Shown here: positions 1 through 64,000 of the stretch, piece after piece
Position numbering within the stretch: the first letter of the stretch is position 1
How the letters are laid out: each line of letters opens with the position of its first letter
NCBI GenBank assembly: GCA_963677895.2
Contig: CAXXGJ010000002.1
Span: forward strand, 32,001 to 96,000
Reading direction: 5' to 3'
Origin: Treponemataceae bacterium
GTDB taxonomy: Bacteria > Spirochaetota > Spirochaetia > Treponematales > Rectinemataceae
DNA length: 64,000 bases
The notes under the pieces: model-generated
The model's database searches: none
What the model saw: the letters and a program-made list of their open reading frames with translations, nothing else
What the model was told of the DNA's origin: nothing
Made by a program: the position numbers and the translations under genes

Positions 1-2
1 TT

Positions 3-689
3 GTGCCCATCGTATCGTCGGGACGGGCGGCGACCCTCCTCGCCAAACGCTGGCTGGACAAGTACAACTACCTGCCCGATGCCTTCGTCGTGGAAGGACC
101 CATGGCAGGCGGTCACCTCGGATTCAAGGCCGAACAGATCGACGATCCCGCCTTCGCCCTCGAGAAGATCGTCCCCGAAGTGATTGCCGCGGTTCGCCCT
201 TTCGAGGAAAAATCCGGAAGGAAAATCCCCGTCATAGCTGGGGGAGGCATCTATACCGGCGCCGATATCCGGCGCTTCCTCGAACTCGGCGCGGCCGGCG
301 TCCAGATGGCTACGCGTTTTGTCGCCACCGATGAGTGCGACGCCGATCCGGCTTTCAAGGCCACCTACATGGCGGCCGGGCAGGGCGATCTGGAGATAAT
401 CAAGAGCCCCGTGGGGATGCCCGGCCGCGCCATCCGGAATGGCTTCCTGGACGACGTGGCGCGGGGCAAGAAAAAGCCCTTCGCCTGCCCCTACCACTGC
501 ATCGTCACCTGCGATATCGAAAAAGCACCCTACTGCATATCGCTCGCCCTTCTCAACGCGCAAAAAGGCAAGCTGGACAAAGGCTTTGCCTTCGCCGGCG
601 CCAACGCCTGGAGAACCGAAAAAATCGTTCCGGTGCAGGAGCTTGTGGACGAGCTCGTGAGCGAATACGAGGCTACGAGTCAAAAATAA
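3..689 (+). CDS. Nitronate monooxygenase / FabK-like FMN oxidoreductase, 5' truncated by the window edge
   Basis: Motifs VVEGPMAGGHLG, IPVIAGGGIYTG, GVQMATRFVATDECDA, SPVGMPGRAI. Confidence 0.88.
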   Translation: MPIVSSGRAATLLAKRWLDKYNYLPDAFVVEGPMAGGHLGFKAEQIDDPAFALEKIVPEVIAAVRPFEEKSGRKIPVIAGGGIYTGADIRRFLELGAAGVQMATRFVATDECDADPAFKATYMAAGQGDLEIIKSPVGMPGRAIRNGFLDDVARGKKKPFACPYHCIVTCDIEKAPYCISLALLNAQKGKLDKGFAFAGANAWRTEKIVPVQELVDELVSEYEATSQK

Positions 690-727
690 GAAGAAAGTGA
701 GTTTCTATGAAGCTACGGAACTCCTGG

Positions 728-1642
728 TCAGCCTTTTAACCCCTGTTTCTTGTCGAGCCGGCGACGAAGCCTGGCGGTAAGCTCATCCACTTCCGCGGAG
801 TATTCGCCGCTGTCGAAGAGCATGGCCTTCGTCTGAAGGATGGCTCCGCGGATCGACACGCAAATCCTGTACATGGGGTCATTTTTTTCGTCGAGGAAGA
901 GGAGCTCGTCCGGGATTCTTAGCTGATTCCCGTTCCAGAACGAATCATCGCCGGGAATCGCGAATTTGGCGACGAGCCGCCTGTTGAAATCCAGTTCATT
1001 CTTGTAGTCGTAATTGTCGGTTATATCGGTGGTGCCGGCGAGAAAACCTTCCTGAAAGTAAGGACGCAGCGCCAGCGAAGGACAGGCGCTCAAGAGCCTT
1101 ATATTGACGATCTCCTGCTCGGAGTTTATGGAAATCCCGTTGGGCATGTAGGGCAGGGCGAGAACATAGACGAAGGCTTCGGCGGCTTCCCCGCTGGATT
1201 GGGCAAAGGAGCAGGCGACCCTGAGCGATTGCGTCAGATCCAAAAGCGGGGTCTCGTGCACTTCATAGTGCTGGATGAGCGACCATTGGATGTACTGTTT
1301 TCTGCGTATCTCGTCGGCGGCGCGACGGTCGTGCTTTTTCGTCTCATCCACGAGGAGGGCGGAAATCTCCCTGAGCAGGGCGAAGTCGTACTCCAGCTTG
1401 GTCTTGGAGATCACGTTTTTTCTGTAGAGCGAGGGATAGAGGCTGCTCGCCCCCGCTTTGTTCCTGTGATCCCTGGCCTGGCCGCGGAAAAAAAGCAGGC
1501 AGTCCCTGTTCAGATAGGAAAGCTCCGCCACGATTTTCATCAGCTCATTGTAGGTTGCCACGGGATAGGCATCGCTTCGCGGCACCGAATCCCCGCAATG
1601 TCGCTTCAGCGGTTCCGTCAGTTGGGGCGTAATTTCCTTCAT
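728..1642 (-). CDS. FRG domain-containing protein
   Basis: FFRGQ, LYPSLYR, QHYEVHETPLLDLTQSLRVACSFA, R..FQEGF; TTGACT-16-TATCAT promoter at 1682-1655. Confidence 0.85.
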   Translation of the reverse strand: MKEITPQLTEPLKRHCGDSVPRSDAYPVATYNELMKIVAELSYLNRDCLLFFRGQARDHRNKAGASSLYPSLYRKNVISKTKLEYDFALLREISALLVDETKKHDRRAADEIRRKQYIQWSLIQHYEVHETPLLDLTQSLRVACSFAQSSGEAAEAFVYVLALPYMPNGISINSEQEIVNIRLLSACPSLALRPYFQEGFLAGTTDITDNYDYKNELDFNRRLVAKFAIPGDDSFWNGNQLRIPDELLFLDEKNDPMYRICVSIRGAILQTKAMLFDSGEYSAEVDELTARLRRRLDKKQGLKG

Positions 1643-1795
1643 GATATTCTCTATATGATAGGCAATCGCCCCGTAAAGTCAACCGCGGCGCGACGAGACG
1701 AATATTCTTGAAATCCTTCTTTCATGGCCTACACTTAATGCAAGCGTAGTTTTGCGGCTTATGTGCCTTTGCTTGACGAGTAAAGGAGAAGCATC

Positions 1796-2302
1796 ATGAC
1801 TATTGGAGAAGAACTGGCTTCATTGGATTTCGAGAATCTGATCGGGGGACCGTTGATTGCCGTCGTGCACGCGCAGGCATAGTCGGCGATGGCGGCTGTC
1901 ACGTTCAACTACAAGAAGAGCATCCCCAAGGCCGACGGTTCCGGGAATGAAATGAAAGACGCGAGTCTCACCGTTCCATTCCTGTCGATGCTTCCGATTC
2001 CCTATCTGCGCGTCCAGGAAGTGAACATTGATTTCCTCGCGAAAATCAATGCCATTCAATCGAGGCAGGTGGATACGAGCGTCGCCGTCACCGGGGAACT
2101 GGAAGCGAAAGCCAGTTTCCTGTGGGCCAGCGCGAAACTGAAGGTGTCCACCTCCTATCAAAGGCAGACGAAGGAGGGAAGCACGGTCACCCGCGATTAC
2201 TCGATGGGAGTCAAGGTCAAGGCGGTGCAGGATGAAATGCCCGGCGGCCTCGACCGTCTGCTGAGCATCCTTGAGTCTCTTATAAAGGAAGATATCAAAT
2301 AA
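1796..2302 (+). pseudogene. DUF2589-like protein interrupted by an in-frame TAG at 1880-1882
   Basis: SD AAGGAG, then ATG 1796: MTIGEELASLDFENLIGGPLIAVVHAQA*SAMAAVTFNYKK, in frame with ORF 1889-2302 (VPFLSMLPIPYLRV, VKVKAVQDEMPGGLDRLLSIL). Confidence 0.75.
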
Positions 2303-2316
2303 AGGAGAGTCTGCCG

Positions 2317-2721
2317 ATGACTAATCTTGGAGATGTGATAGGCGCAATCATCAGTCAGATCGACCTGGGAAGGACTCAGGCGGATCACGCGACGCTGGAT
2401 GTCGCCAATGAGTACAGGAAGGATGCGCGTCTTTCCGATTTCCCGATACCGAGGATGAGCCTGGATGAAGTGACCATCGATCTGAAAGTATCCCTAGCGG
2501 CAGGCCCTGTCTCCAGAAATGTGCTGACCCAGGAAAGCAGAACCGAAATCTTGAAAGAGCTTGAAGAAAAAGTGGGCAAACTACCCAAGTCTGACACTAC
2601 GCTGGCAACGATTTTCAAGGAAACTCCGGATCTCGAGAACGAATGGAAACTGAAGGCTGATCAAATAATCAAAAAACTGTCTGGCATATTCCAAGCTGAT
2701 ACCGAAAAGTGGAAAAATTGA
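2317..2721 (+). CDS. Hypothetical protein, probably 3'-truncated at the island junction
   Basis: SD AAGGAG; N-terminus LGDVIGAIISQI..QAD..PIPRMSLDEVTIDLKV resembles the upstream DUF2589-like gene; ends abruptly before an AT-richer stretch. Confidence 0.6.
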   Translation: MTNLGDVIGAIISQIDLGRTQADHATLDVANEYRKDARLSDFPIPRMSLDEVTIDLKVSLAAGPVSRNVLTQESRTEILKELEEKVGKLPKSDTTLATIFKETPDLENEWKLKADQIIKKLSGIFQADTEKWKN

Positions 2722-2889
2722 TCTCGAAGTGACAAAAATCCATCTAGAGATCGCTGAGCGAAGCATATAAGCCCATTTAAAAGTGCTGGAATATTTGCTG
2801 CAGCTTCATATGTTTCGCGGCGTCGCGCCGTATTTCCGGGAAGCCCATAGCTCCAAGTGTGTGGCCTTGCGCGGTAAGCTGACTCATTC

Positions 2890-2926
2890 TGGTGAAATAT
2901 TCACCACGATGGTGAAAAATCTTCAG
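2890..2926. promoter_or_regulatory. Candidate enhancer (UAS) for a sigma54 activator
   Basis: TGGTGAA-ATA-TTCACCA (2890-2906) plus a weaker copy TGGTGAAAAATCTTCA at 2910, about 150-170 bp upstream of a -24/-12 promoter. Confidence 0.5.
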
Positions 2927-3059
2927 AGTGGATATCATCAAGAATTTTACAGCGCTGTATTTGCCATCATATCCCACTGCCCTTTCTCGCAGATGCTAGA
3001 ATTTTTCGCGGATCATATCTCTTTTAGGAAAGGGTGAATCTATCTTTTTACATGTCTTT

Positions 3060-3076
3060 TTGGCACGGATGCTGCA
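3060..3076 (+). promoter_or_regulatory. Sigma54 (-24/-12) promoter
   Basis: TTGGCACG-GATG-CTGCA with exact GG-N10-GC spacing; a GAFTGA activator is encoded in the same cassette. Confidence 0.8.
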
Positions 3077-3088
3077 TATACGTATTTA

Positions 3089-4420
3089 ATGCATTCACCT
3101 TGGTTTATCATTGCCGATGACTTCACGGGCTCGGGCGATTCGGCCGTCCAATTCCGATCCGAGGGTAGCCCTGCCCGGTTAGTGATTAACCCTACTATCG
3201 ATACTCTGGATACGAAGCGAAGTTCGGCGATCGTCGTGAACACGGATTCGCGATATCTCTCCAGCGGAGAGTGCTACGCTTCGGTGCGCGCGACGACGGA
3301 ATTCCTAACCAAGTCGGGCGCGAAGCGCTTCTTCAAGAAGATCGACTCGACGATGCGAGGTCACATTGAAGATGAGGTCGCCGCCATGATGGACGGCGCC
3401 GGCTTCGGTCGCGCTCTCGTCTGTCCAGCGGCGCCGCGGAACGGTCGAACGGTAATCGACGGGATTTGTCTCGTAGATGGAAAACCGGTGGATTCTCACG
3501 CATCGGCCAGGGATCCTTTCACTCCGGTGGACGAAGGGCAGGTCGCCGCCCATTTCGAACGGCGCTTTGCTGGGCGCATAGCCCAAATCCCCCTTGCCAC
3601 AGTCAGGAAGGGGACGATGGCGCTGCTGAATGCCATGGATGAAGCGCCGAATAGCGCATGTCTCTTTACGGCAGATGCCGCTACTCTATCCGACCTAGCC
3701 ATTATCGCCTCCGTCGCCGATATCCCTGGCCTCCTTCTCGCCGGATCTTCCGGGCTGGCCGAGGCTTTGGCGTATCGCGACATTCAGTTGGAGTCCGGTC
3801 CCTCCACCGCTACTGGCGTCACGAAGTTACCTCTAGGACAGATCGCCTTTTTTATCGGTTCCGTGACCCCTACAAGTAGCGCCCAATGCGCTTGCCTCGC
3901 CGCTTTGGACGACGTGGTGTGTCTTGTTGTCGATGGTAAGGCCGCGGCCTACGACCCTGAGATGGAAATGCGACGCATGCTCGGCCTCATACAACATACG
4001 CCGACGGGAAAAGCCCTTCTGATCCACACCGATCCGCTGAGTCCAGATGTGTCCTTCAATGGTATAAAAGAAATGGGCAGCTTGATCTCCCGTTTCCTCG
4101 GGAGCCTTGCACTAGCCGTATCGCGTAAGCGGAACCTACGCTTCCTCTTTGTCATGGGGGGCGACACGGCCGCTCGCATAACGGCATCGCTTGGCGCCGA
4201 TTATATCGACTTCACGGACGAACTGCTTCCCGGGTTGCCTTATGGATACTTTGATTCTGGCGAGTTAGGGCGTCGCGTTTTTTTCGCCAGTAAATCAGGC
4301 GGCTTCGGCTCGGCCGATGCCCTACTGAAAGTCCTGGCCCGCACAGCCGCCGCAGATGAGCAGGAAGTTACGGCGACGGCGGCTAAGAACCCGCGCGAAG
4401 CCAAGGAGATTATTGTATGA
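3089..4420 (+). CDS. Four-carbon acid-sugar kinase family (DUF1537, DtnK/DenK-like)
   Basis: IADDFTGSGD, NTDSR, FKKIDSTMRG, GSSGLA, GGDTA, SKSGGFG; clustered with pdxA2. Confidence 0.9.
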   Translation: MHSPWFIIADDFTGSGDSAVQFRSEGSPARLVINPTIDTLDTKRSSAIVVNTDSRYLSSGECYASVRATTEFLTKSGAKRFFKKIDSTMRGHIEDEVAAMMDGAGFGRALVCPAAPRNGRTVIDGICLVDGKPVDSHASARDPFTPVDEGQVAAHFERRFAGRIAQIPLATVRKGTMALLNAMDEAPNSACLFTADAATLSDLAIIASVADIPGLLLAGSSGLAEALAYRDIQLESGPSTATGVTKLPLGQIAFFIGSVTPTSSAQCACLAALDDVVCLVVDGKAAAYDPEMEMRRMLGLIQHTPTGKALLIHTDPLSPDVSFNGIKEMGSLISRFLGSLALAVSRKRNLRFLFVMGGDTAARITASLGADYIDFTDELLPGLPYGYFDSGELGRRVFFASKSGGFGSADALLKVLARTAAADEQEVTATAAKNPREAKEIIV

Positions 4421-5568
4421 AAGCATTTTCAATAGTGTCGCCCTCGCGTGTCATCTTCGGGGCAGGCAAGACAGCTGAAATTCCCGAGATAGTAAAGAGT
4501 CTAGCCAAAGATGGCAGTCTCCTAATCCTCAGCGACAAGGGCGTATCGAGCACTGGTGTACCCGCTAAGGTAGCCACAGCCCTCTCCGCGGCCGGTTACA
4601 TGGCGTCAGTGATGGACACCGTTCCTCCTGAGCCCTCTACCCATGATCTGGACGCTATCGCGGCGACCCTAAAAGGCACGAAGGCTGCCGCTATCGTGGC
4701 TATCGGCGGCGGTTCCGTCATGGACGCGGCCAAGGTGCTCGCTATACTCGCCCGCACAGGTTGGACTACTTCCGAACTAGCCGACCGAGGCGTTCCCGGC
4801 CGCGGCACGCCCACCGTGATGATTCCGACGACGGCGGGCACGGGCTCCGAGTCTACGCCCAACGCTATCGTCCTTTTTCCCGAAAAAAACCTGAAAGTGG
4901 GCATCGTTAGCCCCGATTTCATGCCCGACAGGGTTGTCCTCGATCCGGAACTTACCCTGGGGCTTCCCCCGAGACTCACCGCATCCACGGGTGTGGACGC
5001 CTTCTGCCATCTTTTAGAGTGCTTCATCTCTCGAAAAGCCAATCCTATGAGCGACATGATGGCGCGCGAAGGCATGAGACTCCTTCTGCCGACTCTGCCC
5101 ATCGCCTACCGGAACGGCACCGACCTAGAGGCACGCTCCGCGGTCATGCTCGCGGCGTACTATGGCGGAGCCTGCATCGCGGCGTCGGGAACTACCGCCA
5201 TCCATGCGCTCTCCTATCCGCTCGGCGGCACCTACAGGATTCCTCACGGCGTGGCCAACGCCGCTCTTCTCGTGCCTGTCATGAGCTATCAGAAGGATCG
5301 GATAGCTCCGAGGCTTGCCGATGCCGCTCGGGCTGCCGGCATGCCTGCCATGGGAAGCGATGAGGCCGACGCTGACGCTCTTATAGGGCGACTTCGAGAG
5401 CTTGTGAAGGAGTTGAACATCCCCTCGAGCCTCTCCGCCCTTGGCGTTCCCAAGAGTGATCTGGGCAGCCTCACGGAAGCCGCATACGGCGTACGCAGGC
5501 TCCTCGACAATAACCCTGTGGAACTCGCTCGCGAGGATATCCGCGCGATTTACGAGAGCGTGAGGTAA
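4417..5568 (+). CDS. Iron-containing alcohol dehydrogenase family protein
   Basis: IGGGSVMDAAK, PTTAGTGSE, DAFCHLLE, HALSYPLG, PHGVANA. Confidence 0.92.
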   Translation: MKAFSIVSPSRVIFGAGKTAEIPEIVKSLAKDGSLLILSDKGVSSTGVPAKVATALSAAGYMASVMDTVPPEPSTHDLDAIAATLKGTKAAAIVAIGGGSVMDAAKVLAILARTGWTTSELADRGVPGRGTPTVMIPTTAGTGSESTPNAIVLFPEKNLKVGIVSPDFMPDRVVLDPELTLGLPPRLTASTGVDAFCHLLECFISRKANPMSDMMAREGMRLLLPTLPIAYRNGTDLEARSAVMLAAYYGGACIAASGTTAIHALSYPLGGTYRIPHGVANAALLVPVMSYQKDRIAPRLADAARAAGMPAMGSDEADADALIGRLRELVKELNIPSSLSALGVPKSDLGSLTEAAYGVRRLLDNNPVELAREDIRAIYESVR

Positions 5569-5575
5569 GGACTAA

Positions 5576-6622
5576 ATGAAAAAACCGATTATCGGCATTT
5601 CGATGGGCGATCCCGCAGGTATCGGCCCCGAAATCGCGGCGAAGGCCTTGGGAAAAAAGGAAATCTATGAAAAGTGCTGGCCTCTCGTAATCGGCGACGC
5701 TTCGGTCATGGAACAGGCTGTTCGAATCGCCAAGGTAAGTCTGAAGGTGAACGCGGTCGAAAAGCCATCGCAGGCTAAGTTTGGACATGGGACGATTGAT
5801 GTCGTCGATCTCAAAGATGTTGATATCGCGAAACTTGAGTATGGCAAGGTGTCGGCCATGGGCGGAAAAGCGGCCTTCGAGGCCGTGAAGAAAGTGATTG
5901 ACCTGGCTATGACAGGCGAGGTAGACGCCACGGTTACGGGACCGCTGAACAAGGAGGCCCTCAATTTAGCCGGCTATCACTACGCGGGACACACCGAGAT
6001 ATACGCCAAATTCACCAATACCAAGCACTACACAATGATGCTCGCGGAGGGGAAGCTGCGCGTCGTTCACATATCCACCCACGTATCGCTCAGGGAGGCT
6101 TGCGACAAGGTCAAAAAGGACCGGGTCTACGCTGTTATCAAGCTAGCCTACGAAGCGATGAAAGCCTTCGGAATCGACAATCCGCGGATAGGCGTCGCCG
6201 GCCTCAACCCCCACGCGGGGGACGGCGGTCTCTTCGGTTCCGAAGAGGCGGACGAGATCATGCCGGCGATCCTGAAAGCCCGCGCCGAGGGCCTGGTGGT
6301 TGATGGTCCCGTTCCTCCGGACACGCTCTTTCCCAAGGCTCTGGGCGGCCAGTACGACATCGTCGTGGCCATGTACCACGACCAGGGTCATATCCCCCTG
6401 AAGATGGTGGGTTTTATCTGGAACGAAACGGAAAAGCGTTGGAACTCGGTGAGCGGCGTGAATATAACCCTTGGCCTGCCTATTATCCGTACCTCGGTGG
6501 ACCACGGAACGGCCTTCGACAAAGCGGGTATGGGTATCGCGACCGACGAAAGCCTCATAAACGCCATAGACTATGCTATACATTTCGCGTGCCAGCGCAT
6601 CGTGAAGAAAGAGGTCGGATGA
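5576..6622 (+). CDS. pdxA: PdxA family (PdxA2-type) 4-phospho-tetronate / 4-hydroxythreonine-4-phosphate dehydrogenase
   Basis: MGDPAGIGPE, GHTE, STHVSL, LNPHAG, MYHDQGHIPLK, RTSVDHGTAFD. Confidence 0.93.
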   Translation: MKKPIIGISMGDPAGIGPEIAAKALGKKEIYEKCWPLVIGDASVMEQAVRIAKVSLKVNAVEKPSQAKFGHGTIDVVDLKDVDIAKLEYGKVSAMGGKAAFEAVKKVIDLAMTGEVDATVTGPLNKEALNLAGYHYAGHTEIYAKFTNTKHYTMMLAEGKLRVVHISTHVSLREACDKVKKDRVYAVIKLAYEAMKAFGIDNPRIGVAGLNPHAGDGGLFGSEEADEIMPAILKARAEGLVVDGPVPPDTLFPKALGGQYDIVVAMYHDQGHIPLKMVGFIWNETEKRWNSVSGVNITLGLPIIRTSVDHGTAFDKAGMGIATDESLINAIDYAIHFACQRIVKKEVG

Positions 6623-6713
6623 GGGATTATTAGCCGACCCGGGATTATGATTTTTACAGCAGCGCGCCTGAGCGCGCCTACCATAACGGAGCGGATATTT
6701 TTAGGAGCGTACT

Positions 6714-7622
6714 ATGAAGAAATATTTCGGTGTAATTCCCCCTATAATCACGCCTGTGGACGAACGCGAGAACGTGGATGAGACCGGCTTTCGCAGACTT
6801 TTGGACTGGTGCGTTGACTGCGGCTTGCATGGGATTTTCGTCGCCGGATCGAACGGCGAGACGATGGCGCTTACGCAAGAGCAGCGTGACAGAGCGATAC
6901 GCATCGCCATCGATCAGGTGGGTTCGAAAGTCCCTGTCATGGCGGGCGTCATGGACACGAGCACCAGGCGCGTCATCGAGAATATCAAACGACTCGAGCA
7001 AATGGGCGGAACTTGCGCTGTCGTGACTTCGATTTTCTATGCGCGCCATACATCGCAGGATGAGACGATTCGTCACTTCGAGAAAATTTCGCGCGAAACG
7101 AACATAGATCTTGTCATCTACAATATACCAATGTTCACCGGCCTCAGCCTTACTTTCGACACAGTCAGGAAAATATCAGCAATCGATAAAGTTGTGGGAT
7201 ACAAGGACTCGGGCGGAAATTTCCCTGATTTTGAAAAAGCCTTGAGCTATTTCAAAGCGACCGATTTTTGCCTGCTCCAGGGAGCCACGAACCTCGCGGC
7301 GGCCAGCATGCTTCTAGGCGCCGACGGCTTCATCCCCTCGATCGCCCCGCTTTTCCCCGGGCTATTTGTGGCGGTATACGAAGCAGGGAGATCTGGCGAT
7401 ATCGAGAAGACGATGAAGTTGAATGACCTTATGGCCGAAACCTCAAAGATCCTGGCGCTTTCGAAAAACGCGACGGCGTCGAACAAATTCGCCCTAAGCC
7501 AGCTCGGCTTCACGCATAAGCGCGTCATTGCGCCGCAGGACGAGACGACTCAGGCAGACGAGGACGCGATCGTGGGGAAGACGGCGGAAATCAAAGCGGC
7601 GATCGCTGCCTTGGGCTTTTGA
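6714..7622 (+). CDS. DHDPS/NAL-family class I aldolase
   Basis: GVIPPIITP, GSNGE, IYNIP, Schiff-base GYKDSGG. Confidence 0.9.
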   Translation: MKKYFGVIPPIITPVDERENVDETGFRRLLDWCVDCGLHGIFVAGSNGETMALTQEQRDRAIRIAIDQVGSKVPVMAGVMDTSTRRVIENIKRLEQMGGTCAVVTSIFYARHTSQDETIRHFEKISRETNIDLVIYNIPMFTGLSLTFDTVRKISAIDKVVGYKDSGGNFPDFEKALSYFKATDFCLLQGATNLAAASMLLGADGFIPSIAPLFPGLFVAVYEAGRSGDIEKTMKLNDLMAETSKILALSKNATASNKFALSQLGFTHKRVIAPQDETTQADEDAIVGKTAEIKAAIAALGF

Positions 7623-7639
7623 GCAGGAAGGACTGTTAT

Positions 7640-8614
7640 ATGCATTCGATAGTGCTTTCGCATCCCCTCTACAAGCCCGGGATGGACGCGTTGGTCGGCA
7701 AGGCCGACCTGATCATTCCCAACGACGGTGATTCGGACCGTATCCTCGAGCAGCTCAAGAAAGCTGACGGCTTTATTCTCCGCATAGGGAAGATTGACCG
7801 GAAGGCGATCGAAGCCTGTCCGAACCTACGGGTGATCACGCGGCCCGGTGTCGGGGTGGACAACGTCGATGTCGCCGCGGCAACCGAGAAGGGAATTCCG
7901 GTTGTGATCTGCCCGTCGGCAAATTCGCGCGCCGTGGCGGAACATACGGTAGCCCTTATGTTTGCCTTGGCGAAGAACCTTATCGAGAGCGATAACGAAA
8001 CCCGAAAGGGCAATTTCGGGATACGCAATAAATACGCGGCTATTGAGCTCGCAGACAAGACCTTGTCGGTGATTGGTTTCGGCAACATAGGGAAGATCGT
8101 AGCCCGTCTGTGCGCTTCGATCGGTATGAAGATCGTAGCCTACGACCCGTTCATCGAAAAGAAGGCTGTGGAGGTATTGGGGTACCACCATGTTGAAACG
8201 ATCGAAGAAGCAGTAGCGTTGGGCGATTTTGTAACGCTGCACATGCCCTCTTTCCTTGAGACGAAGAATCTCATGAACGAGGCGCTCATCGCGCTTATGA
8301 AGCCGACGGCTTTCCTGGTGAATTGCGCTCGAGGCGACATCGTGGATGAAGCAGCTCTCCTGAAGGCGCTGGCTGACAAGCGAATCTCGGGCGCAGGTGT
8401 CGACGTGCTGTCCGCGGAACCTATGAAAGCGGAAAATCCGATCATGAAGTTGGCAAACCTAATCGTAACGCCGCATATGGCGGCGCAGACGCAGGAAAGC
8501 ACCGCCGCGGTAGTGCGAATGGCGGTGGAAGGCACGTTGGCCGTGCTCGATGGCGTGAAATGGCCGAACGTATGCAACCCGCAGGCATACGATCACCCAC
8601 GGTGGGTGGAATGA
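7640..8614 (+). CDS. D-isomer-specific 2-hydroxyacid dehydrogenase
   Basis: GVGVDNVD, IGFGNIG, NCARG, TPHMAA; start placed at the ATG after SD GGAAGG. Confidence 0.92.
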   Translation: MHSIVLSHPLYKPGMDALVGKADLIIPNDGDSDRILEQLKKADGFILRIGKIDRKAIEACPNLRVITRPGVGVDNVDVAAATEKGIPVVICPSANSRAVAEHTVALMFALAKNLIESDNETRKGNFGIRNKYAAIELADKTLSVIGFGNIGKIVARLCASIGMKIVAYDPFIEKKAVEVLGYHHVETIEEAVALGDFVTLHMPSFLETKNLMNEALIALMKPTAFLVNCARGDIVDEAALLKALADKRISGAGVDVLSAEPMKAENPIMKLANLIVTPHMAAQTQESTAAVVRMAVEGTLAVLDGVKWPNVCNPQAYDHPRWVE

Positions 8615-8669
8615 CGTTGGAATCTTTCCGCGGAATGTCGCGGGTAGATAAAATTTATCGGAGGCGTTT

Positions 8670-9635
8670 ATGAGAAACAAGCTGTTGGTTCTCGGGCTCG
8701 TCATGCTATTTGCGATCGGCGCTGGCGTATCAGCGGATAATTTTCCGTCCAAACCTATCCGTATGATCGTTCCATGGAGCGCCGGCGGCGGCAGCGACGT
8801 GCTGTGCCGGACCTTTCAACCGGCTCTTGAAAAGGCGCTCGGCCAGCGTATTTTGATCGAGAATATTCCCGCCGGGGCTACTGTCGTCGGAACTATGGAA
8901 CTTCTTAAGTCGAAAGCTGACGGTTACACGCTGCTGTTCTCCAACGAAGCGTGGATAACCCGCTATTACGCGAAATCCTATACGGAAAAAGTGTGGGAAA
9001 AAATGACGCCTATTGCTAACGTTACATCGGAGCCCTTGGCTTGCATCGAAGTCAGGGTCGATTCTCCAATTAAAACCTGGGACGATCTTGTGAAAGCCGC
9101 TAGGGCTAATCCTGGAAAACTCACATGCGGCAATGCCGGTGTGGGATCTCCTCTCGATATCGCCTTCGATGCTATCCTTAAGTCGGTGGGTGTAGAAATA
9201 CAGTACGTTCCTTTCGCAGGCGGCGGCGCTTCCAAAACCGCCATGCTCGGCGGCCACGTCGATTTCCGCGTCTGTCAGCCAACCGAAGCCATCCCCAGCG
9301 TCAAAGGCGGACTTTCCCGCGTGATCGCGGTCTGCAACGACAAACGCCTTTCCACGCTTCCCGACGCTCCTACGTTCAAGGAATTGGGCATGAACGTCGA
9401 CGACCAGTACAAAATCATCCGCGGTATCTGGGCTCCCGCTAACGTACCGGCTGACATTGTCCAGAAGCTTTCTTCAATGGTAGAGACGGCGACGAAAGAC
9501 GCGACCTTCATCGCGGCGGCCGAGAAAATGTCCTATGAAGTCGACTATCGCAATTCTGCCCAGGTCCGCGCATTCGTGCTCAACTTCGACAAGCAGTTCG
9601 GACCCCTGCTCGAAAAGATCATGAGCGGCAAATAG
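8670..9635 (+). CDS. tctC: Tripartite tricarboxylate transporter substrate-binding protein
   Basis: Signal peptide; FPSKPIRMIVPWSAGGGSD, ADGYTLL, MLGGHVD, LPDAPTFKELG. Confidence 0.92.
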   Translation: MRNKLLVLGLVMLFAIGAGVSADNFPSKPIRMIVPWSAGGGSDVLCRTFQPALEKALGQRILIENIPAGATVVGTMELLKSKADGYTLLFSNEAWITRYYAKSYTEKVWEKMTPIANVTSEPLACIEVRVDSPIKTWDDLVKAARANPGKLTCGNAGVGSPLDIAFDAILKSVGVEIQYVPFAGGGASKTAMLGGHVDFRVCQPTEAIPSVKGGLSRVIAVCNDKRLSTLPDAPTFKELGMNVDDQYKIIRGIWAPANVPADIVQKLSSMVETATKDATFIAAAEKMSYEVDYRNSAQVRAFVLNFDKQFGPLLEKIMSGK

Positions 9636-9749
9636 TGAAGGCGACAGCCGCGCTATTTACCGATATTGCGTTGATGTCCGCGCCCGGTCTGCATATTCTG
9701 GGCGCGGGACTTTATTATGGAGATTCTATAGATGCGGAGGGAAGCGTAC

Positions 9750-10211
9750 ATGGTCAAGCGAGATGTAATAGGCAGTCTTGCCTGGATGGGCTTTGGGAGC
9801 ATTTTCGCGGTGAGCGCGCTGCAACAGGGGTTGTTTGCCAAGGGACTGCCCGGGCCTGGCCTTCTCCCGTTCATTTCAGGGGTCGCGTTGATCGCTATAT
9901 CCTTGTTTGTCCTTGTCCCCGCGCTCTACAAGGCCGATAAAGGGCACGGCAATGGAGTTCCCATGGCGCCGGGTGGGTTGAAAAAGGCGGTACTGGCAAT
10001 TATCGCGCTTCTTGCCTATAGCATTCTGCTCGAACCTATTGGTTACCTTATCGTAACGTTTGCTTTCATCCTCTTCGCGACGAGACTGATGGCCAAAGGG
10101 AGATGGTGGGTTTCCGTTACGGTTGCTGCCGTCGCTTCCGCTGCGAGCTATGTACTTTTTGTGGTACTTCTCTCGGTGTCGCTCCCTAAGGGGCTTCTGG
10201 CGTTCATCTGA
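9750..10211 (+). CDS. tctB: Tripartite tricarboxylate transporter small permease
   Basis: 4-5 TM segments, GPGLLP, C-terminal LSVSLPKG; lies between tctC and tctA. Confidence 0.88.
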   Translation: MVKRDVIGSLAWMGFGSIFAVSALQQGLFAKGLPGPGLLPFISGVALIAISLFVLVPALYKADKGHGNGVPMAPGGLKKAVLAIIALLAYSILLEPIGYLIVTFAFILFATRLMAKGRWWVSVTVAAVASAASYVLFVVLLSVSLPKGLLAFI

Positions 10212-10230
10212 AATTTCTTAGGAGGGCACA

Positions 10231-11733
10231 ATGAATTTTTTAGCTAATGCCGCTATGGCGTTCCAGGTAGCTTTGGAACCCTTGAATATATTATTCTGCT
10301 TTCTCGGTTGCCTTGTCGGCACTTTCGTGGGTGTATTGCCTGGCCTAGGGCCGGCTGCGTCCATATCGCTCTTGCTCCCCCTCACCTTTCTCATGCCCCC
10401 AGAAGCCTCGATTATAATGCTGGGAGGGCTCTATTACGGCACGATGTATGGCGGATCGACGACATCGATCCTGTTGAATATTCCCGGTGAAGCCGCTTCG
10501 GTCGTGACCTGTCTCGACGGGTATCAAATGGCGAAAAAGGGTCGCGCCGGCCCAGCGCTGGGAATAGCCGCTTTCGGTTCCTTTATCGCTGGTACTTTCG
10601 GGACCTTCCTGATTATGGTTCTTGCCCCGCCCCTCGCAAAACTGGCATTGAAATTCGGACCACCCGAATTTGTCGGGCTAGTATTCCTTGGCCTGACCCT
10701 GGTAACTTCCCTCTCGGGCGGCTCAAAGGCTAAAGCGCTGATGATGGCCGTCGTGGGGCTGCTCTTGAGCTATGTCGGCATCGATATTGTCACGGGCAGG
10801 GAGCGCTTTACTTTCGGAATCTCGACAATTTCCGGCGGCTTCGATATGGTACCGATTGCCATGGGGCTGTTTGGGATATCGGAAGTACTTATAAACCTCA
10901 CACAGCCAGAAGAAAAGCGAGAAATCTTCAATACGAGCGTACGAGAGCTCATGCCCTCCCAGCAGGATTGGAAAGACTCGGCTGGCCCCATCGGGAGAGG
11001 CTCGATAGTAGGTTTTCTGCTCGGCATCATCCCTGGCGGCGGTGGCATGTTGTCATCATTTGTTTCTTACGCGATGGAAAAGAAGCTTGCTAAACATCCC
11101 GAAAACTTTGGCTTGGGTGATATCCGTGGCGTAGCCGGCCCGGAATCGGCCAACAACGCAGGCGCTCAGGGCGCGTTCATCCCGATGCTGACTATGGGTA
11201 TCCCCTGCAACGTTACCTTAGCTATACTCATGGGAGCTCTGATGATCCATGGCGTTACGCCGGGGCCGCTTATGCTCGCCGAACACCCTCGCGTCTTTTG
11301 GGGAGTCATCGGGAGCATGTATATCGGCAACATAATGTTGCTTTTGCTCAATCTGCCTCTCATCGGGCTTTGGGTTAAAATGCTGAAAGTACCCTATGCG
11401 TTTCTGTTCCCGTTCATTTTTCTGTTCTGCCTCATTGGTGCCTTCACTATTGGGAACAATACGAGTGACATCCTGATAATGATCATTTTCGGCGTCGTTG
11501 GATTCTTGATGAAGAAGGGCGGCTTTGAGCCGGCTCCCCTTGTCTTGGCATTCGTGCTGGGGCCAATGTTCGAAAACGCTTTCAGGCAGTCACTTATCAT
11601 ATCCCGTGGGGACTTATCGATTTTTATAACAAAGCCTCTGGCGGCTGCATTCATTTTCGTTTCACTGGCGCTGCTTACGTGGCCGGTGGTTTCCAAGCTA
11701 TTTAAAAAGCATAGACCTTCAAAAGCGGTCTGA
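10231..11733 (+). CDS. tctA: Tripartite tricarboxylate transporter large permease
   Basis: GVLPGLG, YGGSTTSILLNIPGE, GPESANNA, PMLTMGIP. Confidence 0.95.
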   Translation: MNFLANAAMAFQVALEPLNILFCFLGCLVGTFVGVLPGLGPAASISLLLPLTFLMPPEASIIMLGGLYYGTMYGGSTTSILLNIPGEAASVVTCLDGYQMAKKGRAGPALGIAAFGSFIAGTFGTFLIMVLAPPLAKLALKFGPPEFVGLVFLGLTLVTSLSGGSKAKALMMAVVGLLLSYVGIDIVTGRERFTFGISTISGGFDMVPIAMGLFGISEVLINLTQPEEKREIFNTSVRELMPSQQDWKDSAGPIGRGSIVGFLLGIIPGGGGMLSSFVSYAMEKKLAKHPENFGLGDIRGVAGPESANNAGAQGAFIPMLTMGIPCNVTLAILMGALMIHGVTPGPLMLAEHPRVFWGVIGSMYIGNIMLLLLNLPLIGLWVKMLKVPYAFLFPFIFLFCLIGAFTIGNNTSDILIMIIFGVVGFLMKKGGFEPAPLVLAFVLGPMFENAFRQSLIISRGDLSIFITKPLAAAFIFVSLALLTWPVVSKLFKKHRPSKAV

Positions 11734-11773
11734 AGTTTCGCAAAACTATAAACGGGGCTATACTGTGCATCGA

Positions 11774-13672
11774 ATGTCAATAATCTACGTTATAGCCCCC
11801 TATCTCAAGCTGAAGGAGATAGCCGACTCATTGGCGCCTTCGTGCTCTATCCCAATAAAGACCGTCGTCGGTGACCTAGGGGCGGGCTTAGTCTTAGCCC
11901 ATGATGCCGTCGCTGAAGATTCCATCATTATAAGCCGCGGCGGCACGGCCAAGCTGATACGTGAAACCTTGAAGGTCGATGTCATCGAGATCGGCATCTC
12001 ACAGCTCGATCTGATGAGAACGCTGAAGCCTTATATTGGGGCGAAGAAGCGGATCGCGGTGGCCGGGTTCCGCACCCTCACCGAGCATGCAGAGAATCTC
12101 TGCAAAATCCTTGATATCCCCGCGAACTTCCTTCCTGTCGATGACGAGGCTGAGATGCCGGCCTGTATCGAGCGAGTTCACCGGATGGACGTGTCCTGCC
12201 TGATCGGTGATATGGTCGCGGTACGCTCCGCCGGCGACCTGGGCATACCCCTCTCCTTGATCGAATCGGGGCCAGATGCTGTAGCCGAAGCGATAGACAA
12301 GGCGGCGACCGTCGCTCGCAGCCTCATGTTCAGGCAGACGAGCGACCTCCGGATGGGTGCCGTCCTCAACACTGTGCGCGAGGGAATCATAGCTGTGGAT
12401 AGGGCCGGCATCGTAACACACGTCAATAGCACAGCCTGTGACCTGCTAGGCGCGGCAGCGAAGGTGGGGCTTCCCGCCGATTCGATCGTACCGGGGAATT
12501 ACGTCGATCGCGCCATGTCCGAGCGTCACGAAGTGTTCGGAATGCTTGTGGAGCTCAAAGACCGCCGCGCGGTGCTCAATGTCACGCCCATTGTCTCCCG
12601 CGATTCCGTCGAGGGAGCCGTCGTCGTCCTCCAGGAAATCGGAAAGATCCAAGACATAGAGAAGAAGGTCCGTCGGCAACTGAATGCCCGGGGGCTGGTC
12701 GCCAAGTATCGTTTCGAGGATATGGCTTCGCATTCGCCGGTGATGTGTTCCTGCTTGAGCGTAGCCCGCCAGTACGCCCGGAGCGTGAGCGCCATCCTCA
12801 TTTACGGCGAGACGGGGACGGGCAAGGAACGCCTCGCCCAGAGCATTCACAACGAGAGCTCCATGCGCGATGGCCCCTTCGTGGCGATCAACTGCGGGGC
12901 GCTTCCGTCCTCCCTCCTTGAAAGCGAACTCTTCGGCTACGAGGAAGGAGCTTTTACCGGGGCGGGCAGGGGTGGCAAGACAGGTCTCTTCGAGTTGGCC
13001 CACGGCGGTACTATCTTCCTCGACGAAATCAACGAACTGGATGTTCAGCTCCAGGGCAAGCTCCTGCGCGTCATCCAGGAGCACGAGGTTATGCGCGTCG
13101 GGGGCATCAAGGTCATCCCCGTATCCTTCCGTCTCATAGCCGCGTCCAACATACCCCTGAGGGAAGAGATAGAGCGCGGCAAGATCCGTCGCGACCTTTA
13201 TTACAGGCTCAATGTCCTAGATATCCGCCTGCCGCCGCTGAGGGAACGTTTCGAGGATATAGCCCCTCTGTTCGAGGGCTTCGTACGCGACTGCGCCATG
13301 CGCGATGGCGACAGGGCACCGTCGCGGCCGCCCGATTTCTTTCTCGAGGCGCTGAGGGCTCACGACTGGCCGGGTAACGTTCGCGAGCTAGAGAACGTGG
13401 CAGAAAAGTGGGCGGTCTTGAGGCGTCTGCTAGACGCGGAATCGGCGGCCCATTTGACGCTTGAATCCTTCACAGCCTTGGGCGCGGCCACGACGCGGAC
13501 CGGAGCGCCAGAGGATGCCGGCGATATGGCGATATCCTGCGATGGCTCCTTGGATGAAATTGCTTCCCGCGCGGTTCGGGCCGTACTGAAAGAGGAAGAC
13601 GGCAATATCTCACGCGCCGCTAGGCGGCTCGATATCGATAGGCAAACGCTTAGAAAGAAACTTGGGCTTTAA
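11774..13672 (+). CDS. Sigma54-dependent activator, PrpR-like (PrpR_N, PAS, AAA+, Fis HTH)
   Basis: IISRGGTA, GETGTGKE, ESELFGYEEGAFTGA, FLDEI, WPGNVRELEN, NISRAARRLDIDRQTL. Confidence 0.92.
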   Translation: MSIIYVIAPYLKLKEIADSLAPSCSIPIKTVVGDLGAGLVLAHDAVAEDSIIISRGGTAKLIRETLKVDVIEIGISQLDLMRTLKPYIGAKKRIAVAGFRTLTEHAENLCKILDIPANFLPVDDEAEMPACIERVHRMDVSCLIGDMVAVRSAGDLGIPLSLIESGPDAVAEAIDKAATVARSLMFRQTSDLRMGAVLNTVREGIIAVDRAGIVTHVNSTACDLLGAAAKVGLPADSIVPGNYVDRAMSERHEVFGMLVELKDRRAVLNVTPIVSRDSVEGAVVVLQEIGKIQDIEKKVRRQLNARGLVAKYRFEDMASHSPVMCSCLSVARQYARSVSAILIYGETGTGKERLAQSIHNESSMRDGPFVAINCGALPSSLLESELFGYEEGAFTGAGRGGKTGLFELAHGGTIFLDEINELDVQLQGKLLRVIQEHEVMRVGGIKVIPVSFRLIAASNIPLREEIERGKIRRDLYYRLNVLDIRLPPLRERFEDIAPLFEGFVRDCAMRDGDRAPSRPPDFFLEALRAHDWPGNVRELENVAEKWAVLRRLLDAESAAHLTLESFTALGAATTRTGAPEDAGDMAISCDGSLDEIASRAVRAVLKEEDGNISRAARRLDIDRQTLRKKLGL

Positions 13673-13684
13673 GATTCGCTGGAA

Positions 13685-13750
13685 TTAAAACTCCATCTGC
13701 ATTGTTGTACGCACTTCTTGTAGGGTGGCCATAGCCGCAGCGCGGGCGAT
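13685..13750 (-). pseudogene. Remnant copy of a trpS 3' end
   Basis: Reads ARAAAMATLQEVRTTMQMEF* versus TrpS ARAVAVETLQEVRAAMHMEL*; 27/36 nt identical (13691-13726 vs 15389-15424). Confidence 0.8.
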
Positions 13751-14040
13751 CCCATGCTGGCCGATCGCTGAGCCGTAAAAGGCGCAAATCATGGTTCCGA
13801 CGAAGTGCTGCTCCCTCCTCTGCCCGATGCCTTAGGATAGACGTCTTCCCGTGCTTTTGATTCCATTATTTAAGGAAATTTCCGCTTGTGAACTGATGTA
13901 AGAAAAGTCATCAGTATGATGTTTTTTCTGGTGAAAATATCATTGAAGAATATCATTGTATTATTGTAAAACATCTGATGATGTATACTTTTTTTCTTTT
14001 AACATATGCAATTACAAAGTTTGTGAAATGTATAATAACT

Positions 14041-14057
14041 TTGGCATGAAACTAGCA
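14041..14057 (+). promoter_or_regulatory. Second sigma54 (-24/-12) promoter
   Basis: TTGGCATG-AAAC-TAGCA, GG-N10-GC; AT-rich upstream; SD AGGAGG and ATG 14083 downstream. Confidence 0.65.
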
Positions 14058-14082
14058 GTTACACGCATAGGAGGAAAGAACA

Positions 14083-15120
14083 ATGAAACGACTTATGACT
14101 ATTGTTCTAACGTTGATGATGGTGTCGTCTTTCGCTACTGTTTTCGCAGATAATACGACTGCGGGCGCCATTAAGGCTGGCTCAATCCTGCAGGAAGACC
14201 TCCCTGTAGTGACTGAGACGAAAGGGATGCTGCTATACCGCTGGAATAGCTATATTTTCAATGAATTTGTCTTGCCCAACGGGAAACGGATTGTATTTGA
14301 TCCTTTTATGTACGATGTGAAGAATCAATACACACTGCATCCCGAAGTGAAAGCTTCTGATTACATAGAAGGTGCCGATTATATCATCCTCACGCATACC
14401 CATTTTGACCATGTGCGTGATCTGCCGGATTTGCTAGAGCATTGGCCGAACGCGTTTGTAGTCGTTCCTGAAGAGGGCGCGCTGTCGATGATCTATGCTT
14501 TAGGTTTGAATCCGTCTGGGATCCGGCTTTTGCCTGTGTCTGACGGGGAAAAACTAGAGTTCGACGATTTTACCTTAGATGTCTATCGTGGCATCCATAC
14601 GTTCCCGAGCGGGCTAAGCCCCAATGCTGGCAAGCTCGATATCAATAATAAAAGCTACAAAAACGAAGATGGTACGTTCAACTCGCTGAAATTCGATGCG
14701 GCCACCATGGGCGGCCGCGATATGATGAACTACAAGATCACTACGAACGACGGCTGGACGATCACAATGTGGGCTGGTCAGATGGACACAGAAACTAGAA
14801 AGTACTACTATCGTGACTCTAAGCCTGACTTTTTCTTCTATCAAAATGCCAAGGTTAACCTCGGCGGCGACCGCGACAATCCCAATACAATGGATTTGGC
14901 GAAGATGGTGGCTATGACCAATCCCAAGATCTGCATGCCCTGCCATCAGAATGACTCGTCTTGGGTTAATATACTAAAGGCGCACGATTACACCGCCAAG
15001 GATATCAATACTCTCGGTACCGGGTGCGCGACACAATTCTTCTCTCCGGATCCTAAGGACTGGTACGGCTTCAACAAGAATCAGGATGGCGAGATCAGCG
15101 CTTACGTCATCAAGAAATGA
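14083..15120 (+). CDS. Exported metallo-beta-lactamase-fold hydrolase (UlaG-like fold, substrate unknown)
   Basis: Signal peptide; IVFDPF, THTHFDH, PCHQ; lower GC than the flanks. Confidence 0.8.
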   Translation: MKRLMTIVLTLMMVSSFATVFADNTTAGAIKAGSILQEDLPVVTETKGMLLYRWNSYIFNEFVLPNGKRIVFDPFMYDVKNQYTLHPEVKASDYIEGADYIILTHTHFDHVRDLPDLLEHWPNAFVVVPEEGALSMIYALGLNPSGIRLLPVSDGEKLEFDDFTLDVYRGIHTFPSGLSPNAGKLDINNKSYKNEDGTFNSLKFDAATMGGRDMMNYKITTNDGWTITMWAGQMDTETRKYYYRDSKPDFFFYQNAKVNLGGDRDNPNTMDLAKMVAMTNPKICMPCHQNDSSWVNILKAHDYTAKDINTLGTGCATQFFSPDPKDWYGFNKNQDGEISAYVIKK

Positions 15121-15382
15121 CGAGTCGGTAAAAGGCGACGCCTTACGCCTGAAAAGTGGCTTATTGATTTTATTACGGTTGTGAAAGGGGCTGATGCGCG
15201 ATAGAAGAGTGCGTGAGCCCCTTCATATTTGAGCACTGAATCATCCCAGACAAGCTGGAGAGACGATTATCCTTAATGTATTCTCTATGATGGATCGAGA
15301 AGTATTTATTTCCTCCGTCGGATCGTTTGATTGCATTCTTTTCTACCCTTAGCGGCTTAATCTCCAGTAAAACCAAGGCTGC

Positions 15383-16459
15383 CTATAGCTCCATATGCAT
15401 GGCGGCGCGCACTTCCTGGAGCGTCTCGACGGCCACGGCTCTCGCGTTCTCGATGCCGCCAAGGAGCACTGACCTGATGTAGGCGGGGTCGGCCTCGAGC
15501 CTTGTGCGTTCGGCGCGCAGGGGGCGCAGGTATTCGTTGAGCGACTCCGTCAGGGTACGCTTGAGAGCGCCCGATCCCTGGTCTCCTATGCGGGCTGCTA
15601 TGTCCGCGGGCGCCTCGCCTGTGCAGAGCGAGCAGATGAGAAGCAAATTGGAGATCTCGGGGCGCTTTTCGGGGTCGTAGGTTATCATGCGATCCGCGTC
15701 TGTCTTGGCTTTCTTGATGAGGGCCGCGGTTTCATCTTCGGTGGAGCAGAGCATGATGGCGTTGTTTCGGCTCTTGCTCATCTTCTGGCCGCCGTCGAGG
15801 CCGAGAATGGTGGGTGCCGCGCTCAGCAGGGCTTGGGGTTCCGGAAATACGGGCTTGCCGGCGGCGAAGCGCTCGTTGAACCGGCGCGCTATGACGCGGG
15901 TCAATTCGAGGTGGGGCAGCTGATCCTTGCCCACGGGGACGGTATTGCCTTTGCAGAAGAGAATGTCCGCGGCCTGGTGAACGGGATAGGTGTACATGCC
16001 GGCGGTTATGTTCTTCATGCCCGAGGCGGCGATTTCTTCCTTGACCGTTGGATTGCGGTTCAGTTCAGCGTTGGTGACGAGGGTGAGAAAGGGCAAGAGA
16101 AGCTGGTTCAGCTCAGGTACATGGCTGTGCGGGAATATATGCGTTTTCCCGTTGGGAATGAGGCCCGCCGCGATGTAGTCGATGGTCAGCTCGCGCGTGT
16201 TTTCGGCGATGGCCTCGAAGGTTTCGCGGTCGGTGAGAACCTGGTAATCGGCTATGACGATATAGGTAGTGACGCCGAGTCTCGCGAGCCGCACGCGGTT
16301 CTGCAGGGAGCCGAACAGATGCCCGATATGCAGACGTCCGGTAGGTCTGTCGCCCGTCAACACCCGGTATCGTTCGGGGTGCGATGGGATATCTTTTTCC
16401 ATGGCCGCGCTTTTCGCGGCGGCCGCTTCGAATGACCCATATTCCATTTCGTCGGACAT
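15383..16459 (-). CDS. trpS: Tryptophan--tRNA ligase
   Basis: TGDRPTGRLHIGH, YPVHQAADI, VPVGKDQ, KMSKS. Confidence 0.97.
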   Translation of the reverse strand: MSDEMEYGSFEAAAAKSAAMEKDIPSHPERYRVLTGDRPTGRLHIGHLFGSLQNRVRLARLGVTTYIVIADYQVLTDRETFEAIAENTRELTIDYIAAGLIPNGKTHIFPHSHVPELNQLLLPFLTLVTNAELNRNPTVKEEIAASGMKNITAGMYTYPVHQAADILFCKGNTVPVGKDQLPHLELTRVIARRFNERFAAGKPVFPEPQALLSAAPTILGLDGGQKMSKSRNNAIMLCSTEDETAALIKKAKTDADRMITYDPEKRPEISNLLLICSLCTGEAPADIAARIGDQGSGALKRTLTESLNEYLRPLRAERTRLEADPAYIRSVLLGGIENARAVAVETLQEVRAAMHMEL

Positions 16460-16579
16460 TGTGTACTCCTGCGAGAGTTAGGGGACGCCGAGCGCCCAGA
16501 GGTTCGATTGCTGCCAGAATAAATCGCTTCGGGGCCCTTTATCAAGGGATATGAAGCGTGATCTCGCCGCGAGGCAGCC

Positions 16580-17023
16580 TCAAAGCTGGGCGGTCTCGCC
16601 TCGGGAAGGCCTGGGTTTTCGAATTTCCATCCAGTCGAGAGGGCGCGATACCACTGAAAAGCCGACCTTCTTGTAGACTTCGTGGGCATCCTTCGTTATG
16701 AGGAGCCACTGATAGACTCTCGCCATCGAGGGATGGTCCAGCATGCGGCGGATCATGCCCTGGCCGATGCCGCGCCCGCGGCATTCCTCGTCGACGTACA
16801 CGTCGAGAATATAGGCGAAACGCATTTTGTCCGAGATGGCGCGCGCGTAACCGACTTGCCGTCCCGACTCGTCGAAGGCGCCGATCACGAGCGCCGAATT
16901 CTCGGCGCCCTCTCGCACCTCGTCCAGTCCGATGCCGGGACACCAGTACGACTTCACGAGCATTTCGGTCACCCTCGTCAGGTCCATCGCGGCGATGCCG
17001 TCTTTGTATAGAATATTCGTCAT
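16580..17023 (-). CDS. GNAT family N-acetyltransferase
   Basis: VGYARAISD, DVYVDEECRGRGIG, AHEVYKKVGF. Confidence 0.88.
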   Translation of the reverse strand: MTNILYKDGIAAMDLTRVTEMLVKSYWCPGIGLDEVREGAENSALVIGAFDESGRQVGYARAISDKMRFAYILDVYVDEECRGRGIGQGMIRRMLDHPSMARVYQWLLITKDAHEVYKKVGFSVVSRPLDWMEIRKPRPSRGETAQL

Positions 17024-17024
17024 G

Positions 17025-18410
17025 CTAGATCCTTAAAATCATCCTCGCCGTCGTGAAATAGATCAATAGGCCGGTGATATCCACTATCGTGGTGAGCGCG
17101 GGGCTGGCGATGAGAGCCGGATCGGCGCCGAGCAAGGCGGCCCCGAGCGGCAAAGCCGCGCCTATTATCGTCGAAGCCACGACCTGAATGGCCAGAGCCA
17201 TGCCGATCGCGATTCCTATATCCAGGGCCGTGATGGCTCCCGAGACCTGCATATGCGAAGCCGAAGCCGTGAGCAGGACGCGCGCGAAAGCCAAGGCGCC
17301 CAGCACGATCCCCAAAAGCAGGGCTACCCTCAGCTCCTTCCAAAGTACCCTGAATCCATCCTTGGCCTGAATCTCCTTCAAGGCCAGCGAACGCACGATG
17401 ACGGCGGCCGACTGGCTCCCCGTGTTGCCCCCGGTGCTGGTGAGCATTGGCATATAGAAGGCGAGAATCATGAGGTTCGCGAGCGTCTGTTCGAAGGACT
17501 GCAAGACGGCGCCGGATACCAACCCCAGAAGCGCCAGGATGACGAGCCAGCCTACCCGGTTCCTGAAATGCGACCAGATGGTCGTGTGCAGATAGGGAAT
17601 GTTTTCGTGGCTGCCGGTGATGGCCATGAAGCGTTCCATATCCTCGGTCTGTTCCAGCTCCAGTACGTCGATGATATCGTCATGGGTGATAAGGCCGATC
17701 ATGACATCGTCGGCATCGACGACAGGCAGGGCCACGAGATCGTAGCGCGAAAACAAGTAGGCCGCTTGTTCCCTGTCGTTCAGCGCGTTGACGCTCTGAG
17801 GCCTGGCGTCCATTATTTCTGAAAGCTTCTTTCCGGGATTGGCGAGGATAAGGTCGGCGAGATTTATCGCTCCTTTCAGTTTCCTGGCCTCATCGATGGC
17901 GAAAATCATGAAAATCGAGTGCGCCTCGGCTCCTTCGAGCCTTATCCGCTCGATGGAATCCTTCACCGTCAAATCCTGGTTCAGCGCGATGTATTCGGAA
18001 GTCATCACGGAACCGGCCGTCCCCTCCTCGAACTGGGCAAGCCTCCTGATGTCGTCGCGTTCCTTTTTGGCCAGTATGGGCAGGAGGGCTTCGAACTTTT
18101 CGCGTGGAATAGCCTTGAGCAGATCGACCCTGTCGTCCGGGTCCAGCGATTCGGCGAGTCTGGCGAGGTCGGTGGTGTCGAGCAGGTCGGAAGCGTCGAT
18201 CTGGTAGGCGAGAGGAAGCTCGCGGAAAACATCGGCCGCCCTGACTTCCCCAAGGATTCTCATCACCTCGAGCGTCTCCGCGGGATCCAATCCAGTGAGT
18301 ATTTCCGCTATGGCGGTGGGGTGGAGGTCGCGAAGGAAGTCGAGGATATCGTCGCTTTTACCTTCTTCGAGAAGGTGCGCGAGATCCGGGGCGAGCAGTT
18401 GATCCAGCAT
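17025..18410 (-). CDS. mgtE: Magnesium transporter MgtE
   Basis: MgtE_N, CBS pair (TAGSVMT, LPVVD..GLITHDD), GGNTGSQ, DPALIASPALTTIVD. Confidence 0.95.
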   Translation of the reverse strand: MLDQLLAPDLAHLLEEGKSDDILDFLRDLHPTAIAEILTGLDPAETLEVMRILGEVRAADVFRELPLAYQIDASDLLDTTDLARLAESLDPDDRVDLLKAIPREKFEALLPILAKKERDDIRRLAQFEEGTAGSVMTSEYIALNQDLTVKDSIERIRLEGAEAHSIFMIFAIDEARKLKGAINLADLILANPGKKLSEIMDARPQSVNALNDREQAAYLFSRYDLVALPVVDADDVMIGLITHDDIIDVLELEQTEDMERFMAITGSHENIPYLHTTIWSHFRNRVGWLVILALLGLVSGAVLQSFEQTLANLMILAFYMPMLTSTGGNTGSQSAAVIVRSLALKEIQAKDGFRVLWKELRVALLLGIVLGALAFARVLLTASASHMQVSGAITALDIGIAIGMALAIQVVASTIIGAALPLGAALLGADPALIASPALTTIVDITGLLIYFTTARMILRI

Positions 18411-18458
18411 GGCAGCCTCCTTGGCCCAATAGGGCCAAACCCGACCGGATCCAGGGAA

Positions 18459-19052
18459 TCAGGTTCCGGACGCCGATCGGAGGAGCAATTCGAGGACTAT
18501 ATCGGCTTCGAGATTGGCGACGATGGCTACGCGCGGGGCGACAGGCGGCGAGTCGGGCGTCACTTCGTTCTCGAAATCCCCGCAAAGATGAAGCCTGCCG
18601 CGGCGCACGATCTTTATGGACTCGAAATGACCAATGCCCGCGAGACCCGACGCCGCCACGACCTGGGTTTCGGGGAAAGCGTCGAGGCAGGTTTCGATGA
18701 GCATGGCCTTGGCCTCGGCGTCGTCGAAAGCTTCCACGATCACGTCGCAGCCCTTGTACAGCCGGAGCAGGAACTCCGGATCCAGGCGGAGCCTGTGGAC
18801 GGCGATCTCAAGGCTCGGTTCTATTCTTCTGAGGTTTTCGGCTAGGGCATCGACCTTGTATTCTCCCACTTGGTCCTGGAAATAGTACTGCCGATCCAGG
18901 TTAGCCGCCGATACTCTATCAAAATCGGCCACGACGAGCCGGCGGACTCCCGCCCTGACCAGCGCGACGGCGCAGTTGGATCCGAGTCCGCCGGCTCCGG
19001 CGATTCCCACTTTTGCCCGTGAGAATATCTCGCGCAGTCTGTCGCGTTCCAT
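18459..19052 (-). CDS. thiF: ThiF-type sulfur-carrier adenylyltransferase
   Basis: VGIAGAGGLGSN, DFDRVSAANLDRQ, VEAFD, APRVAIVA. Confidence 0.85.
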   Translation of the reverse strand: MERDRLREIFSRAKVGIAGAGGLGSNCAVALVRAGVRRLVVADFDRVSAANLDRQYYFQDQVGEYKVDALAENLRRIEPSLEIAVHRLRLDPEFLLRLYKGCDVIVEAFDDAEAKAMLIETCLDAFPETQVVAASGLAGIGHFESIKIVRRGRLHLCGDFENEVTPDSPPVAPRVAIVANLEADIVLELLLRSASGT

Positions 19053-19062
19053 AAAGTAAAGA

Positions 19063-19626
19063 CTAATGGACTTTAGGCGGCGAAGCAAGGTAAAAGTCGA
19101 CGGCGATAAGATTTAGGAAGAGGGAAGTCTCCGCGCTGTCCACGTCGAACATGAGGCCCAGCGAGAACATCCTTTCGCGCCGCCCGTAATAGGGGTTGCC
19201 CAGCGCGAAGGGCGTTATGCGCAAAAATATGGCCCGCGAATATTCCGGTACGCCGGAAGTCAGGTTATGCATGCCATAGAGAATCCCCGCGTCCAGCAGG
19301 GCATTCAGGTAGATGGCCGGTCCGCCCGATTTCCTTATGCGTTCGCCGAAAAGCGATACGCCCGCATGTCCTTCCAGAAAGATATCGTCAAATGGTTCGG
19401 GACTCAGGCGGGGCAGGATCGAAAAACCCGCTTCCGCGTATCGCGTTATGCCGCAGCTGAGGCCGAAGGAAGAAAAAATCCCGGGGCTCCCCGAGGGGAG
19501 CTTTCCTTCGGCGTTTCTGAAGAAGCTCCATCCACCGACGGAAAAGGAGAGATTCTGGGCTCCGGCCGAAATGGCGGCCAGCAGGAGGAGCGAGAAGAGG
19601 GTGAGTGAACGGACCGGGTGTTTCAT
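19063..19626 (-). CDS. Hypothetical exported protein, possible outer-membrane beta-barrel
   Basis: Signal peptide; alternating hydrophobic/aromatic strands; within an operon. Confidence 0.6.
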   Translation of the reverse strand: MKHPVRSLTLFSLLLLAAISAGAQNLSFSVGGWSFFRNAEGKLPSGSPGIFSSFGLSCGITRYAEAGFSILPRLSPEPFDDIFLEGHAGVSLFGERIRKSGGPAIYLNALLDAGILYGMHNLTSGVPEYSRAIFLRITPFALGNPYYGRRERMFSLGLMFDVDSAETSLFLNLIAVDFYLASPPKVH

Positions 19627-19637
19627 CGCTGCCTGCC

Positions 19638-20180
19638 TCAGTATGACATGTAGGAAAATTCGAAAAGTTCGATGCCCCAGCCCTTCATGGCGAATGAAGA
19701 ATCGAAGACGAGGTCGAAGGATCCGACGGAAAAGTACCCATACCCGGCGAAAAGCCGCAGGGGAGAAAGGCTTATCGTGTAGCGGATGTCTCTCAGGTTC
19801 GCGAAGGGAGCGTAGACTGTCGCGCTCGCCATGGGGGCGAGTATCGTTTCGCGCGCGGACATCCAGGCGAAAGGATGTTCCTTTATATGGAAGAGCGTGA
19901 GGTCGACGCCGAGGCCGGCAAGCGATTCGGTGAAGGAAAGGGGATTCACGGGTATGAGATAGTGCATGGTAAAGGCCGAACCCAGCACGGGGATGTCAAT
20001 GATTTTCGCCGAAGCGGAAAAGTCCATGTATTCCGCTTCCGTAAAGAGCGGCGAGGAAAAGCCGCCCATGGAGACCGAATAGTAGAATGAATTCTCGCTT
20101 CCGGCGAAGGAGGGGACGGCCGATCGGGCGAATAACGCGAGGAAGAAGAGAATGAGAGCGCGGCGATGTAGTCTCTTCAT
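19638..20180 (-). CDS. Hypothetical exported protein, possible outer-membrane beta-barrel
   Basis: Signal peptide, aromatic-rich, terminal Tyr; tight spacing with neighbours. Confidence 0.6.
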   Translation of the reverse strand: MKRLHRRALILFFLALFARSAVPSFAGSENSFYYSVSMGGFSSPLFTEAEYMDFSASAKIIDIPVLGSAFTMHYLIPVNPLSFTESLAGLGVDLTLFHIKEHPFAWMSARETILAPMASATVYAPFANLRDIRYTISLSPLRLFAGYGYFSVGSFDLVFDSSFAMKGWGIELFEFSYMSY

Positions 20181-20184
20181 CGTG

Positions 20185-21480
20185 TCAGCCTCCGAACAGC
20201 ATGCCGAGATAGGATGTCAGGTAGGTGAGGCTTCGATACTGTCTCGCTTCTTCCATCAATACGGGTGTCGCGTGTTTCATGATCTCCCGTACATTGAGAA
20301 GCGTCGTCGCTCCCACATCCTTGTCGGCGCTCACCAGCGCGATTTCCCTGGACAGGTATTGGGATCGGTAATTGAAGTTGGGGCTTCCGAAGGCGGCCAG
20401 GTACCCGTCGGCCAGCATGAGTTTGTAATGGAGGAAGGAATTGTCGGGCGCGTCGAACATGTAAACCTTCGCGCCAGCTTCCAGAAGGTCCTGGATGCAG
20501 TATTTCGAGGCCTTGTCGTATGCCGCTCGAAAGGAATTGGCCGAAAGGACGAGGTGGACGTCCACGCCTCGTCTCGTCGCGGTCTTGATTTTGCGTACGA
20601 GCTCGGGCGTCGAAAAGGTATATGCCTGCAGCATCCATATTTCTTTCTCGGCGAAGAGGAAGAAGGCGTCGAAGAGGCTGTCGACCTTGGATGGTTCGCC
20701 GGGAATCTGGTCCACGACCCAGACGGAGCTGTCCGTTTTTTTATCGGGTATACCGAATTTTTCCGGCTCGATGGGGTCGGGCGAGTTGCGGTTCCAGGTT
20801 CGGCAGAAGGAATCGACCATGTAGGCGAGCGGTCCCGGGCCTTCGATTTCCGCGAAGGTATCGATATTGCTGTATTCGCCCGAGGGCGCAAGGGAATAGT
20901 AGTTTAGGTTCATGCCGCCCACCGCCAGGTATTTTCCGTCTATGATCCAGAATTTTCTGTGATCGCGGTCGAGAAGGGCGGGAAGGGAGAAGAGCCTGAG
21001 CCCCGATATCGGATTATATTCGGCCACGCGCACCGGCGTTCCCTTGAAATATTTCAGCGCCGCGGGCAGGTAGGATGCCTGATCGGGCATATAGGTGAAA
21101 TAGGAGGAAGAGTCGAAGATGACGTAGACGAGCACGCCTTCCCTGGATTTTCGGACGAGGGCTTCCATGATGGCCGAGTTCACGGGGTGATTATTGACGA
21201 GGAATGAGTCGATCATGATGTAGTCTTCGGCGCCCTCCACGAGTTCCAGGGCGCGGGCTTTCCATTCGTCGCTGGAGAAGTGGAGTTTTGGAAGCGTGGA
21301 GGGGAATTCCGGAATATCCCGCTCGGCAAAATATCTGTGCAGGCCTTCCTGGAGGCGGTCTTGAGGTTCGCGGGCGGGCGCGCTCACGCAGGAGCCGAGG
21401 GTCAGGATCGAGGCTGTCACTAGGACGAGCGCGATGATAGACATGAACGGGGGCGTTTCGTGCGAACGATTGCGGGACAT
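20185..21480 (-). CDS. Phospholipase D / cardiolipin synthase-like lipoprotein
   Basis: Two HKD motifs (HRKFWIID, HYKLMLAD); lipobox LGSC. Confidence 0.88.
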   Translation of the reverse strand: MSRNRSHETPPFMSIIALVLVTASILTLGSCVSAPAREPQDRLQEGLHRYFAERDIPEFPSTLPKLHFSSDEWKARALELVEGAEDYIMIDSFLVNNHPVNSAIMEALVRKSREGVLVYVIFDSSSYFTYMPDQASYLPAALKYFKGTPVRVAEYNPISGLRLFSLPALLDRDHRKFWIIDGKYLAVGGMNLNYYSLAPSGEYSNIDTFAEIEGPGPLAYMVDSFCRTWNRNSPDPIEPEKFGIPDKKTDSSVWVVDQIPGEPSKVDSLFDAFFLFAEKEIWMLQAYTFSTPELVRKIKTATRRGVDVHLVLSANSFRAAYDKASKYCIQDLLEAGAKVYMFDAPDNSFLHYKLMLADGYLAAFGSPNFNYRSQYLSREIALVSADKDVGATTLLNVREIMKHATPVLMEEARQYRSLTYLTSYLGMLFGG

Positions 21481-21487
21481 GCCTGGC

Positions 21488-22423
21488 TCAGCCTTTGAAG
21501 AATGGCGCGAGCGCGTCGGCTATGCCTGATTTGAAATCCACGCGGGGTTTGTAACCCAAGGCTTCGATGAGGGTCGTGTCCATTCTGCAATCCCTGGGCC
21601 GCGGGGCGCCCAGGGGAGGCGCGGCATCGGGCGCCGCGAAGGACGCGTCCATGCCGAGGGTCTTGGCTATGATCATGAGCATTTCGTATTTCGTATAGGC
21701 TACAGGGCCCGAAAGAAGGTAGATCGGCAGCCCGGACCGATGGCCTGCTGCCCGTCCGTCGGCGGTCGGTCCGTCCGATCGCGACGCGCCCGCGTCGATG
21801 ATTTTTTCAATCGCGGCGGCGACATCATCGACATGAAGGGGGTATCTGCGCGCCCAATTATCGACCATGCAAGCCTGCCCTTTCTTGAGAAGCGAGGCGA
21901 GTTCCGTGACCGAGGATTCGTCGAGTCTTTCGACCGGGCCGTAAAGGATGGGCAACCTGAGTATCGCGGCCTTCGCAGCCGTCATGGCGGCGGCGACGCG
22001 TGTCTCCCCTTCGAGTTTGAGCTTGCCGTATTCGTTGAGAGGATTCACGGGCGAATCGGGAAAATAGGGCGGGTTGGATCCGTCGAACACATAGTCGGTG
22101 GATATATACAGCAAAAAGGCTCCGCTCAGGGCGCAGGCCCGGGCGACCTTCTCCGTGGCGGCTACATTGAGCGCTCTGGCCTGGCCGGGGTTCCTATCGA
22201 CGATGTCGGGACGGCGCTCTGCCGCCGCGTGGATCACGAAATCGGGCTTCGTCGCGGCGAAAAGCGCCGCCACTTCGGCGGAGTCGGTCAGATCGGCCTT
22301 GATCAGGGGCGCTCGGGCTCTTGAAAAGGCGGTTCCGTTGAGTTCAATGTCTCTCCGGCCGCGCAGTCTGGCCGAAATCGCGCGGCCGAGCAGCCCCGAG
22401 GCCCCCGTCAGCAATACTCTCAT
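21488..22423 (-). CDS. RmlD / MAT2B-like extended SDR oxidoreductase
   Basis: TGASGLLG, HAAAERRPD, YISTDYVFDG, YGKLK. Confidence 0.88.
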   Translation of the reverse strand: MRVLLTGASGLLGRAISARLRGRRDIELNGTAFSRARAPLIKADLTDSAEVAALFAATKPDFVIHAAAERRPDIVDRNPGQARALNVAATEKVARACALSGAFLLYISTDYVFDGSNPPYFPDSPVNPLNEYGKLKLEGETRVAAAMTAAKAAILRLPILYGPVERLDESSVTELASLLKKGQACMVDNWARRYPLHVDDVAAAIEKIIDAGASRSDGPTADGRAAGHRSGLPIYLLSGPVAYTKYEMLMIIAKTLGMDASFAAPDAAPPLGAPRPRDCRMDTTLIEALGYKPRVDFKSGIADALAPFFKG

Positions 22424-22614
22424 TGTGGGGAATATACTATCACAGGAAAATGTTGTAGTCTAAGGCCCCGGGAAAGCCTGGCTCACCGGATCGATTTCCG
22501 ATGCGCCGGAGCTCGATACCGGCCCCTCCGGCCGGAAAACTTGAATAAACGCGTAATTTAATATAGCTTATTAGCAATCTTTATATTTTCAAATTTCAGG
22601 ACAAGGAGTCTTAT

Positions 22615-23520
22615 ATGGATACAATGTTCTGGTCAGCTCGCCAGAGCGCCGAATGGAAGACCAAGGTAGGCCTGGCCGAGATGCTGAAAGGCGGCGTCAT
22701 CATGGATGTCACGAACGTCGCTCAGGCGAAGATAGCGGAGGAAGCCGGCGCGGTCGCGGTCATGGCGCTTGAGCGAGTGCCCGCCGATATCCGCGCCCAG
22801 GGCGGCGTCGCGCGCATGTCTGATCCCAAGATGATCAGGGAAATCCAGAAAGCGGTATCCATACCCGTCATGGCCAAATGCAGGATCGGGCATTTCGTCG
22901 AGGCCAGGATCCTCGAAGCCCTCGGCGTCGATTTCATCGATGAGTCCGAAGTGCTCACGCCCGCCGACGACAGATTCCATGTCTACAAACAGGATTTCAA
23001 GGTTCCCTTCGTCTGCGGTTGCCGCGATCTGGGTGAAGCGCTCCGCCGCATCGGCGAAGGCGCCGCCATGATCCGCACCAAGGGCGAGCCCGGCACGGGC
23101 GACGTCGTCGAGGCGGTGAGGCACATGCGCACGGTCCGCGACGGCATCGCGCGCCTCACGAGACTCCCCGCGGAAGAACTGATGACGGCGGCCAAGGAAT
23201 TGGGCGCGCCCTACGAACTGGTCTATGAGATAGCGAAAACGGGCAAGCTGCCGGTGCCGAACTTTTCGGCGGGCGGCATAGCCACCCCGGCCGACGCCGC
23301 GCTCATGATGCAGCTCGGCGCCGAATCCGTCTTCGTCGGCTCGGGCATATTCAAGTCGGGCGATCCCGCCCGCCGAGCCCGCGCCATCGTGGGGGCGGCC
23401 GTCCATTTCCAGGATCCGAAAATGCTCGCCGAACTCTCTGAAGATCTTGGCGAGGCCATGGTCGGCATCGGCATTTCAGATCTCGGCGAAAACCAGAAGA
23501 TGGCCGTGAGAGGCTGGTAA
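22615..23520 (+). CDS. pdxS: Pyridoxal 5'-phosphate synthase lyase subunit
   Basis: [44 protein letters not shown]. Confidence 0.98.
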
Positions 23521-23525
23521 CCTGA

Positions 23526-24146
23526 ATGGTCGCTTCCGATACTCAACGCTTGCCTGCCGGCTCAGCCGGCCTCAGGGTCGGCGTTCTCGCCCTCCAGGGC
23601 GACTATGCCGCCCATATCGCCGCGCTTCGCGAAGCCGGTGCCGAGGCTTTCGAGATCCGTTCCGCGGCCGACCTCGAATTGGCCGATTCCGTGGTGATTC
23701 CCGGAGGTGAGAGCACGGTGATGGGCTCCCTTCTGCAGCGTTTTGGCTTCCTGGACGCGTTCAGGCGGCGAATCCTGGCGGGAATGCCCGTATTCGGCAC
23801 CTGCGCCGGTCTGATCCTCCTCTCGAAGGACATCGAGAACAGGAAGCAGCCGGGGCTTGGGCTGCTCGATGTCACGGTCCGCAGGAACGCCTACGGAACC
23901 CAGATAGACAGTTTCCGCGCCCAAGTGAAAACGACGATTCCCGGCGTTCCCGAACTTGAAGGCGTATTCATCAGGGCTCCGAAAATCACGAAGATCGGTC
24001 CCGGGGTGGAGGTTCTCGCCATGCATGAGGGCAGCCCAGTCCTTGTTCGCGAGGGATCCATGCTCGGAGCGACGTTCCATCCCGAGCTTATTCCGGGCGC
24101 TCTCATCCACAAATGGTTCTTGGGTTTCCCCAAAGAACGGAGGTAG
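23526..24146 (+). CDS. pdxT: Pyridoxal 5'-phosphate synthase glutaminase subunit
   Basis: GVLALQG, PGGEST, GTCAGLI, RNAYG.Q..SF, FHPE. Confidence 0.97.
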   Translation: MVASDTQRLPAGSAGLRVGVLALQGDYAAHIAALREAGAEAFEIRSAADLELADSVVIPGGESTVMGSLLQRFGFLDAFRRRILAGMPVFGTCAGLILLSKDIENRKQPGLGLLDVTVRRNAYGTQIDSFRAQVKTTIPGVPELEGVFIRAPKITKIGPGVEVLAMHEGSPVLVREGSMLGATFHPELIPGALIHKWFLGFPKERR

Positions 24147-24150
24147 TTTC

Positions 24151-24858
24151 ATGATTGCCAAGGAAATAAAGAAACCGGCCAGCCAGGACGATATCGCGGC
24201 CCACGTAAAGCGCGTCTTCACTGCCCGCGACAAGCAGATTCTCGCCAACCATTTTGCCATAGCCGACACGATTGCCCAGACCTTCGGCAAGGGCTGCGAG
24301 GTCGTCATTCATTCCCTCGAGGACATTGGCAAGTCCATCGTGAAGATTGTGAACGGGGAGGTTACCGGCCGAATCCTGGGCGCCCCCATCACCGATCTGG
24401 GGCTAAAGGTAGCTAACAACGCCTACGATTCCAAGGAAGATATCGTCGGGCCTTATTTTTCCAAGACCAAGGCGGGGAAACCGCTCAAGTCGACCACGAT
24501 GATCATACGCAACGACGAGGGCGCGCCCATAGGTTTCCTCTGCATCAATTTCGACCTTTCCATGCCGCTCACGCAGTTTTTCGCCGATTTTTCGCCCGCG
24601 CCGGAAGTCCCGCCCTCAGGCGAGAATTTCGCGCCCGACGTCGACGAACTCGTCGCTCAGGCAGTGGCCGACGAGCTGGAAGGTGTCTCCCGCGTCACGG
24701 GCGTTTCTCCCACGGAAAAGAACCGTCGCATCGTCGCCAACCTCGAGCTGCGCAGCATCTTCGACATAAAGGGAGCCGTGGAACTCGTCGCCGGCGAACT
24801 GGGCGTCACCAAGCATACAATTTACAAGTATCTCCGGGAATTGCGCAACGAACAGTGA
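24151..24858 (+). CDS. YheO/DauR-like PAS-HTH transcriptional regulator
   Basis: CEVVIHSL, NGEVTGR..GAPIT, LKSTT, LCINFD, FDIKGAV, TIYKYL; SD GGAGGT before ATG 24151. Confidence 0.9.
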   Translation: MIAKEIKKPASQDDIAAHVKRVFTARDKQILANHFAIADTIAQTFGKGCEVVIHSLEDIGKSIVKIVNGEVTGRILGAPITDLGLKVANNAYDSKEDIVGPYFSKTKAGKPLKSTTMIIRNDEGAPIGFLCINFDLSMPLTQFFADFSPAPEVPPSGENFAPDVDELVAQAVADELEGVSRVTGVSPTEKNRRIVANLELRSIFDIKGAVELVAGELGVTKHTIYKYLRELRNEQ

Positions 24859-24924
24859 GCGGCATGAGTTGAACTCCCGCCTCGGGGACGTCATAATCCT
24901 CCTAGCACGTACTAGGAGGATGTC

Positions 24925-25350
24925 ATGTCCAAGCTTTGTTTCAACGCCAAAATAGCTCCAGCCGCTCTCGGCCCCTACTCGCACGCCGTCGTTTCCGGCG
25001 GTTTCGTGTTCCTTTCCGGCCAGCTCGGGCTCGATCCCGCCACCAACGCTCTCGCGCCGGGCGGCGTGGAAGCCGAAACCCGCCAATCCCTCACTAATAT
25101 TTCCACCATACTCGCCGAACTGGGGCTCTCGCTTTCCAATGTGGTCAAGACGACGGTCTTTCTCAGGGATATGGGCGATTTCGCGCGCATGAACGCCATA
25201 TACGCCGAGTTTTTTCCGAAGGATTTTCCCGCCCGCAGCGCCGTCCAGGCCGCGGCCCTTCCCAAAAACGGCGCGGTGGAGATAGAGGTGATCGTCTCGT
25301 CCGGAACGGCGACGGCCGATGCCGTGGCCGCGCGCCGCGTTTCGGAATGA
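24925..25350 (+). CDS. ridA: RidA family reactive-intermediate deaminase
   Basis: APAALGPYS, SGQLG, VVKTTVFL, PARSAVQ, LPK..VEIE; internal promoter TTGAAC-17-CATAAT at 24869-24897. Confidence 0.92.
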   Translation: MSKLCFNAKIAPAALGPYSHAVVSGGFVFLSGQLGLDPATNALAPGGVEAETRQSLTNISTILAELGLSLSNVVKTTVFLRDMGDFARMNAIYAEFFPKDFPARSAVQAAALPKNGAVEIEVIVSSGTATADAVAARRVSE

Positions 25351-25359
25351 GCCTTGGTT

Positions 25360-26541
25360 ATGAAATACGATTTTGACCGGCTCTACGACAGAGCTTCTTC
25401 CGATTCCCTGAAATGGGCCAATAGAGCCGAGCATTGCGGCTCCGAGGATGCGATACCGCTCTGGGTGGCCGACATGGATTTTGCCTGTCCGCCCGAGGTC
25501 GCCGCCGCGGTGCGGGAGAGGGCCGCCCACCCCATCTATGGCTATCCCATCAGAAGCGATGCCTACTACCAGGCTGTCATCGGCTGGATGAAGCGTCGCA
25601 ATGGCTGGGACATCGCCAAAGAGTGGATCTGCTACTCGCCCGGCGTCGTTCCGGCCCTCAATTTCGCCGTCCAGGGCGTATCCAATCCGGGCGACAAGAT
25701 CATCATCCAGCCGCCGGGATACCACCCCTTCGTGAGCGCGACCCTCTGCAACGGCCGCCAGCTCGTAGAAAACGAGCTCGTATTCGACGGCGGACGTTAT
25801 GTGATGGATTATGAGGCTCTCGAGCGCTCCAGCGACGGACGTACCAAGGCCATCATCCTATGCAGCCCGCACAACCCAGTAGGCAGGGTCTGGGAAAAGG
25901 CAGAGCTGGAAAGGCTCGTCGATATCTGCCATCGCCGCGGCATCGTCATCATTTCGGACGAAATCCATTCCGATCTAATTCTGGGCGATATCCGCCACAC
26001 GCCCATCGCCTCCCTGTCCGAAAAAGCGGCGGCCATCACCATCACGCTCACCGCTCCCAACAAGACCTTCAATATGGCCGGGCTTACGATGGGCAACGCC
26101 ATCATTTCGGACAGAAAGCTTCGCGACACATTCCAGAACGCCGTGGAAGCCTCTGGCATCGGCGTGTCGAATGTATTCGGCAACGTCGCCCTCGAGGCGG
26201 CCTACAACGAGGGCGAAGCCTGGCTCGAGGAACTGCTCGTCTATCTGCGGGGGAATTTCGGCCTTGTTTCGGATTTCATCGCCAAGAAGTTGCCCGAACT
26301 CAGTATATTATCGCTTGAAGGCACCTATCTCGGCTGGATCGATTGCCGGAAGCTCGGCCTTTCCGATGACGAACTCAGGGAATTCTTCACGAAAAAGGCC
26401 AGGATCTGGCTCGACGAGGGGACGAAGTTCGGCTCCGGCGGTTCCGGGTTCATGCGCATAAACCTGGCCTGCCCGAGATCGTATCTGGCGGAAGCGCTCC
26501 TCAGGATGGAAAAAGCCCTCGAGGAACGAAGGAGGGGATGA
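25360..26541 (+). CDS. MalY/PatB family PLP-dependent beta C-S lyase
   Basis: PLWVADMDF, CSPHNPVG, SDEIHSD, APNKTFN, MRINLAC. Confidence 0.93.
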   Translation: MKYDFDRLYDRASSDSLKWANRAEHCGSEDAIPLWVADMDFACPPEVAAAVRERAAHPIYGYPIRSDAYYQAVIGWMKRRNGWDIAKEWICYSPGVVPALNFAVQGVSNPGDKIIIQPPGYHPFVSATLCNGRQLVENELVFDGGRYVMDYEALERSSDGRTKAIILCSPHNPVGRVWEKAELERLVDICHRRGIVIISDEIHSDLILGDIRHTPIASLSEKAAAITITLTAPNKTFNMAGLTMGNAIISDRKLRDTFQNAVEASGIGVSNVFGNVALEAAYNEGEAWLEELLVYLRGNFGLVSDFIAKKLPELSILSLEGTYLGWIDCRKLGLSDDELREFFTKKARIWLDEGTKFGSGGSGFMRINLACPRSYLAEALLRMEKALEERRRG

Positions 26542-26542
26542 C

Positions 26543-27073
26543 ATGGATTTTATTCTCGATGAAGTCGATCAGTTCTGGCGGATCATCACGCTCAAGCCGT
26601 TCAGGAAAACCGAAGGAGTGTCGTTCGATATCCTGCCGATGAAGTATCTTCCGAAGATAGACGGCGTGGACCGGGTCGTGCACAAGCACGGGGCCTTGTC
26701 GCCGGGCTCGGTGGGCGACGTTAAGCGGCCCTGGTATCTTCATCCTCAGCAGGAGGACAATCTCCTCGTGCTCCAGGGCGTCCGCATGGTGGACATATAT
26801 TCCCTGAAATACAGGCGCCTCGAGCATTTTACCGTGGAGCCCGAAAGAGTGTTCCACAACGACAAGCTCGTATATGAAGGACCGGCCATGGTCGTGTGGC
26901 CGACCAACGTATTCCATCGCATAACGTCGGGCGAAAATGGCTCCGTGTCACTCAATTTCGCCGTCAGGCTGCCCGGATTCGATATCGACACAAATTTTTC
27001 CGTCTACGATCTCGATACGAAGACGGGAGAATACAAAGTCATCAGGGAAGGCAAGCTGGATCAGTTCGCCTGA
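26543..27073 (+). CDS. Conserved hypothetical protein, probable cupin fold
   Basis: WYLHPQQEDNL..G and P..VFHR cupin-like motifs; coupled to the upstream stop. Confidence 0.65.
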   Translation: MDFILDEVDQFWRIITLKPFRKTEGVSFDILPMKYLPKIDGVDRVVHKHGALSPGSVGDVKRPWYLHPQQEDNLLVLQGVRMVDIYSLKYRRLEHFTVEPERVFHNDKLVYEGPAMVVWPTNVFHRITSGENGSVSLNFAVRLPGFDIDTNFSVYDLDTKTGEYKVIREGKLDQFA

Positions 27074-27098
27074 CTCGATATCGCGCAACGCGGGTCTT

Positions 27099-28415
27099 TC
27101 ATTCCTCTTCCGCGTTGCGGTTCACTTCGTTGGTTCTGCTCACCATGACCTTGTCTATTCTGTTGCCGTCCATGTCCACTATTTCGATATGAAAGCTCTT
27201 CCATTCGCAGGACTCGCCCACCTTGGGGATCGAGCCCATGCATTCGAGCACGAGGCCGGCCACGGTATCGTAGGCGTTGGCGTCGAATTCCTCCTCGTCC
27301 AGCTCCATGGATTCGGCGAATTCCGCTATGGCGAGGGTGCCGTCCACGAGGAAGGAGCCGTCTTCCCGCTCGACGATACCGGGCACTTCGTCCGAATCGT
27401 TCTGGGCGAGTCCGGCGACGACGGATTCCATGAGATCGCTCATCGTTACGAGGCCGGAAACGCCGCCGTATTCGTCGACGATCAGGCCGGTGTTCGCCGC
27501 GTTGTCTTTCAGTATGGAGAGAGCCCTCAGGGCCGATATCGTCTCCGGTATGAGGACGGGCGGGCTCAGGTGGGCCCTGATGTCGATGCTGCCTTCGCGC
27601 ACGAGGGTTGCGAGGGCTTCCCTGACGTTGAGCATGCCCACGATCCTGTCGAGATCCCCTTCCATGACGGGCAGGCAGGCGAAGTTAGCGTTCGCCACCA
27701 ATTCTTCCTTGGCTCTTTTGTTCCCGTCTTCCAGATCCAAGGCCAGGACGTCGGTGCGCGGCGTCATGAAGGTCGTGACCCGCCTGTCGTCCAGATTGAG
27801 GACGCCCTCCACCATTTCCTTTTCAGAATTCTCGAAAATGCCCGATTCCGCGCCTTCGGCTATAAGGATTTTTACCTCATCCTCGGTGACGTCCGGTCCC
27901 GGCGCGCGCGCGAAGCCGAGGGTCCTGACGATGAGCGATGTCGCGCCCGACAGGAACCTGACGAGGGGGTCGAATATGATGCTGAGGATGGAGATCGGGC
28001 GGATGATGGCCGCGGCGACCTTCTCGGGTCGGGCGAGGGCAAGGCTCTTCGGCACCAGTTCCCCGAGGATGACCGAGAAGAGCGTGGTGAGGATGACGAC
28101 GATGACGACCGAAAGCGGTTCGGCGATGCTGGCGACGGCGGGAAAGCCCGAAAGCCACAGGCTCATGCTGCGCGATATCGTCGCTCCGCCCACGGCGCCG
28201 GTCAGAATGCCGATGAGGGTGATCGCCACCTGTATGGCCGACAGATATCTTCCGGGCTGCTCAGCGGCGTGCAAGGCGAGCAGATAGTTTTTTCGGCCCT
28301 CGTCAGCCTCGTGGCGGAGTCTGGCCTTCCGGGAGGATACGATCGCCATTTCCGAGAGGGAAAAAAAGCCGTTGAGGAGAATTAGGGCCAGAATGAGTAT
28401 GAGTTCAGCGAGCAT
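27099..28415 (-). CDS. Hemolysin family / CNNM (DUF21-CBS-CorC) membrane protein
   Basis: NGFFSLSEMA, GELVPKSLA, MTPRTD, VDEYGG, DTVAG, DGNRIDKV. Confidence 0.93.
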   Translation of the reverse strand: MLAELILILALILLNGFFSLSEMAIVSSRKARLRHEADEGRKNYLLALHAAEQPGRYLSAIQVAITLIGILTGAVGGATISRSMSLWLSGFPAVASIAEPLSVVIVVILTTLFSVILGELVPKSLALARPEKVAAAIIRPISILSIIFDPLVRFLSGATSLIVRTLGFARAPGPDVTEDEVKILIAEGAESGIFENSEKEMVEGVLNLDDRRVTTFMTPRTDVLALDLEDGNKRAKEELVANANFACLPVMEGDLDRIVGMLNVREALATLVREGSIDIRAHLSPPVLIPETISALRALSILKDNAANTGLIVDEYGGVSGLVTMSDLMESVVAGLAQNDSDEVPGIVEREDGSFLVDGTLAIAEFAESMELDEEEFDANAYDTVAGLVLECMGSIPKVGESCEWKSFHIEIVDMDGNRIDKVMVSRTNEVNRNAEEE

Positions 28416-28687
28416 GGTTGGCCTCAAGGCTGTTCTTGGAAGAATATATCCGGCGCCTTTGCGAGACGCCGCTGTGACTGAAGGGGTCGGTTTCCGGAGA
28501 TGGAGGTTCCGCGGTATCGGATGCGTGTTCGTTCATGGATTCAGGATACCAAATAATCGAGGCCTCGTCGAGGCCGGCGTCGATGGCGGCCTCGTTGGCG
28601 GCATCTATAGCCGCGTCGGCATCGTCGTCGCCATCGACATCGCTCCCGACCGTAGTGAAAAATAAAAACTTGTTGTATAGTTCCCGC

Positions 28688-30778
28688 ATGCTGAACCGAT
28701 TCGCCGTCCTGATCTGCGCCCTGGCCTTCTGCCTGTTGGGCGCATCCGCGCAGAACGTTGACGCGGCATTTCCCGCTGACGATACATTCAGGGTCATAGC
28801 CGACTCGATCTCCATCGGCAGGGAAAAATTTTCCGCCCGTCTCGACGAGATCCGCGCCGAAGGACGGGAGCCGCTCGGCCTCGTTCTGGCAGGCGGATCG
28901 GCGCGAGCTTACGCTCATATCGGCGTCATCCAGGTGCTTGAAGATGCCGGCATCCGGCCTGACTTCATAGTCGCCAACTCGATGGGCGCCGTGGTCGGCA
29001 TGCTTTACGCCGCCGGAGTATCCCCGGACACGATCGCCCAAATCGTAGGCGCCGTTCCCCTCGAATACTATTTCAACCTCGTCCTCCCCACGAAGGGCGG
29101 CATAATCAACGCCGATCCCTTCGTCGGCGCCGTAAAGGAAATGGTGGGCGACCTGGACCTCTCCGACACGCCGATACCCATCATCGTGACGGGCGAAGAC
29201 CTGAAGACCAGGCGTCTGGTGGAGCTGTCGGCGGGAGAGTTCTCCAAGGTCATGACGACAAGCTTCGCCATGCCGGCTATCTTCGAGCCGGTTCCCTTCG
29301 GCGAATTTCTCCTCGTCGACGGCGGATCGACCAACCTGGTGCCGGTCGAGATAGCCGCGAAGTATTCCTCTCTCCTTATCGTTTCCACAGCCTTCTACAA
29401 CAAGAGCATGAACTACGGCAATCTTCTTTCCGTGCTCAGCAGGACCTTCGATATAGGGAAGACGAGATCGGGCATCGAGGCACTGCTCGCGGTCTCGCCC
29501 ATCGTCATCAGAAATAATGTCGAAAATATTTCGTACATGCAGTTTTCCAGCCCCGCGGCCATCATCGAGCGGGGAAGGGAAAGTTCCTTGGCCTCCATCG
29601 ACGAAATCCTCGGCGTACTGCCTTCAGCGTCCAGAAACAGGCGGATGCCGCCCGAGCTCATCGAAGCCAGGACTAAGTATGATCTTTCGATTCCGCGTAC
29701 CCTCGCCCGGCTGAGGCGAGGGGCTCTGCCCGACGTTGTTCCCTCGGTGCGATACAAACTCAGATACAAGCTTTTTGACACGTTTGAGCGTTCGGCGATG
29801 GAACTGGATAGTCAGATGTACGGCGGTCTGGCGCTGTCGGCGGCGGCCGGCATGGTCAGAGCTTCGGCTTCTTCGATAATAGGGCTTTCGGGCGACCCCG
29901 GGCGGCAATGGGCGGTTACGACGAGCATGCTGGCCAATCCCTTCGATACCTTTCTCGCCCAGGCCGAGTTGAGACTTTGGGGCGATTTCAGTTCACTGCC
30001 CGCGTTTTTCCTCGAGCCCGACAGCCTCGAAATCCTGGCCGGCCTTTCCTGGTCCTCCAAGGGCGAGGGCTTCGTCCTCCGGCCGTCCCTGAGCGCCTCC
30101 CTCGATTACGCCCTCGATTCGGGGGCTCTCGGTTGGGAAACGAGGACCGACCTGGCGCTCGACGCGGGACTCGGCGACAGGCCTCTCCTCCCGGGAACCT
30201 GGGCGGGGTTTGTGTCGGCAAGAGCTGGCGCCTTTGCCGACACGCTGGCCGAGCCGGGAGGTTCTCCCCGCTATGGTCCCGAAATGACGCTTAAGACGGG
30301 CATCGCCAGGATAGGCATCGCCAGGATAGGCGGCGCCAAGCAGCCTGGCGGCGCCTATCCTGGCGGCGCCGCTTTGAGGGGAAGGGTGACGGGGCGATTC
30401 GATATGTCCGGCAGGGGGCTCTCGCTTGAGCGGGGCGACGCCTATCGGGGAAACGCCCTCGCGGGCGCGGCGCCCATCGTCATCGCCGCCAACATGGAAC
30501 TCGTCTGGCTGGCGAAATCCCTCGAGTTCGACGCGGCAGAGCTATTCCTCGTCAAGAACATGGAATTGGGTCCATATTTCGACGCCGTCTGGCTTGCCGG
30601 CGGCGGCTCCGGTTCGACCCTGAATCCCGATGCCTTCAGTTTAGGGCTCAGCTACGCCACTACCCTGAGCTTCGCCGGCCTGACACCCATCGATCTGTCG
30701 CTTTTCCTGGGCTTGGACAATACGGGATATCCGGTTTTCGGCGTCAGGGCGGGAAGGCTCTTTCCCGCCGTCAAGTGA
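28688..30778 (+). CDS. Exported patatin-like phospholipase with long beta-rich C-terminal region
   Basis: Signal peptide from ATG 28688; LAGGSAR..AHIGV, ANSMG nucleophile elbow, DGG. Confidence 0.85.
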   Translation: MLNRFAVLICALAFCLLGASAQNVDAAFPADDTFRVIADSISIGREKFSARLDEIRAEGREPLGLVLAGGSARAYAHIGVIQVLEDAGIRPDFIVANSMGAVVGMLYAAGVSPDTIAQIVGAVPLEYYFNLVLPTKGGIINADPFVGAVKEMVGDLDLSDTPIPIIVTGEDLKTRRLVELSAGEFSKVMTTSFAMPAIFEPVPFGEFLLVDGGSTNLVPVEIAAKYSSLLIVSTAFYNKSMNYGNLLSVLSRTFDIGKTRSGIEALLAVSPIVIRNNVENISYMQFSSPAAIIERGRESSLASIDEILGVLPSASRNRRMPPELIEARTKYDLSIPRTLARLRRGALPDVVPSVRYKLRYKLFDTFERSAMELDSQMYGGLALSAAAGMVRASASSIIGLSGDPGRQWAVTTSMLANPFDTFLAQAELRLWGDFSSLPAFFLEPDSLEILAGLSWSSKGEGFVLRPSLSASLDYALDSGALGWETRTDLALDAGLGDRPLLPGTWAGFVSARAGAFADTLAEPGGSPRYGPEMTLKTGIARIGIARIGGAKQPGGAYPGGAALRGRVTGRFDMSGRGLSLERGDAYRGNALAGAAPIVIAANMELVWLAKSLEFDAAELFLVKNMELGPYFDAVWLAGGGSGSTLNPDAFSLGLSYATTLSFAGLTPIDLSLFLGLDNTGYPVFGVRAGRLFPAVK
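30299..30373 (+). repeat. 15-bp-period GC-rich tandem/inverted repeat inside the patatin CDS
   Basis: GGCATCGCCAGGATA twice; 20-bp arms 30319-30338 and 30346-30365 (1 mismatch); shares an exact 18-mer with 50529-50546. Confidence 0.75.
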
Positions 30779-32540
30779 TATTCTCGTCTTCGCCGTACGC
30801 CGCGTCGTTCAGCGTCAGGGGATTTTTGAAGCGCCAGAGCAGAAGGGCGATGAAGACAAGGTTGATGACACTGGCCGCCGCGAAAAGGTTCCATTTCGGA
30901 TTGCCCGAGGCCACCGACCCCACATAGCTGTGAAGCTTCACCCCGATGGTGTAGAGCCTGTCATCGGTGAGAAAAACGAGGGGGACGAGGAAGCCGTTCC
31001 ACGCGGAGATGAAGGCCGTCATCATCGCGGCGGCCAGGGCCGGGGCGCTCAAGGGAGCGATGATCTTCAGCATGTAGGCGAGGGGCTTCATGCCCTCAAG
31101 CGCGGCTTCCTCCTCATAGCTCGGAGGCAGGCGATCCAAGAAAGCCTTCAGCGTAAAGAGTGAAAAAGGCAGGGCGTGGAAGATATACACTGTGACGAGC
31201 GGGACATAGCCGCCCAGCAAGCCCAGAAGCCTGAAGAGGATGAAGAGCGGGATGAGGGAATGGACGCCGCCCGTCATTCCTAGCGCCTGCAGAAAGGCGA
31301 AGGCCTTCGCCGAGCGCCTGGCGGTCGTCCGCGACAGGGCGAGGGCAGCCGGCAAGGTGAAGATCGGTATCAGGAGGGCGGTGGCCGCCGCGACCAGGAA
31401 GGTGTTGAAAAAATATCGCAGGATTCCCTCTTCGCGCAGAATCGTGCTGTAGGGACGAAGCGAGATGAAGCGCGGAAGGAGCCCGTCTATATAGACTGCC
31501 GACAGATCCGAGAATGAAAGCCACAGGACAACATAGATTACGAGGATGGCCGAGGCGACGGCGAAAATTCGCGCCGTCCAGCAAGCCGCTTTCCAGGCTA
31601 AGGCCGCTGCTTTGCCGCTGATGTTTGGCCGCGTCGTCCTCTCTATCCCTTCAGGCCGCTTTCTGAGATGAAACCACAGCCCAACGAGCAAAATGACAAG
31701 CATTCCCACCGCGACGGCGTATGCCGAAGGTATGCCATAGTCGTTTTCGTTCCTGAAGGCGTCATAGAGGAAAATTTCGAGCGTGGTCGTCGCCCCGACT
31801 ATATTTTTTTCGGTGATGCCGCCGACGAAGGGCGGCCCCCCGGCCGTCATCAGGAAGGGCACCTGGAATTCCTTGAACGATCTCACGAAATCGAGAGCCC
31901 ACATGACGATGAGCGTTGTACGAGCCTGCGGCGCCCTTATCCAGCGCGCGATCGTCCAGGAATCGGCTCCATCCATGCTGGCGGCTTCCGTCATGCCGCG
32001 GTTCACGGCGCGGAGCGACGCGTAGAGGGCGAACACGACAAGGGGAATGCTCAGCCATACGTCGACGGCAAGGGCGGCGATGAAGCCTGCCGCTGGATCG
32101 GTGAGAAGGTTCAGTTCCCTTCCCAGCAATGCCGAAAGCATCGACTTCCCGCCGCTGCCGTGGATGATCATCCGCCAGATGGGCACCGAGATGAAGGATG
32201 GCACTCCCCAGGGCACGAGAATGGCCGCGAATATGATCTTGAAAGATTTTTCCGCGTCCAGGAGGACGGAGGCCAGGATGAATCCTATGAGGACGGAGAG
32301 GCTGGCCGAGAGGAGGGCCCAACCCAGCGTTATGCCCAGGGAAAGAACGAATGCCCTGTCCTCGACGAGGGTTCTGAAATTGTCGAGACCCGCCCAGGCG
32401 GCCTGGCCGTAGCTGTCGTGATAGAGGGAACTGGCCGCGGCAGTGAAGAAAGGGAGTATGCCCGCGGCCAGAATGAGAAAGGCGAGAGGAAGGATGGCCC
32501 ATTTCGTCACCCTGGATCTGCCGAGAATCGACGCTTTCAT
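30771..32540 (-). CDS. Carbohydrate-type (CUT1) ABC permease, MalF-like and MalG-like domains fused
   Basis: Two EAA loops (EAASMDGA, EEAALEG), GLDNF, MTAGGP, FISAWN. Confidence 0.9.
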   Translation of the reverse strand: MKASILGRSRVTKWAILPLAFLILAAGILPFFTAAASSLYHDSYGQAAWAGLDNFRTLVEDRAFVLSLGITLGWALLSASLSVLIGFILASVLLDAEKSFKIIFAAILVPWGVPSFISVPIWRMIIHGSGGKSMLSALLGRELNLLTDPAAGFIAALAVDVWLSIPLVVFALYASLRAVNRGMTEAASMDGADSWTIARWIRAPQARTTLIVMWALDFVRSFKEFQVPFLMTAGGPPFVGGITEKNIVGATTTLEIFLYDAFRNENDYGIPSAYAVAVGMLVILLVGLWFHLRKRPEGIERTTRPNISGKAAALAWKAACWTARIFAVASAILVIYVVLWLSFSDLSAVYIDGLLPRFISLRPYSTILREEGILRYFFNTFLVAAATALLIPIFTLPAALALSRTTARRSAKAFAFLQALGMTGGVHSLIPLFILFRLLGLLGGYVPLVTVYIFHALPFSLFTLKAFLDRLPPSYEEEAALEGMKPLAYMLKIIAPLSAPALAAAMMTAFISAWNGFLVPLVFLTDDRLYTIGVKLHSYVGSVASGNPKWNLFAAASVINLVFIALLLWRFKNPLTLNDAAYGEDENIT

Positions 32541-32547
32541 CCCTTCC

Positions 32548-34035
32548 CTAGAAAACGAGATTGATCGACTGAATCTGTTTTACGTTCTTGATCCCCTCGG
32601 GCAGACGGGCGATGTTCTTGTCCCAGACGAGGACGAGGGGGAATTCGCTGGGATCGAGGCCCGCCCCATCCTTGTACATGGCGAGTATGACTTCGTCGTT
32701 GGCGTCCAGTTCGCGCGAATCGAGGGTGATCTTGTAGCCGTCGACGGCGGTCACCTCGACTTTGTAGCCGGCCTTGGCCGCCGCGCTGTCATAGGCATGG
32801 ATGCTCGTGTCCTGCTTGTGCGGCTGGTAGGCGGGATCGTCGGCGTAGCCCAGGAGGAGGTGGAGGGGGAAGCCGGTATAGCTGCCGCTTATTCCCTTGC
32901 GTTCGAAAACGACTTCCTTCTTGTGGCAGCTCACGCAGGACTGCACCGTGGCGCGATCCATCGTTCCGTTCATCTTCCCGCCGTAGGAGATGGCGAAGTC
33001 CTTGAAGTCCTTCTGTTTCACGATGATGCGCTTGATCATCTTGACCGAGGTGTGGCCGTCGATGTTGGGATCGTTGGGACCAATTTTCACCGTCCTGATG
33101 TAGCCCGGATCCTTGGGGAGCCAGTCGCCGTCCATCCTGAAGGCCAGAATCCACGTGCCGTCCGCCTCATCGAGCACTTGTTTGCCGGAATAGGTCATCT
33201 CGTAGCCGTCGGTGGCCGCGAACGTTATGGAATCGTCCGCGGAAAGGCTCATGAAACGGGAGAGGATAACCCTGAGGCCCACCCCGCCATAGACGTTGGA
33301 GTACTTTGTCCCGGCGCTGGTCGTGAAGCTTCCCTTGTTTTCCATATAGGCCGGATCTTTTTCCAGGTCGGCGAGGGTATAGGAGGTCTTCACGCCGTTG
33401 ATATCCAGCTCAAGCGCGAAAGAGGCGGCTTCCGAAACCGCCTTGGACGCTGCGAGGCTCGTGGTTATGGAGGCGATCTGCTTGACCCAAAGGTTTTTGG
33501 CCGTGTCGCCGACGATCATGGGTCTGTCGAGGGGCTTGCCGGCCTCGGTATCGGCGAGGATCAGCGCGTCCTGTGCGACATCCTTCGTGGAGAAGGTGGC
33601 GGAAAAACCGTCGGCCGCCGAGAGCGTGACTTCATAGCCTTTGGCCCAGAGTCCGGCGTCGAAGGCATAGGGATGGGAGGAGTCGGAACCGTCGATCATG
33701 GCGATGGCGAGACGGAGGGGGATGCCTGAATAGGTTGTCGCCACGCCTTTTTTATCCACAGTTTTCTGGACATAATCCTTGCCCGCGGCCTTTATCTTCT
33801 GGTAATAGGATTGAGTCAGGCTGTCCTTCCTCGCGCCCGCCAGTTCGATGCTCCAGCCGGTCTCCGCCGCCGACGCGGCCGATGTCGTGTCCGCCGCTGC
33901 CGCTGCGGCCACCGTTGTCGTCGGGACGATCTCGACGAGGGGCTTTGCCGCTTTCTGCGATTGCGATACGCATCCGGCGAGAACGAAAGCGATGGAGACC
34001 GTGATGGCGAGAATGGTCCTCATTCGTCTAGGCAT
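32548..34035 (-). CDS. Lipoprotein with three tandem sulfite-oxidase/MsrP-like (molybdopterin-binding fold) domains and a CxxCH motif
   Basis: Lipobox LAGC; three repeats of Y.G..L / A.DG(Y/F) / ILA...G..L / VK.I..I; CVSCH at 32923-32937. Confidence 0.75.
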   Translation of the reverse strand: MPRRMRTILAITVSIAFVLAGCVSQSQKAAKPLVEIVPTTTVAAAAAADTTSAASAAETGWSIELAGARKDSLTQSYYQKIKAAGKDYVQKTVDKKGVATTYSGIPLRLAIAMIDGSDSSHPYAFDAGLWAKGYEVTLSAADGFSATFSTKDVAQDALILADTEAGKPLDRPMIVGDTAKNLWVKQIASITTSLAASKAVSEAASFALELDINGVKTSYTLADLEKDPAYMENKGSFTTSAGTKYSNVYGGVGLRVILSRFMSLSADDSITFAATDGYEMTYSGKQVLDEADGTWILAFRMDGDWLPKDPGYIRTVKIGPNDPNIDGHTSVKMIKRIIVKQKDFKDFAISYGGKMNGTMDRATVQSCVSCHKKEVVFERKGISGSYTGFPLHLLLGYADDPAYQPHKQDTSIHAYDSAAAKAGYKVEVTAVDGYKITLDSRELDANDEVILAMYKDGAGLDPSEFPLVLVWDKNIARLPEGIKNVKQIQSINLVF

Positions 34036-34062
34036 GGTGTTACTCCTTTCGCATATTCATGA

Positions 34063-35598
34063 TTACGGCTTCGATCCGCCGCTTATGGTTTCCTGGTTGG
34101 CGTCGATAAGCCGGCGCGCTTCCGCGAGGGCCGCGTCCGGCTTCATGCTGCCCGCGAGTATGAATCGCAGAATTTTCCACATCGTGTTTTTATAGGTGCC
34201 GTAGCCCGAGCTGGGAGGTATGACGGCGCCAATTTCGGCGCTTCTGGTCAGGATGGCTTGATAGCGGTCGGCGCTCTCCGCTACCTTCCACGCGTCGGAA
34301 TTCGCCGGGAGTTTGGAGAGGGCTGCCGAAAAGCGATGCTGGACCCCGACGCCGGACAGGTACTCGAGCAGTCTGCGCGCAGTGACGGGGGATTGGGTGG
34401 AGCGCGTCATCGCGAAACCTTTGAAATCGAGGAGGGGCGCCATGGGTTTGCCTGTGGACGAAACCACCGGATAGGGCGCGACGCCGAAGTCCAGGCCTAT
34501 CCGTTCGAACTCGGGAATGGAATAGGACCCGCTCAGTATCATGGCGATTTTGCCCGAAGCGAAGCGCGCCACCATGGCGTCGCGTTCGAGGGGCTCCAGG
34601 TAGCCTCGGTCGATCATCGAGAGAATCCAGGATATGGCCTGTCTGGTTCCCCGATCGTCGGGACGGACTCCGCCGTCGGCATCGGCGATGGAAGGTTTTC
34701 CGAAGCCCATGGCCATGGGCAGAAGCCAATACGCGGAATAGACATTCCAGGAAATGGGCGTTCCGCCGCTCCGGCTTATCCGCGCGGCCATGGCTTCCAG
34801 ATCGTCGGTCGTCCAGGTCAGGGCGGGCGGAACGGGGACCTGTTTCCTGTCGTAGAAAACCAGCTGCGCATCGAAATAGAAGGGAATCGCCCAACGCCGG
34901 CCTTCGGCGCTGAAGGCTGCCGCCCCCTTCTCCACGATATGAGAGGCGTCGATTCGATCCAGGGGCTGGAGGGCCTGCGCCGCCACGAGATCGGGGACAT
35001 TGTCGGACTGGATCATGAGAAGATCGGGCGCGCGTCCCCCGCCGCGCTGGACGGCCAGGAGCTTGGACCTTGTATCCGGCACGTCCACGGCTCTGACCTT
35101 CGCGCCGGAAAGCGTCGCCCAACGTTGGATTTCCGCCTTGAGTTCGGGGACGCCCTCCCAGGAGAGCCAGATTTCCAGTTCCCGTTCGCGGGCCTGGTCT
35201 CCGCTGATGTTTACTGAACTGAAGGAAGCCACCCTGGCATCCGGCGCGAGCAGATCCCAGCCTCCAGAGGACGATTCGACGATATAGAATCCGGAAAGTC
35301 TGTCCGCGAGATCGTCGCCGGTCCAGATTTTGGTCCCGGCCGGGCCGGCGCACTCGATCCTCCATGCTTCCACGAGGGGAGGAAGCAGTTCGGAGACGGC
35401 AAGGCCGCGTTCGATGAAGTTTTTCGCGGGGATGGAATATGAAAGCGCGCGCAGCGCGGTATCGGAGGGCAAGGTTTTTGAGCCGCCGTTAAGGCGCAGG
35501 TCGAATGCCCAGGCCGAAGCATGAAGCGCGAAGGCGAGGCCTACGGCAAGAACAACCGTCCGGAAACAAGGTTCCGGCGGGCTTGAGCGAGTCATCAT
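34063..35598 (-). CDS. MalE-like extracellular solute-binding protein with ~100-aa N-terminal extra domain
   Basis: Signal peptide; PDLLM, LQPLD, WAIPF...FYD, F.SGKIAM, DFGVAPYP. Confidence 0.85.
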   Translation of the reverse strand: MMTRSSPPEPCFRTVVLAVGLAFALHASAWAFDLRLNGGSKTLPSDTALRALSYSIPAKNFIERGLAVSELLPPLVEAWRIECAGPAGTKIWTGDDLADRLSGFYIVESSSGGWDLLAPDARVASFSSVNISGDQARERELEIWLSWEGVPELKAEIQRWATLSGAKVRAVDVPDTRSKLLAVQRGGGRAPDLLMIQSDNVPDLVAAQALQPLDRIDASHIVEKGAAAFSAEGRRWAIPFYFDAQLVFYDRKQVPVPPALTWTTDDLEAMAARISRSGGTPISWNVYSAYWLLPMAMGFGKPSIADADGGVRPDDRGTRQAISWILSMIDRGYLEPLERDAMVARFASGKIAMILSGSYSIPEFERIGLDFGVAPYPVVSSTGKPMAPLLDFKGFAMTRSTQSPVTARRLLEYLSGVGVQHRFSAALSKLPANSDAWKVAESADRYQAILTRSAEIGAVIPPSSGYGTYKNTMWKILRFILAGSMKPDAALAEARRLIDANQETISGGSKP

Positions 35599-35722
35599 TC
35601 CCCCTTTTCAAGCATGGAAGGCTGAACCGTTTCCGGCGCAACCCGATGGCTTTTAGTCCATGGATTTCAGCGGCTCATTTCCATGATGCCGCATATCTTT
35701 AGGAACTAAGGCTCGAAGGAAT
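35598..35722 (-). ncRNA. Moco-family riboswitch, P3-less (Tuco/Wco type)
   Basis: Minus strand reads UUCGAGC..UUAGU-CCUAAA..CAUGG-ACUAA..GCC..GGGUUG-CCGGAAACGG-CAGCCU-UCCAU..GAAAAGGGGGA-AUG; it has the CCUAA/AUGG receptor, a GAAA tetraloop, and P1 pairing with the SD. Confidence 0.85.
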
Positions 35723-35732
35723 TCTATGGCTG

Positions 35733-35761
35733 ATTCTATGGCGCCCATTCGCAGGCGTCAA
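35733..35761 (-). promoter_or_regulatory. Sigma70 promoter for the riboswitch operon
   Basis: TTGACG-17-TAGAAT; predicted start near 35726, just 5' of the aptamer. Confidence 0.8.
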
Positions 35762-35802
35762 GCGGATGAACCTGTCTTGACGGACAGAGTTACGCGCGGG
35801 GC

Positions 35803-35832
35803 AAAAAAAAGGCGCCCGGGATGGGCGCCTTT
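35803..35832 (-). terminator. Rho-independent terminator
   Basis: AAAGGCGCCC-ATCC-CGGGCGCC-T8 downstream of ORF 36377-35877. Confidence 0.85.
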
Positions 35833-35876
35833 CGTATCCGATCCGAATCCGATCGGGATTCGATCGGGATCCGACG

Positions 35877-36377
35877 CTACAGTTTCAGGAGGACGCCGAT
35901 ATAGGAGGCCTCGAGGCCGGTTTCGGCGTTGATGGCGAAGTTGTTCGACAGGAAATAGCTCGTGCCGCCGATCGTGTTGAAGCCGACGCCGGGAAGGATC
36001 GAAAGACCCAGGCCAAAGTACGAATCGAAGTTGCCGACCCAGGCGAGTTCGCTGGGCAGGTTGAGGGCGCCCCAGTTGAAGTGGAGAGTGCCAACCGCGC
36101 CTACCGCGACCGACACCGTGCTGCCGAGATAGAGTCCCGCGCGGCCGGCGACGCCATAGGTGAAGGGGAGTTTTTCGGCGATCGTGAACTTGCCGATGGC
36201 GTATTCAACGCCGCCGCCGACCGAAAGGCCGTACCAATAGCCGAAACCGATGCCGACATTCGCATTTATCGAACCTGGATTGATGAGCATGCCATTTTTT
36301 GAATAGTTAGTGGTTTCCGCGGACGCGAAACCGACGACGACGCAGAGAAGCGCGACAAGCACCGTGAATTTCTTCAT
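35877..36377 (-). CDS. Small outer-membrane beta-barrel-like protein
   Basis: Signal peptide, Gly/aromatic alternating strands, SD AGGAGAGG. Confidence 0.7.
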   Translation of the reverse strand: MKKFTVLVALLCVVVGFASAETTNYSKNGMLINPGSINANVGIGFGYWYGLSVGGGVEYAIGKFTIAEKLPFTYGVAGRAGLYLGSTVSVAVGAVGTLHFNWGALNLPSELAWVGNFDSYFGLGLSILPGVGFNTIGGTSYFLSNNFAINAETGLEASYIGVLLKL

Positions 36378-36673
36378 TTCCCTCTCCTTTTGCTAAAAAC
36401 GATCAGGTTGATGCTGTGTCCGGTTTGAATCGGAAAACTCGATAACTCAAGCCGGGCAGGACAATATCCACTTATAATTGTATAGATGATTCCCGGAATT
36501 TGCAAATAGTAATTAACTTGATTCCTTTGGTTTTCACCCAATCGCCGTGCCGCCGAACTGTCTCGGTGCATAAAAATGCCAATAGTATGCGGCTTTTATG
36601 TCTTGACACTGCGACGCCCCCTGTTGTACCGTCGCGTAAAGGATATTCACATGAGTTATATTAAAGATTCCTT

Positions 36674-37510
36674 ATGTTTCATGCGAAGCGGCCGGAACAG
36701 GCCGCATTACTCAACCCTCTCGTACTAGTCCAGACAATTCCCCATTTGACATCGCCAGTTCCTCCCTCCAATTCCCCGGCTTTAGCCATAAGGGATATCA
36801 GTAAAAGATTCGGTCCTCATGCGGTTCTGGACGGCGTTTCGCTCTCCATCCCGGCCGGAAGAATTTACGGCATAATCGGACGGAGCGGAGCGGGCAAGAC
36901 CACCCTCATCAGGATCGCCTCGCTGCTCGAACGCGCCGACGGAGGCGAGATTTTCTATTCCGGAGTTTCCGTATCCGGAGCCAAGGGAAAGGAACTGATA
37001 GAGGCGCGCAGAAAAGCTGGGTTCGTGTTCCAGAACTTCAACCTTTTCTCCTCGAGAACCGTCGCGGGCAATGTGGCTTTCCCCCTGGAAGCGGCCGGCT
37101 GGAATAAAACGGCCATACGCGAAAGGGTGGAGGAGCTCGTGGAGCTCGTAGGGCTCTCGGACAAGGCGGACAGGCCGGCCGGCCGGCTTTCGGGAGGCGA
37201 GCGCCAGCGCGTCGCCATCGCCAGGGCTCTCGCGAACAGACCTCAGATACTCTTCTGCGACGAAGCCACCAGCGCGCTGGATCCCGAAACCACGAGGTCC
37301 ATCCTGGATCTGATCCAATCCCTGCGCCAGCGTTTCGGTCTCACCGTCATGATGGTCACGCACCAGATGGAAGTGGTCAGGAGAATCTGCGACGACGTCG
37401 CGATCATTTCCGACGGCTTGATCGTGGAGAGCGGCCCCGTGGCTTCCGTTTTTTCCCGTCCAAGCAGCGAAACCGGACGCCGTCTCGTGGCGGAGGTCAA
37501 CCATGCGTGA
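36674..37510 (+). CDS. metN: Methionine ABC transporter ATPase (start uncertain, possibly TTG 36746)
   Basis: GRSGAGKT, FQNFNL, LSGGERQRV, CDEATSALDP. Confidence 0.92.
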   Translation: MFHAKRPEQAALLNPLVLVQTIPHLTSPVPPSNSPALAIRDISKRFGPHAVLDGVSLSIPAGRIYGIIGRSGAGKTTLIRIASLLERADGGEIFYSGVSVSGAKGKELIEARRKAGFVFQNFNLFSSRTVAGNVAFPLEAAGWNKTAIRERVEELVELVGLSDKADRPAGRLSGGERQRVAIARALANRPQILFCDEATSALDPETTRSILDLIQSLRQRFGLTVMMVTHQMEVVRRICDDVAIISDGLIVESGPVASVFSRPSSETGRRLVAEVNHA

Positions 37511-38169
37511 AATTTTCGACCTCATCGCCCAGGCCGGTGCTGGAAACCATCCTCATGGTGATCGCGTCCACGACGATCGCGGGACTGTTCGGCGGTTCCA
37601 TCGGCCTCGCGCTCTACTTCATGTCGAACGAAAGGCTTTCCGAGCATTCGGGCCAGCTTTCGATCGTGAAAAAAGTCGCTGACCGGGTGATCAATACCCT
37701 GAGGTCCTTTCCCTTCGTCATTCTCATGGTTCTTGTGCTTCCTCTTTCGCGCCTCATCGTGGGGACGAGCCTTGGGACGGTGGCGGCCATCGTGCCTCTT
37801 TCCATCGCGGCCATGCCCTTCGTGGCGCGCATCGTCGAATCGTCGTTGGCCGAAATCGATGGCGGCATACTCGACGCGGCTCTCTCTTCGGGAGCCACGA
37901 AGGCCAGGATCCTCTTCGCCATTCTCGTGCCTGAAGCCCTCCCCTCGCTGATCGCCGGTCTCACGCTCACGATGATCAACCTGGTGGGTTATTCCGCCAT
38001 GGCAGGGGTCATCGGAGGGGGCGGTCTCGGCGATCTGGCCATCAGATATGGCTACCAGCGTTTCAGGACCGACATCATGATCGCATCGGTGCTCTCGATC
38101 ATCGTACTCGTCGAGGGAATCCAGATGACGGGCAACAGGATCACGAGGAATCTGAAGCTCAAGCGCTGA
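37507..38169 (+). CDS. metI: Methionine ABC transporter permease (true start probably ATG 37503 with a +1 indel near 37536)
   Basis: RSFPFVIL, PFVARIVE, YSAMAG..GGGGLGDLAIRYGY. Confidence 0.9.
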   Translation: MKFSTSSPRPVLETILMVIASTTIAGLFGGSIGLALYFMSNERLSEHSGQLSIVKKVADRVINTLRSFPFVILMVLVLPLSRLIVGTSLGTVAAIVPLSIAAMPFVARIVESSLAEIDGGILDAALSSGATKARILFAILVPEALPSLIAGLTLTMINLVGYSAMAGVIGGGGLGDLAIRYGYQRFRTDIMIASVLSIIVLVEGIQMTGNRITRNLKLKR

Positions 38170-38225
38170 CAAGACAGTCCCCAATGCCCCCTATGGCGGC
38201 ATAATCTCATCGCAGGAGGTTCGCT

Positions 38226-39041
38226 ATGAACCGGAACAACCGCACTGTATCCTTTATCCTGGCGACGGCATTGGCAATCGCCGCCGTCTCCGTCCCGGCC
38301 TTCGCCCAGACCGCGCAGAAGCCCGTGACTCTCAAAGTCGGCGCCAATCCCATTCCCCACGCTGACTTGCTCAACCTGGTAAAGGCGGATCTTCTCGCCC
38401 AGGGCATCAAGCTCGAAATCGTCGAGATCACCGACTATGTGACGCCCAACCTCCTTCTCGCCGAAAAGCAACTCGACGCGAATTTTTTCCAGCACACGCC
38501 CTACCTCAACAATTTCGCGGCGGAGCGTAAGCTGGCCCTGGAACCCGCCGGCCAGGTATTCGTCGCGCCTCTCGGCCTCTATTCCAGGAAGTACAAGAAG
38601 TTGAACGATCTTCCAGTCGGCGCCGTCATCACGATACCGAACGATCCGACCAACGAAGCCCGCGCCCTCATACTTTTCCAGAACAAGGGGCTCATAAAGC
38701 TGGCCGCCGGCTCTGGGCTGAAGGCGACGATACGCGACATCACCGAGAATCCCAAGAAATTCCAGTTCAAGGAAATCGAGGCTCCGCAGCTTCCGAGAAC
38801 GTTGGACGACGCCGCCGCCGCCGTGATCAACGGCAGCTTCGCCACCCAGGCCGGTTTCTATCCCTCAAGGGATAACCTGATGATCGAAGGCGCCGAGTCT
38901 CCCTATCCCAATATCCTGGCCACCCGCAAGGGCGACGCCGACGATTGGCGCGTAGTGGCCCTGCTCAAGGCCCTGCAGTCCGAAAAAGTGCGACAGTATC
39001 TCGAGAACAACTATAACGGGAGTTTCGTGCCGGCTTTCTGA
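38226..39041 (+). CDS. metQ: MetQ/NlpA family substrate-binding protein
   Basis: PHADLL, DYVTPN, DANFFQH.PYL, IPNDPTNEARAL. Confidence 0.93.
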   Translation: MNRNNRTVSFILATALAIAAVSVPAFAQTAQKPVTLKVGANPIPHADLLNLVKADLLAQGIKLEIVEITDYVTPNLLLAEKQLDANFFQHTPYLNNFAAERKLALEPAGQVFVAPLGLYSRKYKKLNDLPVGAVITIPNDPTNEARALILFQNKGLIKLAAGSGLKATIRDITENPKKFQFKEIEAPQLPRTLDDAAAAVINGSFATQAGFYPSRDNLMIEGAESPYPNILATRKGDADDWRVVALLKALQSEKVRQYLENNYNGSFVPAF

Positions 39042-39159
39042 GATCTTATTGTTTGACAGCAAGGCGCCTTCGTGCGATAGTGGCCTGATTTTGCGGCCGC
39101 GACTATCGGAAGGCGTCTTTTTTACGCTTGGTTCCGCCGCGGGAAAGGATAGAGCGAGA

Positions 39160-40395
39160 ATGATGTCCGCGACAGGAAAGCTGGGGTTCATAACAGGCCA
39201 GCCGAAGAACTGGAAAGTCACCGCGACCCGCGCTTCTCTCGACAAGCTCATCTATCAGATGGTCTTCCCCTACCTCGGCGTCTATCTCGTCGGCCTCGGC
39301 GCCACGGGCACCACGCTGGGGCTGGCCAATGGCCTGGGCATGGCCTTGAGCGCTCTTTACGGCCTTGTCGGCGCTTCTTTTATAAAGCGATCCGGCACCA
39401 GGCGCATGTATCTTCGCGGACTGGCCATAGTCGCCTTTTCCTATCTGGTTCTGGGGCTGGCCGGCGGGTGGGTCGTGGGCATGGCGGGTGTGATGGCCTG
39501 GTGGCTGGGCTCGGCCGAGACCGGTCTCTGCTGCAATGTCGTCTGCGGCAGTTCCCTGGAAAACAAGGGAAGGGCGACGGCCATGGGCACCTGCGAGAGC
39601 GTCGCGCAGGGGACGATGAGCTTCATCGGACCGGCGATCGGCGCCGGCATCGTCGGTCTCCTCGGCGGCCTTAAGGTCGCCACGATCCGTCCGCTGTTTT
39701 TCCTGGCCTTCGCGGGCGAAATCGGCTGTCTTTATTTCGTGAAGCGCAATCTGACGGACTGCGGCGCCGCCGCGCGCGCCTCGATGCGCGCGGGCGCGGG
39801 CGCCGGCCTCGCCAATCCCTTTCATATCCTAAGAGGAAGAAAGCATCTGGGCAGGTTCATCGCCGTCTCCTGCCTGACCAACCTTCCCGTCGGCATGGTG
39901 CTGCCTTTCACCCAGCTTTTCGCGAGCGAAACGAAATCCGCCAGTCCCTATATCCTCGCCGCTATGGTGACGGGCTCCGCCTTGGTCAGTCTCGCGGTCG
40001 GGCTTCCCCTCGGGAAAGTGGCCGACAGGATCGGCAGGAAAAAAATCCTTTATGGGCTCGCGCCGCTCTTTTTGGCGAGCAATATTCTGCTCATTTCCAG
40101 TTCGGCTCCCGTTCTTCTGATCCTTTCGGGAATCCTCCAGGGCGTCCTCCCCGTCACTCTCGTCATTTCCGCCGCCATGGCTTTCGAGCAGGTGCCCGCG
40201 GAGGATATGGGCGACTGGATGGCCATACTCCGGTTTTTCAAGATGGCCATGGGAGCCGTCCTGACGATTCTCTGCGGACTGATCTGGGATCATCTGGGCC
40301 CGCAATGGGTCTTTATATTCGCGGCCGGCATAGACATTTTCGTGAGAATTCCCCTGCTGATGAGCATTCCCGAAACCCTGGAAAAGAAAGCTTAG
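39160..40395 (+). CDS. MFS transporter
   Basis: About 12 TM segments, GKVADRIGRK; TTGACA-17-GATAGT at 39053-39081. Confidence 0.85.
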   Translation: MMSATGKLGFITGQPKNWKVTATRASLDKLIYQMVFPYLGVYLVGLGATGTTLGLANGLGMALSALYGLVGASFIKRSGTRRMYLRGLAIVAFSYLVLGLAGGWVVGMAGVMAWWLGSAETGLCCNVVCGSSLENKGRATAMGTCESVAQGTMSFIGPAIGAGIVGLLGGLKVATIRPLFFLAFAGEIGCLYFVKRNLTDCGAAARASMRAGAGAGLANPFHILRGRKHLGRFIAVSCLTNLPVGMVLPFTQLFASETKSASPYILAAMVTGSALVSLAVGLPLGKVADRIGRKKILYGLAPLFLASNILLISSSAPVLLILSGILQGVLPVTLVISAAMAFEQVPAEDMGDWMAILRFFKMAMGAVLTILCGLIWDHLGPQWVFIFAAGIDIFVRIPLLMSIPETLEKKA

Positions 40396-40497
40396 GTCCT
40401 AGGGGCAGGCTGCCCGACCGGGGCGATATTAAACCGCTGCGTGTCCTTTACCCATGGCCGATGAAATTAGTATTTTTTTATCGGAAGGAGCGCTTCG

Positions 40498-41658
40498 ATG
40501 AAATACATCATCATCGGCAATGGAGCGGCGGGCATGGCCGCCGCCGAAGCGATACGCGATAAGGACCCCGAGGGCGAGGTTGTTATCTATACGAACGAGG
40601 ATCGGTACAACTATTCGCGCCCCAGGATCATCGAATATTTGAACGGAACTTTCCCCGGCGAGAAACTGACGATCAGGGGGAAGGAATTCTACGACAAGAA
40701 GAATCTGCGGCTCGTGAAGCCGGCATCGATCGAGTCCATCGATCCGCCTGCCCGCGCCGTGTCGCTTCGCGGCGGGGCCCTGGATCATTTCGACAGGCTC
40801 ATCATCGCGACCGGGGCTTCGGCCTTCAGGCCGCCCATCGAAGGCGCGGAGCTCGACTCCGTCTTCACGCTGAGGACGATCGACGACGCCGACAGAATCC
40901 TGGCCCGCTGCGCCGGCGGTAAAGAAGTCGTCGTTATAGGCGGCGGCCTTCTGGGAATCGAGACGGCGGCCAATCTCGCGAAGGCGGGCATGAAGACCAC
41001 CATTGTGGAAATGTTCGACCGACTCCTGCCCCGCCAGCTGGACGCAGAAGCCGCCTCGGTGCTCCAAACGATGCTCGAAAAAAGGGGCTTGCGCTTTCTT
41101 CTGGGGAAACAGACCTCGGCGATCCGGAAAAAGGGCGAGGTTTCGGCGCTGATCTTCCGCGACGGCTCGTCGATCGAAGCCGACATAATCATCTTTTCGG
41201 CCGGCATTGTGAGCAACGTCGAGCTTGCCCGCGGCGCGGGAATCCTCTGCGATCGGGGCATCGTCGTCGACGAACATATGGAGACCAATATTCCCGGCAT
41301 CTTCGCCGCCGGCGACGCCGCCCAGTTCCGGGGCAGGGTATACGGCCTTTGGCCTGTCGCCAGGGAGCAGGGCGGCATCGCCGGCCGCAACGCCGCGGGC
41401 GAAGAGGCGACGTACTCCGGCAGTCCCGTATCCGTCAAGCTCAAGGTGAGCGGGATCGAACTCGTTTCCTTGGGATCGATCGAGGCGGGCGAGGGCGTCT
41501 CCGTCGTGACGAAACGCGGCGATGAGCGCTTCAAGCGCCTTTTCCTGAAAGAGGGGCGGCTGGCCGGAGCCATTCTCATCGGCGACGTATCGGGCTTTGC
41601 AGGGCTTCAGAGACTCCTGATGTCAGGGGAAATTGTCGGGGAGCCTGAATCTTTATAA
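40498..41658 (+). CDS. NAD(P)H/FAD-dependent oxidoreductase (rubredoxin reductase / NirB N-terminal-like)
   Basis: IIGNGAAG, ATGA, VIGGGLLGIE, TNIPGIFAAGD. Confidence 0.9.
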   Translation: MKYIIIGNGAAGMAAAEAIRDKDPEGEVVIYTNEDRYNYSRPRIIEYLNGTFPGEKLTIRGKEFYDKKNLRLVKPASIESIDPPARAVSLRGGALDHFDRLIIATGASAFRPPIEGAELDSVFTLRTIDDADRILARCAGGKEVVVIGGGLLGIETAANLAKAGMKTTIVEMFDRLLPRQLDAEAASVLQTMLEKRGLRFLLGKQTSAIRKKGEVSALIFRDGSSIEADIIIFSAGIVSNVELARGAGILCDRGIVVDEHMETNIPGIFAAGDAAQFRGRVYGLWPVAREQGGIAGRNAAGEEATYSGSPVSVKLKVSGIELVSLGSIEAGEGVSVVTKRGDERFKRLFLKEGRLAGAILIGDVSGFAGLQRLLMSGEIVGEPESL

Positions 41659-41732
41659 TCCATACTCTGGCCTCGCCGTCCGGGGAGCATTATAATCGTG
41701 CTGAAAAGCATCGATTCCACAGGAGGATATTC

Positions 41733-42632
41733 ATGAAGAGAAGACTTTTCGCGATTCTGACCTTGGCGATATTCGCCGCCGCCAGCGTCTGGGCAGCGCC
41801 TGGAGTTTTCGGACCCTACGCCTTCAACGCGATCGCGGTGAGCGTTCCCTCCCGCGGCGTAAACATTCCCGCGCTGCTTACGCTTCCCCAAAAGGAAGGC
41901 AAGCTCCCCCTCGTCGTCATGGCCCATGGGCACGGCGGCAGCAAGGAAGAAAATGGCGGCTTCACTGCCATCGCCGAAGCGCTCGCGGTCCGCGGCGTGG
42001 CGAGCATCAGGATGGACTTCCCTGGCTGCGGCGCGAGCGCCGAATCCTTCACCGCGAATACCCTCACCAATATGCTCGCCGATATGGAAGCGGCGCGCGC
42101 CTACGCGGTGGGCCGGACGCAGATTGATCTCTCCAACATGGGCGTCTTCGGCTACAGCATGGGCGGTCGACTCGCGATCCTCTCAGCCTCGAAGGGCTAC
42201 CGCTCCCTGGGCCTCCTCGCGCCCGTAGGCACCGATGGCCCCGATGCGATGTATGTTTTCATGGGTGGGAAGGAAAAATACGCCGAATACGCCGCGAAAG
42301 CCAAGGCCGAAGGCCATGTGCTCTTCACGACTCCCTATGGTCAGATACAGGATCTGAGCGCGAAATGGTTCAGCGACAACGAAGCGGCCAAGGGTCTCGC
42401 CGCCGTGTCCGCGTTCACCGGTCCCATTCTCTTCGTGACGGGCAGCGCCGACACTATCATCCCGGCGCCCGTAATCCAGGCGACGGCTGGAGCGGCGGTG
42501 GCCAGCTCGTATATCGAGATCGTGCCCGTGGCCGGCGCCGACCACGGCTACGGCTTCTACGGCGGCGACTCCGCCCTCAAAGCCCAGACGGCCGAAGCGA
42601 TCGCCAGCTTCTTTGCCCTCACGCTGCGCTGA
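41733..42632 (+). CDS. Exported alpha/beta hydrolase
   Basis: Signal peptide; HGHGG, DFPGCGAS, GYSMGG, GSADT, GADHG. Confidence 0.9.
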   Translation: MKRRLFAILTLAIFAAASVWAAPGVFGPYAFNAIAVSVPSRGVNIPALLTLPQKEGKLPLVVMAHGHGGSKEENGGFTAIAEALAVRGVASIRMDFPGCGASAESFTANTLTNMLADMEAARAYAVGRTQIDLSNMGVFGYSMGGRLAILSASKGYRSLGLLAPVGTDGPDAMYVFMGGKEKYAEYAAKAKAEGHVLFTTPYGQIQDLSAKWFSDNEAAKGLAAVSAFTGPILFVTGSADTIIPAPVIQATAGAAVASSYIEIVPVAGADHGYGFYGGDSALKAQTAEAIASFFALTLR

Positions 42633-42724
42633 TCCGTAAACGGGGGGTCGCGGCGCTGATTAAGCCGCGGCCACCTTCGGAGCCGTTCTGGCGGACTGAG
42701 CAGCGGTTCCAGGCTGATCTTCAG

Positions 42725-43246
42725 TTATTCGCGCTCCTTGCCGCGATCGTGGCTGAGGAACAGCCCCATGCAGACGAGGTCCTCATATTCTCCCTTGAAT
42801 TTTCGTTTTTTCCTGAGGCAGCCTTCTTCGGTAAAGCCTGCTTTCATGTATAGGGCTCGGGCTGCCGTATTCGTTTCGAACACTTCGAGCTCCAGCTTCT
42901 CGAGGCCAAGCCTCATGGCCCCTTCGATGCAGGCACTCAAGAGCCTTTCGCCCAGCCCTTTGCCCCGGTGCTCCGCGGCTATGCCCATTCCGACGGTCGC
43001 CGTATGGCGTATCTCCTCGAAACCGCCGATATTGATGTCGATCCAGCCGACGAGCTCGCCGGAGTCGGTGTAGGCTCCAAGCATGGGATTGCCTGCTTCG
43101 TTGTGCGCTTCTATGTACTTTCTCGTACTTCCTGAGGGGAAACGCAGCGAGAAAAAGAGGTATTTCTCCTCGTCTTTTATCCTGTTGATGAGCGAAAAAA
43201 GAATGTCGGCATCATTGGGCGATACTGGTCTGATCTCATAGTTCAT
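42725..43246 (-). CDS. GNAT family N-acetyltransferase
   Basis: RGKGLG, LEVFETNTAARALY.KAGF; ATG overlaps the upstream TGA. Confidence 0.88.
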   Translation of the reverse strand: MNYEIRPVSPNDADILFSLINRIKDEEKYLFFSLRFPSGSTRKYIEAHNEAGNPMLGAYTDSGELVGWIDINIGGFEEIRHTATVGMGIAAEHRGKGLGERLLSACIEGAMRLGLEKLELEVFETNTAARALYMKAGFTEEGCLRKKRKFKGEYEDLVCMGLFLSHDRGKERE

Positions 43247-44136
43247 GACGGCCTCCCCGCCGACCACAACATCTTGTTGTCTTCGAAGCCGTACCGAACC
43301 TTGCCTTCGTTTTTGAGGTAGGAAAGGAAGGAACGGAGCGTGCTGCCGGCGAGGACATATTGCCCATGATCCAGTCTTATCCCGTAGCGGCCCGATATTT
43401 CCGCGAAAAGGTCTTCGAAGATGAGAGGCTTTTCGAGCGCCTTCAGGATGCTGGCCTCGATCTTCTCGACCCTGTCCCTGTTCGCTTCGACGAGAGGATA
43501 GATGGAGTCGCACACTTCGCCGTGGGAAGGGACGAAATAGCGGGACTTTATGCCGCCTAACGTCTTTAAGCTTTTCTTGAACGCCTCGACGTCATAGATA
43601 AAGGGAATCTTGTATTTTTCCAGAATATTTTCCCCGAAAAGGCTGTCTCCCAGGTAGAAGACGCCGTCCTTCGTGAGAACGCCTATCATGTCGATGAAAT
43701 GGCCGGGCAGGGGAACGAAGGTGAGCGATTCCGTGCTGTCGCTTGGGCTGATCAATCGCGTAACCTTCGACGATTTGGCCTCGAAGAATTTGGAGCGCAG
43801 TTCCCTGAAGGGAAAACCGCCCCATAGAAGGCTGCTCTCGAGGTATGGATTTTCTATGAACGAAGATTCGCCCCGCGTGGCCCATATTTCGCAGCCCGTC
43901 ATCCCCTGCAGGTAATTGTTGGCGCCGATGTGGTCGGCGTTGGAGTGCGTGTTGATGATTGTCTTGAGGGACCAGGCCTTCTCGCCGAGGATCTTGAGGA
44001 TTCTCCTGCCCGCGTCCTTGTCGTTGCCCGAATCTATGAGCTGCGCCGCGCCCGCGTCGGCGTAAATGCCTATGTTCGTGGGGCCTGGAACGAGCCAGGA
44101 ATTGCCTTCGAGGTGAAGCAAAGGAAGATTGTCCAT
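43243..44136 (-). CDS. MBL-fold metallo-hydrolase
   Basis: LIDSG, THSNADHIG, LPGH, GDS, PSHG. Confidence 0.9.
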   Translation of the reverse strand: MDNLPLLHLEGNSWLVPGPTNIGIYADAGAAQLIDSGNDKDAGRRILKILGEKAWSLKTIINTHSNADHIGANNYLQGMTGCEIWATRGESSFIENPYLESSLLWGGFPFRELRSKFFEAKSSKVTRLISPSDSTESLTFVPLPGHFIDMIGVLTKDGVFYLGDSLFGENILEKYKIPFIYDVEAFKKSLKTLGGIKSRYFVPSHGEVCDSIYPLVEANRDRVEKIEASILKALEKPLIFEDLFAEISGRYGIRLDHGQYVLAGSTLRSFLSYLKNEGKVRYGFEDNKMLWSAGRPS

Positions 44137-44224
44137 GATGGCTCCTATGGCCGCCGCGTCTGGACTGTCCGGGAATCGCTTCCCGGGCAATCCAGATTCA
44201 AGCTTCTCTTCGCTTCAGTCCAGT

Positions 44225-46303
44225 TCACCCGAACAGGTGATACTGGGCGATGAGTGGGGCGAAGAGGCTGGAGACGAGGCTCATGACCGTGATGAGCGTA
44301 TTCAGGGAAGGACCGGCCGTATCCTTGAAGGGGTCGCCGACGGTGTCGCCGACCACGGCGGCCTTGTGCGCTTCGGATCCAGGTCCGCCGCAGTTGCCCG
44401 CTTCGATATATTTCTTGGCGTTGTCCCAGAGTCCGCCGGCGTTGGACATCAGAAGGGCGAAGACGACGCCGGTGAATATGGCGCCGCCGAGGAAGCCACC
44501 CAGAGCGGTCGGTCCCAGGACGAAGCCTACCACGAGGGGAAGGACGACGGCGAGCAGGGCCGGGAACACGAGGGCGCGAAGGGCTCCCGAGGAAGCTATG
44601 CCGACGCAGCGCGAGTAATCCGGGAGTTCGGTGCCGGCGAGAATGCCCGGCTTTGCCTTGAACTGGCGGCGGATTTCCTCGATCATCGTGAAGGCGTTGC
44701 GCGTCACCGCGAGCATGGTCAGGGCGCTGAAGAGCGGCGGGACGATGCAGCCAAGGAATATGCCGCTAAGGACTATCGGGTCCTGCAGGTTCATGAGGAA
44801 GCTTCCGCCCGAGTATTTGACGATGACTTCCGAATAGGCTGCGTACATCGCGAGGACGGTGAGGGCGGCCGCGCTGATGGAGAAGCCTTTCGTGATGGCC
44901 TTGGCCGTATTGCCGGCCGAGTCCAGGACGTCCGCGGTGTCCACTACCTCGTGGCTCATGCCGGACATCTCGGCGATGCCCTTGGCGTTGTCGACGATGG
45001 GGCCGTAGGCGTCGTTCGAAACGACGATGCCGGTGAGGGAGAGCATGCCGACCGCGGCTATGCCGACGCCGTAGATCCCGGGCAGGCCGAAAGCCTGGGC
45101 CGAGAAATAGGAGGTGAGGGTCGCGATTACTATGCCGATGAGGGCGGGCGCTATGGAGATGAGGCCGTAGCTGAAGCCCGTGATGATCGTGAGTCCGGTA
45201 CCCGAGGCGGAAATTTCGGCGACGTTGCGCACGGGTCTGTATTCATCGTTCGTGAAATAGTCGGTGGTGAAGCCGATGATCACGCTGATGACGAGGCCGG
45301 AAATCGTCGCGATGAGGGCTCCGTAATTGAAGACCGTTTCGCCCGCCAGAGCGTTCACGACGACGAAGAGAATGGTCGCGAGCACGCAGAATACCACGCA
45401 GGAGAAAACCGTCCCGAAGTTGAGCGCCTTGCCGGGTTTGCCGTCGGGTCCCACCTTGACGAACTGGAGCCCTATCAGGGCGCTGACGATACCGACGATG
45501 CAGAGGATGAGGGGGAGTATGGCGTACTGCATGCCTATCGTTCCGGCCGCCGCGAAGGAGGTGCCGAGGAGCATGGAGGCTACGGTCGCCGCCACGTAGG
45601 AGTCGAAGATGTCGGCGCCCATGCCGGCCACGTCGCCCACGTTGTCGCCGACGTTGTCGGCGATGACGGCTGGGTTGCGCGGGTCGTCTTCGGGAATGCC
45701 GAGCTCTACCTTGCCCGTCAGGTCGGCCGCGATGTCGGCCGTCTTCGTGTAGATTCCGCCTCCGGCTTTCGCGAGCAGGGCGAGGGAGGAAGCGCCGAAG
45801 CTGAATCCGAGCACGATTTCAGCGTCATGGAAGATCAGGTACAGGAGGCTCATGCCGAAGACGGCTACGCCGACCATCGCCAGGCCCATGACCGCGCCCG
45901 CCTTGAAGGCTACGTTGAATCCCTGTCCGAGGCTTCGTCCGCAGGCCGTGGCCGTCCTGACGTTCGCCTTGACGGCGATCGACATGCCAAGCCAGCCGGC
46001 GAGCGCTGAGCAGAGCGCCCCAAACCCGAAGGCGGCGGCGGTGTAGACGCCATGGAGGGGCCGTTCCGGATCGCCGGAGAAGATGACCCCCAGGACGACG
46101 ACGAGGACCACGGCGACGGCGATGAGCGCGCGATACAACATTTTGAGGTAGGTGGACGCGCCGTCCTTGATCCATGATGCGATTTGCACTGCCTTCTCGG
46201 TTCCTGGTTCCTGACGGAAAACCCAGCGGTAGTACACCAGAGCCGCGGCGATGGAGCCCAAGCCGCAGCCAATGCCAATGTAGAGCCAAAGATCACTATT
46301 CAT
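44225..46303 (-). CDS. hppA: Membrane-bound cation-translocating pyrophosphatase
   Basis: GKVELGIPEDDPRNPAVIADNVGDNVGD, DAYGPIVDNA, GNTAKA, GDTVGDPFKDT. Confidence 0.97.
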   Translation of the reverse strand: MNSDLWLYIGIGCGLGSIAAALVYYRWVFRQEPGTEKAVQIASWIKDGASTYLKMLYRALIAVAVVLVVVLGVIFSGDPERPLHGVYTAAAFGFGALCSALAGWLGMSIAVKANVRTATACGRSLGQGFNVAFKAGAVMGLAMVGVAVFGMSLLYLIFHDAEIVLGFSFGASSLALLAKAGGGIYTKTADIAADLTGKVELGIPEDDPRNPAVIADNVGDNVGDVAGMGADIFDSYVAATVASMLLGTSFAAAGTIGMQYAILPLILCIVGIVSALIGLQFVKVGPDGKPGKALNFGTVFSCVVFCVLATILFVVVNALAGETVFNYGALIATISGLVISVIIGFTTDYFTNDEYRPVRNVAEISASGTGLTIITGFSYGLISIAPALIGIVIATLTSYFSAQAFGLPGIYGVGIAAVGMLSLTGIVVSNDAYGPIVDNAKGIAEMSGMSHEVVDTADVLDSAGNTAKAITKGFSISAAALTVLAMYAAYSEVIVKYSGGSFLMNLQDPIVLSGIFLGCIVPPLFSALTMLAVTRNAFTMIEEIRRQFKAKPGILAGTELPDYSRCVGIASSGALRALVFPALLAVVLPLVVGFVLGPTALGGFLGGAIFTGVVFALLMSNAGGLWDNAKKYIEAGNCGGPGSEAHKAAVVGDTVGDPFKDTAGPSLNTLITVMSLVSSLFAPLIAQYHLFG

Positions 46304-46381
46304 ACTATCCTTTCAGGCTTTCGCGTATTTCTCCAGCGCTTTGTCTCGTGAGGCGGCGGAGCCGGCGAAAACCTTATGTTC

Positions 46382-47146
46382 TCAAATAGTCGCGGATTTC
46401 CACCAGAGATAGTTGGTCTCTTTGAGGGTGTCCATGGACGGGAGCGAATAGGCGGCTAAGCCTTCGGTCTTATTGCCGATATAGAGGCCGTTCTTTATCG
46501 TGCGATAGGAAAAAGTGCCTGGATGGAGCCTGTCGACCACTTTTGCCGCCACTTCCTTGCTTTTGACCTGTTCGAGGCAGGAGCGAAGATGACTGGTGTT
46601 GTCGTAGGGCAGATCTCCGAGCGAGCCATTCAGCGGGTCAGTGGCCAGGTCTCCCAGCCGAAGTTCGACGAAAGTGATGGCCGGTATGCTGAGAGGAGTA
46701 TCCGATCCTCCGCAGAGGAGCCTGAAAAATGGTTCGGGTCCCAACCTGGAAACGACGAGAGGCCTGACGGGAGCGAGTTCGTGATAGAGATGGAGCCCCT
46801 CGCTCGAATCGGCTTTTTCGGCGCTGCGCTGGATGCCGAGCGTCCTCCCGTCTTTTGTGACGAGATACAAGGTGCCGATGGCGGTAAGCGGGACTCTCTC
46901 GAGCACCCTGTATACCGAGGCGTAGACGGTATGTTTAGGCTGGCCGTCCGCATGGGGAACGCAGCGGGCTAGGGCTGTCTCGATGGGGATGTCGGCGTGC
47001 CTGAAGGCGGGATCCACCTCGAAAAAGACCGCCTGGCCCTGCGTCGTATGTTCGGCGCCGACGGCGTAATAATTTCCGAATTCTTCTGGACTCAGCATCG
47101 ACGCGATAAGCGCTTCCGGCATGAGCGAAAGATATAGGTGACGCAT
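46382..47146 (-). CDS. Hypothetical protein
   Basis: 254-aa ORF with SD GGAGG and host-like codon use; family not recognised. Confidence 0.7.
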   Translation of the reverse strand: MRHLYLSLMPEALIASMLSPEEFGNYYAVGAEHTTQGQAVFFEVDPAFRHADIPIETALARCVPHADGQPKHTVYASVYRVLERVPLTAIGTLYLVTKDGRTLGIQRSAEKADSSEGLHLYHELAPVRPLVVSRLGPEPFFRLLCGGSDTPLSIPAITFVELRLGDLATDPLNGSLGDLPYDNTSHLRSCLEQVKSKEVAAKVVDRLHPGTFSYRTIKNGLYIGNKTEGLAAYSLPSMDTLKETNYLWWKSATI

Positions 47147-47237
47147 ATGGCCTCCATTTTTTCGGAATTTTGCAGATTATAATCCCATATCCCGAAGCGC
47201 GCAATGTATGCCATAATTTTAAAAAATCAATTAATAT

Positions 47238-48014
47238 TCATTTTTTGAGATTCGCCTTCATTTCCGGCAGAAAGCGCCAGTATTTCTTGGGCATATGCCC
47301 CGACTGGACGCGCGGATTCCTGCGCTGCGCTATCGCCACGGTATCGAAGTAATGAATCCACCCCGATCTTACGGTCATTTCCCGTTCCGAAAAAGGCGGT
47401 TCATCCCCCGGCGCGAGGGAGAACCCTTCGACCATTTCCCAGGGAGCGCCTGGAGCGTAAAGAATCGCCATGCCGCGTTTCCTGTCGTGGATGGCAAACC
47501 TCATATCCGCGTAGCGGGCGGCGAAATGGTCGCCGATCAGGGGAAGGATGTCGCAGTCTGGCTCTATGGGCGCGTACCAGGAACCATCGGCCAGCTCGGA
47601 GAACCTGATCAGCCCCGTGACGAGATGGGCCTGAGCTTTCGTGCGCAAGGCGGCCTTTACCACGAAGCATATATCGGCATCGCCCATGTTTTCCAGGGCT
47701 TTTCCGCCCTCGCTGGATATTCTCGCGAGAGTTCGGGCGATGGCGTTTTCCTTATCAGGCGCGTCGGAGCAGAAGGCTTCCAGGCAGGTGCGCAGGGCCG
47801 CTTCGCCGGCTTTGCGGGAAAGGCGCCTCCAGAGCAGCGTCGCTCGCGCCTTGTCGCTTGGAACGGTTATGGTTTCGTCGAAGAGTTCCTCGATCGATGA
47901 GGGACCGCGGATGGAAGGCAGGGGGAAGCCCGAACGCGAAGCATTGATCAGCTCGGCGGCGGCGCAGAGGAAACCGGGAAAACCGCCGTCATAATTCAGG
48001 ACGACGGAGTTCAT
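47238..48014 (-). CDS. TIGR03915/DUF4130-type putative DNA repair protein
   Basis: YDGGFPGFL, H...GLIRF, EPDCDIL...HF..RY, HD..RG, MPKKYW..LPE; coupled to the radical SAM gene. Confidence 0.88.
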   Translation of the reverse strand: MNSVVLNYDGGFPGFLCAAAELINASRSGFPLPSIRGPSSIEELFDETITVPSDKARATLLWRRLSRKAGEAALRTCLEAFCSDAPDKENAIARTLARISSEGGKALENMGDADICFVVKAALRTKAQAHLVTGLIRFSELADGSWYAPIEPDCDILPLIGDHFAARYADMRFAIHDRKRGMAILYAPGAPWEMVEGFSLAPGDEPPFSEREMTVRSGWIHYFDTVAIAQRRNPRVQSGHMPKKYWRFLPEMKANLKK

Positions 48015-49489
48015 CCCGCGGCGTCCTTTATTGATTCGCTTTCCCAAGGCAGGTCGAGCTGCATGGATGGATCCTCCCTGAACGCCGGATCCAGAAGGGC
48101 GCGGCGCAGCATCTCCGGATTCTCCAGCATTCCCCCTCCCCGGTACGCGCCCTCATTGTCAGGCAACCTGCCCGACACCGTGATGAACCATTTCGCCCGC
48201 CTCATGACCACGCCCAGACGGGAGAGGGATGAAGCCTTGATGGAGGACTGTTTCCTGGCCTTCAGGATGCGCATGGCCGACTTGGGGCCGATCCCCGGCA
48301 CGCGCAGGAGTTCCTTGTAATCGGCTGTCGATAGCTCCACGGGAAAAAACTGAATGTTGCGAAGCGCCCAAGAGCTCTTGGGGTCCATGTTTTGGTCCAG
48401 GAAGGGGTGGGATGAATCCAGGATTTCCGAGGCTTCGAAACCGTAGAAGCGGAAAAGCCAGTCGGCCTGGTAAAGCCTGTGCTCTCTCGCGAGCGGGGGT
48501 CTGGCGACGACGGGAAGCCTCGGATCCGTCCCTGTCGGTATGAACGCCGAGTAATAGACCCGTCTGACATCGTAGGCCAGGTAGAGATTCTCGGCGAGGG
48601 TGAGAATGGTGGCATCGGATTCGGGGCTGGCTCCGACCACCAGCTGCGTCGTCTGCCCGGCGGGCATGAGCGGGGCCTCCGGGTTTCGCGTCCGGGTCTT
48701 CCTCGCGTCGAATACGCTGATTCCCCTCGACAGGTCGCGGTCGGCTGGCTTCAGGTCCCGAGCACTGGGTTTAATATAGGGGATGAGGGAGCTGTCGCCG
48801 GCTGGAGCTTGGGCCGAGGCCCCGACAGGGGCTCCGCCCTGCGCGGCCGCCAGGGCGGTCGGGTTTGTCGCGGACGCGATCTGCGGCGGTTCGAAGCCGC
48901 CGGCCTTCGCGAGCGCTCGCATGGGACCGAAAATCGCTTTGGGCGTCTTGTCCGGCGCTATTCTCGAAAGGCTGGCCGCGCTCGGCAGCTCTATGTTCAC
49001 CGAAACCCTGTCCGCCCATCTGGCCGCTTCGAGGACAAGCCTTTCCGAGGCGCCGGGTATCACCTTGAGATGGATATAGCCGTTGAAACGCTCCCTGGTC
49101 CTCAAGGTCCTGGCGACCCAGATCAGGCGTTCCATCGTCGCGTCCGGGCAGCCGATTACGCCCGATGAAAGAAAAGTGCCTTCAATATAGTTGCGGCGAT
49201 AGAAGTCGATGATGAGCCGGACGAGTTCCTCGGGCTCGAAAGCCGCCCGCCTGACATCGTTCGAGCGTCTGTTTACGCAATAGGCGCAATCATAGGCGCA
49301 GGCGTTGGAAAGCAGCACCTTGAGGAGGGCGACGCAGCGTCCGTCGGATGCCCAGGAGTGGCAAATGCCGCCGACGGCGCCGTTGCCCAGACCTCCCGGG
49401 GTGTTTTTTCGCCCGCTTCCCGAGGTGGAACAGGAAGCGTCATATTTGGCGGCGTCGGCCAGGACGCCGATTTTATCGTTTACGTTCAT
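48011..49489 (-). CDS. TIGR03916-type putative DNA modification/repair radical SAM protein with HhH
   Basis: AAKYDASC, GICHSW..DGRC, CAYDCAYC, REHRLYQADWL, LLRVPGIG. Confidence 0.93.
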   Translation of the reverse strand: MNVNDKIGVLADAAKYDASCSTSGSGRKNTPGGLGNGAVGGICHSWASDGRCVALLKVLLSNACAYDCAYCVNRRSNDVRRAAFEPEELVRLIIDFYRRNYIEGTFLSSGVIGCPDATMERLIWVARTLRTRERFNGYIHLKVIPGASERLVLEAARWADRVSVNIELPSAASLSRIAPDKTPKAIFGPMRALAKAGGFEPPQIASATNPTALAAAQGGAPVGASAQAPAGDSSLIPYIKPSARDLKPADRDLSRGISVFDARKTRTRNPEAPLMPAGQTTQLVVGASPESDATILTLAENLYLAYDVRRVYYSAFIPTGTDPRLPVVARPPLAREHRLYQADWLFRFYGFEASEILDSSHPFLDQNMDPKSSWALRNIQFFPVELSTADYKELLRVPGIGPKSAMRILKARKQSSIKASSLSRLGVVMRRAKWFITVSGRLPDNEGAYRGGGMLENPEMLRRALLDPAFREDPSMQLDLPWESESIKDAAG

Positions 49490-49520
49490 GTATACTAAAC
49501 ATAAGTTTAGTATACATGAA
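49485..49520. promoter_or_regulatory. Perfect 36-bp palindrome (candidate operator) over the -10 box and start codon
   Basis: TTCATGTATACTAAAC-ATAA-GTTTAGTATACATGAA; TTGACA(49532-49527)-17-TAAACT on the minus strand. Confidence 0.8.
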
Positions 49521-49528
49521 AGCGACTG

Positions 49529-49975
49529 TCAACGATTGTCGTCCAGCTTCGCTTCGAATACGAACTGTTCCTTGACCTTCAGGAATCCTTCCCTTCCGTA
49601 GAAACGATGGGCATCCTCGCGTATGACATTCGCTCGCAGGCGGACAATGCCCAGATGTTTGGCTTTCGTCCATTTTTTCACTTCGCCCATGAGCGACGCG
49701 CCGATGCCGGCGCTTCGGTGCTTCGAGTCGACGACGAAACCCGAAATTTCGACATAGGCAGGCGTGTAAAAATGGTCAATGACGCCTACGCTCGTCCAGC
49801 CGACAACCTGGCCGGAAAGCTCAGCGACCATGACCCGTTCATCGGGATTGCCGGCATATCTCCGGAGACCTGCCTGAACCGAGTCGATCGAGGCGGGATA
49901 GCCAAGCTGGGCGGCGAGATCGGCAAGGGATGCGGCATCGGCGCCGGTCGCGTCCCTGATGGTCAGAGTATTCAT
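49529..49975 (-). CDS. GNAT family N-acetyltransferase
   Basis: LAAQLGY, VDSKHRSAGIG, AHRFY..GF. Confidence 0.88.
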   Translation of the reverse strand: MNTLTIRDATGADAASLADLAAQLGYPASIDSVQAGLRRYAGNPDERVMVAELSGQVVGWTSVGVIDHFYTPAYVEISGFVVDSKHRSAGIGASLMGEVKKWTKAKHLGIVRLRANVIREDAHRFYGREGFLKVKEQFVFEAKLDDNR

Positions 49976-49993
49976 TGTAGGTTCCTTCCCTCG

Positions 49994-50884
49994 TCAGTTT
50001 TCGAGCGAATAATAGCCGACGACGTCTATGTCGTCGAATCCCGCGTTTTTGTACAGCTTCATGGCGTTGACGTTGGTGCTGTCGACATCGATCAATAGTT
50101 CATGATCGCGGCCGACCAGATCGAGGACGGCGCAGAGAAATTCCATCCCGTATCCCTTGCCCTGCTCGTCGGGGGACACGGCCAGCGTATTGACCGAGAG
50201 CACGCCTTCCTCGTCGGCGACGAAGCAGGTGGCCATGATTTTCCCTTTGAGGGAACCGAGATATGCCCGCCTGGCGCCCGAAGCGAAACTAGAGCGCACG
50301 AAGGCTTCGGTTTCCGCTCCCGGATCGTTGAAAGCGGAGGAGAGAATCCTCGTCATGACTGGAACGTCGGGCAGCCCTCCCTCCCGCAGCTTCAGCCGGT
50401 CGGGGTGCTGCCAGAGTATATGCCGTGTCAGCCTGAGCGCGTGCTCCTCGTGTTCCGGCACGGCCCCGACCCTCGACGCGAACGCTTTCCCTGACGCGGA
50501 ACGGTCGTTGCATACGAGGAGCTGTCGCGCGCCGCCTATCCTGGCGCCGCCCGCCCTGGATTCGGCGCCGCCTATCGTGGCGCCGCCAGCGAGTGCCTTC
50601 CGCGCCGCCGCAAGGAGCCTGCCGGCATGGCCTTTTCTTCTCGCCTCCGGCGCCACGCAGATGGCGATCTCGCCTTCCTCTAGCCTGGGCGCGAAGATCG
50701 AGGCCAGGCCCAGGAGCCTGCCCTCATCATACAGAAGGAACCAGCTGTCCATGTCCTTGCGGAAATTCAGGCGATGGTCGATCTGCACGCAGGGAGAACA
50801 GCCGTCCAAGGCCGCGCAGGCTCCGATCAAAGCCTTTACGTCGGCTTCCTTCGCTTCATCGAGACTCCGAAGTTCATATATCAT
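49994..50884 (-). CDS. Tandem-domain GNAT acetyltransferase
   Basis: VAPEARRKGHA and VSPDEQGKGYG, NAMKLYKNAGF. Confidence 0.85.
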   Translation of the reverse strand: MIYELRSLDEAKEADVKALIGACAALDGCSPCVQIDHRLNFRKDMDSWFLLYDEGRLLGLASIFAPRLEEGEIAICVAPEARRKGHAGRLLAAARKALAGGATIGGAESRAGGARIGGARQLLVCNDRSASGKAFASRVGAVPEHEEHALRLTRHILWQHPDRLKLREGGLPDVPVMTRILSSAFNDPGAETEAFVRSSFASGARRAYLGSLKGKIMATCFVADEEGVLSVNTLAVSPDEQGKGYGMEFLCAVLDLVGRDHELLIDVDSTNVNAMKLYKNAGFDDIDVVGYYSLEN

Positions 50885-52111
50885 TTATTGTCCTTTTATG
50901 GTTTGGCCGATTTTCCGTCCGGACAGCGAGGAAGCCCTGAGATACAGGAGAGACGAAGCGCCGAACATCGCGCCCGCGATGATCCAAACCCCGGGTATCC
51001 TCAAATGGGTAACGAGGGCGGCGAAGGCGAGGGATCCAGCGGCTCCGCCCAACTGGACCGCGAGCGATCCAAGGGATAGCATCGAAGACCTTCTATCCTC
51101 TGGGATTTCGACATTGAAGACAGTGCTTTCGGGTACGTTGGCCATGCCGTTGAAAAGAAACATCGAAAGATAGAACACCGAGAAGGAAATCGTCGTTTTC
51201 TGGAACGCAAGCGCGAGTATCAAGACTCCCGCGGCGATCCTAAGCAGGAAAAGCAGGAAAAGATGGGGGATTTTCCGCCTGGAGAGAAGCAGGCCGACGA
51301 GGAGGACGCCAGCCAGGGAGGCGATGAAATATCCGCTGTTCACGATGCCAAAAATCCAGGTCTTTTGATCCGACCCGAGAATTTCCTTCAAGCGAGGCTG
51401 CCAGTAGACCTCTATCGCGGAAAAAGTGAATCCCCAGAGGCATGTCCCCGCCAGCAACAGTCCCAGGATCCTGCTTCCGCGGATTATCCTGAGTGAATCG
51501 GCCACGTAATCCCCGAATTTGACGGAAGGCCCGACCGGCGGCTCATCCTTTTTGGTCGTAAGCAAGGTCAAGGCCAGAAGCGCCAAAAGGATCAGTATCT
51601 GCGCGACGAGGTTGCCGTTGTAGCGGTCGGAAGCCGGCCAGAGCTTTTCCCAGAGGAGAGGGAGAAAGCCTCCGAGAAGGGCGCCCGAAGCGAGGCCCGC
51701 CGTTTCGCCTGCGCTCATAACGCTCATTAGCCTGTGGAGGTTTTCCTTGCCGTGGACGGTTATATAGTCATTTATGTAGACGGCCTCTATGGAGCCTGAG
51801 GAGAAGGCCCTCGAAACGGCATACAGGGCGAAACCGGATAGAATCGGCATGAAGCCTTCGGCCCATATAAGGATGAAACGCGCCGCCAGGGAAAAACCTA
51901 TGGAGATGAGATAGATGCGCCTCCTGCCTATCGAGTCCGACAATATCCCGCTGGGGAATTCCAGAAGCACGACGATGATGGAGACGATCGCTCCGACTAT
52001 GCCAAGGTTTTCGATCGACACACCCCTGGACAGGATCATGAGGCTCATCACCGTCGTCATGATGCCCATGACCATCCAGTGCAGGAATCTGTTCAGGAAG
52101 GGAATTATCAC
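50885..52111 (-). CDS. MFS transporter
   Basis: EFPSGILSDSIGRR, AFSSGSIEA; GTG 52111 after SD GGAG. Confidence 0.85.
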   Translation of the reverse strand: MIIPFLNRFLHWMVMGIMTTVMSLMILSRGVSIENLGIVGAIVSIIVVLLEFPSGILSDSIGRRRIYLISIGFSLAARFILIWAEGFMPILSGFALYAVSRAFSSGSIEAVYINDYITVHGKENLHRLMSVMSAGETAGLASGALLGGFLPLLWEKLWPASDRYNGNLVAQILILLALLALTLLTTKKDEPPVGPSVKFGDYVADSLRIIRGSRILGLLLAGTCLWGFTFSAIEVYWQPRLKEILGSDQKTWIFGIVNSGYFIASLAGVLLVGLLLSRRKIPHLFLLFLLRIAAGVLILALAFQKTTISFSVFYLSMFLFNGMANVPESTVFNVEIPEDRRSSMLSLGSLAVQLGGAAGSLAFAALVTHLRIPGVWIIAGAMFGASSLLYLRASSLSGRKIGQTIKGQ

Positions 52112-52348
52112 CGCAGCTCCCGGCGCGTCGCAGCTTGATCTTTGTATTCGGGGTATTCGGGCGCCAGGCGAATTATCGCCCGCGGTTCTTCCCTGGTCAA
52201 TGCGCCCGCTCCCAACTTGACGGCGCTTTTCGTGGAGGGCTACAGTCAGTGTGTCTTGCCGATAGCCGCGAGTCGGCGAATTCGGGCTCCGGCGCAGTCT
52301 GGCTCCGGCAAGATCAAAAAACGGCGAAACAAGCGCCGAGGAGAAGCC

Positions 52349-53449
52349 ATGGGAACCGAGGATGTTCGAACGAAGCGCGCGGCGATAGTCTCGATGCTCC
52401 ACCCGCGGGGGATCCCTTCCCTCTGGTGTCCGCCCATCACGCACTACGACGAGCGCGGGGGAATCGACATGGCGAGATCACGGGCCCATCTCGCGAGGAT
52501 TATTCCTTACGCGCCCTGCCTTCTCATTCCGGGCTCCACCGGCGACGGCTGGGAAATGGGCGAGGCCGAGACGGAAACGATGCTCCGCGACCTGCTTCCC
52601 ATCGTCGGATCCCTGGGCGGCAAGGTTCTGGCCGGAGCCCTGCATCCGAGCGCCTCCGCCGCCAGACGCGCGATGGAAGCCAGGATGGACCTGGCTCTTG
52701 AAACCGTCGGCTCCAGAATCCGCGCCGAAAGCCTGCTCGGCGATCCGCTGAAATCGGCCGCGGCATGCGCCGAGGCGGGAATCGCGGGTTTTGCCGTCTG
52801 CGCCCCGGCGGGAGTCGATCTCACCCAGGATCAGATTGGCGTTGCTCTCTCCGGCATTCTCGACATGGGGCTGCCCACCGCCGTTTACCAGCTTCCTCAG
52901 GTGACGAAAAACGAGATTGAACCCGAAACCTTCGCGCTTCTCGTGGCGAACTACCCCAATCTCTATCTTTTCAAGGATACGAGCGGACTGGATCATGTGG
53001 CCTTGGCCGATATCGACAGGGGAGGGGTCTTCTTCGCGCGCGGCGCCGAGGGGGAATTCTCGCGCTGGATATCCAGGTCGGGCAGCCCGGAGGGCTCGGC
53101 GGCCGAGCATCGCTACGACGGATTCCTCCTCAGTTCGGCCAACGTCTTCGCGAAGGACTTGGCCGAGATTATTGAGGCCGCGCGAAACGGCGACGAAGCC
53201 AAAGCCGACCTGATTTCGGGAAGGATCGACCGCGTGGTCGCCGCCGTATTCGCCGAGGCGGCTAAGCTACCATTCGGAAACGCCTTCAGCAACGCCAACC
53301 GCGCGTTGGAATGGGCGATGACCGCGAGAGGCGGCTCCGTCGAGCTTCTGCCGCCGAGAACGCATTGCGGCGAGAAGCTTCCCGCTTCCCTGCTTCATTT
53401 TGCCGCCGCGGCCTTGGCTTCGGAGGGGGTGAAAGCGGTATATTCCTGA
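52349..53449 (+). CDS. Divergent DHDPS-family protein
   Basis: PPITHY, PGSTGDGWE, YQLPQVT, FKDTSG. Confidence 0.8.
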   Translation: MGTEDVRTKRAAIVSMLHPRGIPSLWCPPITHYDERGGIDMARSRAHLARIIPYAPCLLIPGSTGDGWEMGEAETETMLRDLLPIVGSLGGKVLAGALHPSASAARRAMEARMDLALETVGSRIRAESLLGDPLKSAAACAEAGIAGFAVCAPAGVDLTQDQIGVALSGILDMGLPTAVYQLPQVTKNEIEPETFALLVANYPNLYLFKDTSGLDHVALADIDRGGVFFARGAEGEFSRWISRSGSPEGSAAEHRYDGFLLSSANVFAKDLAEIIEAARNGDEAKADLISGRIDRVVAAVFAEAAKLPFGNAFSNANRALEWAMTARGGSVELLPPRTHCGEKLPASLLHFAAAALASEGVKAVYS

Positions 53450-53451
53450 GC

Positions 53452-54699
53452 ATGGGCAAAAACTGGAAGAAGGACCTGGCTCTTTTCCTGGGCAGCCAGG
53501 CAGTATCAATTTTCGGATCCATGCTGGTGCAGTACGCCATCATGTGGCACATAACGCTCACCGCGAATTCGGGATCGGTGCAGACGCTCTACATAGTTTG
53601 CGGCATACTGCCCACGTTTTTCATATCGCCCTTCGCCGGGGTCTGGGCGGATCGTCATGATCGCAGGAAGCTCATCATGCTCTCCGACTCGATGATCGCG
53701 GTCACGACGCTCATCGTCGCCATCGTATTCCTGGCAAGCAGGGAGAAAAGTCTTGTCCTTCTCCTGGCGGCTTCGGCGGTGCGCGCCCTGGGACAGGGAA
53801 TCCAGACGCCGTCGGTGGGGGCCTTCCTTCCGCAGATCGTGCCTCAGGAGCATCTCACCAAGGCCAACGCCTTCGCTACGACCATCCAGTCCGTCATCAT
53901 GCTGGCCTCGCCCCTGCTCAGCGCCGCCCTTCTTTCCTTCGCCTCAATAGAAGCAATCTTTTTCATCGACGTGGCGACGGCCCTGGCCGCCGTATCCATA
54001 CTCGGACTTTTCCTCAAAACCCCTCCCCACGAACGCGCCTCCAGGAAGATCGAACTGAGCTATTTCCACGACCTTCGCGAGGGATTTTCCTATATAGGTT
54101 CGCACGCCTATCTGAAGTTCTTCTTCCTCTACTGCGCGATGTTCTTTTTCTTCGCGGCTCCCATCGCCTTCCTGACGCCCCTCCAGGTAGCCCGTTCTTT
54201 CGGAGGCGACGTCTGGCGCCTAACGGCCATCGAGATCAGCTTTTCGCTCGGGATGATGGGAGGCGGGCTGCTCATGGGCACCTGGGGCGGTTTCAGGAAC
54301 AGGGTCCATACCATGGCTTTTTCCAGCTTCCTCATGGGAGCCATGACCCTGGCCCTCGGCCTCGTGCCGGTTTTCTGGATCTACCTTCTTTTCATGGGGC
54401 TGACCGGCGTTTCCATGCCCATCTTCAATACGCCCGCCTCCGTCCTTCTCCAGGAGAAGGTGGAACCCGATTTCCTGGGGCGGGTCTTCGGAGTCCTGGG
54501 CATGATATCCAGCGTCATGATGCCGATCGGGATGCTTCTCTTCGGGCCCATCGCCGACATGGTGAGGATCGAATGGCTGCTTGTGGGCAGCGGTGGCGTG
54601 ATTGCCCTCCTCGGGCTCTTCCTGATGGGCAACAAGGTATTGGCAAGCCACGGATTGCCCGCGGATCCAGTAGGTCGGGAACCTTCAGGCCAGGTTTGA
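53452..54699 (+). CDS. MFS transporter, Mef(A)-like/DHA3 family
   Basis: WKK..LFLGSQAVSIFGS.LVQYAIMWHITL, GVWADRHDRRKL, LGRVFG. Confidence 0.88.
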   Translation: MGKNWKKDLALFLGSQAVSIFGSMLVQYAIMWHITLTANSGSVQTLYIVCGILPTFFISPFAGVWADRHDRRKLIMLSDSMIAVTTLIVAIVFLASREKSLVLLLAASAVRALGQGIQTPSVGAFLPQIVPQEHLTKANAFATTIQSVIMLASPLLSAALLSFASIEAIFFIDVATALAAVSILGLFLKTPPHERASRKIELSYFHDLREGFSYIGSHAYLKFFFLYCAMFFFFAAPIAFLTPLQVARSFGGDVWRLTAIEISFSLGMMGGGLLMGTWGGFRNRVHTMAFSSFLMGAMTLALGLVPVFWIYLLFMGLTGVSMPIFNTPASVLLQEKVEPDFLGRVFGVLGMISSVMMPIGMLLFGPIADMVRIEWLLVGSGGVIALLGLFLMGNKVLASHGLPADPVGREPSGQV

Positions 54700-54728
54700 A
54701 TAAAAGATAATGTTTGCCGCGCGTCGGC

Positions 54729-55679
54729 TCATCCGCTCATCCGGGCGAGAGCGCCAGAGTCGGCCACCAGGCAGTCCATAGCCCTTTTTACGACGAAACC
54801 CTCGGCCAGATAAAGCGCGAGCGCGTTCTTGTTGCTCGCGTTCACCGAAAGGCTGGCCGACCGGAAACCTCGGGACGCACCGAAGCTTATCGCGCTCCTG
54901 ATGAGGACTCTCCCGAGCCCCAGGTGCCTGTACGCCTTGTCCACCGATACGGCGCTTATGAAAATCGATCCTTCTTCATCGTCGCGTTCGCAGTAGATGG
55001 TACCGCAAGCCTTGCCCTCGGGATCGAGGAGAAGCATGGCTCCGCCTTCCAGGGCTTCGGCGCCGCCAAGCCTTTCCACCCAATCCTCCACCCTCGTGTC
55101 GCTGGAGCCAGTCACCTCGCGGAAATTGCGGTTCCTCACGAGGACGAAATCGGCCAGGGCTTCCACATCATCCCGCCGCAGGACGGTCAGCGCAAACCCA
55201 GGCGGAAGGCTTGGCTCTCCGCAGTCCATGTCGTCGCGGCGCATGGCGCAGGCCATCCTTTCCAATATAAAGCCGGATTCAAGCAGGAACTCGCCGAGAA
55301 AAGGCAGTCCTGAGGGAAGAAAGAGATAAAGGCTCAGGCTTTGTCCCGCGCCAGCGGCCTCGGCGGCGCGGACGGTCCTGGCCGCCGAGGCCAGGAGCAT
55401 CCGGTAGGCCGCGCGCCTTTCGGAAGGATCGCTGACCGAAGCGTGGAGTATCGCTATCCTGATCCTGCCCGACGCTATCATCGAGGCGCTGAGCATGAGC
55501 GAGAGGACGGCGACTATGGAACCCTGCTCGTCCCGGAGGACGAAGCTGGGCTGTTCACGTTTGCCAGCGAAATCGGCGCCGGGAACATAGGATTCGTCGT
55601 GTTCGTTTCCGTGTCGGGCGCAATATTTCAGAAAAGCGGCTTTATTTCCCTGACTGTATGGTTCCAGCTTGAAGTTCAT
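54729..55679 (-). CDS. GNAT family acetyltransferase
   Basis: VDKAYRHLGLG, LSVNASNKNALALY..GF. Confidence 0.82.
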   Translation of the reverse strand: MNFKLEPYSQGNKAAFLKYCARHGNEHDESYVPGADFAGKREQPSFVLRDEQGSIVAVLSLMLSASMIASGRIRIAILHASVSDPSERRAAYRMLLASAARTVRAAEAAGAGQSLSLYLFLPSGLPFLGEFLLESGFILERMACAMRRDDMDCGEPSLPPGFALTVLRRDDVEALADFVLVRNRNFREVTGSSDTRVEDWVERLGGAEALEGGAMLLLDPEGKACGTIYCERDDEEGSIFISAVSVDKAYRHLGLGRVLIRSAISFGASRGFRSASLSVNASNKNALALYLAEGFVVKRAMDCLVADSGALARMSG

Positions 55680-55701
55680 GCCCTGAATAATACCACCGTA
55701 A

Positions 55702-56634
55702 TTATTGAAAATGAATGCCGTAACGCTTCAGCACCCTCAACGCGCGCAGCGTATTCCATCTGCCCTCCGCCCCGTTTTTTTCGACCATGAAATATGTCTT
55801 TCCCGCCTGCGACGCGGCTTTCCACCTGCCGTCCTTGCCGGCCGCCTTCCTTACGATCTCGAGCGCTTCCTCCATTCTTTCGTCATAGAGGGCGCCGAGC
55901 GTCCGAAACAAGTCCAGGCATCGCAAAATGTCGTATTTCCAGCGAACGGGAAAGCAGAACTTGAGGAATTCGTCTTTGATGACCTCGCCGGTCCGTTCCG
56001 ACTTGTAGAGCCTATGGCGAAGCATGAATTCGATGCCCCCGGCGATGGCGAGCTCCACCTCGCCCTTCCTGTGTTCGTTCCCGCCCCGGAGACAGGCGCC
56101 AAGACCCTCGATGACGCTGATCGTCGTATGCAGGGAGCTGTGCCTCGCCCCGTGCGGATATTCGCAATTCCAGCCCCCGTCGGGCATCCTCACCTTCATC
56201 AGGTAATCGATGATCCCTTCCACCGCCTCGCTTCCGATGCCGAAATGGCCGGCGATCGTCAGGATCATGCCGTTGACGCAGACATCGCTGTATTCCACCG
56301 TCCTCGCGTAATTGATGCCTCCGTCGCTTCCGACCGGATAGGACAAAAGCATCATGGCCGATTCCCTGCAGGCTTCCTGATCGTCGGGAACGGCGAGCTG
56401 CGTCAGCTCGTAGAGCACATAGTGGGTGCAGGTCCATTTGGGGTTGTAGACCCCGTTTCCCCAATGGCCGTCCGCCTTCCTTTCATCCAGGAGGGCTTTG
56501 GCCCAGCCGCTTGCGGGAATCCGAAGCCGGAGCTTTTCGGTTTCCGTCGCCGGTGAGGAAAGCAGATCCCTGCGCACCTGATACTCCAGCGCGGGGTCGG
56601 CGTCATCCAGCAGCCAATCTATGATTTCATTCAT
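55702..56634 (-). CDS. Prenyltransferase/squalene-oxidase-repeat-like alpha/alpha protein of unknown function
   Basis: ADGHWG, YNPKWT, PDGGWNC, SLHTT, YDILRCLD, WNTLRALRVL. Confidence 0.75.
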   Translation of the reverse strand: MNEIIDWLLDDADPALEYQVRRDLLSSPATETEKLRLRIPASGWAKALLDERKADGHWGNGVYNPKWTCTHYVLYELTQLAVPDDQEACRESAMMLLSYPVGSDGGINYARTVEYSDVCVNGMILTIAGHFGIGSEAVEGIIDYLMKVRMPDGGWNCEYPHGARHSSLHTTISVIEGLGACLRGGNEHRKGEVELAIAGGIEFMLRHRLYKSERTGEVIKDEFLKFCFPVRWKYDILRCLDLFRTLGALYDERMEEALEIVRKAAGKDGRWKAASQAGKTYFMVEKNGAEGRWNTLRALRVLKRYGIHFQ

Positions 56635-56769
56635 GGCGCGATCCACATCCTGAATCAATGATAGGCCGCTTCCCCGCTTTGTCAATCGAAGGATCCCGAG
56701 ACTTGCCTGTCCAGGATTCCCTCATTAGATTAATCGGATACGATCGACGCTCAGGAGGATCCCGCTATA

Positions 56770-57087
56770 ATGAAGATTACGAAAGAAAACTTGATTCGCC
56801 GGATGGCCGTGGTTGTCGCTATGCTGGCCGTCGCCCTTCTCTTCAGTTCCTGCCTGCCGGGAGACGGAAAGAACAGCGTGGAGAAGCCCGCCAACTTCCT
56901 GATGGGAATCTGGCATGGATGGATTGCGCCTCTGTCGATGATCGTGGGCATTTTTAACGGCAATATTCGCGTCTATGAAGTGAACAACAGCGGCTGGTGG
57001 TACGATCTGGGCTTCTATATGGCCATCATCTCGGGATTCGGCGGAATCGCCTTATCCAGGAAAGCCAGGAAAGAAAGGCACGTCTGA
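56770..57087 (+). CDS. Small membrane lipoprotein, hypothetical
   Basis: Lipobox FSSC; GIWHGWIAP, YEVNNSGWWYDLGF; SD AGGAGG. Confidence 0.75.
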   Translation: MKITKENLIRRMAVVVAMLAVALLFSSCLPGDGKNSVEKPANFLMGIWHGWIAPLSMIVGIFNGNIRVYEVNNSGWWYDLGFYMAIISGFGGIALSRKARKERHV

Positions 57088-57100
57088 GTTCAGGGCCGGT

Positions 57101-57775
57101 TCACTCCGCGACGATGAGGGACAGATCGACGAATTCCGCGCCGTAGCGCGTTTCGAGAATATGACGCGCGAGATCGAAGGCTGGCGAGTTGGCTTTCGCG
57201 ATGATCGCGGAGTCGGAGGTGGCTATAGCCCCGCCTTTCCAGGCTGAAACGAAACCGTCGGCGCTTGGGACCAGGATGACTTCGCCGGCGATGTCGCGAC
57301 GGGCCAGGCCTCTCCGTAGCGCTTCCGCGTGATCGGCGCTGCGGGGTATGGGGGCATCGAGGAAAAACGTCGCTTGGGTAATTTCGAGCAGGGCAAGATT
57401 CCCGCAGAGTTCGTCGATGGCCGCGTAGAACTGGGCGGCATCGGCCACCCGCCCGTGGGCTCCCCCGGCGTCGCGCAGGAATCCGTCGGTCGAGATGAAA
57501 AGCGGGTGCCCCCGAAGATAATTCGTGATAGTGAAAAGAATATTGTAGCCATCCACCGCGATGCGCGAATCCCGAGGAACTGAAGCGGCGCGCCGCAGCG
57601 CATTGGCGCGCGAAAGAGTCCCGGGCAGGACTCCCCTGAAAAGAACCATGCGTTCCGCCTTGTCGAGCCTGTAGCGATCGCCCGTGAGCTTGATGCTCGC
57701 GTCGACCGGATAGCCTCTGTCCAGAAGTAGCCGATAGTCTCGCGCCGCCTCGCGAAAATCACCGTCGAAATTCAT
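57101..57775 (-). CDS. DUF434 domain protein (PIN/NYN-like)
   Basis: LLDRGY, GDRYRL, VDGYNILFT, DGFLRD, LDAPIPRS, ATSDSAII. Confidence 0.8.
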   Translation of the reverse strand: MNFDGDFREAARDYRLLLDRGYPVDASIKLTGDRYRLDKAERMVLFRGVLPGTLSRANALRRAASVPRDSRIAVDGYNILFTITNYLRGHPLFISTDGFLRDAGGAHGRVADAAQFYAAIDELCGNLALLEITQATFFLDAPIPRSADHAEALRRGLARRDIAGEVILVPSADGFVSAWKGGAIATSDSAIIAKANSPAFDLARHILETRYGAEFVDLSLIVAE

Positions 57776-57818
57776 CCATTCGTCCTTCCGCATGATCACC
57801 GATGCCTTGGAGGTCCTT

Positions 57819-59531
57819 TTATTCAAGCAGCGGCATCGTTTTCCGAAGTTTTTCCTTGAACGCGTCCGAGGAGTTCAAGGCGATATCCTGCAGTATGGCG
57901 CTCTTCACCATCCTGCCTTGTTCGGTACTGATTTTAGCTTTGTATAGATCCGCGTCCAGGACGATGAAGGAAGGCTGGGCTTCCCTGGAGTCCCAGGCTT
58001 CCCATAGCGGCAATCCTTCCGTCGCGCCAAGCCCGTTAGGATTTCCCGTCCGGACGAAGTTGGCCAGATAGGAGCCGATCTTCGTCTGAAGGTCCAGTCG
58101 GCCCTTGCCGTTGGCCCTGGGAGGAATTGGGAGAGGGAGGACATTCCCGTATTGGGAATCCGTCTGGAGGAAGAAGGATATTTCGACGGCATGGCCGGCG
58201 CCAAGCCGGACTCCCGCGTATCTCCCCATCACGCTATTGCCGTCTTTGTCGGGGGCGCCCCAGTCGAAGCGGTAGAGGTATACCTTTCTGCCTACGTTCT
58301 TCGAGTCAACGGCGTCGGCTATCGAATCGGCGCCTTCGGCCTTCCATACCGCTGTAGTCTTCTCCACCAACTCCCGGTAATCAGGACCTCGCTTGGTTTG
58401 CCACTTGTACAAAAGGAAGAGTTTCGTCTCTTCCTTATTGGTCCCTATGATGAGGGGGACATCGGCGCACCAGGCAGGATCGGCGAAGGCCGCGAATCCC
58501 CGCGATGGGAGCACCTTGCCATCGAAGATCGGAGAGGGAAGGGAGAGTATGCTTCCGGAGTCGGATTTCGAAAACCGAAGAAGCTCTCCAGGTCTTGCCG
58601 TCTTCAGCCATTCCGCCGTTCCCTCCCTGCCTAAAGAAGCCATGAATTCATTGGCTTCCTTTTCGGTAGCGGCTTTTCCCTGGGAGATCGCGAGCTTGCG
58701 CGCGATACCTTCCGCGAACTCCACGGGATCTATTTGGGGCTGACGCGTATAGCCGCTTTCGGCTATCACTTTGTGGAATAGACCCCTTGCCTTGGGCGCC
58801 ATGAGAAGGGTGAGCACATTGAGGGCTCCCGCCGATTCCCCGGCTATGGTCACATTGCCGGGATCTCCGCCGAAGGCCTCTATATTGTCGCGTATCCACT
58901 CGAGCGAGGCTATGAGATCCAGCGTGCCGAAGTTACCGGAATCCGTCTCGGGGTCCCCCGTGCGGAGGGCGGGATGGGCGAACCATCCCAGGATATCGAG
59001 CCTGTAGTTCACCGAAACATAGACGAGATTCGCCTTCGAAGCCAGGGCATGACCTCTGTAGTTGCGGCTGCCGCTGGAGGATCCCGTCGTGTTGGCCCCG
59101 CCATGGACCCAGACGTAAACGGGGAGCTTCTTTTCCTCGGTGGCCGGCCTCCAGACATTGAGAAAGAGGCAATCCTCCGAACCGACGGGCAAGTCGGTCA
59201 ACAGGGCACGCTGAACCGCCTTCGCGCCGAATTGGCTGGCCTTGCGGATACCTTGCCAAGGTTCGGGGGGTTGGGGTTTCTGCCAGCGAAGATCTCCCTC
59301 CGGAGGGGCCGCGTACGGAATGCCGAGCCAAGAGTAGGTATTCTCCTTGTCCGTCGATCCCTCGAGAGTTCCATACACCGTCCTTACTATCGGGAAGCCC
59401 GCCCACTCGCCGGGAGCGAATGTGGAAGACGAAGGGGTGGGAATGCTCGCGCATGATGCCAGAACCAGGAGTATAGGGATCGCCAGAAAGGCCGCACCCT
59501 TATATAAAACAGTCGATTTTTCCCCTCTCAT
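57819..59531 (-). CDS. Type-B carboxylesterase lipoprotein
   Basis: Lipobox LASC; GIPYAAPP.G.LRW, SEDCLFLNVW, HGG, FGGDPGNVTIAGESAG. Confidence 0.92.
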   Translation of the reverse strand: MRGEKSTVLYKGAAFLAIPILLVLASCASIPTPSSSTFAPGEWAGFPIVRTVYGTLEGSTDKENTYSWLGIPYAAPPEGDLRWQKPQPPEPWQGIRKASQFGAKAVQRALLTDLPVGSEDCLFLNVWRPATEEKKLPVYVWVHGGANTTGSSSGSRNYRGHALASKANLVYVSVNYRLDILGWFAHPALRTGDPETDSGNFGTLDLIASLEWIRDNIEAFGGDPGNVTIAGESAGALNVLTLLMAPKARGLFHKVIAESGYTRQPQIDPVEFAEGIARKLAISQGKAATEKEANEFMASLGREGTAEWLKTARPGELLRFSKSDSGSILSLPSPIFDGKVLPSRGFAAFADPAWCADVPLIIGTNKEETKLFLLYKWQTKRGPDYRELVEKTTAVWKAEGADSIADAVDSKNVGRKVYLYRFDWGAPDKDGNSVMGRYAGVRLGAGHAVEISFFLQTDSQYGNVLPLPIPPRANGKGRLDLQTKIGSYLANFVRTGNPNGLGATEGLPLWEAWDSREAQPSFIVLDADLYKAKISTEQGRMVKSAILQDIALNSSDAFKEKLRKTMPLLE

Positions 59532-59762
59532 GCGTATAATGTATCGCTGCTTTCCGATTTTCACAAAGCCTGGAGGCTGTCCGCGGTTTTTTCTTCGCCG
59601 CGGGGCCGAATGCGAATACTTTTCCATAGGATGACATTTCTTGACGCGGAGTGCTTCGTCCTTTAGAATGCAATGGCATTTCCAAAACTCATCTAGTCCA
59701 AGTTTTCCGGGAGGGGTATCGATGAAAAAACATAGTCGATTCCTGCGGCATTTTTGAGCGCG

Positions 59763-60359
59763 ATGGGAACTCAGGACAAAGCTAAGGGGTCCGAAACATT
59801 TCAGCGCTGCTCCTGGTGCGGCGCCGATCCGCTCTACGTGCGCTACCACGACCTGGAGTGGGGAACGCCCCTGCACGACGAGGGCAAGCATTTCGAATTC
59901 CTCCTCCTCGAAACCCAACAGGCGGGACTCTCGTGGATCACGATCCTGCGCAAGCGGGAGGCATACAGGAAAGCCTTTGCCGGCTTCGATCCGGAGGCTG
60001 TCGCCCGATTCGGGGATGACGATGTGACAAGGCTCCTAGGCGACGCTGGCATCATCCGCAACCGTCGGAAAATCGAGGCGAGCGTCCGGAACGCCCGCGC
60101 CTTCCTCGCGATCAGGGAAGAATTCGGCAGTTTCGATGCCTGGCTCTGGCGTTTTGTGGAAGGGAAACCCGTACAGGGAAATCGCCGCGTGTTGGCTGAC
60201 CTGCCGGCGACGACGCCGCTTTCGGACACGGTGAGCGCCGAGATGAAGAAGCGCGGCTTCGCCTTCGTCGGCTCGACGACGATCTATGCCCACCTGCAAG
60301 CCGTTGGCCTGGTCAACGACCATCTCGTGTCCTGTTTCCGCTGGAAGGAGCTTCAATGA
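59763..60359 (+). CDS. tag: DNA-3-methyladenine glycosylase I
   Basis: RCSW, YHDLEWG, LETQQAGLSW, IIRNRRKI, NDHLVSC. Confidence 0.96.
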   Translation: MGTQDKAKGSETFQRCSWCGADPLYVRYHDLEWGTPLHDEGKHFEFLLLETQQAGLSWITILRKREAYRKAFAGFDPEAVARFGDDDVTRLLGDAGIIRNRRKIEASVRNARAFLAIREEFGSFDAWLWRFVEGKPVQGNRRVLADLPATTPLSDTVSAEMKKRGFAFVGSTTIYAHLQAVGLVNDHLVSCFRWKELQ

Positions 60360-61262
60360 CTATAATCGAGGCGATGGAGTCGCGCGTTTCCACTCGCAGT
60401 TTCGACGGGGCCAGCCTGACGGCGCCCGAGGCGGCCGAACTTGCCGCCATGCTCGAATCCGTCGCCCGGGAGACAGCCCCCTTCGGCAACAGCGTGCGCC
60501 TTACTCTCGCCGGGGGAGCCGAAGTCATGGGCAAGGGGGCCGGGGGCGAAGGAACTACGGGCGACGGCGCGAAACCTGTCAGGCTCGGCACCTATGGCCT
60601 CATTGCGGGGGCCTCGGCCTTCATCGTGCCGGCTGTCCTTCCCGGCGTCGGCGCCATGGAGGACGCGGGCTTCATCATCGAGAAAGCGGTTCTCGAGGCG
60701 ACGGCGCTGGGCTGGGCGAGCTGCTGGATAGGAGGCGTCTTCTCCAGGAGCAAAGCGGCGAAGATCGCCGCGGCCGCCGACGGAGAACTCATACCCGCCG
60801 TCATCGCGCTGGGCAAGCCGGCATCGAAGCGGAGTCTGGCCGACAGAATCGTGGCCGGGGCGGCGAAAGCGCGTTCCAGAAAAGCTCTCGCGGACATAGT
60901 CTTCGCCGCCGAAGGGACTGGATAAAGCCTGGGAAGGGGCGGCCGCAGCCCTGCGGAACGCCCCTTCGGCGTCCAACAAGCAGCCCTGGCGTCTCCTGCG
61001 GCTCGCCGGACGGGACGAGTGGCTCATCTTTCTCGAAGAGGACAGGGTGTACAACAACAGCCTCGGAGCGGTGCATATACAGAATATCGATATCGGCATC
61101 GGGATGCGCCATTTCCATGAAGCGGCGATCGCCTCAGGAATGAAAGGCCGATGGATTCCTCTGCCAGCCGCCGACGACTCGATTCAGCCAGCTCTGCGTT
61201 ATGGCGAAGAAAAAGGATGGATTCCCGTCGCTCTCTGGCGATTTGCCCCGGCGGATTTTTAA
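60356..61262 (+). pseudogene. Two-domain nitroreductase split by a +1 indel at 60914-60916 (may be a sequencing error)
   Basis: RVSTRSF and LGTYG in the first frame; removing one G joins LDKAW..APSASNKQPW..IDIGIGMRHF ending at 61262. Confidence 0.8.
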
Positions 61263-61334
61263 CGCTATATTCAATTACGTGAATAATAAGCGTGAAACCA
61301 CACGCGCAATAGCGAGCAACCCGGGAGGATTCAT

Positions 61335-61853
61335 ATGATTTCCAGTAAAATGACCGATAGAATCAATCTTCAGATCAACCGCGAAATGTATTCGGCATAT
61401 CTCTATCTCGCCATGGCGGCGAAAATGAAAGAAACCGGATACGCGGGTGTCGCCAACTGGCTTACCGTGCAGTACCACGAAGAAATGTTCCACGCGATGA
61501 AGTTCGTGAAATATCTCGAGGAACAGGGCGCGGCCGTCAAGTATGCCCAGATCGACACGCCCGTCTTCGCCGAGACCGCCATCAAGGAGCTGTTCCAGCA
61601 CATCCTCAAGCACGAGCAGTTCGTGACTTCCAGTATCCGCGAGATTGTCGAGCTGGCCAGGGCCGAGAAGGACTATGCCACCGAGAACCTCCTCCAGTGG
61701 TATATCGACGAGCAGGTCGAGGAAGAGAAAAACGACTTCGAGATCCTTCAGGCCATCGATCTTCTTGGCAACAACGCTCAAGGGCTCTATATGCTCAATA
61801 TCGAATTGGGCAAGCGCGGCAACGGCGCCCAGCTCGACTTCACGAAGATTTAA
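61335..61853 (+). CDS. ftn: Non-heme ferritin
   Basis: QINREMYSAYLY, EEMFHAMK, HEQFVT, QWYIDEQVEEE. Confidence 0.95.
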   Translation: MISSKMTDRINLQINREMYSAYLYLAMAAKMKETGYAGVANWLTVQYHEEMFHAMKFVKYLEEQGAAVKYAQIDTPVFAETAIKELFQHILKHEQFVTSSIREIVELARAEKDYATENLLQWYIDEQVEEEKNDFEILQAIDLLGNNAQGLYMLNIELGKRGNGAQLDFTKI

Positions 61854-61896
61854 GCCTCGGGCTGAATCCCGCTCCTTTCATCACCTGTCGAATTTA

Positions 61897-61939
61897 CCCC
61901 GTCATCGCGGCCTGAAAGCCGCGGGCGGGGCTTTTTTTT
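61897..61939 (+). terminator. Rho-independent terminator after ferritin
   Basis: CCCCGTC..CGCGGC-CTGAAA-GCCGCG-GGCGGGG followed by T8. Confidence 0.75.
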
Positions 61940-61966
61940 GCCCTCCGTTTGCCGTATTTTAGATAG

Positions 61967-63574
61967 ATGCAGGCCATACAATACGTGAGTACGAGAATTT
62001 CTCCAGGCGGCAGGGTTGAAGACCCCGTAGGCATCGAGACCGCGATAGCGCGCGGCATGCCCCCCGACGGAGGTCTTTACGTTCCGACTTCATTGCCTGC
62101 CCTTCCGGGGCGCGTTTTCGACCCCGGCCCCCTTTCCTATACCGAACTGGCCACCATGATTCTGACGCCCTTTTTCCCGGGTTGGGAGGACGGATCGCTG
62201 CGGGCCATCCTCGAAAAAGCCTATGGTTCAAGCGGGAAAGATCCATATTTCGATACGTCCGAGATCGCGCCCCTCCTGCCTCTGGATGGGCTCGACCTGT
62301 CCGGCAACCCGCCGCTGTATCTTCTCGAGCTTTTCCATGGTAGAACCTGCGCCTTCAAGGATATGGCCTTGAGCGTGCTGGGCGGCTTCCTGCGCGAAAG
62401 CCTGGACAGGATGGGGGAAAAGGAACCTGTCCTCGTCCTCGTGGCCACCTCGGGAGATACGGGTTCGGCGGCCCTCGAGGGCCTCGCGGCGGTGGAAGGA
62501 ATCCATACGGCCGTCATTTATCCCGGCGAGGGAACGAGCGAGATACAGCGACTGCAGATGACGACGGCCAGCTTACAGCGGCGTTTCGTCGCCGGCGTGA
62601 AGGGAAATTTCGACGATGCCCAGGGCGCGGTGAAGCGGATATTCGCGCGCGCGGCGCGCGGCGAGGGGCTTTTGGCCGGCCGGGGCCTTTCGTCGGCCAA
62701 CTCGATCAACATCGGCAGACTTCTGCCGCAGATCGTCTATTATGTGGCCGCCTGGAGGGCTCTCGCCGCGCGCGGGGCGCTGGGCGAGGACAGACTCATG
62801 CACGTGGCCGTGCCCACGGGGAACTTCGGCGATATCCTCGCGGCCAAATACGCGAAGGAAATGGGGCTGCCGATAGGCAGGCTCATATGCGCTTCGAACG
62901 CGAACAAAGTCCTCGCGGATTTCTTCGCGACGGGCGTCTACGACAGGCGCCGCGAGCTCGTGAAAACCGAGAGCCCTTCCATGGATATTCTGGTATCCAG
63001 CAACCTGGAGCGGCTTCTTTTCATGGCGTCGGGGAGAAATCAAAAGCGCGTAACGTCGCTCATGCGGGAACTCGCGGCGCGAGGCTGGTTCGAGATAAAC
63101 CAAGCCGAAAAGGCATATATCGCTGACTTCTCGTCGGGATGGTGCAGCGACGCTTCGGCGAAATCGGCCATCGCGAATGTCTGGGAATCCTGCTCGATTC
63201 TCGTCGATCCGCATACGGCGACAGCTCTGGAAGTGGCGATACGCGCCTCTTCGCCGCTTCGCCCTGTGGCGCCCATCGTGGTCGCGTCGACGGCGAGCCC
63301 GTTCAAGTTCCCCCGGGCCTGCCTCGAGGCCTTGAAAGGCGCCACCACGGATAACGGCGGGGCGGAGACGGTGAATGACGACGATGAACGATCGAGCCCG
63401 GTCGGCGATCTGACTCTCGCGGAGGGATTGTCCGCGATGACGGGCTGTTCGATGCCTGCCCCGATACGCGCCCTCAAATCCAGAAGAATCCTGCACGACG
63501 CGTTGATAGCCGTCGACGGCGTGGAGGACGCTTTGGCCGAATACGCGCGCGATAAGATGGGCGCGCGGCCATGA
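61967..63574 (+). CDS. thrC: Threonine synthase
   Basis: YVSTR, DGGLYVP, LELFHGRTCAFKDMAL, ATSGDTG, SANSINIGRL, PTGNFG. Confidence 0.96.
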   Translation: MQAIQYVSTRISPGGRVEDPVGIETAIARGMPPDGGLYVPTSLPALPGRVFDPGPLSYTELATMILTPFFPGWEDGSLRAILEKAYGSSGKDPYFDTSEIAPLLPLDGLDLSGNPPLYLLELFHGRTCAFKDMALSVLGGFLRESLDRMGEKEPVLVLVATSGDTGSAALEGLAAVEGIHTAVIYPGEGTSEIQRLQMTTASLQRRFVAGVKGNFDDAQGAVKRIFARAARGEGLLAGRGLSSANSINIGRLLPQIVYYVAAWRALAARGALGEDRLMHVAVPTGNFGDILAAKYAKEMGLPIGRLICASNANKVLADFFATGVYDRRRELVKTESPSMDILVSSNLERLLFMASGRNQKRVTSLMRELAARGWFEINQAEKAYIADFSSGWCSDASAKSAIANVWESCSILVDPHTATALEVAIRASSPLRPVAPIVVASTASPFKFPRACLEALKGATTDNGGAETVNDDDERSSPVGDLTLAEGLSAMTGCSMPAPIRALKSRRILHDALIAVDGVEDALAEYARDKMGARP

Positions 63575-64000
63575 AACTCGAAATCAGAGTGCCGGCCACC
63601 ACCGCCAACATCGGCCCGGGCTTCGACTCCCTGGGCGTCGCCCTTTCGCTTTTCAACAGCTTTACCCTGGAGCCCGCCGAAAGCACGGAGATAAAGGGCT
63701 GCGATGAAAAATATGCCGGCCCGGACAATCTCTTTCTCAGGGCGATGCGTCATGCCGGCGGGCTTCTGGGGCGGTCCGTACCCGAAGTCCACCTCGCCAT
63801 CGAAGCGAAGATTCCCGTGGCGCGGGGCTTGGGTTCGAGCGCCGCGATGGTTGTCGGAGGCGTCGCCGCCGCCGTTCTGCTGGATGAACGCAGGGCCGAA
63901 GGCGCTCCGCTCACCGAGGAGGAGAAGCGTTTCATTCTCGACGCTTCCGCGGCCCTGGAGGGACATCCCGACAATGCCGCCCCCGCCATATACGGAGGTT
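63571..64000 (+). CDS. thrB: Homoserine kinase, 3' truncated by the window edge
   Basis: Translated by hand: MKLEIRVPATTANIGPGFDSLG, IPVARGLGSSAA, EGHPDNAAPA. Confidence 0.95.
   Translation, partial: MKLEIRVPATTANIGPGFDSLGVALSLFNSFTLEPAESTEIKGCDEKYAGPDNLFLRAMRHAGGLLGRSVPEVHLAIEAKIPVARGLGSSAAMVVGGVAAAVLLDERRAEGAPLTEEEKRFILDASAALEGHPDNAAPAIYGG

Follow-up and report, generated by a model that had tools for sequence, protein, structure and literature searches.

A cofactor-riboswitch-controlled ABC operon of anaerobic spirochaetes as a candidate importer of the tungsten/molybdenum pyranopterin cofactor

What does an ABC transporter of the sugar-importing type carry when its synthesis is placed under a riboswitch of the molybdenum/tungsten-cofactor (Moco/Tuco) family? 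The question is raised by an operon within a 64,000-nucleotide stretch of spirochaete DNA (hereafter the window), in which such a riboswitch is followed by genes for a binding protein, a lipoprotein, and a fused permease, in this order (Table 1). The entire unit lies on the minus strand, and all the elements that an earlier note had picked out by inspecting the sequence are present. We consider it probable, at roughly 0.7, that the operon is an importer of the W/Mo-pyranopterin cofactor in its finished or nearly finished form, a reading supported by comparative and structural inference. To our knowledge, no described bacterial system imports the ready-made W/Mo pterin cofactor and no CUT1 transporter carries a pterin; nor did we find a paper in the literature describing such an operon.

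Anatomy of the operon

Table 1. Features of the operon, in positions of the window.
Feature	Position	Strand	Characteristics
Secreted substrate-binding protein, 511 aa	34063..35598	(-)	Signal peptide, N-terminal domain, MalE-like cluster-B fold
Lipoprotein, 495 aa	32548..34035	(-)	Lipobox Cys22, tether, three homologous SUOX/PruR-fold domains
Fused MalF-like + MalG-like ABC permease, 589 aa	30771..32540	(-)	Two BPD_transp_1 stretches
Moco/Tuco riboswitch aptamer RF01055, subtype without P3 stem	35585..35730	(-)	Covariance-model match
Shine-Dalgarno GGGGGA = P1 3' strand	35599..35604	(-)	Directly abuts ATG at 35598
Sigma-70-like promoter candidate TTGACG-17 nt-TAGAAT	35733..35761	(-)	10/12 matches; ends 3 nt upstream of aptamer
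Intrinsic terminator of upstream 166-aa ORF	35803..35833	(-)	11-bp stem + U8

The covariance-model scan suggested in the earlier note returned a strong match to the Moco RNA motif (56.2 bits, E 9e-11; gathering score, 36), which spans the full model from position 1 to 135 with the P3 positions deleted. P3 is missing from 25 of 25 aligned orthologous copies as well. In this 25-sequence alignment, compensatory changes occur in 12 of the 18 predicted pairs, in P1, P4, and P5, and RNAalifold did not recover P2, which falls in a variable region. The Shine-Dalgarno sequence, described earlier as hidden by P1, does form the P1 3' strand, and a 3' strand of the GGAGGA type is conserved across the 25 copies; the element would thus act as a translational OFF switch upon closure of P1 by its ligand. 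We know of no direct demonstration of what P3-less riboswitches bind. Regulski et al. (2008) link P3-less Moco RNAs to users of the tungsten cofactor, and both traits of this Tuco type are found here, the P3 stem being absent and AOR-family tungsten enzymes being encoded by every host examined (see below). The genome's other two RF01055 copies precede cofactor-independent, NAD-type aldehyde dehydrogenases, which means that back-up regulation is present in this genome.

Upstream of the aptamer, the sigma-70 promoter was located as a site, but such sites number 1 in 6 kb at this match level, where shuffled sequence averages 2.0; the count is thus not above chance, and the position alone is suggestive. 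The terminator claimed to insulate the unit from its upstream neighbor was found, between the 166-aa ORF and the operon, as a hairpin (35833..35807) with a U-tract (-21.6 kcal/mol, z -2.83), although the pattern scanner did not list it.

Profile searches bear out the MalE-like binding protein and the fused MalF/MalG-like permease. The former matches SBP_bac_8 at 5.7e-21 and the latter two stretches of BPD_transp_1, which together give the CUT1 composition of a cluster-B binding protein plus two such membrane domains. In the binding protein (AF2 model, pLDDT 92), the cluster-B fold occupies residues 135-505, of which 135-497 align as MalE-like, and is preceded, after the signal peptide, by a conserved beta-rich domain (about residues 33-135) whose similarity to the lipoprotein domains was not significant. 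Its matches are confined to SBP_bac_8/1 and MalE/GanS models; neither PBP_like_2 nor SBP_bac_11 was matched in the profile searches, and a fold of the ModA/TupA/WtpA type was accordingly not found. Within the permease, residues 43-286 are MalF-like and residues 372-567 MalG-like, with further, weak matches to ModB and CysT models. The three-gene unit contains no ATPase gene. A MalK-type ATPase gene lies divergently upstream in 2 of the 17 loci with scanned flanks, and the window's genome encodes, at an unlinked site (G000:C21:119904-121019), a UgpC/MalK-type protein that is a 75%-identical orthologue of this locus-adjacent ATPase and would be the operon's partner.

The lipoprotein had been credited with three sulfite-oxidase-like domains, and structure and profile comparison does resolve three homologous ones. 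Behind the lipobox (LAGC) and a disordered, Ala/Thr-rich tether (residues 23-58) follow D1 (about 61-196), D2 (200-345), and D3 (346-495), with the homology of D1 to D3 given by hhalign at a probability of 99.2% (E 1.7e-19). Pfam recognizes a single PF00174 stretch (residues 234-346, 9.9e-12), i.e., the Moco-binding fold of the SUOX family. In structure comparisons, D2 matches both chicken sulfite oxidase (3hbg, Z 15.6) and PruR (7kp2, Z 15.4, rmsd 2.7 A over 133 aligned residues), D3 matches the PruR-neopterin complex (7rkb, Z 14.7), and D1 alone reaches a Z of about 6 at best, against beta-grasp folds. A long beta-hairpin is kept in D2 (strands 230-238 and 244-253). The cysteines of the protein are C22 of the lipobox plus C367 and C370, both within D3. 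In SUOX enzymes a conserved cysteine is reported to coordinate Mo (PMC11194511), and D1 and D2 have no cysteine that could take this role. The export signal is Sec-type, with no twin-arginine conserved among 26 homologues, and the cytoplasmic cofactor loading of the SUOX family (as a cytoplasmic enzyme or through Tat export) finds no counterpart in this protein. The lack of cysteines in D1 and D2 and of a conserved twin-arginine is as expected of a binder loaded extracellularly rather than of a Tat-exported enzyme. SUOX-like domains also occur as repeats in giant surface proteins, together with PKD, Big_2, and NosD domains; the fold by itself is therefore no proof of pterin binding.

A predicted complex supports docking of the lipoprotein onto the binding protein: ipSAE was 0.78 in three runs while the best of 3 controls reached 0.00, the partner pLDDT was 86, at least 80% of contacts were shared between runs, and the modeled interface draws on invariant residues from each partner. 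Of 157 solved complexes, 116 attain this mark, as do 2 of 215 mismatched pairs, counts that hold only roughly because our own alignments were used.

Distribution and gene content of the carriers

The three-gene unit was found in 57 species genomes, from Spirochaetota plus three Thermotogota. Whether the riboswitch is conserved at homologous operons, a question posed earlier, is answered by 46 of the 49 related loci scanned, in which RF01055 scores at or above the gathering threshold directly upstream of the binding-protein gene; one locus (L059) is without it even at E <= 0.1. Glycosidase neighborhoods, named beforehand as grounds for rejecting the proposal, were not seen. The flanks of 17 loci (60 proteins) hold no conserved neighbor gene, and the glycoside hydrolases and sugar kinases expected beside a CUT1 system are represented by a single GH3 and a single FGGY kinase that do not recur across loci. 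No GGDEF-EAL gene adjoins the operon in the window; at locus L036 only, an unrelated gene of this kind lies 3.6 kb downstream.

The window's genome is 92.76% complete, and each search for biosynthesis genes was run with positive controls. Profile searches gave no match in it to MoaC, MoaE, the MoaA C-terminal domain, MoeA_N, or MoCF_biosynth, which answers for the operon's own host the earlier question of whether moaA/moaC/moaE are lacking and adds MoeA and MogA to the missing proteins. The sole PBP_like_2 protein was identified as PstS and the seven of SBP_bac_11 as PhnS2-, ThiB-, or PotD-like; by these identities, no TupA, ModA, or WtpA is recognized in the genome. It encodes three AOR-family tungsten enzymes, one DMSO-reductase-family protein (699 aa), and a MobA-like protein (77.5 bits, below cut-offs). 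The latter is retained by 14 of the 16 operon-carrying family genomes without biosynthesis, so that late-step tailoring may persist.

Across the carriers, the picture expected by the earlier note, of hosts with tungsten enzymes and mostly without Moco biosynthesis, holds. AOR is present in 50 of 50 carrier genomes, MoaC in 16, and MoeA_N over its cut-off in 15; neither MoaC nor MoeA was found in 33, all three Thermotogota carriers included, such absences being read from MAGs at 70-99% completeness. MoaC or MoeA is present in the other 17, both closed chromosomes among them; auxotrophs are therefore not the only hosts of the system. Within the window's own GTDB family (69 genomes, including G479, which was scored by additional searches), the operon occurs in 16 of the 17 AOR-positive genomes without MoaC or MoeA, in 3 of the 28 AOR-positive genomes with biosynthesis, and in 0 of the 24 AOR-negative ones; related genomes are not independent, and this set overlaps with the 50 carriers (e.g., G001 and G499). 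A genome of the same genus (G500, 8 contigs, 97% complete) combines the operon and 6 AOR hits with no match to MoaC or MoeA. Another family genome (G517, 88% complete) has AOR but no MoaC, MoeA, or operon, and carries a tupA-like gene under riboswitch control. In the phylum at large, the lipoprotein was found in 0 of 400 sampled genomes. AOR is present in 105 of these operon-free genomes, 94 of which have MoaC (cross-tabulated by hand); MoaC is missing from the other 11, three of them 98-99% complete, and the operon is therefore not the sole answer.

Proposed mechanism and competing explanations

At low cytoplasmic cofactor levels, the P3-less riboswitch would leave its P1 open and the Shine-Dalgarno sequence free, so that the three operon proteins would be made. 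The lipoprotein would leave the cytoplasm through Sec, unfolded and hence free of cofactor, and become tethered to the membrane, where its SUOX/PruR-type pterin pockets could capture and shield the oxygen-labile cofactor shed by neighboring cells. It may then dock on the MalE-like binding protein and pass the cargo on for translocation by the fused MalF/MalG permease, powered by the unlinked MalK/UgpC-type ATPase. AOR-family enzymes would be loaded with the imported cofactor, and a full cofactor pool would close P1 and stop translation. The cargo would be the tungsten cofactor first, possibly Moco or metal-free molybdopterin too. On balance, we favor the view that this is the first identified prokaryotic importer of the finished W/Mo pyranopterin cofactor, one that lets anaerobic spirochaete clades and some Thermotogota drop all of moa/moe, and that the triple pterin-pocket lipoprotein serves as an extracytoplasmic chaperone that hands this labile molecule on to a MalE-derived binding protein.

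What else could such an operon import? The MalEFG-like nature of the binding protein and permease would suit another nutrient, be it a sugar-like, sulfur, or organic compound, with the lipoprotein as an accessory binder or redox protein and the riboswitch serving solely to turn on a cofactor-independent back-up pathway in times of cofactor shortage. The same logic would govern the two riboswitch-controlled aldehyde dehydrogenases, and SUOX-like repeats recur in many large surface proteins. We nevertheless regard this explanation as unlikely, as it accounts neither for the operon's tracking of biosynthesis loss (16/17 vs. 3/28 vs. 0/24 in the family) nor for the cofactor source of hosts that have 1-11 AOR genes and no moa/moe, and a conserved catabolic or glycosidase partner was not seen beside the operon.

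It is also quite improbable that a simpler pterin, or one from an earlier step (cPMP, metal-free molybdopterin, or a small pterin, e.g., neopterin or monapterin), is imported and finished by unidentified host enzymes, even though the MobA-like protein is retained as described above and PruR, which is the nearest single-domain relative with a solved structure, is reported to bind small pterins and not Moco. We know of no route from small pterins to molybdopterin; to be of use, cPMP requires MoaD/MoaE, and metal-free MPT depends on MogA/MoeA together with an oxyanion importer, of which neither MoaE, MogA, and MoeA nor such an importer was found in the 92.8%-complete genome of the window. The long hairpin of D2, moreover, contrasts with PruR, whose hairpin is described as truncated. 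An unusual tungstate/molybdate importer, whose lipoprotein would concentrate the oxyanion, is very improbable: mod/tup genes are reported as common targets of Moco-type riboswitches, a riboswitch-preceded TupA-like gene exists in the same family, and the permease has its weak ModB and CysT scores, but an oxyanion would be of no use to carriers without both MoaC and MoeA (33 of 50), the binding protein resembles MalE and lies outside both oxyanion-type families searched (PBP_like_2 and SBP_bac_11), and the lipoprotein has a pterin-pocket fold.

Implications and comparison with known systems

In the textbook view, Moco and Wco are too unstable for exchange, and each cell that depends on them makes its own. 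Comparative surveys (Peng et al., 2018) found "orphan" molybdoenzymes in hundreds of bacteria that lack biosynthesis, a pattern they left unexplained; a dedicated importer, if true, would explain such genomes. Moco and Wco would then join the cross-fed cofactors that structure anaerobic communities, with spirochaete clades and some Thermotogota living as cofactor auxotrophs on material released by their neighbors, and the P3-less riboswitch class would gain a clear physiological context. Proteins that stabilize and carry the cofactor could find practical use in producing, assaying, or delivering Moco, and the three clonable genes make the hypothesis directly testable.

In cobalamin salvage, the BtuFCD ABC importer is under riboswitch control, and lipoproteins such as BtuG capture B12 in Bacteroides. 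The present operon would likewise combine a cofactor-sensing riboswitch that shuts off a finished-cofactor importer with an additional extracytoplasmic lipoprotein for capture of the putative cargo, and it likewise occurs in both auxotrophs and producers. Unlike type II BtuCD, its permease is a type I, CUT1-like MalFG and the binding proteins are unrelated; unlike cobalamin, the putative cargo is an oxygen-labile metal-dithiolene pterin for which we know of no described bacterial importer. With MalEFGK2 and other CUT1 systems it shares the SBP_bac_1/8 binding protein, the MalF-like and MalG-like domains, and presumably a MalK/UgpC-type ATPase encoded elsewhere, but its scores fall well short of all equivalog cut-offs (MalE, 66.9 bits vs. 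291), its permease halves are fused, its binding protein has an extra N-terminal domain, and it combines control by a cofactor riboswitch with a lack of sugar-catabolic neighbors. ModABC, TupABC, and WtpABC under Moco riboswitches have the same RNA family and the same goal of supplying Mo/W enzymes, yet they use other binding-protein families and depend on a complete biosynthetic pathway, missing from most genomes that carry the present operon.

PruR is described as a minimal SUOX fold that is secreted, has no catalytic role, and lacks the Mo-ligand cysteine (PDB 7kp2, 7kom, 7kos, 7rkb; PMC11194511), a single domain that signals to the GGDEF-EAL protein DcpA and binds small pterins (PMC11194511). 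Characteristic of the PruR type are a Tyr/Trp sandwich and an Asn in contact with the pterin ring. The lipoprotein resembles it as a secreted SUOX fold with no cysteine in D1 or D2, and D2 and D3 superpose on it at Z 14.1-15.4; it differs in fusing three domains on a lipid anchor, within a riboswitch-controlled ABC operon and without a DcpA partner. Finally, Caenorhabditis elegans is reported to take up protein-bound Moco from its diet (PMC7849362, PMC9793310); we know of no transporter described for this uptake. There, as proposed here, ready-made Moco is acquired from other organisms; unlike in this animal, a specific prokaryotic candidate machine has now been identified.

An insulated, riboswitch-led operon

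Profile matches place within the operon both the MalE-like binding protein and the fused MalF/MalG-like permease that an earlier note had read from the sequence. The binding protein (511 aa, secreted; SBP_bac_8, 5.7e-21) is MalE-like over residues 135–497, with scores far under the equivalog cut-offs, the lipoprotein (495 aa) has a single PF00174 match, and the permease (589 aa) joins a MalF-like to a MalG-like half. The operon contains no ATPase gene; the motor of the importer is likely an unlinked UgpC/MalK-type ATPase, which is 75% identical to the ATPase adjoining the operon at another locus (L025). A metNIQ-type methionine transporter flanks the operon divergently, and a patatin-like protein convergently. 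Elsewhere in the window lies a radical-SAM protein pair unrelated to the operon (see the table).

The Moco RNA motif, RF01055, is the sole Rfam family that cmscan finds in the 64-kb window, and it scores above the gathering score, as expected of the Moco-family aptamer that had been proposed. In the cmscan alignment, the P3 hairpin positions of the model are deleted. Since the 3′ strand of P1 is the GGGGGA stretch just before the start codon, a closed P1 would bury the Shine–Dalgarno sequence, in keeping with the suggestion that P1 hides it. Among 25 aligned orthologous riboswitches, P3 is absent from all 25, the 3′ P1 strands are of GGAGGA type and lie a few bases 5′ of the start codon, and compensatory changes occur in 12 of 18 predicted pairs. 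The sigma70 promoter fared less evenly: a candidate does sit immediately before the aptamer, but the 6-kb region holds one such site against a mean of 2.0 in shuffles, so that position is all that favours it. A GC-rich hairpin with a U tract agrees with the proposal that a terminator insulates the unit from the upstream gene, here a 166-aa ORF for which Pfam offers nothing, even with the limit relaxed to E ≤ 1; the terminator pattern scan did not list this hairpin and returned three other weak sites, below the shuffle count.

Coordinates of the features discussed (G000, the window's own genome; C, contig; L, individual locus)
Feature	Location	Strand	Remarks
RF01055 riboswitch	window 35730..35585	minus	56.2 bits against a gathering score of 36; E 9e-11; full model (cmscan)
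P1 3′ strand GGGGGA	window 35604..35599	minus	directly abuts ATG at 35598
Promoter-like TTGACG-17-TAGAAT	3 nt upstream of aptamer	minus	pattern scan
Hairpin, 11 bp, GC-rich, with U8	ending the preceding 166-aa ORF	minus	-21.6 kcal/mol
Radical-SAM/helix-hairpin-helix protein adjoining DUF4130 protein	window 47238-49489	minus	
Second RF01055 copy of the genome	G000:C37:2972-3109 (L004)	plus	39.4 bits; before NAD-type aldehyde dehydrogenase
Third RF01055 copy of the genome	G000:C18:174615-174752 (L005 10616-10753)	minus	36.4 bits; before NAD-type aldehyde dehydrogenase
Second RF01055 of a Salinispira-like carrier MAG	L054 11213-11330	minus	64.2 bits; before AOR-family gene, then ThiF/MoeB-like gene
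Cobalamin riboswitch	L056 17056-17249	plus	
Cobalamin riboswitch	L056 20184-20383	minus	

The lipoprotein family yields 152 matches in a 90%-clustered database, the named ones being spirochaete proteins annotated 'molybdopterin-dependent oxidoreductase', and a one-genome-per-species scan recovers 57 loci from Spirochaetota MAGs and three Thermotogota MAGs. The order binding protein–lipoprotein–permease is kept wherever the contig extends far enough, with the permease in 56 of the 57 loci and the binding protein in 52 (the five misses begin within about 400 nt of a contig end). The riboswitch is conserved with the operon: setting aside eight loci that contain no upstream DNA, Rfam scanning shows, in 46/49, an RF01055 match that reaches the gathering score and adjoins the binding-protein gene on its 5′ side. 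A contig-truncated copy at L053 reaches 32.2 bits, L026 starts 70 nt before the gene, and L059, the most divergent locus, has no RF01055 even at E ≤ 0.1. The flanks of 17 loci (60 proteins) hold no conserved neighbour; a divergent MalK-type ATPase occurs at two of these loci, and glycosidase company amounts to one GH3 protein among the 60. The operon is a self-contained module rather than a sugar-utilisation locus. At one locus, L056, two cobalamin riboswitches lie less than 12 kb from the importer operon.

Cofactor genes of the hosts

The window's genome (3.5 Mb, 39 contigs, 92.76% complete, 5.46% contamination) has no match to MoaC, MoaE, the MoaA C-terminal domain, MoeA_N or MoCF_biosynth, for which control genomes were positive as expected. 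Nor were TupA, ModA or WtpA recognised among its PBP_like_2 and SBP_bac_11 proteins: the sole PBP_like_2 protein is PstS, and the seven SBP_bac_11 proteins are PhnS2-, ThiB- or PotD-like. The same genome encodes three tungsten enzymes of the aldehyde oxidoreductase (AOR) family, a 699-aa DMSO-reductase-family protein and a 229-aa MobA-like protein (77.5 bits, under the cut-offs). As an auxotroph marker the MobA-like protein does not discriminate, being kept in auxotrophs and, at about 33% identity, also found in AOR-negative genomes.

A census of 50 of the 57 carrier genomes, with seven short loci left out, finds AOR in all 50, which bears out the view that the hosts have W/Mo enzymes. That they also lack cofactor biosynthesis holds for the window's genome and for the 33 of 50 with neither MoaC nor MoeA_N over the cut-off, among which are its 16 nearest relatives and all three Thermotogota, but not throughout: MoaC is present in 16 of 50, among them both closed chromosomes, and MoeA_N over the cut-off in 15.

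Within the window's GTDB family, the 69 genomes (the window's own included) were sorted by AOR and by biosynthesis, taken as the presence of MoaC or MoeA. The lipoprotein occurs in 18 of them, and a 19th carrier, G479, is added by a 5.2-kb contig with the riboswitch and a binding-protein gene of 52% identity, immediately after which the contig stops. The operon is present in 16 of the 17 AOR-positive genomes without biosynthesis, in 3 of the 28 AOR-positive genomes with it, and in none of the 24 AOR-negative genomes; as these genomes are related and overlap with the 50 carriers, the counts describe a pattern and not a statistic. The link between operon and missing biosynthesis is seen in at least six genera and in a second phylum. 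The sole exception among the 17, G517 (88% complete), has the riboswitch before a TupA-like gene and probably makes its own cofactor. Two further family genomes, G467 and G474, are without MoaC but carry a riboswitch-linked moeA on fragmented contigs.

Against the background of a 400-genome sample of the phylum, in which the lipoprotein was found in none, AOR and MoaC were cross-tabulated by hand: 105 genomes are AOR-positive, and 94 of these have MoaC. Three of the 11 AOR-positive genomes without it are 98–99% complete, so that other routes must exist. In this sample G421, G424 and G427, from one spirochaete family (1.5–2.9 Mb, 98–99% complete), have an AOR-like match with neither MoaC nor operon; they may use a different salvage route or have an AOR relative that needs no cofactor.

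The lipoprotein and its modelled partner

The signal peptide of the lipoprotein ends in LAGC, with Cys22 followed by a low-confidence Ala/Thr/Ser tether (residues 23–58). Visual inspection of 26 aligned homologues gives about 15 with a lipobox-type Cys here and the remainder with plain signal peptides; a loose lipobox pattern matched 17 of the 26, two of them doubtfully. Because no twin-arginine is conserved among the aligned homologues, the protein is probably exported unfolded and free of cofactor. The AF2 model (pLDDT 82.5) has three beta-rich domains, D1 to D3 from the N-terminus, and the top Foldseek ranks are taken by the Moco domains of sulfite oxidase, SorA and SoxC and by the single-domain, pterin-binding PruR. 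In VIA-align, D2 (residues 201–342) superposes on PruR 7kp2 (Z 15.4, rmsd 2.7 Å over 133 residues) and on chicken sulfite oxidase (Z 15.6), and D3 (residues 347–494) on the PruR–neopterin complex 7rkb (Z 14.7, rmsd 2.3 Å over 121), while D1 reaches a top Z of only about 6, against beta-grasp folds. When profiles of the individual sliced domains are compared, D1 proves homologous to D3 (probability 99.2%, E 1.7e-19), with 94.3% for D2 against D3 and 67.8% for D1 against D2. The three sulfite-oxidase-like domains of the earlier note thus hold by transitive homology, through structure for D2 and D3 and through D3 for D1; searching PDB chains by sequence with the lipoprotein profile brought up marginal matches only (E ≥ 0.055).

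According to PMC11194511, the conserved Cys through which SUOX enzymes bind Mo lies where a long beta-hairpin has its tip, and PruR has a truncated hairpin with Trp in place of that Cys. Unlike that of PruR, the hairpin of D2 is long in the AF2 model (strands 230–238 and 244–253), with a tip, TTSAGT, invariant among aligned homologues; its equivalence to the SUOX hairpin is a lead for testing, since by sequence D2 aligns with sulfite oxidase in the C-terminal motif alone (E about 1.2) and the tip cannot be placed on the Mo-ligand loop. The only Cys residues of the mature protein are 367 and 370, both within D3. A c-type cytochrome motif there (CxxCH, residues 367–371) was considered and dropped, its first Cys being unconserved and Gly in several homologues. 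The wider family of lipoprotein domains comprises 682 representative clusters at E ≤ 0.001. Distant relatives of these domains recur 3–9 times in giant proteins of 1,100–3,100 aa (P0134, P0140, P0148, P0166, P0168, P0176, P0178 and P0190), which also carry PKD, Big_2, NosD/beta-helix, CBM96 and Shr-like heme-binding domains; they form a class of surface proteins, so far uncharacterised, whose building blocks are degenerate SUOX-fold modules.

The binding protein, modelled with pLDDT 92 and pTM 0.87, has a conserved beta-rich N-terminal domain (residues 33–135) before its MalE-like body. An Atlas feature search likens this domain to those of the lipoprotein (0.78, a lead only); hhalign gave no significance either for the binding protein against the lipoprotein family (probability 0.28%, E 0.21) or for the sliced N-domain against D2 (6.6%), and a fourth SUOX-like domain is not established. 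Modelled together, the binding protein (32–511) and the lipoprotein (60–495) reach an ipSAE of 0.78 in three of three runs (best of three controls, 0.00), with a partner pLDDT of 86 and at least 80% contact agreement between runs; for comparison, 116 out of 157 solved complexes attain this mark, as do 2 out of 215 mismatched pairs, and these counts are only rough because self-made alignments were used. The predicted interface joins the D1 DGF strand region (135–149), residues 179–181 and 197–203 and the D2 loop 304–309 of the lipoprotein to residues 76–79, 132–138, 178–186, 206–215 and 399–405 of the binding protein, and a number of these positions do not vary within the two families. No comparable solved complex is known to us, and binding between the two proteins is supported by the model rather than shown.

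What the operon would import

The most economical reading is that the operon imports the pyranopterin cofactor itself, with its expression governed by a cofactor-sensing OFF switch. Every available computational test supports this interpretation, which the earlier note had put forward; the function itself is inferred. An importer of oxyanions would be useless to hosts without molybdopterin synthesis. Were the cargo cPMP or metal-free MPT, the host would have to possess MoaD/E or MogA/MoeA together with an oxyanion importer, none of which was found in the window's genome, and small pterins, to our knowledge, are not convertible to MPT.

The main rival is that the operon serves as a back-up pathway, switched on by cofactor shortage, for some other nutrient. 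In its favour, the genome's two other RF01055 copies precede NAD-type aldehyde dehydrogenases (best match TIGR01236, L-glutamate gamma-semialdehyde dehydrogenase, 778 bits against a cut-off of 613), an arrangement also seen in G467 and G474. These loci look like a cofactor-sparing switch of isoenzymes, between a W-dependent AOR and a cofactor-free dehydrogenase, and may be likened to the B12 riboswitch before metE. Such a back-up role leaves the operon's link with biosynthesis loss unexplained. The two dehydrogenase loci (L004, a whole 10.4-kb contig, and L005, G000:C18:164000-178000) share the order response regulator, histidine kinase, riboswitch, dehydrogenase, TAXI-TRAP transporter and TPP enzyme, and are 91–92% identical in DNA over the whole contig; either they arose by recent duplication or the MAG (contamination 5.46%) includes a second strain. 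In a Salinispira-like carrier, a second RF01055 stands before an AOR-family gene, so the same RNA family controls a cofactor-using enzyme too.

For the cofactor importer, the tungsten form of the cargo is indicated by the lack of P3 in the aptamer and by AOR occurring in every carrier examined, and the DMSO-reductase-family enzyme and the MobA-like protein would allow Mo-MPT too. Regulski et al. (2008; PMC2408646) defined the P3-less class, tied it to tungsten-cofactor use and placed two such RNAs in S. wolfei before 'putative sulphite oxidase' genes, which may be relatives of the lipoprotein. All importer-linked riboswitches are without P3, unlike two copies from the same bacterial family that have a long insertion at the P3 position, one before a moeA-containing operon (L063, G467:C26) and one before the TupA-like gene (L065, G517:C198); the latter, a P3-type copy in front of a tungstate transporter, runs against any straightforward equation of P3 with Moco.

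In the count of Peng et al. (2018; PMC6147048), 305 bacteria had molybdoenzymes but no complete Moco pathway, and the authors considered incomplete genomes or metal-independent forms, uptake being undiscussed in the main text portions covered. Outside the supplements of PMC2408646 and PMC6147048, which might list these genes, the literature searched held nothing relevant on a bacterial Moco or Wco importer. The closest parallel is riboswitch-controlled B12 salvage, which would work alike, but the operon is made up of a CUT1-type transporter and a PruR/SUOX-fold lipoprotein.
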